Of a DNA stretch of 54,341 nt, positions 1 to 54,341 are shown piece by piece; position 1 is the first letter of the stretch; every line of letters starts with the position of its first letter. A program made the position numbers and the translations under genes. The DNA comes from Olleya sp. (GTDB lineage Bacteria; Bacteroidota; Bacteroidia; Flavobacteriales; Flavobacteriaceae). A model generated the notes under the pieces. The model ran no database searches. It was given only the letters and a program-made list of their open reading frames with translations, and was not told the DNA's origin. The DNA is taken from the NCBI GenBank assembly GCA_023300575.1, contig JALZUT010000081.1, positions 1 to 54,341 of the forward strand, read 5' to 3'.

Positions 1-27
1 GGAAAGCCCGACCCAAAGGGGAACGTC
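1..27 (+). ncRNA. 3' end of a Flavo-1-like RNA/repeat, truncated by the window edge
   Basis: GGAAAGCCCGACCCAAAGGGGAACGTC parallels the 3' end of the element at 5733-5807 (GAGAGCCTGACCCTTTTGGTAACGC); family name from memory of the motif. Confidence 0.45.
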
Positions 28-69
28 TTAAAAAAAGAAAATATATATACATATTATAATGAAGTACTA

Positions 70-100
70 TTGGTTGTGTATGATTAACTATTTATATTTG
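70..100 (+). promoter_or_regulatory. Bacteroidota housekeeping promoter for thrS
   Basis: TTG (70-72), 20 nt spacer, TATATTTG (93-100) matching TAnnTTTG. Confidence 0.65.
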
Positions 101-114
101 TTGCTTAATTTATA

Positions 115-2055
115 ATGAGCATGATAAATATTACTTTACCTGATGGAAGTGTAAAGTCTTTTGATAAAGGCACAACTGCTATGGGTGTAGCAAAGAGTAT
201 AAGTGAGGGATTTGCTAGGAATGTTATTTCGGCTAGTTTTAATGGTACGACCATAGAAACTAGTACTGAATTAAGCACAGACGGTTCTTTGGTGCTATAT
301 ACTTGGAGGAATGATGAAGGGAAAAAGGCGTTTTGGCACAGTTCTGCACACGTTTTAGCTCAAACTTTAGAGACATTATATCCTGGTTGTAAACTTACTA
401 TTGGTCCTGCTATTGATAATGGGTTTTATTATGATGTAGATTTTGGTGAGCATGTTGTTAGTGATAAGGATTTTAAGACTATTGAAAATAAGATGGTGGA
501 GATTGCTAGAGAGAAACATGATTTTTCTTTAAGAGCGGTTTCTAAAGCTGATGCTTTGTCTTTATATAAGGACAATGAGTATAAAACTGAGTTGATTGAA
601 AACTTAGAGGATGGATCTATTACTTTTTGTGATCATTCTATTTTTACGGATTTATGTCGTGGTGGTCACATACCGAATACAGGAATCATTAAAGCTGTTA
701 AAATCTTATCTGTTGCTGGTGCTTATTGGAGAGGTGATGAAAACAAGCCACAATTGACTAGGGTTTACGGAATTTCTTTTCCGAAACAAAAGGAATTAAC
801 CGAATATTTAGAATTATTAGAGGAGGCTAAACGACGTGATCATAGAAAACTTGGAAAGGAATTAGAGCTTTTTACGTTTTCGCAAAAGGTTGGTTCTGGA
901 TTACCTTTATGGTTACCAAAAGGGGCTGCTTTACGTGAGCGTCTAGAAAATTTTTTAAAAGCTGCACAAAAGAAAGCAGGTTATGAGATGGTTATAACTC
1001 CGCATATTGGTCAAAAAGAGCTTTATGTAACTTCTGGGCATTATGAGAAATATGGTGAAGATAGCTTTCAGTCTATTAAGACACCGAAAGGTGGTGAAGA
1101 GTTTTTACTTAAACCTATGAACTGTCCTCATCACTGTGAGATATATAATAATAAACAATGGTCTTATAAAGACTTGCCTAAACGTTATGCCGAATTTGGT
1201 ACAGTTTACAGATACGAACAAAGTGGTGAGCTACATGGTTTAACAAGAGTGAGAGGTTTTACTCAAGATGATGCACACTTGTTTTGTACACCAGACCAGT
1301 TAGATAAAGAGTTTAAGGATGTTATTGATCTTGTACTTTATGTATTTGGTTCTTTAGGATTTGAAAACTTTACTGCTCAAGTCTCTTTGCGTGATCCAGA
1401 AAAGCCAGAAAAGTATATTGGAAGTCTTGAAAACTGGGAAAAAGCTGAGCAAGCGATAATAAATGCTGCGAAAGATAAAAATCTTGATTTTGTAATAGAA
1501 ACTGGTGAGGCTGCCTTTTATGGTCCTAAACTAGATTTTATGGTAAAAGATGCATTGGGTAGACAGTGGCAATTAGGAACTATACAAGTAGATTACAACT
1601 TACCAGAACGTTTTGATTTGACCTATAAAGGTAGTGATAACGAACTACACAGACCTGTAATGATACATCGTGCTCCTTTTGGAAGTATGGAACGTTTTAT
1701 TGCTATTTTATTAGAGCATACTGGTGGAAATTTTCCGCTTTGGTTAATGCCAAATCAAGTTTCTATATTAACTCTTAGTGAGAAATACGAGAAATACGCC
1801 GAAAAAGTTTTAACTTTGCTAGAAAATCACGAAATTCGCGCCCTTGTAGATAACCGTAGTGAAACTATGGGTAAGAAAATTAGGGAAGCAGAAATGAGTA
1901 AAACTCCCTATATGATTATCATAGGAGAGCAAGAACAAAACGAAGAAAAGATATCTGTTAGAAAACATGGAGGTGAAGATTTAGGCATGATAAGTGTAGA
2001 TATCTTTGCTGAATTGATTAAAACAGAAGTCGCGAAGACTATAAAACAATTTTAA
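115..2055 (+). CDS. thrS: Threonine--tRNA ligase
   Basis: TGS N-terminus [44 protein letters not shown]; start may be 121. Confidence 0.98.
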
Positions 2056-2085
2056 ATTTAATGTTTAACTAAAATATATAACGCC

Positions 2086-2637
2086 ATAGCAATACGTAGA
2101 AAAAGATCCAGAGGTCCGGCAAGAATCATAAAAGAAGACCAGCACAATATTAACGGAAGAATTAGAGCAGAAAAAGTGCGTCTAGTTGGAGATAATATTG
2201 AAGTAGGAGTTTACACCACCAAAGAAGCTCGAGCATTTGCTGAAGAGCAAGAACTTGATTTGGTAGAAATCTCTCCTAAGGCTGTTCCACCAGTATGTAA
2301 AATAATGGATTACAAGAAGTTTCTTTATGAACAAAAGAAACGGGAAAAATCGTTAAAATCTAAGGCTACAAAAGTTATCATTAAAGAGATAAGATTTGGT
2401 CCTCAAACAGACGATCACGATTATCAATTTAAAAAGAAACACGCAGAAAAATTTTTAAAAGAAGGTGCTAAATTAAAAGCATTTGTATTCTTTAAAGGAC
2501 GTTCTATTGTGTTTAAAGAGCAAGGACAAATATTATTATTACGTTTAGCTCAAGATTTGGAAGAGTTAGGAAAAGTAGAACAGATGCCAAGACTTGAAGG
2601 AAAACGTATGACTATGTTTATTGCTCCTAAAAAATAA
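2086..2637 (+). CDS. infC: Translation initiation factor IF-3, probable non-canonical ATA start
   Basis: [19 protein letters not shown]; frame is open upstream of GTG 2176 to ATA 2086 and encodes the conserved IN-x-x-IRA segment; in-frame stop at 2059-2061. Confidence 0.95.
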
Positions 2638-2701
2638 ATATTCATCCTTTTATTAAGGGACAAAAATATTATAAGCGAAATAATTAAAACTAGGAAACAA
2701 A

Positions 2702-2899
2702 ATGCCTAAAATGAAAACAAAATCTAGTGCTAAAAAGCGTTTCAAGCTTACTGGTACTGGTAAAATAAAAAGAAAGCACGCTTTTAAGAGTCATATCTTA
2801 ACAAAGAAGTCTAAAAAACGTAAGCTTAAATTAACTCATGATGGTTTAGTACATAAAGCGGATGAGAACAATATTAAAGTAATGTTACGTTTAAAGTAA
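2702..2899 (+). CDS. rpmI: 50S ribosomal protein L35
   Basis: [21 protein letters not shown]; operon position. Confidence 0.98.
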
Positions 2900-3002
2900 C
2901 ATTTCTTTAATCGGTTAAAATTATTTATAAACCCTGGAGTTAGGCTCATAAAAGTTTTTGGAATACATCTGGAACGCCTACTACAAAAAAACAATTAAAA
3001 TT

Positions 3003-3347
3003 ATGCCTAGATCAGTAAATTCTGTTGCCAAAAGAGCCAGAAGAAAAAAGGTGCTTAAACAAGCAAAAGGTTACTTTGGACGTCGTAAAAACGTTTGGAC
3101 AGTAGCAAAAAATGCGGTTGACAAAGCTATGCAATATGCATACAGAGACCGTAGAAATAAAAAGAGAACTTTTCGTGCATTATGGATCACGCGTATTAAC
3201 GCAGGAGCTAGATTACACGGGATGTCTTACTCGCAATTTATGGGAAAAGTAAAAGCTAACAATATCGAATTAAACCGTAAGGTTTTAGCAGATTTAGCTA
3301 TGAACCACCCAGATGCTTTTGAAGCAATTGTGAATAAAGTAAAATAA
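3003..3347 (+). CDS. rplT: 50S ribosomal protein L20
   Basis: MPRSVN start at ATG 3003, [19 protein letters not shown]. Confidence 0.98.
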
Positions 3348-3389
3348 GGGCATTTTGCCATTTGTATAACAATACTTCGCTTATAAAAT

Positions 3390-3424
3390 AAAAAATCCGA
3401 TTCTTAATTGAATCGGATTTTTTT
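3390..3424 (+). terminator. Rho-independent terminator of the thrS-rplT operon
   Basis: AAAAAATCCGATTC-TTAATT-GAATCGGATTTTTTT. Confidence 0.9.
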
Positions 3425-3510
3425 GTTTTAAACAGTTTAAAGATAACTTAACTTAATCTTACCAATTACTCTATAAGTAATGTAGTACTTTTAAATTCTA
3501 AATATTATAT

Positions 3511-4320
3511 ATGTCATTAGCAAATGTTAAGTTAGTTGTAACCGATATGGATGGCACACTTTTAAATTCTAATCATGAGGTTAGTGCTTTGTTTTTTAAT
3601 TTATTTGCTGAACTAAAAAAACATAATATTCTATTTGTAGCTGCAAGCGGAAGACCGCTTTACAACATAGAAGAAAAGCTTAGGTCTATTAAAACAGATA
3701 TTATCATCGCTTCTGAGAATGGAGCTTATATGGTTGATAACGATAAAGTACTGCTCTCTACTCCTATCTCTGATAAAAACCTGACGCAATTAACCCTTTT
3801 AACTAATTCTTTAGAAAACACCCACGCTGTTTTTTGTGCAGAAGGTAAAGCTTATATTACAAAAAAATCTGAAGCTTTATTACCGGTGATTTCTCAATAC
3901 TACAATAATTATGAAATTGTTGATGATGCTTCAAGTATAAAAGAAAACTTATTTAAGATTGCATTATATCATGAAAAGAATTCTGGTAAATATGTTTATC
4001 CACTAGTTAAACATTTGGAAAGCGATTTTAAGGTTAAAACCTCTGCTACGCATTGGGTAGATATTTCTGAAAATTTAGCTAACAAAGGGCAAGCTGTTTC
4101 ACTTTTACAAAAAATGTACAATATTAAACCAGAGGAAACATTAGTTTTTGGCGACTATCATAATGATATAGAAATGCTAAGATGTGCACACTTTAGTTAC
4201 GCTATGGATAATGCTCATGACGATGTAAAGGCTATAGCAAATTATGTAACGAAAAGTAATGATGAAAATGGTGTATGTTATATTTTAGAGCAACTAATAG
4301 CTAGCAAAACTAATAATTAA
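3511..4320 (+). CDS. Cof-type HAD-IIB hydrolase
   Basis: DMDGTLL, ASGR, NKG, FGDYHND motifs. Confidence 0.92.
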   Translation: MSLANVKLVVTDMDGTLLNSNHEVSALFFNLFAELKKHNILFVAASGRPLYNIEEKLRSIKTDIIIASENGAYMVDNDKVLLSTPISDKNLTQLTLLTNSLENTHAVFCAEGKAYITKKSEALLPVISQYYNNYEIVDDASSIKENLFKIALYHEKNSGKYVYPLVKHLESDFKVKTSATHWVDISENLANKGQAVSLLQKMYNIKPEETLVFGDYHNDIEMLRCAHFSYAMDNAHDDVKAIANYVTKSNDENGVCYILEQLIASKTNN

Positions 4321-4325
4321 CACAC

Positions 4326-5393
4326 TCATTTTTTATTAATAGAAAACAATTTAACCTCTTGTTCTTTACCTTTTAAAGAGATGTTTCCTATAGATTCTAA
4401 TTTATATTTATGAAGTTTAAGCTTGTCTAATAAACGTTCAGAAATAAGTAGTGACTTGTTATAGGTATTACATTCGCCTTGTATTCTAGCAGATGTGTTA
4501 ATAACGTCTCCATGATAAGCTATTTCTTTTTTTACTGTACCAACTTCTGTAACTATTAATTTTCCGCCATGTAAACCAGCTTTAAATTTAGGTTGTACAC
4601 CAAAATGCTTTTGATAATATTTTGTTTTTTTTTCTAATCTATTCTGAAATTTATAGAACAACTCTACACAATTATTACGTTCTATACCTTTGTCAAACTT
4701 CCAACTTATTACTGCTTCATCACCAACGTATTGGTAAATCTCTGCTTTATAGTCACCAATAACTCTGTTTAAATCATAAAAGCATTCTTGAATTAACTCG
4801 CTGTATTTATAATGACCAAGTTGCTCTGCTATTGTTGTAGAACCTTGTAAATCTAAAAACATAAAGATGCGTCTTTCTTCTCTAGGTTTTTTATACTTTC
4901 CTATTAATTGATTAAACAATACTCCTTTTCCAAATCTTTCATTAGCAATTTTAATAAACGAGAATATAATTGAGCATATTAAAAAATAACCAATCGTTAG
5001 CCAAAAAACTTTATCTTCCATCCACCAACCTTTACTGTTATCTAGACTAAGTTCTAACGATGAAACTTCTACTTTTTTATACACATAGGTTAAAGAAAGA
5101 ACCATCCCAATTAAATAAATAATGGTTTTTTGTAAAAGTACTAATGCTAATGAAAGGTTTTTAGACAGAAGCTTATCAAACAAAAATTCGATAACTGCAT
5201 ATAATGTACCTATTAAAACACCTAACAAAATGCCAAAAGGTAGGATTTGTGTAATAGAATAGTCTGTTACTTCTATACCTTCTTCTGAACCTATTGCAAA
5301 ATATCTAATCAAAATAAACAAGCAAAAGGCAAAAGACCAAAATAGGATTGCTGCTACTAGTAATCTTAAAAATGAAAGGATTATGTTTTTCAA
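4326..5393 (-). CDS. Membrane-anchored class III (adenylate/guanylate-type) nucleotide cyclase
   Basis: About four N-terminal hydrophobic segments; FLDLQGST, YQYVGDE, GLHGG, GDVINTSAR; TTG start. Confidence 0.9.
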   Translation of the reverse strand: MKNIILSFLRLLVAAILFWSFAFCLFILIRYFAIGSEEGIEVTDYSITQILPFGILLGVLIGTLYAVIEFLFDKLLSKNLSLALVLLQKTIIYLIGMVLSLTYVYKKVEVSSLELSLDNSKGWWMEDKVFWLTIGYFLICSIIFSFIKIANERFGKGVLFNQLIGKYKKPREERRIFMFLDLQGSTTIAEQLGHYKYSELIQECFYDLNRVIGDYKAEIYQYVGDEAVISWKFDKGIERNNCVELFYKFQNRLEKKTKYYQKHFGVQPKFKAGLHGGKLIVTEVGTVKKEIAYHGDVINTSARIQGECNTYNKSLLISERLLDKLKLHKYKLESIGNISLKGKEQEVKLFSINKK

Positions 5394-5403
5394 AAGTTAT
5401 TTT

Positions 5404-5673
5404 TTAATAAGCAATTTCTTCTATTGCTGCTTTAAATTCTTTCCAATTAATAAGCTCATCGTCATCTTTATCGTAACCCTGGATTAATTTTGAAGTAATA
5501 ATACCTCTGATAAAACCACTTATTTCTGCTTTTCTTAACAGATTTTTAATCTCTGATACTGATAATTTTCCATCTCCATCCTTATCGAAAAAATCAAAAG
5601 CGTCTTCTGGTGTATTAAAATTTTTGGTAACTAAAATTTCTATTTTTTTTAGAATATCGTCTTTTGCTGACAT
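5404..5673 (-). CDS. Two-EF-hand calcium-binding protein
   Basis: Loops DKDGDGKLSVSE and DKDDDELINWKE with flanking helices. Confidence 0.9.
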   Translation of the reverse strand: MSAKDDILKKIEILVTKNFNTPEDAFDFFDKDGDGKLSVSEIKNLLRKAEISGFIRGIITSKLIQGYDKDDDELINWKEFKAAIEEIAY

Positions 5674-5732
5674 AGTAATTAAGATTGAAGTATGATTAAA
5701 CTATTAAATTAAGCCTTAAAGATTGAGGCACT

Positions 5733-5807
5733 GCGTTAAGGATGGAAAGGTTTTTTTGAGCACCTCTCAGAGTGCGAGCCTTGAGAGCCTGACCCTTTTG
5801 GTAACGC
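5733..5807 (+). ncRNA. Flavo-1-like structured RNA / intergenic repeat
   Basis: Closing stem GCGTTA (5733-5738)/TAACGC (5802-5807), inner AAGGTT/AGCCTT and GCAC/GTGC stems, ACC-CTTTT-GGT hairpin; GC-rich in AT-rich context; second partial copy at 1-27. Confidence 0.6.
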
Positions 5808-5840
5808 CCAATTAGACAAACTCATAGTTGGCATAATATT

Positions 5841-7100
5841 TTAAGTTTTTTGCTTTTTCTTTTTAGCTGCAGGGAACAATACATTATTTAATATTAATCT
5901 ATAGCCTGGTGATGTTGGATGCAACTCTAACTCGGTTTTTGGGTCACCAACCTTGTGTGTGTAGTCCTCTGGATCATGTCCACCATAGAAGGTAAAAAAG
6001 CCTTTTCCTTTAATACCATGTATGTATTTTGCTTCTCCGTTTGTCTTATTTTCGCCCATTACCAATACATTTGACTTGATTTGATCACGTGTAAAGGATG
6101 TTGTTTGACCCATAAATGCTTTTACTAAAGCGGTATGATTTTGACACAGCATTGTTGGAATTGGGTCCCATTTTGCTGAGAAATCCATAAGCGAAAAATA
6201 ATCTGTCTCTTTAGGAATCCTACGTTTGCTTGTCATGTCTATACTAGAAAACTCGTAAATCATTGGGCTACGCTCTAAAGTATACTCTTTAAACGCAAAT
6301 GTTTTTGAAAAATCTATTTTGGCTTGATAGTTACCGTCGCTTCCATCTCCATCAAACATGGGTTCGCAAATGTCAACTCCATCTGCAGAAAGTGCTATAT
6401 CAAAACTATCGGTTGCGCTACACATAGCAAACATAAATCCGCCTCCTACAACATAATCTCTAATCTTTAATGATACGTCTCTTTTAGCTTCTGACACTTT
6501 ACTGTATCCTAATTTAGTTGCTAATATTTCTGCATCTTTTTTTTCTTGAATGTACCAAGCAGCTGTACGATAACGTGCATAAAACTTACCAAATTGACCT
6601 GTAAAGTCTTCATGATGAAGATGTAACCAATCGTATAATAATAATTCGTCCTTTAAAACCTCTTCATCATATACGGTTTCATAAGGTATTTCTGCATAGG
6701 ATAAAACCATTGTTACTGCATCGTCCCATGGTAATTTTCCTTTTGGAGTATATACTGCAATTTTTGGTGCTTTTTCAAGCACTATAGCTTCCATGTTTTT
6801 ACTTGGACTACTAATTTGTTCTAAAATTTGTTCGGTTTTTGCGTCAGATATCACTTCAAAACTAACACCTCTAATTTGGCATTCGCGTTGTATGTCTTTA
6901 GAATCTGGTAATAGAAAAGAACCACCTCTGTAATTAAGTAACCATTTTACTTTTAGATCACGTTCTAGTGTCCAATAGGTTATTCCGTATGCTTTTAGGT
7001 GGTTTTTTTGCGTATCTGCATCCATTGGTATTAGAATGTAAGATGCATATGTCTGAGTTGCAAACAGTAATAATAAAAATAATATGAGGCCTTTTTTCAT
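5841..7100 (-). CDS. Conserved exported Bacteroidota protein (often labelled asparagine synthetase B), probable class I glutamine-amidotransferase-like fold
   Basis: Signal peptide; LHLHHEDFTGQ, FAMCSA, GGHDPED; no AsnB N-terminal Cys or synthetase motifs. Confidence 0.7.
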   Translation of the reverse strand: MKKGLILFLLLLFATQTYASYILIPMDADTQKNHLKAYGITYWTLERDLKVKWLLNYRGGSFLLPDSKDIQRECQIRGVSFEVISDAKTEQILEQISSPSKNMEAIVLEKAPKIAVYTPKGKLPWDDAVTMVLSYAEIPYETVYDEEVLKDELLLYDWLHLHHEDFTGQFGKFYARYRTAAWYIQEKKDAEILATKLGYSKVSEAKRDVSLKIRDYVVGGGFMFAMCSATDSFDIALSADGVDICEPMFDGDGSDGNYQAKIDFSKTFAFKEYTLERSPMIYEFSSIDMTSKRRIPKETDYFSLMDFSAKWDPIPTMLCQNHTALVKAFMGQTTSFTRDQIKSNVLVMGENKTNGEAKYIHGIKGKGFFTFYGGHDPEDYTHKVGDPKTELELHPTSPGYRLILNNVLFPAAKKKKQKT

Positions 7101-7170
7101 TTAAAAAATCAAGTTTATAAGTATGAAAGATACTTAAAAAAGTAACTTTTAAAAAGTGATTAGGATTAAA

Positions 7171-8205
7171 TTAACTATGTGATCCTGAGAGTAAATCAGA
7201 AATGGCTTTGGTTTTAGGAAACTGTTCCATTATTATTTTTGTAAAAACGGTAATTGGAATAGCCATTATAAGACCTGGAATACCCCAAATAAATCCCCAA
7301 AACATCAACATTACTAATACTGCTATCACGTTTATAGAAAACGATTTACCCATAAATATTGGCTCTAAAACACTACCATATAATACTTGTGTACCTGCTA
7401 TTGAGATAATAAAAAACAGTAATTTACTTGAGGTTTCTAATTCTACAAAAGCAAAAAGAGAAAGTAGTATTACTGTTATAAAAGAGCCTACCATTTGTAC
7501 AAAATTAATTAAAAAAGCAAACAGTCCCCAAAAAATCGGAAAGCTAACATCAAAGAAATAACAAGCAAAACCAGTAAATACACCTGTTAGAAAACTAACT
7601 AGAAATTTCACTTTTATAAACTTTATTAAATCATTTTCAATTTTCATGAAGGTTTTAATAGAGGTATGCTTTTTCTTTAAGAGTGTCTTATTAATTAGTT
7701 TTTCTACATTTATAGACTCTGCCAACCACAAAACTACAAAGAAGGTAGTCATTAACAATGCAGTTAAAAATTGGCCTACAAAACTTAACGTTGGTGACAA
7801 ATTACTTAGTAATTTATCTTTATTTAAAAAACGAGATAATGATGTGCTTGCCTCTATTTTCTCTGCACCAAAAAGACCTTCAATATTATTTACTAAAGTA
7901 TTTATTTTACCCTCTGCTTTATGAAAAAATTGATTGTCTGACGCTAAGATCTCTTTACTTGTAAGTTTAACTAACTCGCTACCTAACTTAATACCTAATG
8001 CTATAATTAAAAGCACAACAATGATGCTTACTATTTTAGGCAAGCCTTTTTTTCTTAAAAAACGCATTAGTGGTAAAAACAACAATGCAATAAACATTGA
8101 AAACACTAGTGGTACAAAAATAAAAGACAGCACTTTAAGTAAGTAAAAAATTATTGGTATTACAATTACTAAAAGTAAATAGTTGGTGGTTCTTATTTTA
8201 TCCAT
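7171..8205 (-). CDS. AI-2E (PerM/UPF0118) family transporter
   Basis: Multi-TM; LEPIFMG and FWGFIWGIPGLIMAIP motifs. Confidence 0.88.
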   Translation of the reverse strand: MDKIRTTNYLLLVIVIPIIFYLLKVLSFIFVPLVFSMFIALLFLPLMRFLRKKGLPKIVSIIVVLLIIALGIKLGSELVKLTSKEILASDNQFFHKAEGKINTLVNNIEGLFGAEKIEASTSLSRFLNKDKLLSNLSPTLSFVGQFLTALLMTTFFVVLWLAESINVEKLINKTLLKKKHTSIKTFMKIENDLIKFIKVKFLVSFLTGVFTGFACYFFDVSFPIFWGLFAFLINFVQMVGSFITVILLSLFAFVELETSSKLLFFIISIAGTQVLYGSVLEPIFMGKSFSINVIAVLVMLMFWGFIWGIPGLIMAIPITVFTKIIMEQFPKTKAISDLLSGSHS

Positions 8206-8233
8206 TAAAAGCAGGTTATTATATTATAAATTT

Positions 8234-9769
8234 TTAAAAAGGTACATCATTATCATCAGGCTCTGGAGCACCGAAAGCATCATTTGCAGATGGAAAATTA
8301 TCTGGTGCAAAGGTATTATCGTTAGCTGCAGCATTCATTTTACTATGAAATTCTTGACCGAAAGGTGTATCAAAATCGTCTAAATTATCAAACTTACCTA
8401 AGTGTCCGATAAACTTCAATCTAATACTTTCTAAACCTCCATTACGGTGTTTTGCAACAATAAATTCTCCTTGACCTTCGGTTGGTGAGCGTTCTTCATC
8501 ATCCCACTCGTCAATTTTATAATATTCTGGTCTGTAAATAAAGCTTACAATATCTGCATCTTGCTCAATCGCTCCAGATTCTCGTAAATCTGATAATAAA
8601 GGACGTTTACTTCCTCCACGTGTTTCTACAGCACGTGATAATTGCGATAAGGCAATTACAGGAACCGCTAATTCTTTAGCTAGTGCTTTTAAGTTACGAG
8701 AAATGGTTGAGATTTCTTGTTCACGATTACCACCATTACCAGCAGCTGTCATTAGCTGTAGATAATCAATCATAATCATTTTTATACCATGTTGCGAGGC
8801 TAAACGACGGGCTTTTGCACGTAAATCAAAAATAGAAAGTGATGGTGTATCATCAATAAACAAAGGTGCTTTTTCTAATGCTTTTACTTTAACGTTAAGC
8901 TGTTCCCACTCATGTTTTTCTAATTTACCAGTTCTTAATTTTTCTGAAGACAGTCCAGTTTCGCTAGAAATTAAACGTGTAATCAATTGTACAGATGCCA
9001 TCTCTAAAGAGAAAAAGGCTACTGGTATATTATGGTTTACAGCAACATTACGTGCCATCGTTAACGTAAAAGCAGTTTTACCCATACCTGGACGTGCTGC
9101 GATAATAATTAAATCACTATCCTGCCAACCAGATGTTAGCTTATCTAATTTATCAAAACCAGAAGGTACACCACTCATTCCTTCTTTCTTTGAAATTTCT
9201 TCAATTTTTTTCTTTGCTTGGATTACAAGGTCTTGAGCAGTTTCACTAGATTTTTTAATGTTACCTTGAGTAACTTCGTATAATTTAGATTCTGCGCGAT
9301 CTAATAAATCAAAGACATCTTGGGTTTCGTCATAGGAATCTTCAATAATTTCTGAAGAAATTTTTATTAAACTACGTTGAATAAATTTTTGTAAAATAAT
9401 GCGTGCATGAAACTCTATATGCGCAGATGAAGACACTTTTTGAGTCAATGATATTAAGTAAAAATCACCTCCTGCTACATCTAGTTTAGAGATTTTCTTT
9501 AACTGTGTAGAAACTGTTAATAAGTCAATTGGTTGGCTTTCTTGAAACAACATGAATATGGCTTCAAAAATGTGTTGATGTGCTTCTTTATAGAACGCAT
9601 CAGGACTTAAAATATCTATAACTTCATCAACTCCTTTTTTGTCAATCATCATGGCACCAAGTACGACCTCTTCTAGATCTAATGCTTGAGGAGGAATCTT
9701 ACCTTTTTCAAGGTTTATAATAGTACTCTTGTCTACTTGATAGCCCTTTAATTGGTTTGGTTGTTTCAT
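8234..9769 (-). CDS. dnaB: Replicative DNA helicase
   Basis: PPQALDLEE, AARPGMGKT, IDYLQL, LSQLSR, LRESGAIEQDAD; no intein. Confidence 0.98.
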   Translation of the reverse strand: MKQPNQLKGYQVDKSTIINLEKGKIPPQALDLEEVVLGAMMIDKKGVDEVIDILSPDAFYKEAHQHIFEAIFMLFQESQPIDLLTVSTQLKKISKLDVAGGDFYLISLTQKVSSSAHIEFHARIILQKFIQRSLIKISSEIIEDSYDETQDVFDLLDRAESKLYEVTQGNIKKSSETAQDLVIQAKKKIEEISKKEGMSGVPSGFDKLDKLTSGWQDSDLIIIAARPGMGKTAFTLTMARNVAVNHNIPVAFFSLEMASVQLITRLISSETGLSSEKLRTGKLEKHEWEQLNVKVKALEKAPLFIDDTPSLSIFDLRAKARRLASQHGIKMIMIDYLQLMTAAGNGGNREQEISTISRNLKALAKELAVPVIALSQLSRAVETRGGSKRPLLSDLRESGAIEQDADIVSFIYRPEYYKIDEWDDEERSPTEGQGEFIVAKHRNGGLESIRLKFIGHLGKFDNLDDFDTPFGQEFHSKMNAAANDNTFAPDNFPSANDAFGAPEPDDNDVPF

Positions 9770-9956
9770 TTATTAATTGGAATATTTTGATAAGTTTCTT
9801 ATGTTTTTAAATAAAAAAGCATCAAAAAATTAACGTATTACAGAGTAAGCGAAAGTAAAGAAATTGTTAACTAAATTAGAAAAACAAAGTTACTCAATCT
9901 TAACAGGTAATAAACATTTTAATTGTTAATAACTCAGTTTTTTTGTTGATAAGCAT

Positions 9957-9988
9957 AAAAAAATCTGAAGTAAAAACTTCAGATTTTT
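9957..9988 (-). terminator. Terminator downstream of accA
   Basis: AAAAATCTGAAGT-AAAA-ACTTCAGATTTTT. Confidence 0.85.
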
Positions 9989-10011
9989 GTTAGCAAATGG
10001 TTTTATAACTC

Positions 10012-10965
10012 TTAGCCTTTATACACACCTATTGATGCATATTTTTCTATTCTTTGATTTACTAAATCTTTTGGTGATAAGTTTTTAAACTCTTCATAAG
10101 AAGCAACAATCTTATCGCTAACTGTTTTAAAAGTTGTTTCGCGATCAGTATGTGCACCACCTAATGGTTCTTTAACAATCTCATCAACAATTTTCATTTT
10201 TTTCATATCTGTAGCAGTTAACTTTAATGCATCTGCTGCTTGTTCTTTAAACTCCCAACTTCTCCATAAAATAGAAGAACAAGATTCTGGAGAGATTACA
10301 GAATACCATGTATTTTCTAGCATTAGTATCTTATCTCCTACACCAATACCTAAAGCACCTCCAGAAGCACCTTCACCTATTACAATAGTAATGATTGGTA
10401 CTTTTAAACGTGTCATTTCTAGGATATTTCTTGCAATAGCCTCACCTTGTCCACGTTCTTCGGCTTCTAAACCTGGATATGCACCTGGTGTATCTAAAAG
10501 TGTTACAACAGGAATACCAAATTTTTCTGCAGATTTCATTAAACGTAAAGCTTTACGGTATCCTTCTGGATTTGCCATACCAAAATTACGGTATTGCCTA
10601 GTCTTAGTATTATATCCTTTTTGTTGTCCAATAAACATAAAACTTTGATCTCCAATTTTACCTAAACCACCAATCATAGCTTTATCATCTTTAAAACTTC
10701 TGTCTCCATGAAGTTCTAAAAAAGTATCACCACAAATTGCGTTTATATAGTCTAGTGTATAAGGTCTGTTAGGATGACGTGATAATTGCACACGCTGCCA
10801 TGCAGTTAAGTTTTTATAAATATCTTTTTTAGTAGTTATAAGTTTCTTTTGTATTTGCGTGCATGTTTCAGTTACATCAACATCACTTTCTTCACCAATT
10901 ATTTGACACTTTTCTAGTTGCTCTTCTAGCTCTTTAATAGGTAATTCAAATTCTAAATATTCCAT
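10012..10965 (-). CDS. accA: Acetyl-CoA carboxylase carboxyltransferase alpha subunit
   Basis: [30 protein letters not shown]. Confidence 0.97.
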
Positions 10966-11074
10966 AGGGAATGATAGTTTTATTAGTTTGTTAGCTTACA
11001 AAATTACATTTTTTTTAGTTCATTTTTTATCAATATTATTAAAATGAACACTTTTTAACGTTAAAACTTGATAA

Positions 11075-11983
11075 TCAGTTAGTTTTATTGGTGTTTCTAG
11101 CTTTAATATTTTTCCAGTTTTTTAGTATTCCATTTAATAAAACCACTCCTAAAATTATGAAAGCACCTATATAAAAGTCTGTAGACATGGTTTCGGTCTC
11201 TGGAAACCAAATTAAAGCTAAAATAATTCCGTAAATAGGTTCTAAATTATAGGTTAATACAACAGTATATGGGTTTATAAAACGCATAACATAAACTGAT
11301 GCTATAAATGCATAAGCAGTACAAACGGAAGCTAATATAAAAAGCCATAACCAATCTGAAGCAGAAATATTAAAATGTGATACATTAAATCCTTCTCCAA
11401 AAAATAAGATGTAAACAGAAATAAATAGCACACCACTAATAAATTCATAAAACGAAATTTTTGTAGCAGAATGGGATTCTAAAAACTTACCGTTTAACAC
11501 TGCAAACAAGGAGGAGAGAAAAGCAGAAATAACACCCAAAATCATACCTGTGATGTATTTCATCTCACTTTGCACTATAAGATAAATTCCTAGTATAACG
11601 ACAAGTCCAAAAACAATCTCATAAGTTATAATCTTTCTTTTGTATATAATTGGCTCGATAAAAGAAGCAAAAAAAGCACCTGTAGAGAACATCGCTAATG
11701 CTATAGAAGCATTAGCAACTTGAATAGATCCAAAAAAAGTAATCCAATGCAGCGCAATAATAATACCTGCTATGGCTAACTTAAAAAATGCTTTTTTAGA
11801 TATTGAAATATCTATTTTGGCGATTTTAATGTAAACAAACATTAAAACAGTAGCTATTAACATTCTGTACCAAACAAGACTTACAGCATTTATGGTAATG
11901 AGTTTTCCTAAAATAGCAGTAAAACCAGCTATAAAAACTAGAACATGAAGGTGTAAGTAATTTTTAAGCTTATCGTTTAGCAT
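11075..11983 (-). CDS. DMT/EamA family transporter
   Basis: About 10 TM helices in two repeats, NLEPIYG. Confidence 0.85.
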   Translation of the reverse strand: MLNDKLKNYLHLHVLVFIAGFTAILGKLITINAVSLVWYRMLIATVLMFVYIKIAKIDISISKKAFFKLAIAGIIIALHWITFFGSIQVANASIALAMFSTGAFFASFIEPIIYKRKIITYEIVFGLVVILGIYLIVQSEMKYITGMILGVISAFLSSLFAVLNGKFLESHSATKISFYEFISGVLFISVYILFFGEGFNVSHFNISASDWLWLFILASVCTAYAFIASVYVMRFINPYTVVLTYNLEPIYGIILALIWFPETETMSTDFYIGAFIILGVVLLNGILKNWKNIKARNTNKTN

Positions 11984-13043
11984 AACGCAATAAGAAAATA
12001 GCTAGAATTCCAAATATAATATTAGGTAGCCAAACCGCTAATAATGGAGGAAAGGTTGACTGTGCTGCAAGTGTACCAAAAATCTTATCAAAAAAGACAA
12101 AGGTCATTGCTATAGTAATCCCTAAAGCTAAATTAATTCCCATACCTCCTCTTCTTTTTCTTGAAGAGACTGCAACTGCAATAATGGTTAATATAAATAC
12201 CGAAATTGGTAAACTCCATTTTTGGTATTTAGCCAATTTATAACGTCCAATATATTTAGAGCCTCGTTTCTCTTCGCGATCAATAAACTTAATTAACTCG
12301 TTATAAGGTAGTGTTTCTGCAATATAGTTTTCTGGTACTAAATCATCTAAATCAAACTCAAAAATAGTATCTTTTTTTCTTACAATAGTTAAGATGTCTT
12401 TGTTTTTACCAATAGTCCTTTTTAAATAATTACGCAAAACAAAAACCGAATCTTCCTCGATATATTTAATATTATCTGCGCTTAATTTATAAGTCATTTT
12501 ACCATTTTCAAAATGCTCTAATGTAAAATTAACTCCGTTTTTTCTTACTTGATCAAAGCTAGTAACGTAAATAATGTCATTATCATTTATTTGCTTTATT
12601 ATATTTTTATTCTGCCTGGCTTTTTTTACTGTAAGGTATTTATATTTAAAATCATTAAATCCTTTGCTTGCGTTTGGTGCTAAATACAAACCAAGTAAAA
12701 TTGACAACAGTGCTACAATTACACCTCCAATAATATAAGGTCTTAAAAAACGAGTAAAAGAGACACCTGAACTTAAAAAAGCGACAATCTCTGTATTATT
12801 AGCCAACTTTGAAGTAAACCAAATAACAGATAAAAATAAAAATAAAGGGAATAATAAATGTGCAAAGTAGATCGTAAAATTTAACAGGTATAACATCACC
12901 TCTCCAAAGGGTACATTGTTTTCTAAAATTCTTCCAATTTTCTCAGCTAAATGCACTGTTATACCTATTGGTATAAACAAGAGTAGCATTACTGAAAAAG
13001 TCAGTAAATAGCGTTTTAATATGTACCAATCTAGTATTTTCAT
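11970..13043 (-). CDS. LptF/LptG family LPS export permease
   Basis: ILDWYI, TEIVAFLSSGVS, 3 TM + periplasmic domain + 3 TM, AVWLPN. Confidence 0.9.
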   Translation of the reverse strand: MKILDWYILKRYLLTFSVMLLLFIPIGITVHLAEKIGRILENNVPFGEVMLYLLNFTIYFAHLLFPLFLFLSVIWFTSKLANNTEIVAFLSSGVSFTRFLRPYIIGGVIVALLSILLGLYLAPNASKGFNDFKYKYLTVKKARQNKNIIKQINDNDIIYVTSFDQVRKNGVNFTLEHFENGKMTYKLSADNIKYIEEDSVFVLRNYLKRTIGKNKDILTIVRKKDTIFEFDLDDLVPENYIAETLPYNELIKFIDREEKRGSKYIGRYKLAKYQKWSLPISVFILTIIAVAVSSRKRRGGMGINLALGITIAMTFVFFDKIFGTLAAQSTFPPLLAVWLPNIIFGILAIFLLRYAKR

Positions 13044-13088
13044 TCTCTTCCAACCTCTCCTAAGGAAATAGGTTTTAATGTCCTTTAA

Positions 13089-14219
13089 TTATAAGCGATT
13101 ATCCATTTGTTTAACCATCTTATCTTTCCATGGTCTAAAATCACCCACTAAGATATGTTTTCTTGCTTCCTTTACTAACCATAAATAGAATCCTAAATTA
13201 TGGATAGTTGCTATTTGCTTGCCTAGTAATTCATTTACAGTAAATAAATGACGTAGGTATGCTTTACTATATTCTGTATCTACATACGTAATACCCATTT
13301 CGTCTATTGGAGAAAAGTCGTCACGCCATTTTAAATTTTTGATATTAATAGAGCCATATGCTGTAAATAACATTCCGTTTCTAGCATTACGCGTTGGCAT
13401 TACACAGTCAAACATATCAACACCTAAAGCAATGTTTTCTAAAATATTTATTGGTGTACCAACACCCATCAAGTAACGTGGTTTATCTTCTGGTAAAATA
13501 GCTGTAACAATCTCTGTCATAGCGTAAAGTTCTTCTGCTGGCTCTCCAACAGATAGTCCACCAATTGCGTTACCTACTGCTCCAACACCTGCTATATATT
13601 CGGCAGATTGTTTTCTTAGATCTTTATAAGTACTTCCTTGAACTATAGGGAAAAACGCTTGAGAATAATCGTACTTTAAAGGTGTTTTTTCTAAATGAGT
13701 TATACAACGCTCTAACCAACGGTGTGTCATATGCATCGATCGTCTTGCGTAATTATAATCACATGGATAAGGAGTACACTCGTCAAAAGCCATAATAATA
13801 TCTGCTCCTATACTACGTTGGATTTCCATGACATTCTCTGGTGTAAACATATGGTAACTACCATCAATATGAGATTTAAACTTGACGCCTTCTTCTTTAA
13901 TTTTATTATTTGAAGACAAAGAATATACTTGATAACCACCAGAATCGGTTAAAATATTACGATCCCAGTTCATAAACTTATGCAAACCACCAGCTTTTTC
14001 AATAATATCAATCTGAGGTTTTAAATATAAATGATAAGTGTTTCCTAATATAATATCTGCATTTATATCCTCTTTTAATTCTCTTTGGTGTACGCCTTTT
14101 ACAGAAGCGACGGTACCAACAGGCATAAAAATAGGCGTTTCTATTACACCATGATCGGTTGTAATTACTCCTGCTCTTGCATTACTTTGTGTGTCTTTTG
14201 CTTTTAAATCGAAAGTCAT
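13089..14219 (-). CDS. tgt: tRNA-guanine transglycosylase
   Basis: TPIFMPVGT, GNTYHL, TDSGGYQ, DMFDCVMPTRNAR; start trimmed to ATG at 14219. Confidence 0.97.
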   Translation of the reverse strand: MTFDLKAKDTQSNARAGVITTDHGVIETPIFMPVGTVASVKGVHQRELKEDINADIILGNTYHLYLKPQIDIIEKAGGLHKFMNWDRNILTDSGGYQVYSLSSNNKIKEEGVKFKSHIDGSYHMFTPENVMEIQRSIGADIIMAFDECTPYPCDYNYARRSMHMTHRWLERCITHLEKTPLKYDYSQAFFPIVQGSTYKDLRKQSAEYIAGVGAVGNAIGGLSVGEPAEELYAMTEIVTAILPEDKPRYLMGVGTPINILENIALGVDMFDCVMPTRNARNGMLFTAYGSINIKNLKWRDDFSPIDEMGITYVDTEYSKAYLRHLFTVNELLGKQIATIHNLGFYLWLVKEARKHILVGDFRPWKDKMVKQMDNRL

Positions 14220-14432
14220 TATATCTCTTAAATCTTCAGCTAGCAAATATATATAAGAAATACACAAAGGGTCTTAAATAGTTCCTAAAATTGAAATTTT
14301 TGTTATTCTTATCCAATTTTTCTGTCAATTGTTAAGAAATCGTCCTATTTGGTTAATAACTGTAAAGTTTCAATTTTTGTAAGCCCTTTATAAAAAACTA
14401 CTTTTGGGGTAAATTAAACTAATCCATAAAAC

Positions 14433-15278
14433 ATGGCAAGCATACAACAATTAGAAGATTTAACCACTCAAGTACGTAGAGACATTTTACGTATGGTACA
14501 CAAAGTAAACTCCGGTCATCCAGGAGGATCCTTAGGTTGCGCAGAATTTTTTGTAGCACTTTACAATGACATTATGGATAGAAAAGATGGATTTGATATG
14601 GATGGTACAGGAGAAGATGTTTTTTTCTTATCAAATGGTCACATATCTCCAGTTTTTTACAGTGTTCTAGCCAGATCTGGTTATTTTCCTGTTGAAGAAT
14701 TAAACACCTTCAGAATAATCAATACTAGATTACAAGGTCACCCAACAACACATGAAGGCTTACCTGGTGTTAGAATTGCTTCTGGATCTTTAGGACAAGG
14801 ATTAAGCGTAGCTTTAGGTGCAGCACAAGCTAAAAAACTTAATGGATGTAATCATTTAATATATAGTTTGCATGGTGATGGTGAACTTCAAGAAGGTCAA
14901 AATTGGGAAGCTATTATGTATGCATCTGGTAATAAAGTAGATAATATTATTGCCACTATTGATTTAAATGGTCAGCAAATTGATGGTTCTACAGACGATG
15001 TTTTACCAATGGGTAGCATTAAAGGTAAATTTGAAGCTTTTGGCTGGACTGTTTTAGAAATTGAAAAAGGAAATAATATTGAAGCCATATTAAAAGGAAT
15101 GGCAGAAGCTAAAAGCCTAACCGGAAAAGGAAAACCTGTTTGTGTTTTACTTAAAACCGTAATGGGTAATGGTATAGATTTTATGATGCATACTCATGCT
15201 TGGCATGGTAAAGCACCAAATGACGAGCAACTTGCTATAGGACTTAAACAAAATGCTGAAACACTTGGAGATTATTAA
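14433..15278 (+). CDS. Transketolase, N-terminal (TPP-binding) subunit
   Basis: SGHPGGS, LQGHP, GSLGQG, GDGELQEG. Confidence 0.93.
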   Translation: MASIQQLEDLTTQVRRDILRMVHKVNSGHPGGSLGCAEFFVALYNDIMDRKDGFDMDGTGEDVFFLSNGHISPVFYSVLARSGYFPVEELNTFRIINTRLQGHPTTHEGLPGVRIASGSLGQGLSVALGAAQAKKLNGCNHLIYSLHGDGELQEGQNWEAIMYASGNKVDNIIATIDLNGQQIDGSTDDVLPMGSIKGKFEAFGWTVLEIEKGNNIEAILKGMAEAKSLTGKGKPVCVLLKTVMGNGIDFMMHTHAWHGKAPNDEQLAIGLKQNAETLGDY

Positions 15279-15323
15279 ATTTTAAGACTAATTAAACAGA
15301 TACCCACTTTTGTGGGCATTACT

Positions 15324-16277
15324 ATGAAAACATACGAAAATCAAGGAAATAAAGATACGCGCTCAGGTTTTGGAGCTGGATTAACAGAGTTAGGAAAAAA
15401 TAACGAAAATGTAGTTGCACTTTGTGCCGATTTGATTGGTTCTTTAAAAATGGATGATTTTAAAAAGAATCATCCAGAACGCTTTTTTCAAGTTGGTATT
15501 GCAGAAGCAAACATGATTGGACTTGCTGCAGGAATGACTATAGGTGGTAAAATCCCATTTACTGGTACATTTGCAAACTTCTCTACAGGTCGTGTTTATG
15601 ACCAAATTAGACAAAGTGTTGCTTACTCTGATAAAAATGTAAAAATCTGTGCTTCGCACGCTGGTTTAACTTTAGGTGAAGATGGTGCCACGCACCAAAT
15701 CCTTGAAGATATTGGATTAATGAAAATGCTACCTGGTATGGTCGTAATCAATCCATGTGACTACAACCAAACCAAAGCTGCTACTTTAGCTATAGCTGAG
15801 TATCATGGTCCTGTTTACTTGCGTTTTGGGCGTCCAAAAGTAGCTAATTTTACTTCAGAAAACCAAAAATTTGAAATCGGAAAAGCCTTACACCTTCAAG
15901 ATGGTAAAGATGTAACTATTGTTGCTACTGGACATTTAGTTTGGGAAGCTTTAGAAGCTGCTAAAACATTGAACGAGAAAGGTATTTCTGCAGAAGTTAT
16001 AAATATTCACACTATCAAACCTTTAGATGCTAAAGCAATTATAGATTCTGTTACCAAAACAAAATGTATAGTTACAGCAGAAGAGCATAACCATTTAGGT
16101 GGTTTAGGCGAAAGTGTTGCACGTGTATTATCGCAACATATACCAACACCTCAAGAGTTTGTAGCAACTAATGATACTTTTGGAGAGTCAGGTACACCAG
16201 CTCTACTAATGGAAAAATATGGTTTAAACGCAAACGCTATTGTAAAAGCTTCAGAAAAAGTAATAGCTAGAAAATAA
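15324..16277 (+). CDS. Transketolase, C-terminal subunit
   Basis: GIAEANM, GEDGATHQ, TIKPLD; ATG 15324 preferred over GTG 15312. Confidence 0.93.
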   Translation: MKTYENQGNKDTRSGFGAGLTELGKNNENVVALCADLIGSLKMDDFKKNHPERFFQVGIAEANMIGLAAGMTIGGKIPFTGTFANFSTGRVYDQIRQSVAYSDKNVKICASHAGLTLGEDGATHQILEDIGLMKMLPGMVVINPCDYNQTKAATLAIAEYHGPVYLRFGRPKVANFTSENQKFEIGKALHLQDGKDVTIVATGHLVWEALEAAKTLNEKGISAEVINIHTIKPLDAKAIIDSVTKTKCIVTAEEHNHLGGLGESVARVLSQHIPTPQEFVATNDTFGESGTPALLMEKYGLNANAIVKASEKVIARK

Positions 16278-16295
16278 CTTGCTTTTTAACATTTT

Positions 16296-16333
16296 AAAAG
16301 AGTCCTAAAACACTAAGTTTATGACTCTTTTTT
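16296..16333 (+). terminator. Terminator after transketolase genes
   Basis: AAAAGAGTC...GACTCTTTTTT imperfect hairpin with T tract. Confidence 0.75.
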
Positions 16334-16421
16334 GTTTTAAAACGCTTTAAAATCAGGTTATTAAAAATATTTAAGTATAATTTTCGTTAAGTTTAAAGCC
16401 TAATCAATAAAACGAATCATT

Positions 16422-17021
16422 ATGAAAATTTCAAAAAAAGTATTTTTATTAGTTACGTGTTTAACCTTAGCAGCCTCATCAGCAATTGCACAAAACGTAA
16501 GTGGTTTTGGTTTAAAAGGAGGTCTAAACTATAATGGTAATGGTAGCTATTTTCAATCTATTAACAACAATTATCAAAATCCTGATAGAAATATAGGCTA
16601 CCACGTAGGAGTATTTGGAAAACTTGGTGATAAACTATATTTAAAACCAGAACTAGTTTATACAGCTACAAAAAGTGAATATAACGCTGGTACTTTTGAT
16701 TTAAAAAAATTAGATGTGCCTTTATTGGTAGGTATTAAAGTTTTAGGACCTGTTAGTGTTTTTGGTGGACCTACTCTACAATATATATTAGACAGCGGGT
16801 TTGAGAACGCAAGTATTAATTCTATTGAAAACGATTTTTCGGTAGGTATAAACTTTGGTGTAGGTGTAAACTTTAATAAATTTGGTTTGGATCTTCGTTA
16901 TGAAAGAGGATTTAATAATAATGAAGCTACAATTATTACCAATAACATAACAACCTTAAACCCTAACCGATTAGACACAAGACCAGAACAGTTAATTTTA
17001 AGCTTATCTGTAATGCTTTAA
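16422..17021 (+). CDS. Outer-membrane beta-barrel (porin family) protein
   Basis: Signal peptide, FGLKGGLN, LKPELVY, DLRYERG amphipathic strands. Confidence 0.8.
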   Translation: MKISKKVFLLVTCLTLAASSAIAQNVSGFGLKGGLNYNGNGSYFQSINNNYQNPDRNIGYHVGVFGKLGDKLYLKPELVYTATKSEYNAGTFDLKKLDVPLLVGIKVLGPVSVFGGPTLQYILDSGFENASINSIENDFSVGINFGVGVNFNKFGLDLRYERGFNNNEATIITNNITTLNPNRLDTRPEQLILSLSVML

Positions 17022-17141
17022 AGTAAATGTAAATAATATTTTAAAAGCCATAATTACTAATAGTATAACAATAATGTTAATTTATTGAAAAAAATATACT
17101 TTTTTCTTATTAATTATTTGTTTTAAACAATTTAAAAATAT

Positions 17142-17978
17142 ATGAAACTTCTACTTATAATAATTAGTATTTTAACCTTAAGTTTTTTGATAAACACAAC
17201 TCCTTTTAAAGAAAAAATACAAAATAAAAAAGACTTTCAAGGAAAAGCATATTACGTATCTAAAGAAAAAATGGATTTAGGTCGTTGGGGAGACCGACTA
17301 ACCGAAGCACAAAAAAAAGATATAAAAGCACGATTAAAAAATAGACTTGAAAAAGTTTACACGCTAACTTTTAATAAGGAGGAATCTTTTTTTGAAGAGG
17401 AAGAAAAAATTGATGCATTGTCAGGCGCAACAGATTCTTGGGGAAAAAACTTTGCTGCAGGTAACCAATATAAAAATGTAAAGACTAATACACAGATTCA
17501 AAACCAAGAGTTTTACGGTAAACGCTTTTTGGTTAAAGATGAGTTACAAGCTATAAAGTGGAATATGGGTAGTGAAACTAAAAAAATAGGAAACTATGTA
17601 TGCTTTAAAGCAACTGCTTCTATACCAACTAGCGAGTTAGCTTGGTATTCCTTTTCATGGGACAGATTAAGAAACACTAATACAGATGAAAATGGTGAGG
17701 TTAACATACCTATGACAGAAGTTGAAGCTTGGTACACTACAAAAGTACCTGTAAGCCAAGGTCCATTGGAATATTGGGGATTACCAGGACTAATTTTAGA
17801 AGTAAGCACAGGAGATACAACAATGCTTTGCACTAAATTGATTTTGAATCCGGAAGAAAGAGTAGCCATCATTGCACCAAGTAAAGGTGAAGAAATTACT
17901 AAGAAAAAATATCAAGAAACTATAATCACTAAAATGAAAGATTTTAGAGAAAATAGAATGGGACGCAATAGAGGATAA
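17142..17978 (+). CDS. GLPGLI family protein
   Basis: AWYT...GP.EYWGLPGLILE signature. Confidence 0.92.
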   Translation: MKLLLIIISILTLSFLINTTPFKEKIQNKKDFQGKAYYVSKEKMDLGRWGDRLTEAQKKDIKARLKNRLEKVYTLTFNKEESFFEEEEKIDALSGATDSWGKNFAAGNQYKNVKTNTQIQNQEFYGKRFLVKDELQAIKWNMGSETKKIGNYVCFKATASIPTSELAWYSFSWDRLRNTNTDENGEVNIPMTEVEAWYTTKVPVSQGPLEYWGLPGLILEVSTGDTTMLCTKLILNPEERVAIIAPSKGEEITKKKYQETIITKMKDFRENRMGRNRG

Positions 17979-17991
17979 TATTAATTTCAAT

Positions 17992-18034
17992 AAATAAAAA
18001 AAGCCTATTTAAATTAAATAGGCTTTTTTTATTT
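17992..18034. terminator. Bidirectional terminator
   Basis: AAATAAAAAAAGCCTATTTAA-A-TTAAATAGGCTTTTTTTATTT between convergent genes. Confidence 0.9.
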
Positions 18035-18048
18035 GTATGTATCATACT

Positions 18049-19047
18049 TTAATTAGACTCATTAGAGTCTGCATCTAAATAATTAGGTATCCCGTCGCCA
18101 TCAGTATCATCATTTGTAGGATCTCCATCTCCATTTTTATCATTAGTTGGGTCTCCATCACCATCGCTATCAAAATTTAAATCTGTATCTTCTAAATCTT
18201 CATCTCTGGTTAAAACACCATCATTGTCATCATCATTATCAATAAAATTACCAATACCGTCACCATCAGTGTCGTCATCATTACCATCTCCATTATCATT
18301 CAAATCTTCAATAAAAGAGGCTACATTATCACCATCAAAATCTGTATCAAGTCTAGTAATTAAATTTATTCTAAAGATTAATGGAGAATAAGCAGGAATA
18401 CCTATTTGAGCATTAGAGAAAAAACCAATACCTGAAGGAATAAAAGTAGCTCCTATACCATGATTATGATTAGTAATTGTACCATCACCATTCTCTGTAA
18501 AGCCATCACGTGTTTTAAACTCTATTATTGCTTCTTTAAACCCTATAACGACACCTGCTATTAATATACCATCTGATGTTAATGGAAATGCTATTGGTGT
18601 TACTAGATTTGAATCAAAAACTGAACCATCTAAAAGCGTTCCTTCATATATAACTGCAGCAGCATCTAATGGATCAACAACATCACCTAAACCTTCACGT
18701 AAATTTAAATAATATAAGGTATAGTCTATTCCATTATCTGTAACAATTTTACTTGTAAGTTCTGGTCTATTTATTAATGGAATAGCGTCTAAATTATTAT
18801 TATCTTCATTTATAGCCTCAAAAACAATTTCAAAAGTGTCATTTGCTAAAGAATATAGATTGTTAAAATCAAATTCATCGTAATTGTAGGTATGTGTTTG
18901 TAAATACTCTTCAATTTCTGCTAGGTCCTCTGCAAATACTTCTGCTCTATCTCTTTCAACAAAAGGAGTAATATCATCATCACTACTACAAGCTAAAATT
19001 ATTATAAAAAGAGATAAAAGGACAAATGGTAATTTTGTTATTTTCAT
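18049..19047 (-). CDS. FKBP-type PPIase lipoprotein with Asp-rich C-terminal repeats
   Basis: Lipobox ILAC; YEGTLLDGSVFDS, FIPSGIGF, IPAYSPLIF; DxDGDG repeats. Confidence 0.85.
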   Translation of the reverse strand: MKITKLPFVLLSLFIIILACSSDDDITPFVERDRAEVFAEDLAEIEEYLQTHTYNYDEFDFNNLYSLANDTFEIVFEAINEDNNNLDAIPLINRPELTSKIVTDNGIDYTLYYLNLREGLGDVVDPLDAAAVIYEGTLLDGSVFDSNLVTPIAFPLTSDGILIAGVVIGFKEAIIEFKTRDGFTENGDGTITNHNHGIGATFIPSGIGFFSNAQIGIPAYSPLIFRINLITRLDTDFDGDNVASFIEDLNDNGDGNDDDTDGDGIGNFIDNDDDNDGVLTRDEDLEDTDLNFDSDGDGDPTNDKNGDGDPTNDDTDGDGIPNYLDADSNESN

Positions 19048-19127
19048 TATTCTTATTTTTGAAGTGGCAATTTACGTTTTAATATAATTTTGTACAATAA
19101 CATTAACGCTAATTTTAGATAATTTGT

Positions 19128-19502
19128 ATGCGAATAGATAAATATTTATGGTGTGTTAGATATTATAAAACTAGAAACATAGCTACAACTGCATGTAAAA
19201 AAGGACAAATCAAGATTAATGATGCTGTTGTTAAACCTAGTAGAGAGGTTTATCCAACCGATAAAATAGAACTTAGAAAAAATCAAATACACTATCAATT
19301 AACAGTTTTAGACATACCACCAAATAGAATTGGTGCTAAACTTGTAGATATTTATCGTGTTGATAATACACCTAAATCTGCTTTTGAGGCACAAGAATTA
19401 CTTAAATTAGCCAAAGATTACTATCGTAAAAAAGGAGTTGGTCGTCCTACCAAAAAAGACCGAAGAGATTTAGACAATATATACATTGATAGCGAAGAAT
19501 AA
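19128..19502 (+). CDS. hslR: S4-domain RNA-binding protein (Hsp15 family)
   Basis: MRIDKYLW...KTR, GRPTKKDRR. Confidence 0.85.
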   Translation: MRIDKYLWCVRYYKTRNIATTACKKGQIKINDAVVKPSREVYPTDKIELRKNQIHYQLTVLDIPPNRIGAKLVDIYRVDNTPKSAFEAQELLKLAKDYYRKKGVGRPTKKDRRDLDNIYIDSEE

Positions 19503-19505
19503 AAT

Positions 19506-20009
19506 ATGAAAACAATTGACAACACTATATTAAACGCTGAAGCCATTAATAATAAATTAAGGAGGATAGCGTATCAAATCTATGAAGCAAATAGCTCTGA
19601 AAAAGAAGTTGTTCTAGCAGGAATTGATGCTAATGGTTACATATTGGCAAAAAAACTAAAAACTATTCTATCAAAAATAGCTCCGATTTCTCCAAGACTG
19701 TGTAAAGTTATAATAGATAAGAAAAACCCAAGATCACCAATTTCTACTTCTATTAAAGTTGAAGATTATCAAAACAAATCGGTAATATTAATAGATGATG
19801 TTTTAAATTCTGGAACCACCCTAATTTACGGTGTTAAGCACTTTTTAGATGTACCTCTTAAACAATTTAAAACTGCCGTTTTGGTTAACAGAAATCATAA
19901 AAAATTTCCTGTAAAAGCAGATTTTAAGGGTATCTCATTATCTACGTCCTTGAATGAACACGTAGTAGTTGATTTAGATACTAAAAATTGGATTGCTTAT
20001 TTAAAGTAA
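19506..20009 (+). CDS. Phosphoribosyltransferase-domain protein (PyrR-like)
   Basis: VILIDDVLNSGTT PRPP loop; RRIAYQI; LVNRNH..FPVKADF. Confidence 0.85.
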   Translation: MKTIDNTILNAEAINNKLRRIAYQIYEANSSEKEVVLAGIDANGYILAKKLKTILSKIAPISPRLCKVIIDKKNPRSPISTSIKVEDYQNKSVILIDDVLNSGTTLIYGVKHFLDVPLKQFKTAVLVNRNHKKFPVKADFKGISLSTSLNEHVVVDLDTKNWIAYLK

Positions 20010-20508
20010 ATAAAATACTATCTATTGTTTTATCTATCTCATTAGCTTCAACCACTATTTTTGCTTTATTATAAAAGAAAGAACGTTCAAATAAATGTTT
20101 AGCTATAAATTCTTTTAAATCTACTTTAGTCTTTAAATGACTAATAAGTGGTCTTGATGTATCTTTAAAAAGTCTATTAGTTAAAATATCTAAATTGGTT
20201 TTTAAATAAATAGTTTTTATTTCATAAATTAAATTCAAAAAGTCCATTGTATCATAAAAGCAAGGTGTACCACCTCCTAGAGCAATTATAGTCTTTTCAT
20301 GTTTTGAAATAATTTGTTTTAAATACTTTTGTTCTAATTTCCTAAAATAAATTTCGCCTTTAGTTTTAAAAATCTCTTGTACAGTTAATTGTTCATTATC
20401 TACAATATAATGATCCAAATCAATAAAATTATATTCTAAAATTTTTGATAGCTTTAAGCCAATTGTTGACTTTCCGGAACCCATATATCCAACTAAAACT
20501 AAATTCAT
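19981..20508 (-). CDS. aroK: Shikimate kinase
   Basis: GYMGSGKST, DLD, GEIYFR, LGGG, RPL. Confidence 0.93.
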   Translation of the reverse strand: MNLVLVGYMGSGKSTIGLKLSKILEYNFIDLDHYIVDNEQLTVQEIFKTKGEIYFRKLEQKYLKQIISKHEKTIIALGGGTPCFYDTMDFLNLIYEIKTIYLKTNLDILTNRLFKDTSRPLISHLKTKVDLKEFIAKHLFERSFFYNKAKIVVEANEIDKTIDSILFTLNKQSNF

Positions 20509-20584
20509 TTTTACGCTTAACTATTGATTATTAAATATGTAAATTAAAGTAGAACAAAAAAACAAAAAAAAAATTAAAATAGTG

Positions 20585-20615
20585 TTGTGAGATTAATAAA
20601 TCGTTTCTATATTTG
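20585..20615 (+). promoter_or_regulatory. Promoter of the tRNA genes
   Basis: TTG (20585-20587), 20 nt spacer, TATATTTG (20608-20615). Confidence 0.75.
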
Positions 20616-20633
20616 CACCCTCAAAACAAGGAA

Positions 20634-20706
20634 GACCAGATAGCTCAGTTGGTAGAGCATCTCCCTTTTAAGGAGATGGTCCTGGGTTCGAGCCCCAGTC
20701 TGGTCA
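20634..20706 (+). tRNA. tRNA-Lys (anticodon TTT)
   Basis: Acceptor GACCAGA/TCTGGTC, anticodon arm TCTCC-CTTTTAA-GGAGA, GGTTCGAGCC; CCA not encoded. Confidence 0.97.
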
Positions 20707-20707
20707 C

Positions 20708-20742
20708 AAAAAAAGTTAAGCGTAATGCTTAACTTTTTTTTT
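20708..20742 (+). terminator. Terminator-like hairpin between the two tRNAs
   Basis: AAAAAAAGTTAAGCG-TAA-TGCTTAACTTTTTTTTT. Confidence 0.7.
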
Positions 20743-20760
20743 ACCATTATCTTTCTAAAA

Positions 20761-20845
20761 GCGCACGTGGCGGAATTGGTAGACGCGCTAGCTTGAGGGG
20801 CTAGTAACCGATTAGGTTGTGGAAGTTCGAATCTTCTCGTGCGCA
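20761..20845 (+). tRNA. tRNA-Leu (anticodon GAG)
   Basis: Acceptor GCGCACG/CGTGCGC, anticodon arm CTAGC-TTGAGGG-GCTAG, long variable arm. Confidence 0.97.
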
Positions 20846-20946
20846 CTTCTTAAATTTATATTTCTTAAAAACTTAGTGTTAATTATTTCAAAATGTTTAA
20901 CATATTTTGCTTAAAATTAATTTTGTTTAATTAATTTAGCTAAATA

Positions 20947-21846
20947 ATGAACAATATTAAAAGTAAATTCAGCATAAAAGATCTTGAGAATCTCTCCGGT
21001 ATCAAAGCGCATACCATAAGGATATGGGAAAAACGCTATGATCTTTTTAAACCTAACAGAACCGAAACTAATATTAGATATTACAGTTTAGCAAGCCTTC
21101 AGAAGATATTAAATATTAGCTTTTTAAACAAAAATGGCTATAAAATATCTAAGATTGCTGCCTTAAAAACTGAAGAAATCCCTGCGCTTGTTAGAGAGAT
21201 AGCCGAAAAAAATGATGAATCAAAGAACTCTATCAACAATCTAAAATTAGCGATGATGAATTTTGATCAAGCGCTTTTTTTTAAAACCTATAACGAATTA
21301 ATTTCTGAGCAAAGTTTTCAAGACATATTTTATACTATTTTTGTTCCTTTCCTTGAAGAAATTGGCATGTTATGGCAAACCGATACTATCACTCCTGCTC
21401 ACGAGCATTTTATAGTCGAATTGATTAAACATAAAATTGTAATCAATACTGAAATAGCGTTAAACAAAGCAAAACCCAATACTGAAAAAATAACCTATGT
21501 ATTGTTTTTACCTGATAACGAAGTACATGAGCTTGGTTTACTTTACAGTAATTACGAAGTTATCAATAAAGGGCATCATTGTATTTACCTTGGACAGAGT
21601 GTACCTATAAGAAGTTTAGAGTTTTTATTAACTCAATATAATAATATTAGGTTTGTTTCCTGTTTTACCGTAATGCCTATTAAAAAAGACATTTCTAAAT
21701 ATTTTAAAGAATTTAAGGATAAATTATTAAAAGATAATTCGAACAAACTTATTGTTTCTGGTAGGATGACAGCATTTATTGAAGAAGAAAACAACCAACA
21801 AATATCAATTTTTAAGTCTACAAAGGAATTTGTACAAAGCATATAA
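20947..21846 (+). CDS. MerR-family regulator with cobalamin-binding domain (CarH/LitR-like)
   Basis: MerR HTH (HTIRIWEKRY); W-x9-EH (WQTDTITPAHEH); EVHELG; YLG; directly upstream of crt genes. Confidence 0.88.
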   Translation: MNNIKSKFSIKDLENLSGIKAHTIRIWEKRYDLFKPNRTETNIRYYSLASLQKILNISFLNKNGYKISKIAALKTEEIPALVREIAEKNDESKNSINNLKLAMMNFDQALFFKTYNELISEQSFQDIFYTIFVPFLEEIGMLWQTDTITPAHEHFIVELIKHKIVINTEIALNKAKPNTEKITYVLFLPDNEVHELGLLYSNYEVINKGHHCIYLGQSVPIRSLEFLLTQYNNIRFVSCFTVMPIKKDISKYFKEFKDKLLKDNSNKLIVSGRMTAFIEEENNQQISIFKSTKEFVQSI

Positions 21847-21860
21847 GTAGTTATATTTAA

Positions 21861-23324
21861 ATGAATAAAAAAATAGCAATTATTGGTTCTGGTTTTTCAG
21901 CACTATCTGCATCCTGTTATTTAGCAAAAAACGGAAATAGTGTTTCTGTATTTGAAAAAAACGATACTGTTGGTGGACGTTGTAGACAATTAAAAAAAGA
22001 AGGCTTTACATTTGATATTGGTCCAAGTTGGTACTGGATGCCTGATGTTTTTGATACTTTTTTTGCGGATTTTGACAAAAAAACATCAGACTACTATCAA
22101 TTAGACAAGCTAAGTCCAGCCTATAAAATATTTTTTAAAGATGAAGTCATCACAATAGGTGACACTTTAGATAAGATTTGCGAAGAGTTTGATCGTATAG
22201 AACCCGGAAGCTCTATTGCTTTAAAAAAATTCATCTCTAAAGCGCAAACACATTACGATATAGCAATCAATAAAGTGGTTTTAAAGCCAGGTGTTTCCCC
22301 TTTTGAATTGGTTACTAAAGAAACAGTCTCAAGAGTTGATCAATTCTTTAAAACTATTAGTGGTGATGTTAGAAAGCATTTTAAAAACCCTAAATTAATT
22401 TCAACTTTAGAATTCCCTGTCTTATTTTTAGGAGCAAAACCAAGTAGCACACCTTCATTCTATAGTTTTATGAACTATGCCGATTTTGGTTTAGGCACTT
22501 GGCATCCTAAAGGTGGAATGTATGAAATTATAAAAGCTATGAAAACTTTAGCAAAAAGTTTAGGCGTAACAATACATACAAATAGTCCAGTTTCAAAAAT
22601 AAACGTAACAAATAAAAAAGCAACTTCTATTGTTGTCAATGATAAAACTTTAGAATTTGATATTGTTTTAAGTGGTGCAGACTATCATCACTCAGAAACC
22701 TTGTTAGATCAACAATACAGACAATATTCTGAAAAATATTGGAGCAAAAAAACATTTGCACCTTCCTCTCTTCTATTTTATATTGGATTTGATAAAAAAC
22801 TAAAAAACATTCAGCATCACAATTTGTTCTTTGATACTAATTTTGAAACACATGCCGAAGATATATACGATAATCCGAAGTGGCCAAAAGACCCTTTGTT
22901 TTATGCTAATTTTCCTTCAGAAACAGATGCTAGTATGGCTCCTAAAGGATGCGAAACGGGTTTCTTTTTAATTCCAATAGCACCAGGCATAGAAGACACA
23001 CCACAACTAAGAGTACAATATTTTGACATTATTATGAAACGTTTTGAAAATTTAACACGCCAAAATGTTACAAATAATATTATCTTTAAAGAGTCTTTTT
23101 GTGTCAAAGACTTTATTAAAGAATACAATTCTTACAAAGGAAATGCTTACGGAATGGCTAATACGCTTTTACAAACTGCGTTTTTAAGACCAAAATTAAA
23201 AAGTAAAAAAATAAATAATCTTTACTTTACTGGTCAGCTTACTGTACCTGGACCAGGTGTACCACCAGCACTAATATCTGGAAAATTAGTAGCAGAATTA
23301 ATCACTAAACACCATAAAAACTAA
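21861..23324 (+). CDS. crtI: Phytoene desaturase
   Basis: IGSGFS FAD motif, FDIGPSW, PGPGVP. Confidence 0.93.
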   Translation: MNKKIAIIGSGFSALSASCYLAKNGNSVSVFEKNDTVGGRCRQLKKEGFTFDIGPSWYWMPDVFDTFFADFDKKTSDYYQLDKLSPAYKIFFKDEVITIGDTLDKICEEFDRIEPGSSIALKKFISKAQTHYDIAINKVVLKPGVSPFELVTKETVSRVDQFFKTISGDVRKHFKNPKLISTLEFPVLFLGAKPSSTPSFYSFMNYADFGLGTWHPKGGMYEIIKAMKTLAKSLGVTIHTNSPVSKINVTNKKATSIVVNDKTLEFDIVLSGADYHHSETLLDQQYRQYSEKYWSKKTFAPSSLLFYIGFDKKLKNIQHHNLFFDTNFETHAEDIYDNPKWPKDPLFYANFPSETDASMAPKGCETGFFLIPIAPGIEDTPQLRVQYFDIIMKRFENLTRQNVTNNIIFKESFCVKDFIKEYNSYKGNAYGMANTLLQTAFLRPKLKSKKINNLYFTGQLTVPGPGVPPALISGKLVAELITKHHKN

Positions 23325-23326
23325 AA

Positions 23327-24166
23327 ATGAAAGCATTATTTGATTCTGTATCTTACGATTGTAGTAAAGTGGTAACTAAATCTTACAGCACTTCGTTTTC
23401 TTTAGCTACAAAAATGCTTTCGGACACAATCAGACAGGATATTTACAATATTTATGGTTTTGTAAGATTTGCAGACGAAATTGTAGACACCTTTCATGAG
23501 TACAATAAAAAAGAATTATTTGAACGTTTTGAAGACGATTTAGAATTTGCTTTACAAGAAAAAATAAGCTTAAACCCTATACTTAATGCGTTTCAGCATA
23601 CATACCATAAGTGTAATATTGACAAACATATGGTAGATTCTTTTATGAAAAGTATGCGTTTAGATTTATCAAAATCTAAATACGAAACCGAACAAGAATA
23701 CAAAGATTATATCTATGGATCTGCAGATGTTGTAGGTTTAATGTGTTTAAAAGTCTTTGTAAAAGGCGATCAGATAATGTATGACGACTTAAAAGATACT
23801 GCAATGTCATTAGGTTCTGCATTTCAGAAAGTTAATTTTTTACGCGACTTAAAAGCTGATCATGAATTGCTAGACAGGACTTACTTTCCAAATACAGATT
23901 TAGTAAATCTGACAGAGGAAGACAAACAATTAATTATTAAAGACATAGAAAATGATTTTAATAATGGTCTGGTAGGTATTAAAAAACTACCAATAGAAGC
24001 AAAATTTGGTGTGTTTATGGCATATCGTTATTACAATCAGTTACTTAAAAAATTAAAGAAAACTCCAGCTTTAGAAATTAAAAATGCACGTATTAGAGTT
24101 CCTAATTATAAAAAGGCAGAGCTTTTAACACGTAGTTACATTAAATATCAACTTAACTTATTATAA
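23327..24166 (+). CDS. crtB: Phytoene synthase
   Basis: YSTSF, RFADEIVD, NFLRD. Confidence 0.95.
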   Translation: MKALFDSVSYDCSKVVTKSYSTSFSLATKMLSDTIRQDIYNIYGFVRFADEIVDTFHEYNKKELFERFEDDLEFALQEKISLNPILNAFQHTYHKCNIDKHMVDSFMKSMRLDLSKSKYETEQEYKDYIYGSADVVGLMCLKVFVKGDQIMYDDLKDTAMSLGSAFQKVNFLRDLKADHELLDRTYFPNTDLVNLTEEDKQLIIKDIENDFNNGLVGIKKLPIEAKFGVFMAYRYYNQLLKKLKKTPALEIKNARIRVPNYKKAELLTRSYIKYQLNLL

Positions 24167-24168
24167 AA

Positions 24169-24618
24169 ATGCAAGTAGTATATTGGATATTAGTTTTTGT
24201 CGGCACTTTTAGTGCAATGGAATTTATGGCTTGGTTTACACACAAGTATGTTATGCATGGTTTTTTATGGTCCTTACATAAAGACCATCATCATAAAAAT
24301 CATGACAGTTGGTTTGAACGCAATGATGCTTTTTTTATATTTTACGCACTAGTAAGTATGACCTGTTTTTATCTTTGGAGTTATGAAGGTATTTGGTATT
24401 GCCTACCTATTGGTTTAGGTATAATGTCTTATGGGGCAGCTTACTTTTTAGTTCATGACATCTTTATACACCAACGTTTCAAAATATTTAGAAACGCTAA
24501 TAATTGGTACGCAAAAGGAGTTAGACGTGCGCACAAAATACACCACAAACATTTAGGAAAAGGAGATGGAGAATGTTTTGGGATGTTGTTTGTACCTTTT
24601 AAATACTTCAAAAGATAA
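24169..24618 (+). CDS. crtZ: Beta-carotene hydroxylase
   Basis: HKYVMH, HKDHH, FERND, HDIFIHQR, HKIHH boxes. Confidence 0.93.
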   Translation: MQVVYWILVFVGTFSAMEFMAWFTHKYVMHGFLWSLHKDHHHKNHDSWFERNDAFFIFYALVSMTCFYLWSYEGIWYCLPIGLGIMSYGAAYFLVHDIFIHQRFKIFRNANNWYAKGVRRAHKIHHKHLGKGDGECFGMLFVPFKYFKR

Positions 24619-24629
24619 TATAAATTAGT

Positions 24630-25772
24630 ATGCTAAAAAACCATTATGATTACATAATAGTTGGTAATGGACTTGCAGGTCTACAACTTGCTTTAGCATT
24701 AAGTAAAGACCTTTTTTTTAAAGAAAAGCAAATCGCATTAATAGATCCTTCTACAAAAACAACGAACGATAAAACATGGAGTTTCTGGGAAACTAAAACC
24801 AGCAAATGGAACCCTATAACGCATCAAAAATGGCAAAAAGCAAAAGTCATTACATCTAAAAAAAATATTGAGCTAAATCTTGATCCTTATATCTACAAAA
24901 CCATTCGTGCAATAGATTTTTATACTGAAGCTATAGCACAACTCAGTCCGCTAGACAATATCCATTTTTTAGTTGAACACGTCACGTCTGTTACTGAAAA
25001 CGAAACTGTTTTGGTGACGACCAAAACGAATAACTATACTGCTAATCACGTTTTTGATAGTCATATTACAGACAATATTAACTCAAAATTATCTGATTAT
25101 ATAAGCATTACGCAACATTTTAAGGGTTGGGTTATTAAAACCAAAACCGATTGTTTTGAAGAAGATACTGTAACTATGATGGATTACCGTTTAAAAGATG
25201 GCAATCAAACTACTTTTAATTATGTATTACCATTTTCTAAGCGAGAAGCCTTAGTAGAATTTACTTATTTTACAGAAAACGTAGTTGAAGAGCAAGTTTA
25301 CGATACTTACCTAAAAAAATACATTAAAGACTATTTAAAGATTGACAATTACCAAATTGTTGAAACCGAAATTGGTCAGATACCAATGACTAACTTTCCG
25401 TTTGACAAATACAATACAGAAAAGGTCACCAAAATTGGTACAGCTGGTGGTTGGGTTAAAGGAAGTACAGGTTATAGTTTTAAACACACAGAAAATAAAG
25501 TTAACAAACTTATTACCAATTTAAAAGCTAATCAAACGCCTTCTAAAGGTCTTTTTAAATCTAAATACACCTTTTATGATAAAGTGTTTTTAAAAGTTTT
25601 AAAAGATGAAAACCATAAAGGAGAATGGATCTTCGAGCAGTTTTATAATAAAAACACAATACAAACAATGTTTCGATTTTTAGATGAAGAATCAACTTTT
25701 AAAGAAGAATTAAAAGTGATGTGGTCTTTATTTTCTTGGAGTTTTATTAAAGCCTTTTTTAAAACGCTTTAA
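24630..25772 (+). CDS. crtY: Lycopene beta-cyclase
   Basis: GNGLAG, NDKTWSFW, MMDYR, E.G.IPM, STGYSF. Confidence 0.88.
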   Translation: MLKNHYDYIIVGNGLAGLQLALALSKDLFFKEKQIALIDPSTKTTNDKTWSFWETKTSKWNPITHQKWQKAKVITSKKNIELNLDPYIYKTIRAIDFYTEAIAQLSPLDNIHFLVEHVTSVTENETVLVTTKTNNYTANHVFDSHITDNINSKLSDYISITQHFKGWVIKTKTDCFEEDTVTMMDYRLKDGNQTTFNYVLPFSKREALVEFTYFTENVVEEQVYDTYLKKYIKDYLKIDNYQIVETEIGQIPMTNFPFDKYNTEKVTKIGTAGGWVKGSTGYSFKHTENKVNKLITNLKANQTPSKGLFKSKYTFYDKVFLKVLKDENHKGEWIFEQFYNKNTIQTMFRFLDEESTFKEELKVMWSLFSWSFIKAFFKTL

Positions 25773-26335
25773 TTATCCAACAACCCATCAATAGTTCTTC
25801 TTACCTTCTCACTATTCCAATTTGCAGCACCAGACTTATCAATCACAACGTTTCCGTTTTTATCAATCAAGAAGTTTCTTGGGATGCTTCTTACTTCAAA
25901 TAATGGATTTGAAGAAGCTTGACTAGGTTTATATACATTAAAGGTGTAATTGTTTTTCCTTAAAAATGCTGAAACTACTTGCTGCTTTTCATTTGATATA
26001 AACACAAATTCTATTTTATCTTTATAATCATTATGTAGTTTTTGCATACTTGGTAATTCTGCAATACAAGGTGGACACCATGTTGCCCAAAAGCTAACTA
26101 GCGTGACTTTTTTTTCCGCTTGACGGAAATTATAAGGCTCATTATTTAAATCGGTTAATACCCAGTTATAATTAGCTATTACAGCTCTATCTGTTTCATT
26201 TTCTACTCCTGGCGAAAATAGAGCCAAACCTTTATGCAATTGTACTTGAATAAATTGTCGCGTAGTTGGTATAATTAGAAGTGCTAAAAACAATCCAAAT
26301 AAGATGTTTTTTAGGTTTAAATCAGTTTTTTTCAT
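25769..26335 (-). CDS. TlpA-family disulfide reductase
   Basis: FWATWCPPCIAE; N-terminal anchor. Confidence 0.9.
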   Translation of the reverse strand: MKKTDLNLKNILFGLFLALLIIPTTRQFIQVQLHKGLALFSPGVENETDRAVIANYNWVLTDLNNEPYNFRQAEKKVTLVSFWATWCPPCIAELPSMQKLHNDYKDKIEFVFISNEKQQVVSAFLRKNNYTFNVYKPSQASSNPLFEVRSIPRNFLIDKNGNVVIDKSGAANWNSEKVRRTIDGLLDN

Positions 26336-26478
26336 GTGTTATTATTTGTTTTTTTAGATCACATCCTGTTCGCCTTTACTTTTTCTTTAAAATGATAAAC
26401 TATTTATCAGGATAATTTTATAGTTCTAAAAATTAATGAAGCGCCTTCTGTAAAAAGAAAAGGCGATTTATATCTAAT

Positions 26479-26507
26479 AAAAAAACCATAGCAAATACTA
26501 TGGTTTT
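26479..26507 (-). terminator. Terminator after the Crp/Fnr gene
   Basis: AAAACCATAG-CAAATA-CTATGGTTTT with A tract on the left. Confidence 0.75.
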
Positions 26508-26533
26508 AACTAATATATTATGTGATTTAAAAT

Positions 26534-27205
26534 TTATGCTGTTGCTTTGTAAATTCTTATTTCTTTCCCTCTAAATTCTAAAACATTTTCTTCTTTTAAC
26601 TCATTTAAAAGCGTATTTAAGGTTGGCCTTGATGTACCTATTAAAGAGGCAATATCTTTTTGTGTATAAGGATGTATAACTATATGATCTCCTGTTTTTG
26701 GACAATCATATCCAAACTCTGCACATAGTTCATCTAAAAACTCAATTAATCGCGTTTTAGTGTCTTTAAACATTAAAAGCTGAAGCCTTCGTTCTAATTT
26801 TTTTAATTTTAATCCTATAAATTTATAGACTTTAAAACTAAAAGTTTGATTATTACGCATCAAATCATGCATAGTATCTACACTTATTGGACAAATAGAA
26901 GTGGTATTATCTATAGATTGTGCAAAATCATCTCGCTTTACTTGACCTAAAATAGCTTTTTCTCCAAAGAGTTGCCCCTTAGATAAAATAGCTTTCACTA
27001 TTTCTTCTCCACCTTCATTGTAATAACCAATTTTTACTTTTCCTTTTTCTATAAGAAATACTTTGTTGGCAAAGTCTTCAGTAAAATAGATGTAATCTTT
27101 CTTTTTATAAGCATCAAAATCGTGATCTTTTTTATATGCTTTAAACTTATGAGGACATAACATCTTAAAAAGATTGGTGTCTTCAAAAAACCAAAGTGAA
27201 TTCAT
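26534..27205 (-). CDS. Crp/Fnr family transcriptional regulator
   Basis: GKVKI, GQLFGE cNMP-like domain; TQKDIASLIGTSRPT HTH. Confidence 0.92.
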   Translation of the reverse strand: MNSLWFFEDTNLFKMLCPHKFKAYKKDHDFDAYKKKDYIYFTEDFANKVFLIEKGKVKIGYYNEGGEEIVKAILSKGQLFGEKAILGQVKRDDFAQSIDNTTSICPISVDTMHDLMRNNQTFSFKVYKFIGLKLKKLERRLQLLMFKDTKTRLIEFLDELCAEFGYDCPKTGDHIVIHPYTQKDIASLIGTSRPTLNTLLNELKEENVLEFRGKEIRIYKATA

Positions 27206-27268
27206 AATTTATGATTTATTAGATTGATTTATAGTCGAAATCCTTTATAAATTCTTACAATAAAAAGC

Positions 27269-27302
27269 AAAAAAACTCCTAAACGTTAATTTAGGAGTTT
27301 TT
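27269..27302 (-). terminator. Terminator after aconitase
   Basis: AAAAACTCCTAAA-CGTTAA-TTTAGGAGTTTTT. Confidence 0.85.
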
Positions 27303-27321
27303 ATATTATGAATCTTGAAGT

Positions 27322-29589
27322 TTATGCGTTTTCTTTTTTAATTAAGTTAAGCGCACTTCCTTCGTTATACCAGTCTATTTGAGATTGGTTATACGTATGA
27401 TTTACTTCTATAACATTTTTAGTACCATCTGCATGGACAAACTCTATATTTAAAGTTTTTCCTGGAGTAAATACTTCTAAATCTAGGAAATTGATTGTAT
27501 CATCTTCTTGGATTAGGTCGTAATCACTTTCATTAACAAATGTCAACCCTAACATACCTTGTTTTTTAAGGTTTGTTTCGTGTATACGTGCAAAAGACTT
27601 TACTATAACAGCAGCAACACCTAAATGTCTTGGTTGCATAGCTGCGTGTTCACGAGAAGATCCTTCTCCATAATTATGATCTCCTACAACAATTGTATGG
27701 ATACCCGCAGCCTTATAAGCTCTAGCTGTGTCAGGTACACCTCCATATTCTCCTGTTAATTGATTTTTAACGAAATTAGTTTTTTTACCAAAAGCATTAA
27801 CTGCTCCTATCAAAGTATTATTTGCAATATTATCTAAATGTCCTCTAAAACGTAACCAAGGTCCAGCCATACTAATATGGTCGGTTGTACATTTTCCAAA
27901 CGCTTTAATTAATAATTTTGCTCCTGAAACAGAACTTCCAATTGGCTCAAAAGGAGTTAGTAATTGCAAACGCTCTGATTTTGAAGCTACTTTAACCACT
28001 ACACCACTTCCATCTTCATCTGGTGCTAAAAAACCAGCATCTTCTACAGCAAAACCTTTAGGAGGTAATTCCCATCCTGTAGGCTCGTCAAACATTACTT
28101 CTTGACCATCCTCATTTATTAACTTATCTGTTAAAGGATTAAAGTCTAAACGACCAGCAATTGCAATAGCTGCAGTTATTTCTGGCGAAGCAACAAACGC
28201 ATGTGTGTTTGGATTACCATCTGCACGTTTGGCAAAGTTTCTATTAAAAGAATGTACAATACTATTTTTTGGTGCGTTTTTAGGATCGCTATATCTAGCC
28301 CATTGTCCAATACAAGGTCCGCAAGCATTAGTAAATATTTTAGCATCTAGTTTTTCAAAAACACCTAAAATACCATCTCTATCTGCTGTATAACGTACTT
28401 GTTCTGATCCTGGATTGATACCAAGTTCAGATTTCATTTTTAATCCTTTATCTAAAGCCTGTTGAGCTATTGATGATGCACGAGATAAATCTTCATAGGA
28501 CGAGTTAGTACAAGACCCGATTAATCCCCATTCTACATTTAATGGCCAATCGTTAACTTTAGCAGTTTCATTCATTTTATTACCAACTGGTGTTGATAAA
28601 TCTGGAGTAAAAGGTCCGTTTAATAATGGTCCTAATTCTGATAAATTAATATCAATTACTTGATCAAAATATTGTTCTGGATTTGCATACACTTCAGCAT
28701 CTCCTGTTAAATAATCTTTTATTTTATTTGCTTCGTCTGCAACATCTGCTCTACCTGTAGCGCGCAAATAACGTTCCATAGACTCGTCATAACCAAAAGT
28801 AGAAGTAGTAGCACCAATTTCGGCACCCATATTACATATAGTTCCTTTTCCTGTACAAGACATTGCTGTTGCACCAGGTCCAAAATATTCTACTATAGCA
28901 CCTGTTCCTCCTTTTGCAGAAACGATACCAGCTACTTTTAAAATAACATCTTTTGGTGCAGTCCAACCTGATAATTTACCTGTTAAATTAACACCAATTA
29001 ATTTAGGGAATTTAAGCTCCCAAGCCATTCCAGCCATAACATCTACTGCATCTGCACCTCCAACTCCAATAGCAACCATACCTAAACCACCTGCATTTAC
29101 AGTGTGAGAATCTGTACCAATCATCATTCCTCCAGGAAATGCATAATTTTCTAATACTACTTGGTGGATAATTCCAGCTCCAGGTTTCCAAAAACCGATA
29201 CCAAATTTATTAGATACTGACTCTAAAAAGTTAAAGACTTCACTACTTACATCATTTGCATGTTTTAAATCTGTAGTTGCACCTTCTTTAGCTTGGATTA
29301 AGTGATCACAATGTACTGTTGTAGGCACTGCTACTTTAGATTTTCCGGCTTGCATAAATTGCAATAAAGCCATTTGTGCAGTCGCATCTTGACATGCAAT
29401 TCTATCTGGAGCAAAATCTACATAATCTGCACCTCTTGTAAAGGCTTTATTAGGAGTACCATCCCATAAATGTGAATATAAAATCTTTTCAGAAAGTGTT
29501 AAAGGTTTCCCAACTACTTCACGTGCTTTGTCTACACGATCTGTTATTTGGTTATACACCTTTTTTATCATGTCAATATCGAATGCCAT
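27322..29589 (-). CDS. Aconitate hydratase (mitochondrial-type)
   Basis: [42 protein letters not shown]. Confidence 0.96.
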
Positions 29590-29781
29590 ATCGTCTTTTT
29601 TAAGGGTTATTTTTCTATTAAACTGTCTTGCGAAATTACAATAAATTAAAGAGTTTTAAAAACATATAATTAAATTGAAGAATCATTACGTATAACGCAA
29701 AAAATTGAAGAAATACAAGCCTAAAGCTATTGAATCAACAATTTTATAGGTAATAAAATATTAAATTATCAAACCTTTAAA

Positions 29782-30921
29782 CTAAAACGATTTCGTGAAT
29801 TTGAAAGATTCTCTGAATTTAAGGATTGGTTTTTCAAAATATTTGAATATTAATGCTGAAATACTAAACGTAAGTATCCAAAATAAAATTAGTAAACTTA
29901 CTTTTTCAATACTTGTTAAAATTGAAACATTTATAAATTGCTTTAAGCTTAACAATACTATAGAATAGTTGATTAAATAGATAGAATACGACCATAAACT
30001 AATCTTTGTGATTGTCTTAGAGAATAAGTGACCTTTTTGCCAATTTGAAAACATTGGAAATGTTAACAAAATAGATATTGAGATTAAAGCTAAATACCAC
30101 ACATTAAAAAAGAAAGAAAACACATTAGGTTCTAACTGGTTTTGATAGATATAAAAATGAACTCCTAAAAACAAAATAACTCCTAAACTAAAGCTTATCC
30201 ATCTGTATTGTTTCCATAATTGCGCATAATAAATACTAATGAAAGCACCAATAAACCCATAAAAAATACTGTCTATTCTATAAACAACTACTTTTCTAAG
30301 TGTTTTACTCCACGAAATTTCTGTTGGTATTGCTGTAAAACTTATATGAAAAACATAACGGTTTAAAGTAAAAAACAAAATAGTTAATAAAGTAACTATT
30401 AAAAATGTCCATTTATTATTTTTTTTTAAAACAAATCCTGAAATCATTATTAAAATTGGACCAACTAAATAGGCTAACTCTTCTATTGATAGACTCCATG
30501 ACTCTGTAAAGAAATCTGGATGTTCTTGGTTAAAATTTTGAAAAAAGAAGACGAATTTATACAATTGTTTTGGTGTTTCGTTATTAAAAACAAATAACAA
30601 CACAATATTTATAAGTAAAACTAGATAATAATTTGGTAAGGTTCTAAACCAACGTCGCATCCAGAATTGTATGAAATGTTTTAACGTCGTTTGCTTTGCT
30701 TCTATATGTTTGATTAGTATTGTACCGATTAAAAACCCACTTAATACAAAAAAAATATCTACACCTATAGTGCCAAAAAACTGAATAGATTTTACTAAAG
30801 TTGTATTAGATTTTGGAACTAATAAAATTGTAGAATGTGAGCAAAGAATAAGTAAAATAGCAATTGCTCTAACAACATCTAAACCAAATACCCTGAGTTT
30901 GTATGTTGATATGGGTTTCAA
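29782..30921 (-). CDS. Acyltransferase-3 (OafA-like) membrane O-acyltransferase
   Basis: GLDVVRAIA, GVDIFFVLSGFLI, RRWFRTLP, WSLSIEE, SYSIYL. Confidence 0.9.
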   Translation of the reverse strand: MKPISTYKLRVFGLDVVRAIAILLILCSHSTILLVPKSNTTLVKSIQFFGTIGVDIFFVLSGFLIGTILIKHIEAKQTTLKHFIQFWMRRWFRTLPNYYLVLLINIVLLFVFNNETPKQLYKFVFFFQNFNQEHPDFFTESWSLSIEELAYLVGPILIMISGFVLKKNNKWTFLIVTLLTILFFTLNRYVFHISFTAIPTEISWSKTLRKVVVYRIDSIFYGFIGAFISIYYAQLWKQYRWISFSLGVILFLGVHFYIYQNQLEPNVFSFFFNVWYLALISISILLTFPMFSNWQKGHLFSKTITKISLWSYSIYLINYSIVLLSLKQFINVSILTSIEKVSLLILFWILTFSISALIFKYFEKPILKFRESFKFTKSF

Positions 30922-30930
30922 TAAAAAAAA

Positions 30931-31125
30931 TTAAGATTTTTGTCTAGAAATTTTTATCAATTTTATAATTGCTAAAAATAAAGCTGTAAACTCCAGAAAT
31001 GTACCAATAGTTAATAGTAGACTCCCATTTGGCAAACGCTGTATTTTAAATAAAGCACCTGTTATTGTAAATCCGATTCCTGCTAACAATAAAATTAAAG
31101 GTAGAATAAATTGCTTTAAATTCAT
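30931..31125 (-). CDS. Small two-TM GldL-N-terminus-like protein
   Basis: GALFKI motif between two hydrophobic helices; 1 bp after moxR stop. Confidence 0.7.
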   Translation of the reverse strand: MNLKQFILPLILLLAGIGFTITGALFKIQRLPNGSLLLTIGTFLEFTALFLAIIKLIKISRQKS

Positions 31126-31126
31126 T

Positions 31127-32080
31127 TTAAAATAAGCTTTTTATAATCTGCTCTATAGTAACGCCTTCTGCTTCTGCTTTGTAGTTTTTAATCATTCTAT
31201 GACGTAAAATACTGGTTGATACAGCTTGTACATTTTCTATATCTGGAGAAAACTTACCGTTTATAGCTGCATGTGTTTTTGCTGCTAAGATTAGGTTTTG
31301 TGATGCTCTTGGTCCTGCTCCCCAATCTATGTATTGCTTAATTAAGTCTGAAGCAGCATCACTATTTGGTCTTGTTTTACCGACCATTGTTACTGCATAT
31401 TCAATAACATTATCTGCTACTGGAATACGTCTTATTAATTGTTGGAAATCTATTATTTCTTGAGCCGTAAATAAGCTATTAACTTGTGGTTTAAGATTAG
31501 ATGTTGTTGCTTTTACTACTTGTACTTCTTCTGCAAAAGAAGGATACTCTAAATTAATAGCAAACATAAAACGGTCTAATTGTGCTTCTGGTAAAGGATA
31601 AGTTCCTTCTTGTTCTATTGGGTTTTGTGTGGCTAAAACAAAGTATGGCAAATCAAGTTTGTATTGATGACCTGCAACGGTTACAGAACGTTCTTGCATT
31701 GCTTCTAATAAAGCTGCTTGTGTTTTTGGAGGTGTACGATTAATCTCATCTGCTAAAATAATATTAGCAAATATTGGTCCTTTTATGAATTTAAAATTAC
31801 GATTCTCATCTAAAATTTCGCTTCCTAAAATATCACTTGGCATTAAATCTGGGGTAAACTGAATACGCTTAAAATCCAATCCTAAAGCCTTAGAAATGGT
31901 ATTAACCATTAAGGTTTTAGCTAGTCCAGGAACACCTATTAAAAGTGCATGACCACCAGAAAAAATTGAAATTAAAATTTGATTTACAACATCGTCTTGA
32001 CCAACTATTACTTTGGCTATTTCTTGTTTTAAATCGTTGTATTTGGTTACTAAGTTTTTAATTGCTGCAACGTCAGACAT
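31127..32080 (-). CDS. MoxR-family AAA+ ATPase
   Basis: GVPGLAKT, RIQFTPDLMPSD, ADEINR, ATQNPIEQEGTYPLPEAQLDRF. Confidence 0.95.
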   Translation of the reverse strand: MSDVAAIKNLVTKYNDLKQEIAKVIVGQDDVVNQILISIFSGGHALLIGVPGLAKTLMVNTISKALGLDFKRIQFTPDLMPSDILGSEILDENRNFKFIKGPIFANIILADEINRTPPKTQAALLEAMQERSVTVAGHQYKLDLPYFVLATQNPIEQEGTYPLPEAQLDRFMFAINLEYPSFAEEVQVVKATTSNLKPQVNSLFTAQEIIDFQQLIRRIPVADNVIEYAVTMVGKTRPNSDAASDLIKQYIDWGAGPRASQNLILAAKTHAAINGKFSPDIENVQAVSTSILRHRMIKNYKAEAEGVTIEQIIKSLF

Positions 32081-32086
32081 AAATTT

Positions 32087-33535
32087 TTACTTGTTTTTTA
32101 ACCAATTACTATTAAAATCACAGCTTCTATGTGAAGGACTTATTTTAATATAGGTGTCGTTTATTTTTTCGTTTTGCCACTTATCTATAGCGTTAAAACG
32201 CTTTTCGTTTAAGGCTAATTCTTTAATTTTTAAATAATCTCTAGCATAGTCTGCATCATGATCTTCTATTCTATCTGTTACTGTGACTAATTTAAACTTG
32301 ACATTACCTGTTCTATCTTGATCTGTTAAAACTTCGCTGACGATATTACTTTTTAAATCTTGGATTTGACCATAAAATTCTGGATCCATTTTAGTCAATT
32401 CAAAGTTATAATCTTGAGTTTGTGGATTAATTAATTGTCCGCCTTGAAACTTAGTTTCTTTTTCGTCACTAAACTCTTTAGCTGCTTCAGCAAAAGTTAA
32501 ATCACCATCTACAATACTTTGTCTGATTTTATCAACTTGTTCTTTAGCTTCCATTACTTGTTTTTCAGAAACATCTGGAATTAATAAAATATGCCTAACA
32601 TCATATTCCTGACCTCTTACTTTTTCTAAATAAGCTATATGATAACCATACTCTGATGCAAAAGGTTCAGAAATCTCACCTTCTTCTAAAGAAAATGCAA
32701 CTTCTCTAAACTCCTTAACCATACGTGGTTGACTTCTATTTAAAGTATACAATCCTCCCGTTTTCTTTGACGCTATGTCATCTGTGTATAAGACTGCTCT
32801 TGAAGTAAAACTTTTACCATCTTCTTCAACTTCTTTTTTAAATTGTTTTAGCTTATCTATAACACGTTGATTTTCTTCTTCAGTAACTTTAGGCTCAATA
32901 ATAATTTGTGCTACTTTAAGTTCTGTACCAAATCTTGGACGTTCGTCTTGTGGTATTTTATTAAAAAACTGACGTACTTCTTCTGGTGTAACTTCTAACT
33001 CATCTACAATTTTTCTTTGCATTTCTGATGCTAACTTATTGCTTTTGTTAATTTCAAAAATTTCTGCTCTAAAACTAGCTTCATCTTCCTTTTTATAGAA
33101 TTTTAAAAGCTCATCCATATTACCATTAGTCTGCTGTAAAAACTGCTGTATTTGCTGATCTACATTAGATCTAATTTCGGCATCACTAACTTCTACACTA
33201 TCTTGTATAGCGTGGTGTGCATATAATTTATCTTCTAATAATTTTCCAAATAATTGACAACGTGACACACCTTCTATAGAAGCGCCTTGTGCTTTTAATT
33301 GTAAAATCATCTTATCTACATCACTATCTAATACAATGTAATCTCCTATTACTGCAGCTACAGCATCTATTTTAAGCGATTCTTTTGTTATAGTAGTATC
33401 AGTTACTTTTGTTTCAACCTTATCTTCTATAATTTCTTGTGCAGAAACAGTAAACGCTGTTAGGCATAAAAACGTTATAGTGAGAAGCGTTTTTGTTTTA
33501 ATTGTAAAGTTCAAATTGTTTGTTTTTAATGGCAT
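32087..33535 (-). CDS. SurA-type chaperone / parvulin PPIase
   Basis: IDAVAAVIG SurA N-domain; two parvulin domains (SEYGYHI, VRHIL). Confidence 0.88.
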   Translation of the reverse strand: MPLKTNNLNFTIKTKTLLTITFLCLTAFTVSAQEIIEDKVETKVTDTTITKESLKIDAVAAVIGDYIVLDSDVDKMILQLKAQGASIEGVSRCQLFGKLLEDKLYAHHAIQDSVEVSDAEIRSNVDQQIQQFLQQTNGNMDELLKFYKKEDEASFRAEIFEINKSNKLASEMQRKIVDELEVTPEEVRQFFNKIPQDERPRFGTELKVAQIIIEPKVTEEENQRVIDKLKQFKKEVEEDGKSFTSRAVLYTDDIASKKTGGLYTLNRSQPRMVKEFREVAFSLEEGEISEPFASEYGYHIAYLEKVRGQEYDVRHILLIPDVSEKQVMEAKEQVDKIRQSIVDGDLTFAEAAKEFSDEKETKFQGGQLINPQTQDYNFELTKMDPEFYGQIQDLKSNIVSEVLTDQDRTGNVKFKLVTVTDRIEDHDADYARDYLKIKELALNEKRFNAIDKWQNEKINDTYIKISPSHRSCDFNSNWLKNK

Positions 33536-34349
33536 CTTTTGTTATGTCCTTTTCTAATTGTTTTATTAATTCTAGTTTTCGTTTATTTATAACGATTTGA
33601 TCAATAGTTGGTTTAACATATTCTAATGGTGCTGTACTATTTGTAAGCTTGACATCAACTATTTGCATCAAATATAGTCCTAATGAATCTTTGTGCTGTA
33701 TAAAATTAGTTTTTTTTAACAGTTCTGATTTATTTTCTGGGGTAATTACCGCAATTTTATTTACTACTTGATCAACACGAATCCAAACAGAATCCTTTAA
33801 TGAATATGATTTAAACTGGATAGAAATAGAATCTAACTCTTTCTTATCTGTTCTATCAAAGCGTTTAAATTTTTTCTTTACCTCATCAAAATCTAATCTA
33901 TTAGGATCTATATTAATATATCTGAACTGAATTAAATCTTCGTTTAACTTAAACGCTTCCTTATTAGCCTCATAATATATTGAGGCTTCTTCAGGTGAAA
34001 CTGTTTTTTTTAAATTTTTAGAGACCAAAGCTTCTAAATAAGCTTTGCCATATAAATCACTTTTATATTGTGCTATTAACTTATCAAACTTTTCTAATTT
34101 ATCTTCAGGCAAGTTTATTTGTGCTCCTTGAACCAGTAATTGCTGAGTTGCCCATTTATTAATAAAGTTGTTAGCAAACATAGAGCTATCTTGTACATTT
34201 AAGTCATCTGGCAGTACTTTTTCTAGCTCTACACTATACAAAAACACGTCATTTACTCTTGCAATTACATTTTTATCTTTTACTGGTTTAAAATAACCAC
34301 AAGACGATAATAAACCTAACAAAGCAAGTATGTAAACAGTTTTTTTCAA
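33498..34349 (-). CDS. PPIase-associated foldase-like lipoprotein
   Basis: Lipobox LSSC, VIARVND; between two SurA-type genes; TTG start. Confidence 0.7.
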   Translation of the reverse strand: MKKTVYILALLGLLSSCGYFKPVKDKNVIARVNDVFLYSVELEKVLPDDLNVQDSSMFANNFINKWATQQLLVQGAQINLPEDKLEKFDKLIAQYKSDLYGKAYLEALVSKNLKKTVSPEEASIYYEANKEAFKLNEDLIQFRYINIDPNRLDFDEVKKKFKRFDRTDKKELDSISIQFKSYSLKDSVWIRVDQVVNKIAVITPENKSELLKKTNFIQHKDSLGLYLMQIVDVKLTNSTAPLEYVKPTIDQIVINKRKLELIKQLEKDITKDAIKNKQFELYN

Positions 34350-34350
34350 A

Positions 34351-36318
34351 TTATTGCAATTCTTTTTTAACTTGTTTTAAAGCCTCTTCATTGATAGAGA
34401 CTTTATACTTTTTTGCTAAACTAGCTAACCATTGTTCTTCTGTTTTTTGTTGAAAGTCACTAATTACATTTCCTTTAGCTTCTTCAAATGTTTTTTCTGT
34501 TTTTGATAATACTTCTTTTACTTTAACAACACTATAAGCTTCATTGTGTCTAAATATATTGGACACTCCTATATTCATTTTAAATCCCTTAGGTAAAGTT
34601 TGATGTGAGAGGTCTAAAGTATCTACAATAAAACTAACATTGATTTTATTATCAGAGTTTAATTCACTTTTTATATCCTCTATTGTTTTATTTTTTCCTA
34701 ATAGTTTAGTTGTCTTTTTTATAATACTTTTTGAAGCAGAAGACGCGACAATTGCATCAACACGCTCATTAAAAAAATAGTCTGCTTTATTAGCTAAATA
34801 ATAATCCATTAATCCTACAGAATCTGTTTTGGCTACATTCCAAATTTGAGTTTCCATTAAATCAAAAAGTAACAGACCATCACGATATTCGGTAAGTATT
34901 TGGGCATATTCTTTGTTTTCGTTTTCTAGATTTTCTTCTTGGTATTGTAGTAAAGTACTTTCTAAAAAAGCTTTATAGTTATCTGCTAACAATTTATCAA
35001 ACGGGATTTTGGCTTGACGTCTACGTTGACTTTTAGATAAAAATTCAACAAACTCTTTTTGTCTTATTTGTTTTTTATTTAAAGTAAATAAAATGACTTC
35101 TCCGTTAAAATCTGATGGCACTGTCCATGAGCTTTTAAAAAAATCGTCCGTCAATATAGCTTCTATAGCTTTTAAATTTGGTTGCTTGTCCGAGACATCG
35201 TAACGTGTCAATAATTTCTCGAACCTAGAATTATTAATAACCTTAGAACGCGAGTCTCGTTTTACTTTATCTTTAAGTTCTGCTTCTAATTCTTCAAAAG
35301 GTTTTACTCCTTCTTTACCCAATAATTTTACTATGTGATATCCAAATTCTGATTTAAAGGGTTTACTAACTTGGTTTACCTCTTTTAGTCCAAATGCTTC
35401 TTTTTCAAAAACCTTAGAACTTAATTGACCAGCAGAAAACGTAGTCAGTTCTCCTCCATTAGCACTAGAACTTTTATCTTCAGAAAATTGTTTGGCTAAT
35501 GCTTCAAAATCTTCACCTTGTGTAATACGTTTATGTATTTCGTTAATCCGATCTTGTGCAGATTGATGATTGTACCCTTCATGGTTATCATGACCTAGAT
35601 CTTTTTCATTAAGCATAATGTGAGCAACCGTTACCTCTCCTCTATTCTGGCGCTTATCTTTTACTTGTACAATATGAAAACCAAATTGTGTTCTAAAGGG
35701 TTGAGACCATTGTCCAACCTCTGTATTATAGGCAGCGTTTTCAAAATCATACACCATTTTAAAAGCTGTAAAATAACCTAGCTCTTCAGCAAAAAGTGTG
35801 CGTCCATTATGGATGTCTTTTTTTAAGGCTTCAAAACCTTCAACTATAGCACGTTTACGTAGTTTATCTATTTCTTGTTTTGCTAAAAGCACTTGTTTAT
35901 CACTTACATTTTCATCAATTCTAACTAAGATATGGTTAGCGTCAACTTCAGTTTTCAGCCTATCATAAGCTTCCTTAACCACTTTATCTGTGACTTCATT
36001 ATTGCTTAAATAATTTTTAGATAATTGATTTTTATAGCTACCAAACTCTCTTAAATAAGATGGCTTTTGATCTAAACCGATAACTTTTGCTTCGGTGATT
36101 TTAAGTTTATACTTAACAAATAAGTCTAAGTAGTTATTAATATCTTTTTGCGAGTCATCTTTAACTAAATCTAAATTCTTACTGTAGACACGCTTAAATT
36201 CTGAAGTATAAACAGGTGTGTCGTCAACAGTAAATAAAACGGTTTTGTTTTGTGCGTTTAAAGTTAAACAAGACACAAAAAAAATTAAATTAAAAATAAT
36301 AGATTGTTTCATTTTCAT
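34351..36318 (-). CDS. Periplasmic parvulin-type PPIase (SurA-like)
   Basis: Signal peptide; NHILV, TQFGFHI, AHIML, FEALAKQFSED, SEFGYHI. Confidence 0.88.
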   Translation of the reverse strand: MKMKQSIIFNLIFFVSCLTLNAQNKTVLFTVDDTPVYTSEFKRVYSKNLDLVKDDSQKDINNYLDLFVKYKLKITEAKVIGLDQKPSYLREFGSYKNQLSKNYLSNNEVTDKVVKEAYDRLKTEVDANHILVRIDENVSDKQVLLAKQEIDKLRKRAIVEGFEALKKDIHNGRTLFAEELGYFTAFKMVYDFENAAYNTEVGQWSQPFRTQFGFHIVQVKDKRQNRGEVTVAHIMLNEKDLGHDNHEGYNHQSAQDRINEIHKRITQGEDFEALAKQFSEDKSSSANGGELTTFSAGQLSSKVFEKEAFGLKEVNQVSKPFKSEFGYHIVKLLGKEGVKPFEELEAELKDKVKRDSRSKVINNSRFEKLLTRYDVSDKQPNLKAIEAILTDDFFKSSWTVPSDFNGEVILFTLNKKQIRQKEFVEFLSKSQRRRQAKIPFDKLLADNYKAFLESTLLQYQEENLENENKEYAQILTEYRDGLLLFDLMETQIWNVAKTDSVGLMDYYLANKADYFFNERVDAIVASSASKSIIKKTTKLLGKNKTIEDIKSELNSDNKINVSFIVDTLDLSHQTLPKGFKMNIGVSNIFRHNEAYSVVKVKEVLSKTEKTFEEAKGNVISDFQQKTEEQWLASLAKKYKVSINEEALKQVKKELQ

Positions 36319-36541
36319 AATTAAAAGAGACGTTAAGCAATGACTACAAAAATAGTAATATTACGCTATAATACAAGTGCAATCACAAACGATAAACGTA
36401 AAAACAATTACTATTAGTATTAGACTATAAATTAGTTAGTATTTTTGAATAAAAATACTTTAACGACTATCCTAATAACTTTAGCTATTGTAATTCTACA
36501 GTTTCTATTTTTTTATTAGATTTATTTAAATATTTTTATAA

Positions 36542-36994
36542 ATGAAATATACCACGCAAATAACTATAAATAAACCTTTAGCAGATTGCTTTAGAACACT
36601 AGACAATCATGAAAACAAAAAACATTGGCAAGCGGGTTTGGTTAGTTATGAGCATATTTCTGGAGATCCAGGTACTGTAAATGCAAAAATGAAATTAAAT
36701 TACAATTTTGGCAAACGCAAAATGAGTCTTATCGAAACCATTACGCATAAAGAAAAAAATAAAGCTTATCACTTTAATTTTGATTCTAATGGCATGCATA
36801 ATATACAACAAAACTTTTTTGAAGCTGTAGATAAAAATACGACAAAATGGACTATCAAAAACGAATTTGCACCTACTAATTTTTCTATGCGTTTTATAAC
36901 TATGCTAATGCCAAAAGCATTTAAAAAACAGACCTATAAATACTTAACCAATTTTAAAGCTTTTACTGAAAGCGAAACTTCTTTAGCTAAATAA
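36542..36994 (+). CDS. SRPBCC (START-like) family protein
   Basis: MKYTTQITINKP...W pattern, 150 aa. Confidence 0.75.
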   Translation: MKYTTQITINKPLADCFRTLDNHENKKHWQAGLVSYEHISGDPGTVNAKMKLNYNFGKRKMSLIETITHKEKNKAYHFNFDSNGMHNIQQNFFEAVDKNTTKWTIKNEFAPTNFSMRFITMLMPKAFKKQTYKYLTNFKAFTESETSLAK

Positions 36995-36997
36995 ACG

Positions 36998-37240
36998 ATG
37001 AGACAACTAAAACTAATATGGGATTTTAAAGGTCCTGACGCATTAAAAATTGCAGAACACCACGAAATACATCTTAAAGAATACATTACTATCCAGAAAA
37101 CAGAATTAAACGTTACTGGTTTTGAGCAATTAAGTGACATGCACAGCATTGCGTTTATGGTAGTAAATGAAGTCGAAATGAAACCTATACGTGATGCTTT
37201 AAAACCACATCGTGGACAGGTTTATACTCATAATACATAG
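36998..37240 (+). CDS. Conserved hypothetical protein
   Basis: KLIWDFKGP...HHEIHL...RDALKPHRGQ; 3 bp after the SRPBCC gene. Confidence 0.7.
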   Translation: MRQLKLIWDFKGPDALKIAEHHEIHLKEYITIQKTELNVTGFEQLSDMHSIAFMVVNEVEMKPIRDALKPHRGQVYTHNT

Positions 37241-37297
37241 TTAAAAAAATAAGTTTTAAAATAAATCTGTTTACTTTTGATAAATAATTAATTTATT

Positions 37298-38410
37298 ATG
37301 AAAAAAGCTTTTATTACCTCACTTATAGTTATATCATATTTTACTATTTATGGCTGTAATAAAAATGATGAAGCTACAGAAACAGTAAATATAATTACAA
37401 CAGATATTTCAGTATCATCAGCTGTAAGTACAATTATATGGACAGATAATTCTGATTTAAACCAGCAGTTAAATACTGCATTAGCATATAATTATGGAAC
37501 TGCTTTAGTAAGTCAGACTGAAACAGCATTAGATTTTAATTCTAATATGACGCAAGTTATTGCGACAATAGATTTTAAAACACAATTCCAAAGTTTTTAT
37601 AATGATACAAACCCATCTAACAATACGGTTACTATTAACTTAGTACAAGAGAGTCTAACTACAGAAGGTGTTTTTCTAAAAGCAGATGGACCAGGAAACA
37701 CCTATAATTTAATAACCTCTGTACTTGCTCCAGGAGCTAACCCAATAGAAACGCCAGATTGTAGTCATAATGCTTTTGGAAATCATATTGACGAGGTTTT
37801 TGACAATGACTTAAACACTAACGTATTTAGATTTTATTTACATACAACGCCTGACGATGACCGTTGTATTAATTTTGACAGGCAACGTAATGAAATAAAA
37901 AGCTACAGTCAGTCACCAGATAATTTATTAGGTATAGAAAACGAAACTGTGGTTTATAAATGGAAATTTAAGTTACCAACTGGTTTTCAATCTTCAACAA
38001 ATTTTACACACATACATCAATTAAAATCTGTTGGTGGCGCTTTAGAAAGTATGCCAATTTATACCTTAACTACTAGAAAAGGCACTCCTGATAGAATAGA
38101 ATTACGCTATGCAGAAACAGATAACCAAATTACTTTGTTACAAACAGACTTAGCCCCTTTTTTAGATACTTGGGTAGAAGTAACAGAAACTATTAAATAT
38201 AGTACAAATGGTACTTATGATATAGAAATAAAAACTATAAACGACGGAACTATCTTGTTAACTTACGCTAATCCTTCTATTAATAATTGGCGTCCAAATG
38301 CGGAATTTGTTAGACCTAAATGGGGTATTTACAGAAGTATAATAAATGTGCAAGATCTTAGAGATGAAGAAGTGCTTTTTGATGAATTTAGTATTACAGA
38401 GATTGAGTAG
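37298..38410 (+). CDS. Lipoprotein with polysaccharide-lyase-like beta-jelly-roll domain
   Basis: Lipobox IYGC; RQRNEI, HIHQLK, RPKWGIYR resemble the R-x-E / Q / K-x-G-x-Y motifs of jelly-roll lyases. Confidence 0.65.
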   Translation: MKKAFITSLIVISYFTIYGCNKNDEATETVNIITTDISVSSAVSTIIWTDNSDLNQQLNTALAYNYGTALVSQTETALDFNSNMTQVIATIDFKTQFQSFYNDTNPSNNTVTINLVQESLTTEGVFLKADGPGNTYNLITSVLAPGANPIETPDCSHNAFGNHIDEVFDNDLNTNVFRFYLHTTPDDDRCINFDRQRNEIKSYSQSPDNLLGIENETVVYKWKFKLPTGFQSSTNFTHIHQLKSVGGALESMPIYTLTTRKGTPDRIELRYAETDNQITLLQTDLAPFLDTWVEVTETIKYSTNGTYDIEIKTINDGTILLTYANPSINNWRPNAEFVRPKWGIYRSIINVQDLRDEEVLFDEFSITEIE

Positions 38411-38414
38411 TTGA

Positions 38415-38445
38415 TTTGACTTTGTAAAAAAACCTGCTAACTTCG
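38415..38445 (+). promoter_or_regulatory. Candidate promoter reading into the cassette gene
   Basis: TTTG (38415-38418), 19 nt spacer, TAACTTCG (38438-38445; one mismatch to TAnnTTTG). Confidence 0.5.
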
Positions 38446-38499
38446 AAAACAATGAAACTGCTGATATAAAATATTGAAACGATTTGATATCATCGTAAC

Positions 38500-39165
38500 G
38501 TTGTAGTGCATTTTAGAAATGAAATACAGAACTAATAAATATCTGACTTTAAACGGAAAAATTCACCAAGTGACACTTCCTTATTCCGCTTACGGAGAAT
38601 GGATAGTTTATGAAAATAATGAACCAAAATTTCACGTAAACATTTTAAATTACGAATCAAAAAGTGATTGTTTAGTATTTGTGATTATGAATGAAAGCAA
38701 ATCGGAATTTAAAAACATTTTGACTGACATAAATAATCGATTTAAAAGAAATCTGACGTTATCCTCAAAAACTAATTTCGGAATTAAAATTAACTCAAGA
38801 CTTGTCGAATCTGAATTAGGTTCGTTACCATTTGAATGGATTAAGCATTATACTGAACTGATAAAAGCACCTTGGGAAAAATATCCAGATAAAGACAAAA
38901 ACGATATGTTTTGGAGAATGGGAAAAGGAGAAGATACATTATCGACTTTTGCTAGATATTATAATGTACTTGACAAAAAAGAAAAGAAAGAATTTGAGAA
39001 AAAATTTAAGCCAGATAATGAATGGACTGAATTTTATGAATAGAAAAAAAACCACTACAACACCGTATAAAATAATTGCGGTTTAGTGCTTAATCAAAGG
39101 TCGTTGCGTGTTTGTAATGTCTGAATTTCCTTCTAAAATTCCTAGCATACAAACCCGCAACTATT
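38500..39165 (+). mobile_element. Integron-like gene cassette (core site, ORF, attC-like element degenerate at its 3' end)
   Basis: GTTGTAGTG (38500-38508) is the exact reverse complement of CACTACAAC (39053-39061); imperfect long hairpin 39071-39165. Confidence 0.6.
38519..39043 (+). CDS. Hypothetical cassette-borne protein with C-terminal PW..WRMG.GE motif
   Basis: 174 aa ORF filling the interval between core and inverse-core sites. Confidence 0.75.
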   Translation: MKYRTNKYLTLNGKIHQVTLPYSAYGEWIVYENNEPKFHVNILNYESKSDCLVFVIMNESKSEFKNILTDINNRFKRNLTLSSKTNFGIKINSRLVESELGSLPFEWIKHYTELIKAPWEKYPDKDKNDMFWRMGKGEDTLSTFARYYNVLDKKEKKEFEKKFKPDNEWTEFYE

Positions 39166-39298
39166 CAAGAACTGTATCAAAAAACAATAAAAAATAGACT
39201 TGTTTTTAAACACTAATCTTCTGTTACGCTTCCAACATTTTATTGAAAACATAATACATAAACGTTACATTATTTTTCGAAAGCAAAATTTAAAACAC

Positions 39299-39329
39299 AA
39301 AAAAGCACAACCTAAAAGTTGTGCTTTTT
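39299..39329 (-). terminator. Terminator after guaB (probably bidirectional)
   Basis: AAAAAGCACAAC-CTAAAA-GTTGTGCTTTTT. Confidence 0.85.
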
Positions 39330-39363
39330 AATATTATAAAATTCCTTTCTGAGAAAGAATTAA

Positions 39364-40833
39364 TTACCTAGAATAATTAGGTGCTTCTTTAGTAATAGTT
39401 ACATCGTGTGGATGACTTTCGTTAATTCCTGAAGCAGTAATTTTTACAAATCTCCCTGTTTCTTTTAAAGTAGCCACATCTTTTGCACCACAATATCCCA
39501 TACCTGCACGTAAACCTCCAATAAATTGGTGGATACTTTCAAAAAGTTCTCCTTTATAAGGTACACGACCTACTATACCTTCTGGTACTAATTTTTTAAT
39601 ATCGTCTTCTACATCTTGGAAGTAACGATCTTTACTACCTTCTTTCATGGCTTCTACAGATCCCATTCCACGATAAGATTTAAATTTACGTCCTTCATAA
39701 ATAATAGTTTCGCCTGGACTTTCTTTTGTTCCTGCTAGAAGTGATCCTAACATTACAGTATCTGCTCCTGCTGCGATAGCTTTAGGGATGTCTCCTGTGT
39801 ATCTAATTCCTCCATCTGCAATAACTGGTACTCCACTTCCTTTAATCGCTGCAGCAACTTCTAATACTGCACTAAACTGAGGAAATCCAACTCCTGCAAC
39901 AACACGTGTTGTACAAATAGAACCTGGTCCAATACCAACTTTTACTGCATCTGCACCAGCTTCTACCAAATATTTAGCTGCTTCTGCAGTTGCGATGTTA
40001 CCAACTATAACGTCTAGTTTAGGAAATTTTTGTTTAATTTCTTTTAAAACAGTAACCACACCTTTAGTATGTCCATGTGCAGTATCTATAACCACAGCAT
40101 CTACACCTGCTTTTACTAAAGCTGATGCTCTATCTACTGCATCAGCTGTTACACCAATTGCTGCTGCAACACGTAATCTTCCAAAAGTATCTTTATTAGC
40201 AAATGGCTTTTGAGTGACTTTAGTAATATCTCTAAAGGTGATTAAACCTACAAGTTTTTCACCTTCAACAATTAAAAGTTTTTCAATTTTATTTTCTTGA
40301 AGAATTTTTTCGGCATCTTTTAAAGAGGTTCCAACAGGTGCAACCACTAAATCTTTACTTGTCATTACTTCTACAATCGCGCGATCGTTTTCATGTTCAA
40401 AACGTAAATCACGATTGGTAACGATACCTTTTAGTAAACCAGCTTCATCAATAATTGGGATTCCTCCAATACTATGTTCGCGCATCGCATTTTTAGCATC
40501 TGCAACAACAGCTGTTAATGGTAAGGTTACAGGATCTATAATCATTCCGCTTTCGGCACGCTTTACTTTACGTACTTTAGTCGCTTGTGCCTCTATAGTC
40601 ATGTTTTTATGTAACACACCTATACCGCCTTCTTGAGCCATAGCAATAGCCATTTGGCTTTCTGTAACAGTATCCATAGCAGCTGATACTATTGGTACGT
40701 TAATGGTAATGTTTCGTGTTAATTTTGATTGAATGTTAACTTCTCGTGGAAGAACTTCAGAAAATGCTGGGACTAAAAGTACGTCGTCGTAAGTAAGACC
40801 TTCTCCAACAATTTTGTTTTCGTGTGCTGTCAT
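39364..40833 (-). CDS. guaB: IMP dehydrogenase
   Basis: [21 protein letters not shown] pair, [17 protein letters not shown]; start trimmed to ATG 40833. Confidence 0.98.
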
Positions 40834-40891
40834 GATGCAATTACAATTAATTGCATACAAATTTAGAACTTTTTTCTATAAAAAGTGCTGT

Positions 40892-41389
40892 TTATTTAGT
40901 TTTCTTAGGAAGTAATAATTGTTTCAGAATTATAAACGCTGAAACTGAATAACTAAGCGTCATTAAAGTCCCTGAAATCATAACAATATATTTCATCCAA
41001 GTTATACCTTTCCAGAGTAAATACAAACCGCCAAAAGTAAAGATTACTGATAGAAAAGGTTCTACCATTAAAACTAGTTTTAATTTATAATTAAGCTGAG
41101 TCGTTGCTAAAATTAAACCTAGTAAAAAGAAAATTAAAGCCATAGATAATATGTGACTGTGCACAATATTAAGCATTTGTTTCTCGGATTTCTTAAACTT
41201 CATTTCGGTAGCTTGCTCATCATTCTCGTTACCTAAATATTGTTCTTCAATACCTTTTGGGTTTACAGAAGACGTATCATTTACAAATAATAACCCTGTA
41301 AAGAACCCTATACTTAACACCATAATAAAAGCGATTAGAAGTGCTTTTAGCTCTTTAGGAAATGTATAAATAAGTCCGTTTAATTGCAT
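40892..41389 (-). CDS. Four-TM membrane protein of unknown function with HxH motif
   Basis: Hydrophobic helices, VHSHILSM; ATG 41389 lies 1 bp after the upstream stop. Confidence 0.7.
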   Translation of the reverse strand: MQLNGLIYTFPKELKALLIAFIMVLSIGFFTGLLFVNDTSSVNPKGIEEQYLGNENDEQATEMKFKKSEKQMLNIVHSHILSMALIFFLLGLILATTQLNYKLKLVLMVEPFLSVIFTFGGLYLLWKGITWMKYIVMISGTLMTLSYSVSAFIILKQLLLPKKTK

Positions 41390-41390
41390 A

Positions 41391-41912
41391 TTATAAGATT
41401 CCTTTTTCATTTAAAACCTTTAAAGAAGCCAGTAAGTCATTCATTGCGTTAGTCATAGAACGCACAGAGATTGTAGCACCCGAAATAGCTATAATATTAT
41501 CACCATGCTGCAATTGATCGTTTTGGGTTTTACCAACAAACTGTTTTAACCAGCGTTTACTACCAATCTCTCCTCCATATTCTTCTCTGTAAATTAAAAC
41601 TTTGGTTTTTTTTACGATTAAATCGGAATCTAATAGCACTAAATAATCAAATTTTGCGGTTTTACTTGGCGCTTTTGCTATATAAGCATAACCTAAAAGT
41701 ATGTTGTTATTTTCAATTTTGAAAAAATTATCGGTTCCAAAAGCCGAAGGTAATTTACTTGAAATAGTTTCAGAAATAGTAAAGGCATTAAATGAAAAAG
41801 CCTCAACATCATACGTTTCTTTAATTTGCTTATCTACTTTTTTCTGAATCTTTGATGGAAGACCAAAAGCCAATAATGTTAACGCTAATAGTAATATCGA
41901 AATTTGTTTCAT
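41391..41912 (-). CDS. Exported FMN-binding (flavinylation-motif) protein
   Basis: Signal peptide, YREEYGGEI, WLKQF, ISGATIS as in RnfG/NqrC-type FMN_bind domains. Confidence 0.85.
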   Translation of the reverse strand: MKQISILLLALTLLAFGLPSKIQKKVDKQIKETYDVEAFSFNAFTISETISSKLPSAFGTDNFFKIENNNILLGYAYIAKAPSKTAKFDYLVLLDSDLIVKKTKVLIYREEYGGEIGSKRWLKQFVGKTQNDQLQHGDNIIAISGATISVRSMTNAMNDLLASLKVLNEKGIL

Positions 41913-42005
41913 TTTGTAAAAGTATATTATTTATAAATCATTCTAAACAAAGATTGAACTCAATTTTAAAGATTCTCTTATTTGTTTAGCATGACAACTA
42001 TAGTT

Positions 42006-43184
42006 TTAGAACCAAACACCAATACCAAAGTTTAGTCTATTTTTAACGTCGCTATCTTCTAGCTTATTACTTCTAAACTGGTAATCTCCTTTTAACACTA
42101 CACCTGGAGCAATGTGGTAGCTTAATCCTGATGTTACATCTGTTCTGTTATAAGCATCGTTTCTTACTAATGCACCATCTGTTTTTGCATGCGTATCATA
42201 ATTTTCATAACGTGTAAACGCAAATAAACGTTGTCTCTTATTTAGTGGTAATAGGTTATATGATAATTCTGCATAATACCCCATTAAAGCACTTCCTAAA
42301 TCTCCATCAACAAGCGTATTATATTCTTCTGTATCACTTAGAGACGCATGAATAAATTGTCCTCTAGCAGCAAAACGACGGTAAGCATATCTTGCATCTA
42401 ATCCTATCATAGATATACCAATGTTTGTGCCATCTATTTCTTCTATATCATCTGCTGCTTGAGTTTGGCCAAAATAACCTGATAAACCTAATCTTAATCC
42501 AGGTATTCCGTAATACTCTAATTTTGTAGATAATGTTGGACTATCTACTGTGGATTGAATTGCTTTTTGACGACCACCTCTTAAACCATTACTTCCTTTT
42601 AAGAAGCCTGTTATTTCTCCTTCATCGTTTACTGTAGACTTAAATCCGTTAAAAATATAAGCTTGATAAGATAATGATTGTTCTGGTAAACGCCCAGTTA
42701 CACCAACTCCAATTTCTCTCCAAGTGGTTGGTACAATAGCATTATCTACCGAAGGACGCTCTACACCATTATAGGTAGTTGGTTCATGGTATTCGTTTAT
42801 AATTCCCATTGGGACTAACATTAAACCACCACGTAGACTTACATTATCTCCAACTGAATAGTTAATAAAAGCTTGTTCCACAAATATCTCTGTGGTATGC
42901 TCTAATTCTAATTCTGTTACAAACTGAGTTCTATCATCAAAACGGTAACCAAATAATAAAACTAAACGTTGCACATCTAATTCTCCATTATCGCCTTCTG
43001 GTTGATTATAAGTAGTTTCTCCATAAGCTCCAACCGTTATTGCTTGTCCATAATTACCAGAAAGTAAACGTTGTGCTGCATTTAATTGTTGTTGTGGATT
43101 AAAAGTAATACTGTCTTGTGGTGTTGTTTGTGCAAAAGACAGTACACTTAATAAAAGGACTAATGTAAAGACTAATTTATTCAT
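42006..43184 (-). CDS. Outer-membrane porin-like beta-barrel
   Basis: Signal peptide from ATG 43184; ELELEH, EQAF, NEYHEPT, PTTWRE; C-terminal GIGVWF beta-signal. Confidence 0.8.
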   Translation of the reverse strand: MNKLVFTLVLLLSVLSFAQTTPQDSITFNPQQQLNAAQRLLSGNYGQAITVGAYGETTYNQPEGDNGELDVQRLVLLFGYRFDDRTQFVTELELEHTTEIFVEQAFINYSVGDNVSLRGGLMLVPMGIINEYHEPTTYNGVERPSVDNAIVPTTWREIGVGVTGRLPEQSLSYQAYIFNGFKSTVNDEGEITGFLKGSNGLRGGRQKAIQSTVDSPTLSTKLEYYGIPGLRLGLSGYFGQTQAADDIEEIDGTNIGISMIGLDARYAYRRFAARGQFIHASLSDTEEYNTLVDGDLGSALMGYYAELSYNLLPLNKRQRLFAFTRYENYDTHAKTDGALVRNDAYNRTDVTSGLSYHIAPGVVLKGDYQFRSNKLEDSDVKNRLNFGIGVWF

Positions 43185-43200
43185 GTTAAATTGTTTATTT

Positions 43201-43296
43201 TTATTAAGACTAATTATAAATAGCTTGTTATTTTCGAGTGCAAAAATAAAACTGAGAACTAGTTTATACAAGTTTATTTAGAACTATTTTAAATAA
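43201..43296 (-). promoter_or_regulatory. Promoter flanked by two Fur-box-like palindromes
   Basis: Minus strand TTG (43271-43269), 20 nt spacer, TATTTTTG (43248-43241); palindromes TTATTTAGAA-CTA-TTTTAAATAA (43274-43296) and TTATTAAGAC-TAA-TTATAAATAG (43201-43223). Confidence 0.65.
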
Positions 43297-43373
43297 AAAT
43301 CAAAAAAAAAAATTAACTACTTGTTTAACAGGAAAATAGATTAAAAAATTAACGTTTAAAAAACATTGATAAT

Positions 43374-44237
43374 TTAATGATAGGCATTAAAAATTTTAGA
43401 GGCTTCGTTATAAGCGCTTTCAAAAGACATCGCATTAAGATTAGATGCTTTTTTTGTTGTTAAGTAAGAGAGCACTTTTTCTGTTGGCATATTACCTGTT
43501 AATTCGTCTTTAGCCATTGGGCAACCTCCAAAACCTTGGATTGCACCATCAAATCGTCTACAACCAGCTAAGTAAGCTGCATTTACTTTTTCAAACCAAG
43601 AATCTGGTGTGGTATGAAGATGTGCACCAAACTCTATAGTATTATAATGCGAAATTAAATTAGAGAACAGATACTCAATATTTTCAGGATTAGAGGTACC
43701 AACAGTATCGCTAAGTGAGAGTATTTTTACTCCCATTTTACTTAAGCGTTCTGTCCACTCTCCAACTATATCAACATTCCAAGGATCTCCATAAGGATTA
43801 CCAAATCCCATAGAAATATAAACCACAACTTGTTTGTTTACAGCATCTGCTTTGTTTAAAATCTCTTGTAATGTCACTACAGATTGTGCAATGGTTTTAT
43901 GTGTGTTACGCATCTGAAAATTCTCCGAAATTGAAAACGGGTATCCTAAATAATCTATTTCTGGATATTTACAAGCATCCTCTGCACCTCGTGTATTGGC
44001 AATAATTGCTAACAATTTACTTGTTGTTTTAGATAAGTCTAACTGTGCTAAAACTTTTGCAGTATCTACCATTTGCGGTATTGCTTTTGGTGACACAAAA
44101 CTACCAAAATCAATTGTATCAAAACCAACACGTAACAAGGACTGAATGTATTGTACCTTCTTCTCAGTTGGTATAAACTGTTTTATGCCTTGCATGGCAT
44201 CTCGTGGACATTCTATAACTTTGACTTGGTTTGACAT
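43374..44237 (-). CDS. Hydroxymethylglutaryl-CoA lyase
   Basis: ECPRDAMQ, SFVSPKAIPQM, HLH, GGCPMA, GNMPTE. Confidence 0.92.
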   Translation of the reverse strand: MSNQVKVIECPRDAMQGIKQFIPTEKKVQYIQSLLRVGFDTIDFGSFVSPKAIPQMVDTAKVLAQLDLSKTTSKLLAIIANTRGAEDACKYPEIDYLGYPFSISENFQMRNTHKTIAQSVVTLQEILNKADAVNKQVVVYISMGFGNPYGDPWNVDIVGEWTERLSKMGVKILSLSDTVGTSNPENIEYLFSNLISHYNTIEFGAHLHTTPDSWFEKVNAAYLAGCRRFDGAIQGFGGCPMAKDELTGNMPTEKVLSYLTTKKASNLNAMSFESAYNEASKIFNAYH

Positions 44238-44268
44238 TTATGATTTTTAAATCTTGTATAAAAGTAGG

Positions 44269-44895
44269 TTATTTTTCTGAAAATAAAATAAAAATAGCAA
44301 TACCAACAAACACAACTATCTGTAACCACTTTAAAACCAATCCAATATTCTTACTTCTTTTTAAATAATTCGAAATAAAACCTGCTAAAATCGCGATTCC
44401 AGTAAATATGATAAATGAAGTTGTCATAAATAACAAACCCAAAATGTAAAACTGTGTGACAATACTTAGGGTTTGACTAAATAAATAAGCTGGAAAAAAA
44501 GCTAAAAAAAAGAGAGAGACTTTAGGATTAAGCACATTCATAATCACACCTTGCTTAAACAATTGCCATCCACTTTTTTTAGGCACTACATCATTACTTA
44601 AGCTAACTTCAGTATTGCTTTTAAATACTTTATAAGCCAAGTATAATAAATATAAAGCACCAAATAATTTAATGTTAAAAAACAGCGTGTCATTTTCTTT
44701 AATAATGGCAGATACACCAAAAGCAACTAAAGTTGTATGCACTAAACAACCCGAAATTAAACCACAAACGGTTGCAATACCATATTTGCGACCATTAGTA
44801 ATACTTTGCATTAACACATAAATATTGTCTGGTCCTGGCGAAATTGCTAAAGCAGAAGTCGCAACTACAAACAATAAAAGCGTGTCGTATTGCAT
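44269..44895 (-). CDS. LysE/RhtB family exporter
   Basis: SPGPDN, GALYLLYL, NVLNPK. Confidence 0.92.
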   Translation of the reverse strand: MQYDTLLLFVVATSALAISPGPDNIYVLMQSITNGRKYGIATVCGLISGCLVHTTLVAFGVSAIIKENDTLFFNIKLFGALYLLYLAYKVFKSNTEVSLSNDVVPKKSGWQLFKQGVIMNVLNPKVSLFFLAFFPAYLFSQTLSIVTQFYILGLLFMTTSFIIFTGIAILAGFISNYLKRSKNIGLVLKWLQIVVFVGIAIFILFSEK

Positions 44896-45929
44896 CAGGT
44901 TTTATTTAAAATAGCTTTGTTTATTTTTTTGATAAGTGAAGGTCCTTCATATATAAAACCTGTATAAATCTGTACCAAATCTGCTCCTGCCTCTAGTTTT
45001 TCAAGTGCATCTTCTGCAGTATGGACACCTCCTACTCCAATAATAGGAAAGGCTTTATTGCTTTTATCGGCTAAATATTTAATGACTTTGGTAGATTTTG
45101 TTTTAACGGGTTGACCACTTAAACCACCATTTCCGATTTGGGTTAATCTAGCTTCAGACGCTTTTAAATTAGTTCTATCTGTAGACGTATTACTAGCTAT
45201 AACACCATCTAAATTAGTTTCGGCAATTAGCGCTATGATTTCATCTAATTGCATGTCATTTAAATCTGGTGCAATTTTAAGTAAAATTGGCTTTTGTTGT
45301 TCAAAGGTTGTGTTGGCTTGTTGTACAGCACCAATTAACTCTAATAAATAGTCTTTATCATTTAGTTTTGCATGACTGCCGACGTTTGGACAACTTACAT
45401 TTAGCACAAAATAATCAACGTAAGGATGTAAGGCATTAAAGCACATTAGGTAATCTTTGGTATAATCTTGTGGTTTAGTTTGTGTGTTTTTACCTATATT
45501 TCCACCAATTATTAGCTTCCCTTTATTTTTTTTAAGCTGGCCAATTGCTGCTTCTAAACCTTCGTTATTAAAACCCATTCTGTTAATAATCCCTTGGTCG
45601 GCTTTTAGTCTAAACAAACGTTGCTTTGGGTTACCTTCTTGTCCTTTTGGTGTAACAGTACCTATTTCAATAAAACCAAAACCAAAGTTGGCCAACTCAT
45701 TATATAATAATGCATTTTTATCAAAACCGGCAGCCAAACCTACTGGGTTTTTAAAGGTTAAACCAAAAAGATTTCGTGCTAACTTTTGGTCTTCAATAGT
45801 ATATAAACTTCTAAAAATCGAAGTCATTACTGGAATTTTAGAAACCCCTTTTATAAGTGAAAAAGTAAAATAGTGAATCTTCTCTGGATCGAAAAGAAAA
45901 AATAAAGGTCTAAGTAGTAATTTGTACAT
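44895..45929 (-). CDS. pyrD: Quinone-dependent dihydroorotate dehydrogenase
   Basis: [36 protein letters not shown]. Confidence 0.96.
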
Positions 45930-46061
45930 CTATCAATGTTTACACAAAAGTACTTCGAAAAAATGTGATTTACAATTTATATAAAGCATAGATATTGTAT
46001 TTTTATACTTTAAAAAAGTAAGCTAATAATTAAAAGACTCCCATTTTCATGGGAAATGCAT

Positions 46062-47300
46062 ATGATTTCAAAACAAGATATAATAAAACGTTTTATAAGT
46101 TACGTAACAGTTGATACTGAATCTGATCCAAATAGCGATACTACACCAAGTACAGCAAAACAATGGGATTTAGCCAATGCATTGGTGGACGAACTTAAAT
46201 CCATTGGAATGCAAGATGTTAACATTGATAAACATGCTTACATTATGGCTACTTTGCCAAGTAATGTAGATCATGACGTGCCAGTTATTGGATTTATTTC
46301 ACATTTTGATACGACTCCAGATTTTACTGGAGCCAATATAAAACCACAAATAATCGACAATTATGACGGAAAAGACATTATTTTAAATGCAACCGAAAAC
46401 ATTATCTTATCTCCTGATTATTTTGAAGATTTATTACAGTATAAAGGACAAACTATAATTACTACAGACGGAACAACGCTTTTAGGAGCAGACGATAAAG
46501 CTGGTATTACAGAGATTATCTCTGCTATGGAACACCTAATTGCTAATCCGCAAATCAAACACGGAACTATTAAAGTTGGGTTTACTCCAGATGAAGAAAT
46601 TGGTCGTGGTGCACACAAATTTGATGTTAAAAAATTTGGTGCAGATTGGGCTTATACCATGGATGGTAGTCAAATTGGAGAACTGGAATACGAAAATTTT
46701 AATGCTGCAGGAGCTGTTGTAAAAGTAAAAGGTAAAATTGTACATCCTGGTTATGCAAAAGGTAAAATGGTAAACTCCATGTACATTGCAACCGAATTCA
46801 TAAACTCGTTACCAAGGATGGAAACACCAGAACATACAGAAGGTTATCAAGGTTTTTTTCATTTATATTCTATAAAAGGGGAAGTTGACGAAACGGTTTT
46901 AGAGTACATTATCAGAGATCATGATAAAGGGCATTTTGAAGCTAGAAAAGAAATGATGCAAAAATTAACCGATGAGTTAAATAGCCAATACGAACGTGAA
47001 GTAATCACTATATCTATTAAAGATCAATATTTTAATATGAAAGAAAAGGTTGAGCCAGTTATGCATATTGTGGACATCGCTGAAGAAGCCATGAAACAAT
47101 TAGGTATTAAACCTCTAATTAAAGCCATTCGTGGAGGAACAGATGGCTCACAACTAAGTTATATGGGTTTACCTTGTCCAAACATATTTGCTGGAGGACA
47201 TAATTTTCATGGACGTTATGAGTATGTTCCGGTAGAAAGTATGATTAGAGCAACTGAAGTGATTTGTAAAATTGCTGAGATTACTGCTTTAAAAAAGTAA
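46062..47300 (+). CDS. pepT: Peptidase T
   Basis: HFDT, LLGADDKAG, TPDEEIG, IRGGTDG, HNFHG; start 46056 or 46062. Confidence 0.95.
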   Translation: MISKQDIIKRFISYVTVDTESDPNSDTTPSTAKQWDLANALVDELKSIGMQDVNIDKHAYIMATLPSNVDHDVPVIGFISHFDTTPDFTGANIKPQIIDNYDGKDIILNATENIILSPDYFEDLLQYKGQTIITTDGTTLLGADDKAGITEIISAMEHLIANPQIKHGTIKVGFTPDEEIGRGAHKFDVKKFGADWAYTMDGSQIGELEYENFNAAGAVVKVKGKIVHPGYAKGKMVNSMYIATEFINSLPRMETPEHTEGYQGFFHLYSIKGEVDETVLEYIIRDHDKGHFEARKEMMQKLTDELNSQYEREVITISIKDQYFNMKEKVEPVMHIVDIAEEAMKQLGIKPLIKAIRGGTDGSQLSYMGLPCPNIFAGGHNFHGRYEYVPVESMIRATEVICKIAEITALKK

Positions 47301-47523
47301 TATTACTTTAGACAACCCTAATAATGTATATATTTAGAGGTTACTAAAAAGGTAAAACTTGGACAAAATATTTAATGGTTATAGTAAACACGACTAAAAA
47401 AAATACAGTTAACGTTAATTAGCTAAAAAGTTTTAAAATAAATATCTATAAATAGTTTTTGTGAGGAATTAAAAAATTAAATTTGCGAAACAGAAAAGGC
47501 ACTAACCCATTTAATCTTTACTC

Positions 47524-47892
47524 TTGGAAAATAAAAAAGCAATTACATTAATAGACAAAATTCTGAAAAACCTAAATAAAACAGGTATAAATACAGATGT
47601 ATTAATTGATGACATTAAAGAATTAAGGTCTTATGTGCTAGAGGCAGAAATACCTTTAGCAGTAAAAGTCCTACGTTATACTTATGAACATATTGAAGCT
47701 AACGATTCTTTTTTAATTGCAATTCCAGAGGACAGTCCAATAGACGAAGAAACTGAAATTACTGAAACAGAAGCTAATATCACAGATCCTGTTGAAAGTC
47801 TTATTTATTTAATTTCGTTAATTAGAAACCTAGACAACAGTATGAATATTTTAGATTTACAATATTATAAGAAAGCATTAATGGAACATTAG
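47524..47892 (+). CDS. Hypothetical protein
   Basis: 122 aa ORF, TTG start, TAAATTTG promoter element just upstream, terminator downstream. Confidence 0.7.
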   Translation: MENKKAITLIDKILKNLNKTGINTDVLIDDIKELRSYVLEAEIPLAVKVLRYTYEHIEANDSFLIAIPEDSPIDEETEITETEANITDPVESLIYLISLIRNLDNSMNILDLQYYKKALMEH

Positions 47893-47905
47893 AAATCTAT
47901 TATTT

Positions 47906-47957
47906 TTTAAAAATCAAAAAAGCCAAAACAAATGTTTTGGCTTTTTTGATTTTTAAA
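47906..47957 (+). terminator. Long perfect hairpin terminator
   Basis: 25-bp perfect inverted repeat with 2 nt spacer. Confidence 0.85.
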
Positions 47958-48041
47958 CTTCTTTTAATACCAATTACAACTTATATAATTAATATTAAAA
48001 TGTTTTCATATCACCTAAGTTAAAAAAGACTGCCAGAACTA

Positions 48042-48076
48042 AAAAAGCTTCAAAAGAATATCTTTTGAAGCTTTTT
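48042..48076 (-). terminator. Terminator after yajC
   Basis: AAAAAGCTTCAAAAGA-ATA-TCTTTTGAAGCTTTTT. Confidence 0.88.
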
Positions 48077-48093
48077 AAAATATATTTAGCGGT

Positions 48094-48384
48094 TTACTTT
48101 TTTACTTGTAAAGGCACATTTAACGATTTGCTCATTTCCATAGAAATTGCAGAACGATCAAATTTTAATTTACCAGCCATCGTTTCTATAATACAACTGT
48201 TGTCTTTATTGTTTAACTCTGCAATTTTACCATGCATACCGCTTTTAGTAATGACTTTATCACCTCTTTTTAGCTCTGATGCAAAACGCTTTTCTAATTT
48301 AGAACGTTTCATCTGTGGTGCAATCATAAAAAAGTACACTACAGCAAACATACCCAATATGGGTAAAATATCCATTAAATTCAT
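48094..48384 (-). CDS. yajC: Preprotein translocase subunit YajC
   Basis: YFFMIAPQ, LKRGDKVITKSGMHG. Confidence 0.95.
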   Translation of the reverse strand: MNLMDILPILGMFAVVYFFMIAPQMKRSKLEKRFASELKRGDKVITKSGMHGKIAELNNKDNSCIIETMAGKLKFDRSAISMEMSKSLNVPLQVKK

Positions 48385-48385
48385 A

Positions 48386-48886
48386 TTACTTCGTAACTGG
48401 TCCTAAGTTTCTACTAGCTGCAGCATTTACAGGTGCATTAGGGTCTGGCTTAACAAAAGCAGATATCTTAACTGTTTCTGAACCTGTTTTAGTATTTGCA
48501 GTTATTGTTACAACTTTAGATATTTTGTTAGCACCTTTACCGTTAAACTTAACTGTAAACTTATCTGATGCACCAGGTGCTAAAGCTTCTTTAGACCAAT
48601 CCTGAGGTATTGTACATCCACAAGAACTCTTAATATTTGTAATAACTAATGGCGCTTTTCCAGTGTTTGTGTAACTAAATACAGTTTCTTGAGGTGTTCC
48701 AGAAATGATTTCTCCGAAGTCAAACTCTTTTTTATCAAACGTGATTGTAGGAAAATCACTAGATGTAGCATCTCTTTCTGCTGCTGCTACTACGTTGTTA
48801 GCATCTATTTTTTCTGCTGCATCTTCTTTACAAGATGTAAATCCTACTAAGCATATCGCACTTAGAATAACAATTACTTTTTTCAT
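48386..48886 (-). CDS. DUF1573 domain lipoprotein
   Basis: Lipobox FTSC; FDFG, NTGKAPL, SSCGCT. Confidence 0.88.
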   Translation of the reverse strand: MKKVIVILSAICLVGFTSCKEDAAEKIDANNVVAAAERDATSSDFPTITFDKKEFDFGEIISGTPQETVFSYTNTGKAPLVITNIKSSCGCTIPQDWSKEALAPGASDKFTVKFNGKGANKISKVVTITANTKTGSETVKISAFVKPDPNAPVNAAASRNLGPVTK

Positions 48887-48983
48887 AATTTTAAATTTTT
48901 AATTTTTAAAGATTCTTAGAAGCATATTTACTAGGCTTCTATATTATAATTTATTCGATTGTAAAAATAATAATATTTTTTAA

Positions 48984-49928
48984 CTACATCAATCCTCGAC
49001 CAAGTTTATTTAATTTACCTGCTTCTTGGTATTCTTTTAATATTTTATCTAAAATACCATTAATAAAAAAACTACTCTTTGGTGTCGAGTATTCTTTAGC
49101 AATTTCTAAATACTCATTTATGGTTACTTTAGTTGGGATTGAAGGAAAGTTTTTAAGTTCGCAAATTGCCATTTTAAGTAATACCATATCTAAACTTGCA
49201 ACTCTATCTGTATCCCAATTATTGGTTTTGGCTGCTACTTCTTCTTTTAAAGCTGATTGGTTTAATAAGGTCTTTTTAAATAAATCTATTGCGTATTTTT
49301 TATCATCTAGATCCTTATACAACTTAGGTAATAAAAGGTGTTGATTTGTATCTTTTTTTATCTTACGTAATAGCTTAACAATAGAGGTGTTTACTGATGG
49401 TAAGTCATCTAACCAAGTTAAGTTTTTATCTTCTAAATAGTCATAAAGCTTATCATTAGGCGCTATAATTTCTTTAAAAATCTCAACTAAAAAGTCCGAA
49501 TCCTCCTTAAAAGTAAACGTTTGAGTACTCATATAGTCTTTATATAAATCGCTAGCAAGAATGTCTTTATAGATAATCTCTACATACTCATTATCTAATT
49601 GCCAATTGTTTATTTTATGATCCTCTAAAGCTGCTTTTAACGCGTCATTATTGGTAATAAATTGTAGCGCTTGATTATTGATAAACTTTTTATTGGGATT
49701 TTTTTCTTCTGGAGTTGCTAAATGCTTTTTTTGAATGGCTTTTAATTGGCTTTTTGCTTTTTTATCTACTTCAACCATTAAAGACATTAATAACAAGTAT
49801 AAATTATACATATTATCTATACTGTATAATAAAAACTTTTGATCTTTAGAAAAATCATCGCTTTCTGTACCATTAAATGCGTACAATACTTGCATTACTT
49901 TTACTCTGATATGTCTTCTACTTAGCAT
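48984..49928 (-). CDS. nusB: Transcription antitermination factor NusB (long Bacteroidota form)
   Basis: RRHIRVKVMQ, KVTINEYLEIAKEY, FINGILD. Confidence 0.93.
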   Translation of the reverse strand: MLSRRHIRVKVMQVLYAFNGTESDDFSKDQKFLLYSIDNMYNLYLLLMSLMVEVDKKAKSQLKAIQKKHLATPEEKNPNKKFINNQALQFITNNDALKAALEDHKINNWQLDNEYVEIIYKDILASDLYKDYMSTQTFTFKEDSDFLVEIFKEIIAPNDKLYDYLEDKNLTWLDDLPSVNTSIVKLLRKIKKDTNQHLLLPKLYKDLDDKKYAIDLFKKTLLNQSALKEEVAAKTNNWDTDRVASLDMVLLKMAICELKNFPSIPTKVTINEYLEIAKEYSTPKSSFFINGILDKILKEYQEAGKLNKLGRGLM

Positions 49929-49985
49929 CTTTACAAAGAACTTTTAATTTCAAATTAAATTGAAATATTTTATAAAATTAATATT

Positions 49986-50035
49986 AAAAAGGCGAAAACT
50001 GGACTTGGATTTGTTTAGCCATCAGTTTTCGCCTT
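49986..50035 (-). terminator. Hairpin after leucine dehydrogenase overlapping the predicted nusB transcription start
   Basis: AAGGCGAAAACTG...CAGTTTTCGCCTT 13-bp stem plus T5 on the minus strand; TACTTTTG promoter element at 50044-50037. Confidence 0.7.
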
Positions 50036-50062
50036 GCAAAAGTAGTATAATTTATACTAATC

Positions 50063-51166
50063 CTATTGTAGATTTTCTTTTTTTCTTGTTCCAATTCTAC
50101 CTTTAGCAATATCTAAAGCTGCCTGGTGTGTTGTTACATCATTAGCATCAGCATTACTTAAAATTTCTAGAGTTGTATTGTAGATATTTTCGGTTTTACG
50201 CATGATTTCTTGTTTACCATAATTTTGTAATTCTGCATAAACATTTATAATACCACCTGCATTAATTAAAAAATCTGGTGCATAAACAATGCCTTTATTT
50301 TGTAACATTTGACCATGTTTAATCTCGTCTGCTAACTGATTATTTGCAGCACCTGCAATAACTTTAGCTTTAATACTATTTATAGTAGTGTCATTAATAG
50401 TAGCGCCTAATGCACAAGGTGCGTAAATATCTACTTCTTCAGCATATACATTACTACCTCTATAAATAGAAGCACCATACTTTTTACTAACAGCATCTAA
50501 ACGTACTTCATTAATATCATCGATTATTACCTTAGCACCTTCGTTACTTAGATGTTCTACTAAAGATTCTCCAACATGTCCAATTCCTTGAACAATAACT
50601 GTTTTATTTTCTAATACATCACTACCAAACTTGTATTTAGCAGCAGCTTTCATACCCATAAAAACACCATAAGCTGTTATAGGAGAAGGGTTTCCTGCGC
50701 CACCTTTTTCTTCAGATATACCAGTAACGTAAGGTGTTACTTCTCTAACTAAATCCATATCTGTAGTTTCCATCCCTACATCTTCTGCAGTAATGTACTT
50801 TCCTCCTAAACTGTTCACAAATTCACCAAAGCGCCTCATTAATTCAGGTGTTTTTTGTGTTTTAGCATCACCTATAATTACTGCTTTTCCGCCTCCAAGA
50901 TTTAATCCTGTAATAGCCGACTTAAAGGTCATACCTCTAGACAATCTTAACACATCATTTAAAGCTTCCCATTCGTTAGCATATTGCCACATTCTGGTTC
51001 CACCTAAAGCTGGTCCTAATACTGTATTATGTATTCCGATTATTGCTTTTAAACCTGTATCTTTGTCATTGCAAAAGACAATTTGCTCATGATTATCAAA
51101 AGATAATTGTCCAAAAACTGGATCTACTTTGTGTAATTGATTGGTATTTACTAATTCTGTAATCAT
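50063..51166 (-). CDS. Leucine (Glu/Leu/Phe/Val) dehydrogenase
   Basis: LGPALGGTR, GGGKAV, TAEDVG, GIGHVG, GAANNQL. Confidence 0.92.
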   Translation of the reverse strand: MITELVNTNQLHKVDPVFGQLSFDNHEQIVFCNDKDTGLKAIIGIHNTVLGPALGGTRMWQYANEWEALNDVLRLSRGMTFKSAITGLNLGGGKAVIIGDAKTQKTPELMRRFGEFVNSLGGKYITAEDVGMETTDMDLVREVTPYVTGISEEKGGAGNPSPITAYGVFMGMKAAAKYKFGSDVLENKTVIVQGIGHVGESLVEHLSNEGAKVIIDDINEVRLDAVSKKYGASIYRGSNVYAEEVDIYAPCALGATINDTTINSIKAKVIAGAANNQLADEIKHGQMLQNKGIVYAPDFLINAGGIINVYAELQNYGKQEIMRKTENIYNTTLEILSNADANDVTTHQAALDIAKGRIGTRKKENLQ

Positions 51167-51311
51167 CTAAATAGTAATTAAATTAATAGTCTGAAATTAC
51201 ATTATCCGTAAAATCAGTACACAAAATTAACCTTTTATTAATATAAAAACAAAATACCGCATGTTAAAATACGAAATTGTTAAAAATTTTTAATCGCCTT
51301 TTTATTGTTAA

Positions 51312-53054
51312 ATGAAAGAGTTACAGCATCTTAATAAATATTTTTACAAATATAGAACCAGAATCATAATAGGAATACTAATTACAATTGGCTCAAAACT
51401 ATTTACTGTTTTTGTACCAAAACTAATTGGATCTATAATAGATGTGGTGAATAGTCAGATACAAAATCCTGTAGCAGATTTAACCCAATTTGAAACTACA
51501 CTTTTTAAACTAATCTTGTATTTAATTGGTGCTGCAATACTAACAGGAATTTTAACTTTTTTAATGCGTCAAACCATAATTAACGTGTCGCGTTTTATTG
51601 AAAATGATTTAAAAAACGAAGTCTACCAGCAATACCAAAAGTTATCGCTTAACTTTTATAAAAAGAATCGAACAGGAGATTTGATGAATCGTATAAGCGA
51701 AGATGTTGGAAAAGTCCGCATGTACGTTGGTCCTGCTTTAATGTATAGCATCAATACCTTAACCCTTTTTGCGGTTACTTTATTTTTTATGTACAATAAA
51801 GCACCAGAATTAACACTGTATACCATTTTACCACTACCAATATTATCGCTTATAATCTATAAGATAAGTTCTAAAATACATAAACGCAGTACTATTGTAC
51901 AACAATATTTATCAAAATTATCAACTTACTCTCAAGAAGCATTTAGTGGGATTTCTGTTATTAAAGCCTATAGTTTAGAGCCACAAACATATAGTAATTT
52001 TGATGAGTTGGCAGAAACTAGCAAACAAAAACAGTTGGATTTAGTACGTATTCAAGCATTTTTCTTCCCAATGATGTTATTGTTAATTGGACTTAGTAAC
52101 ATTATTGTAATCTATGTTGGTGGTAAGCAATACATGAATGGTGAGATTACGCTTGGAACTATTTCAGAATTTATCATGTACGTTAACATGCTAACTTGGC
52201 CAGTTGCAACTGTGGGTTGGGTAACTTCAATTGTACAAGAAGCAGAAGCCTCTCAAAAACGAATTAATGAGTTTTTAAAAACCGAACCCGAAATACAAAA
52301 TAATAATAGCGAACTATCTAATATTAAAGGTGATATAGAATTTAGAAACGTATCTTTTACTTATGACGACACCAATATACAAGCGCTTAAAAATGTAAGT
52401 TTTAAAGTCAATTCTGGCGAAACACTAGCTATCATTGGTAAAACAGGTTCTGGTAAATCTACTATTTTAGACCTTGTTGGACGTTTGTATGACGTACACA
52501 AAGGCACAATTAGTATAGACCAAAAACCTATAGAAAATTTAAATTTATATAGTTTACGTAAAGCAAGTGGTTACGTGCCACAAGATGCTTTTTTGTTTAG
52601 TGACAGCATTAATAATAACATTAAATTTGGTAAAGAAAACGCGACTGACGACGAAGTAATAGAAGCAGCAAAACAAGCACAAGTACATAAAAACATTGTT
52701 AAGTTTAAAAATCAATACGAAACTGTATTAGGCGAACGTGGTATTACACTTTCTGGCGGACAAAAACAACGTGTTTCTATTGCTAGGGCTATTATAAAAA
52801 AACCTCAAATCATGTTATTTGATGACTGTTTATCTGCTGTAGATACAGAAACAGAAGAAAAAATATTAAACAATCTTAAACAAATAACAGCTGGCAAAAC
52901 TACTATTATAGTTAGTCATAGGATATCTTCAGCTAAAAATGCCAACCAAATAATAGTATTAGATGCTGGAAAAATCGTACAATCCGGAACTCACAAACAG
53001 CTTATAAACACAGACGGATACTACAAAGCGCTCTATTTAAAAACAACTAAATAA
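51312..53054 (+). CDS. ABC exporter, fused permease/ATPase (MdlA-like)
   Basis: 6-TM domain, GKTGSGKST, LSGGQKQR, LFDD. Confidence 0.93.
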   Translation: MKELQHLNKYFYKYRTRIIIGILITIGSKLFTVFVPKLIGSIIDVVNSQIQNPVADLTQFETTLFKLILYLIGAAILTGILTFLMRQTIINVSRFIENDLKNEVYQQYQKLSLNFYKKNRTGDLMNRISEDVGKVRMYVGPALMYSINTLTLFAVTLFFMYNKAPELTLYTILPLPILSLIIYKISSKIHKRSTIVQQYLSKLSTYSQEAFSGISVIKAYSLEPQTYSNFDELAETSKQKQLDLVRIQAFFFPMMLLLIGLSNIIVIYVGGKQYMNGEITLGTISEFIMYVNMLTWPVATVGWVTSIVQEAEASQKRINEFLKTEPEIQNNNSELSNIKGDIEFRNVSFTYDDTNIQALKNVSFKVNSGETLAIIGKTGSGKSTILDLVGRLYDVHKGTISIDQKPIENLNLYSLRKASGYVPQDAFLFSDSINNNIKFGKENATDDEVIEAAKQAQVHKNIVKFKNQYETVLGERGITLSGGQKQRVSIARAIIKKPQIMLFDDCLSAVDTETEEKILNNLKQITAGKTTIIVSHRISSAKNANQIIVLDAGKIVQSGTHKQLINTDGYYKALYLKTTK

Positions 53055-53135
53055 AAATAATTATACTAAATTGTTGTGGCTTCCAACTTTTTTTTTGATT
53101 TTTGAGTTGAAGAATTAACTATAAAACAAATAATT

Positions 53136-53567
53136 ATGCATAATAACGAGATGATGGAGAAGGAAGAAATTTTTTCGAAAGTACTAAGAGCAGGAAGACG
53201 TACTTACTTTTTTGATGTAAGAGCAACAAAAGCTGATGATTATTATTTAACGGTTACGGAAAGTAAAAAATTTACAAATGACGATGGATCATTTCATTAT
53301 AAAAAGCATAAAATCTACTTATACAAAGAAGATTTTAATGAGTTTAATGAAATTTTAAGAGAAATGACTGATTACATCATTACCGAAAAAGGAGATGAAG
53401 TTATTAGCGAGCGTCACCAAAAAGATTTTAAAAAAGAATACGTTACACCTAAACCAGTAGCAGAAACTCCAACAAAAGCAGAAACTTCTCCTGAGGCTTC
53501 ACCTGAAGCTACTCCTGAATCTAGTGCAGAAAGCAGATTTACAGATGTAGATTTTGATGATATATAA
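53136..53567 (+). CDS. PUR-family DNA/RNA-binding protein (DUF3276)
   Basis: GRRTYFFDV, YLTVTESKK, KIYLYKEDF. Confidence 0.88.
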   Translation: MHNNEMMEKEEIFSKVLRAGRRTYFFDVRATKADDYYLTVTESKKFTNDDGSFHYKKHKIYLYKEDFNEFNEILREMTDYIITEKGDEVISERHQKDFKKEYVTPKPVAETPTKAETSPEASPEATPESSAESRFTDVDFDDI

Positions 53568-53603
53568 CTATTTACGATTGTAGCTCTTTGATTTACAATT
53601 ATT

Positions 53604-53641
53604 AAAAAGAGCCCACTTTATATAAAATGGGCTCTTTTTTT
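53604..53641 (+). terminator. Terminator after the PUR-family gene
   Basis: AAAAAGAGCCCA...TGGGCTCTTTTTT. Confidence 0.88.
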
Positions 53642-53731
53642 GTTTCCTATCTTACCTAAATCCTTCCAAAAGGGAAGACAAAATGTGATTACTTGTATGC
53701 TTTAATTTTTATAATTTAATCAGTATTTAAT

Positions 53732-53808
53732 TCACTTATCACTTTTCACTTCTCACTCTTTATTTATCACTCTTCACTTCTCACTCTTCACTTCTCATCA
53801 TTCACTAA
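53732..53808. repeat. Degenerate 7-bp tandem repeat, 11 units, consensus TCACTYY
   Basis: TCACTTA TCACTTT TCACTTC TCACTCT TTATTTA TCACTCT TCACTTC TCACTCT TCACTTC TCATCAT TCACTAA. Confidence 0.9.
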
Positions 53809-53813
53809 ACCTT

Positions 53814-54149
53814 CTAACTCACCACACTCCCATTTAGTACTTTGTTTTCTGGATTAAGTAACACAACATCATTACCATTTACTGCTCCTAGTACTAAACA
53901 CTCACTCATAAACTTAGCAATTTGTTTTTTCGGAAAGTTAATTACTGCAACAATTTGTCTGTTTAATAACTCCTCTTTTTCATACAAGGTTGTAATTTGA
54001 GCGCTGCTTTTTTTAATGCCTAAATCGCCAAAATCTATAGTTAATTGGTAAGATGGGTTATTAGCTTCAGGAAAATCATGGACATCTGTAATCGTCCCAA
54101 TACGAAGATCTACTTTAGTAAAATCATCAAATTGTATTGTTTTGCTCAT
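53814..54149 (-). CDS. csaA: CsaA/Trbp111-type tRNA-binding protein
   Basis: DFTKVDLRIGTI, KKSSAQIT, NFPKKQI, SECLVLG. Confidence 0.85.
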   Translation of the reverse strand: MSKTIQFDDFTKVDLRIGTITDVHDFPEANNPSYQLTIDFGDLGIKKSSAQITTLYEKEELLNRQIVAVINFPKKQIAKFMSECLVLGAVNGNDVVLLNPENKVLNGSVVS

Positions 54150-54341
54150 AAAAAATTATTTAGTTATGCAAGTTAATGTTTTAATCTATACTATAGATAC
54201 ATATAGTTACAGACAAAAGAGTAAGCACTTTGGATAGTGTGTTAAAAAATTTATCTTTACTAGAGAATAGCAACACAAAACTGAGGATAACCTGATTTAT
54301 TTAAGATATATCGTTATTAAAATTGAAAATATAACGAGTTG

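Follow-up and report, generated by a model that had tools for sequence, protein, structure and literature searches.

In integrons, a tyrosine recombinase heads a long array of promoterless one-gene cassettes, each bounded by a GTT core (consensus GTTRRRY) and a complementary AAC inverse core and followed by a hairpin, attC, that moves with the cassette. The crossover falls after the first base of GTT, the bottom strand of the hairpin folds better, and the integrase gene, the entry site attI and the promoter Pc stand together in one platform. Recognition of the attC bottom strand is treated in part of the preprint 10.1101/2022.09.11.507474, another passage of which describes the insertion of single cassettes at scattered chromosomal sites (attG), with the integrase acting in trans and expression occurring beside a promoter; attG is ordinary genome sequence unlike attC or attI, and its promoters are incidental. 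Passages of PMC9024848 describe CALINs, attC-bounded cassettes without a nearby integrase gene, and state that integrons are nearly absent from Bacteroidetes; a section of PMC11523902 reports no integrons by IntegronFinder in Elizabethkingia anophelis. The relevant passages of PMC4889954 and 10.1101/2024.07.02.601686 hold definitions only. The full texts covered by the literature search listed no description of the cassette and pad system presented here.

The window, that is, the whole 54,341-nt stretch of Olleya sp. DNA that was analysed, is contig C81 of a 2.3 Mb genome in 253 contigs that is 76% complete (G000). As in integrons, its locus contains a promoterless one-gene cassette between a GTT core and a complementary AAC inverse core, a downstream hairpin that appears to move with the cassette, a crossover that sequence comparison places after the first base of GTT and a promoter-like motif ahead of the entry site; in the wider system the bottom strand folds better, and a tyrosine recombinase heads a long array. 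Unlike in integrons, the recombinase is without the insertion specific to IntI and, in most loci seen, its gene points at the array, the site geometry is AAC-N3-box...box'-N5-6-GTT with cores that rarely fit GTTRRRY, and the promoter and entry site are detached from the recombinase gene. This entry unit, which we call the pad, has an attC-like fold, occurs in up to 18 copies in a genome and mostly carries a single cassette per copy, so that integrase gene, attI and Pc are not together in one platform. Because the tests for IntI and for a single platform failed, we do not class the system as an integron, although it appears to work like one. It resembles CALINs in having an attC-bounded cassette without a nearby integrase gene, but the window locus has one attC-like site where a CALIN has two or more, the system's recombinase is not IntI, each site has its own conserved promoter-like pad of which empty alleles exist, and letter-identical cassettes tie pads to a recombinase-headed array. 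With attG insertion it shares single cassettes at scattered chromosomal sites, a recombinase that probably acts in trans and a position beside a likely promoter, whereas the pad recurs as a conserved element that has its own promoter motif and a hairpin with co-varying stem pairs. Like Flavo-1 RNA (RF01705) and other intergenic repeats of flavobacteria, the pad is short, structured and multi-copy and lies between genes, but Flavo-1 is a separate neighbour of some pads, and its matches do not lie on them.

The cassette runs on the forward strand from the core GTTGTAGTG (38500..38508; GTTGTAG in its first seven bases), 10 nt before the ATG, through an ORF for a 174-aa protein of unknown function (38519..39043) to the inverse core CACTACAAC (39053..39061), the exact reverse complement of the core, 9 nt past the stop. 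An earlier note, made from the letters of the window, had placed both cores here, with both spacings exact. Six of the 1938 ATG ORFs of at least 100 aa in G000 were flanked by a GTT-led 9-mer and its complement, and three of these six look like low-complexity matches; the 9-mer pair is therefore rare but no proof alone, and we take the family-wide data, rather than the pair, as the comparative proof of a cassette. Relatives of the cargo ORF with 72–80% identity were found in cassette arrays of three other genera. The similarity to these three foreign copies begins at GTT or one base earlier and stops at AAC, the neighbouring genes differ around each copy, and the core pair co-varies with the copy, being GTTGTAG/CTACAAC in the window and GTTGTAC/GTACAAC in the foreign copies. 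By sequence comparison, the window ORF is a real mobile gene cassette, and the earlier note's idea of an integron-like cassette inserted at a chromosomal site is supported by the foreign copies, by other cargo in a congener and by empty sites.

The attC bodies of the three foreign copies are unlike that of the window, which simple cassette movement does not account for. One cassette thus occurs with three attC bodies in four genomes (L137–L139 against window 39059–39166), the split lying right after AAC, which suggests that cassettes can swap hairpins. The cargo family comprises 27 database proteins, the window's own included, with relatives in Algibacter, Psychroserpens, Tenacibaculum, Winogradskyella and Gramella. 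The cargo had no match in Pfam or NCBIfam, matched PADLOC and PHROGs only at E values above 0.01, and gave no structural match among PDB folds (AlphaFold model pLDDT 79.9); the Atlas, queried with the cargo homologue P0004, returned hypothetical-protein clusters only. By itself, the window's cargo protein adds little.

The attC-like site (39059..39266, forward strand) is 208 nt long instead of about 124 nt. On its left side, AAC is followed by 3 nt, the left box GTATA (39065–39069) and an inner hairpin (39103–39161); on its right side, the box AATAC (39253–39257, one mismatch) is followed by 6 nt and GTT, which ends at 39266. The site is 93% identical to an intact copy on contig C13 of G000 and up to 95% identical to copies in congeners, so the element does recur in this genome and its relatives, as had been envisaged. 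When 39050–39175 was folded as single-stranded DNA, a free energy of −17.5 kcal/mol was obtained (z = −3.7), which 0 of 200 shuffles equalled. The two hairpin arms proposed earlier (39071–39084 and 39151–39165) are present as sequences but do not pair with each other in the minimum-energy fold, which pairs 39151–39161 with 39103–39114 in the window and in the intact sister site alike; in this attC type the outer box stem is absent from the energy minimum. The statement that no closing core follows 39165 did not survive: the right box and GTT lie at 39253–39266, and a pad arm lies at 39264–39281.

Just ahead of the right box, a foreign piece of about 86 nt (39167..39252, no strand assigned) is inserted, which is absent from the intact C13 sister. 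Two further attC types have the same start of this piece in the matching place, one on contig C40 of G000 (near 13731–13775, L177) and one in a metagenome locus (L268, near 2003); because of this recurrence, the piece is likely to be the left-end remnant of an element targeting these hairpins. No transposase linked to it was seen. The insert was not found in 150 family genomes, in each of which only five candidates were scored, and one weak genome match was rejected as chance. In metagenomes, a first pattern returned nothing and a second returned one contig, which ended before any gene. Runs X1–X4 belong to one study, possibly including the source sample; contigs of runs X1–X3 span 39226–39603 without differences, other contigs in the four runs match 39151–39255, one of them continuing into different sequence, and among the contigs listed for these runs none bridges the entire attC. 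The piece inserted in its attC, and not, as had been suggested, a missing core, probably slows the cassette and may have immobilised it.

Upstream of the cassette, a promoter-like motif (38416..38445, forward strand) consists of TTG at 38416–38418, 19 nt and TAACTTCG at 38438–38445. In promoters of this kind, a −33 TTG stands at a set spacing from the −7 box. Among 56 pads, 50 have a TTG-to-TA distance of 19–21 nt, and the two boxes show 82–100% conservation. The box TAACTTCG has one mismatch to the Bacteroidota −7 consensus TAnnTTTG given in a passage of PMC9723704. The pad is likely, judging from these motifs, to supply the promoter. The recombination site of the pad (38442..38502, forward strand) starts with a left arm (38442–38458) that ends in AAC, followed by a 3-nt spacer, a stem in which TGATAT (38462–38467) pairs with ATATCA (38487–38492), a 7-nt spacer and the crossover point G|TT at 38500/38501. 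The displaced right arm (39264..39281, forward strand), a near reverse complement of 38442–38458, closes the array; in the congener G003, this arm complements the left arm of the G003 pad without a mismatch along 17 nt. An empty pad is about 110 nt long and reads TTG-N19-21-TAACTTCG, arm-AAC, 3 nt, stem-loop, 3–9 nt, GTT-arm'. In an alignment of 43 pads picked from 66 parsed ones, seven of ten stem pairs change on both sides, and 0 of 500 shuffles reached the covariation score. Of the stem cells, 87% pair, compared with 30–47% in slid controls, related copies not being independent. The upstream platform, which had been read as an attI-like site, is by these comparisons not a classical attI but a repeated landing pad that folds in the manner of an attC.

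When G000 and the longer of the fetched loci were searched with two pad profiles (E 0.01), 81 matches were obtained, including 17 in G000, 17 in G003 and 10 in G009. The exact pad pattern, which sets a lower bound, was present in 30 of 301 family genomes with up to 18 copies per genome, and no control sequence matched. Among 12 pattern matches on viral contigs, none had the pad hairpin or the TTG box, and phage and plasmid collections yielded no match. Neither a target duplication nor a terminal inverted repeat was seen at pads, the pad-less sites being too diverged to place the ends, and the arm complementarity halts at the −7 box, short of the left end. A pad in G018 is absent from the same site in all five congeners compared, which are too diverged to fix the pad ends, and G078 has no congener for such a comparison. 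Local tandem duplication accounts for one case of pad spread. The pad was also considered as an ordinary ORF-less cassette, which was rejected because its own core is right of the hairpin and not ahead of the promoter. Over 36000–41500, Rfam placed no family on the pad or the attC and gave one sub-threshold match on the terminator; neither pad nor attC matched Flavo-1 (RF01705), of which there was no copy in that interval. As separate observations, in G018 and G078 Flavo-1 motifs follow empty pads at a distance of about 50–80 nt (L223, L234, L219), and a palindromic repeat of about 23 nt is inserted in the loop or left arm of many pads (L113, L162, L184, L213, L273, L276, L282, L285, L288).

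Among the 81 profile matches, 66 could be parsed and 15 could not; the 66 comprised 30 filled, 8 empty (G000:C49 being a doubtful member) and 28 unclear pads, with scoring confined to the promoter-to-cargo orientation. Most filled pads hold one cassette. The pad core matched the downstream inverse core in at least six of seven bases in 29 of the 44 non-empty pads with a downstream site, while shuffles gave a mean of 1.5 and a maximum of 7. Empty pads terminate in the complement of their own left arm, and this complement was found behind the right box of the attC in 23 of 30 filled pads, where it changes with arm type; the figure comes from the best match within 12 kb, taken without a shuffle control, and no closing arm was found for the other 7 of 30. 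The pattern across alleles is that of a cassette splitting the pad at N|TT, its attC coming to lie ahead of the right arm. In 7 of 7 pads that start with ATT, the A is kept, while GTT is read in the inverse core and at the far end of the cassette; the cassette's G thus sits at the far end, which by sequence comparison fixes the crossover at N|TT.

Empty sites, whose existence had been anticipated, were encountered directly: at the C93 site, G000 has an empty pad and G003 a filled one, and four congeners have none. At the trmD site, so named from what we take the neighbouring protein to be, the G000 pad looks empty, and G003 has a filled pad of another subtype. G089 carries three tandem near-identical pads, of which one is filled, one is empty and one is filled with a different cassette. 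Two empty G089 pads (L269, L271) are perfect palindromes with a 3-nt right spacer, next to filled neighbours with 8-nt spacers; they are possibly products of template-switch correction or recombination scars.

The window's own pad lies between a polysaccharide lyase-domain gene (37298..38410, forward strand; Pfam PF14099 above cut-off), which is outside the element, and a terminator hairpin (39299–39328) with a convergent gene (39299..40860, reverse strand), which we take to be that of IMP dehydrogenase (guaB) from its protein sequence. This downstream flank is kept in 10 of 10 congeners. When the guaB site was compared in these ten, G003 had the same lyase-domain gene and the same pad, but its cargo encodes 540 aa, lies between a 10-nt core pair of its own and is followed by a full attC; a different gene after the same GTT is what the earlier note had looked for in relatives. 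In G006, a degenerate pad stands ahead of another gene, and in seven of the ten congeners no pad-type element was found at the site. G007 has seven pad-like matches farther upstream in the same interval; these copies lie within 9 kb, each ahead of a gene (L104, G007:C1:2114000-2133999), and no attC sites were recognisable with them. The gene content of 37240–39300, from a conserved 80-aa gene to the guaB terminator, differs among the ten congeners examined, and this interval is a hot spot for gene turnover.

There is no recombinase gene within the window, as had been noted, and the further suggestion that the enzyme acts in trans or is lost is supported in its first half: a candidate with its own GTT site is encoded on contig C192. 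G000 has three Phage_integrase matches, two of about 298 aa (XerC/D-sized) and the C192 protein of 396 aa, a co-occurring tyrosine recombinase of the kind sought, with intact catalytic motifs. It matched TIGR02249 with 201.7 bits (cut-off 265) in two stretches, and integron integrase models are among its best NCBIfam matches. Residues 195–242 of VchIntIA (48 residues) face three residues of the C192 protein, which on this alignment is without the IntI-specific insertion. A GTT site follows just past its stop codon, 99 nt from the contig end. In the loci of relatives, judged by eye, such a site follows the recombinase stop in about 19 of 29, is missing in five, and in two the array is divergent. 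In the subgroup L087, L235, L236 and L088, no att-like site follows the stop, nor is there an array within 1.5 kb; pads are abundant in three of the four genomes. The recombinase gene of G007 is frameshifted. Across the family, the recombinase was present in 193 of 301 genomes, namely in 26 of 30 pad genomes and 167 of 271 others (p = 0.008, with kin not independent). At least 12 pads occur in G009, a single contig (99% complete) with two XerC/D-like proteins as its only recombinase matches, and G253, G302 and G330 have pads and no recombinase match at E 1e-45. The G000 assembly, at 76% completeness, may lack a further recombinase.

The orthologue in G003, 75% identical to the C192 recombinase, heads a cassette array. 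Of 26 consecutive pairs in it, 23 have a core that matches the inverse core coming next, against a mean of 2.0 and a maximum of 9 in shuffles, so that copies after different ORFs with complementary cores, as foreseen, do exist. Only 2 of 26 array cores fit GTTRRRY, and the window core GTTGTAG is also off consensus; the bottom strand folds more stably in 25 of 26 array sites. Two distant G003 pads hold cassettes that, together with their attC, agree letter for letter with array members along 1329 and 803 bases; at either end the identity stops at GTT. A second array also contains one of these two cassettes, so its source is ambiguous.

We assign a probability of about 0.74 to the reading that the window ORF is a mobile cassette that splits a repeated pad at G|TT, was placed there by a non-IntI recombinase and is transcribed from the pad promoter. 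The cassette limits, the crossover point, the split pad, the empty and filled alleles and the identity of array and pad cassettes are the comparative results behind it. Under this reading, a recombinase of the C192 type would bind attC and pad alike by their folded bottom strand and excise the cassette at two folded attC sites, and the cassette would be joined to the folded pad by one strand exchange. Replication, by which the exchange is resolved in integrons, would then leave a cassette copy in the array, and the pad promoter would transcribe the cargo, so that the array would be a mostly silent library and the pads single-gene expression slots. Since the pad sequence differs from the site beside the recombinase, we only infer that the same enzyme binds it. 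We see even odds for a wider proposal, a distributed integron: up to about 18 self-contained pads, themselves spreading through the chromosome, would be supplied from a central library by one non-IntI recombinase, and cassettes would be activated by copying into pads, many at a time, rather than by a move to first place in a single array.

In the main rival reading, a selfish repeat of the MITE or REP kind, unrelated to the cassettes and carrying a promoter, happens to make a good secondary target like an attG hot spot, so that cassettes land in pads that did not evolve for them. We regard it as unlikely. Pads are patchy, multi-copy and divided into subtypes, one is missing at the same site in 5 of 5 G018 congeners, and Flavo-1 lies just downstream of three pads with other short repeats in some pad loops, all as a selfish repeat would have it; the attC-like geometry with compensatory stem changes, the co-variation of pad arms with the closing arm and the excess of filled over empty pads (30 to 8, in the one orientation scored) argue the other way, as does, within what the diverged pad-less sites can show, the lack of any visible target duplication or terminal inverted repeat. 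The part of 10.1101/2022.09.11.507474 on attG, moreover, presents these sites as unlike attC in sequence and structure. Identical cassettes in pads and arrays largely refute a second idea, in which complete integron-like loci lost their recombinase genes and decayed to the present pads, leaving the cassette here as a frozen relic. The interrupted attC of the window, the lack of an array-type recombinase in G009 and the degenerate pads in G006 and G007 would suit such decay, yet G000 and G003 have about 17 pads each at unrelated sites against three tyrosine-recombinase matches in G000, near-identical pads carry different cargo, and the site beside the recombinase is a different sequence, and we consider this idea quite improbable.

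Much the same low standing applies to the filling of pads by housekeeping XerC/XerD, or by some enzyme other than the array-linked recombinase: it would account for the 4 of 30 pad genomes without an array-type match and for G009 with its XerC/D-like proteins only, but the crossover and the cassette ends equal those of the recombinase-headed array, and gene loss after the pads were filled would explain G009. Least probable of all, and scarcely credible to us, is a classical IntI integron or CALIN, or else a chance inverted 9-mer beside a terminator-like hairpin. Bottom-strand folding, GTT/AAC cores and the integron integrase models among the best matches recall IntI integrons, but membership is refuted by the split, sub-cut-off TIGR02249 match and by the three residues facing VchIntIA 195–242, GTTRRRY is rare among the 26 cores, and chance is excluded by the foreign copies, the pad core matches and the core pairs of the G003 array.

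With the recombinase family in 193 and the pad in 30 of 301 genomes, a large gene-capture system appears to escape the standard integron search. The pad layout would lift the limit of one promoter per array in integrons, and many cassettes could be expressed simultaneously at separate loci; pads would also explain lone strain-specific genes between conserved flavobacterial genes. As a natural promoter-plus-landing site of about 110 nt, the pad may serve in genetic tools for Bacteroidota, and with this system one could ask if recombination at hairpin sites depends on the domain specific to IntI.

Some cassettes and sites departed from the usual layout. Near 10357 on contig C170 of G000 (L142), a pad after what we take to be a photolyase gene has a two-gene cassette, presumably of the HigB/HigA toxin-antitoxin kind by its look, and the pad cassette on contig C40 of G000 has two genes on the opposite strand. 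In the G007 array (L103, G007:C1:1090500-1110499; also L023), two more kinds of insertion element, presumably IS110-like (about 330 aa) and IS1182-like (519 aa), lie at fixed positions inside attC sites.
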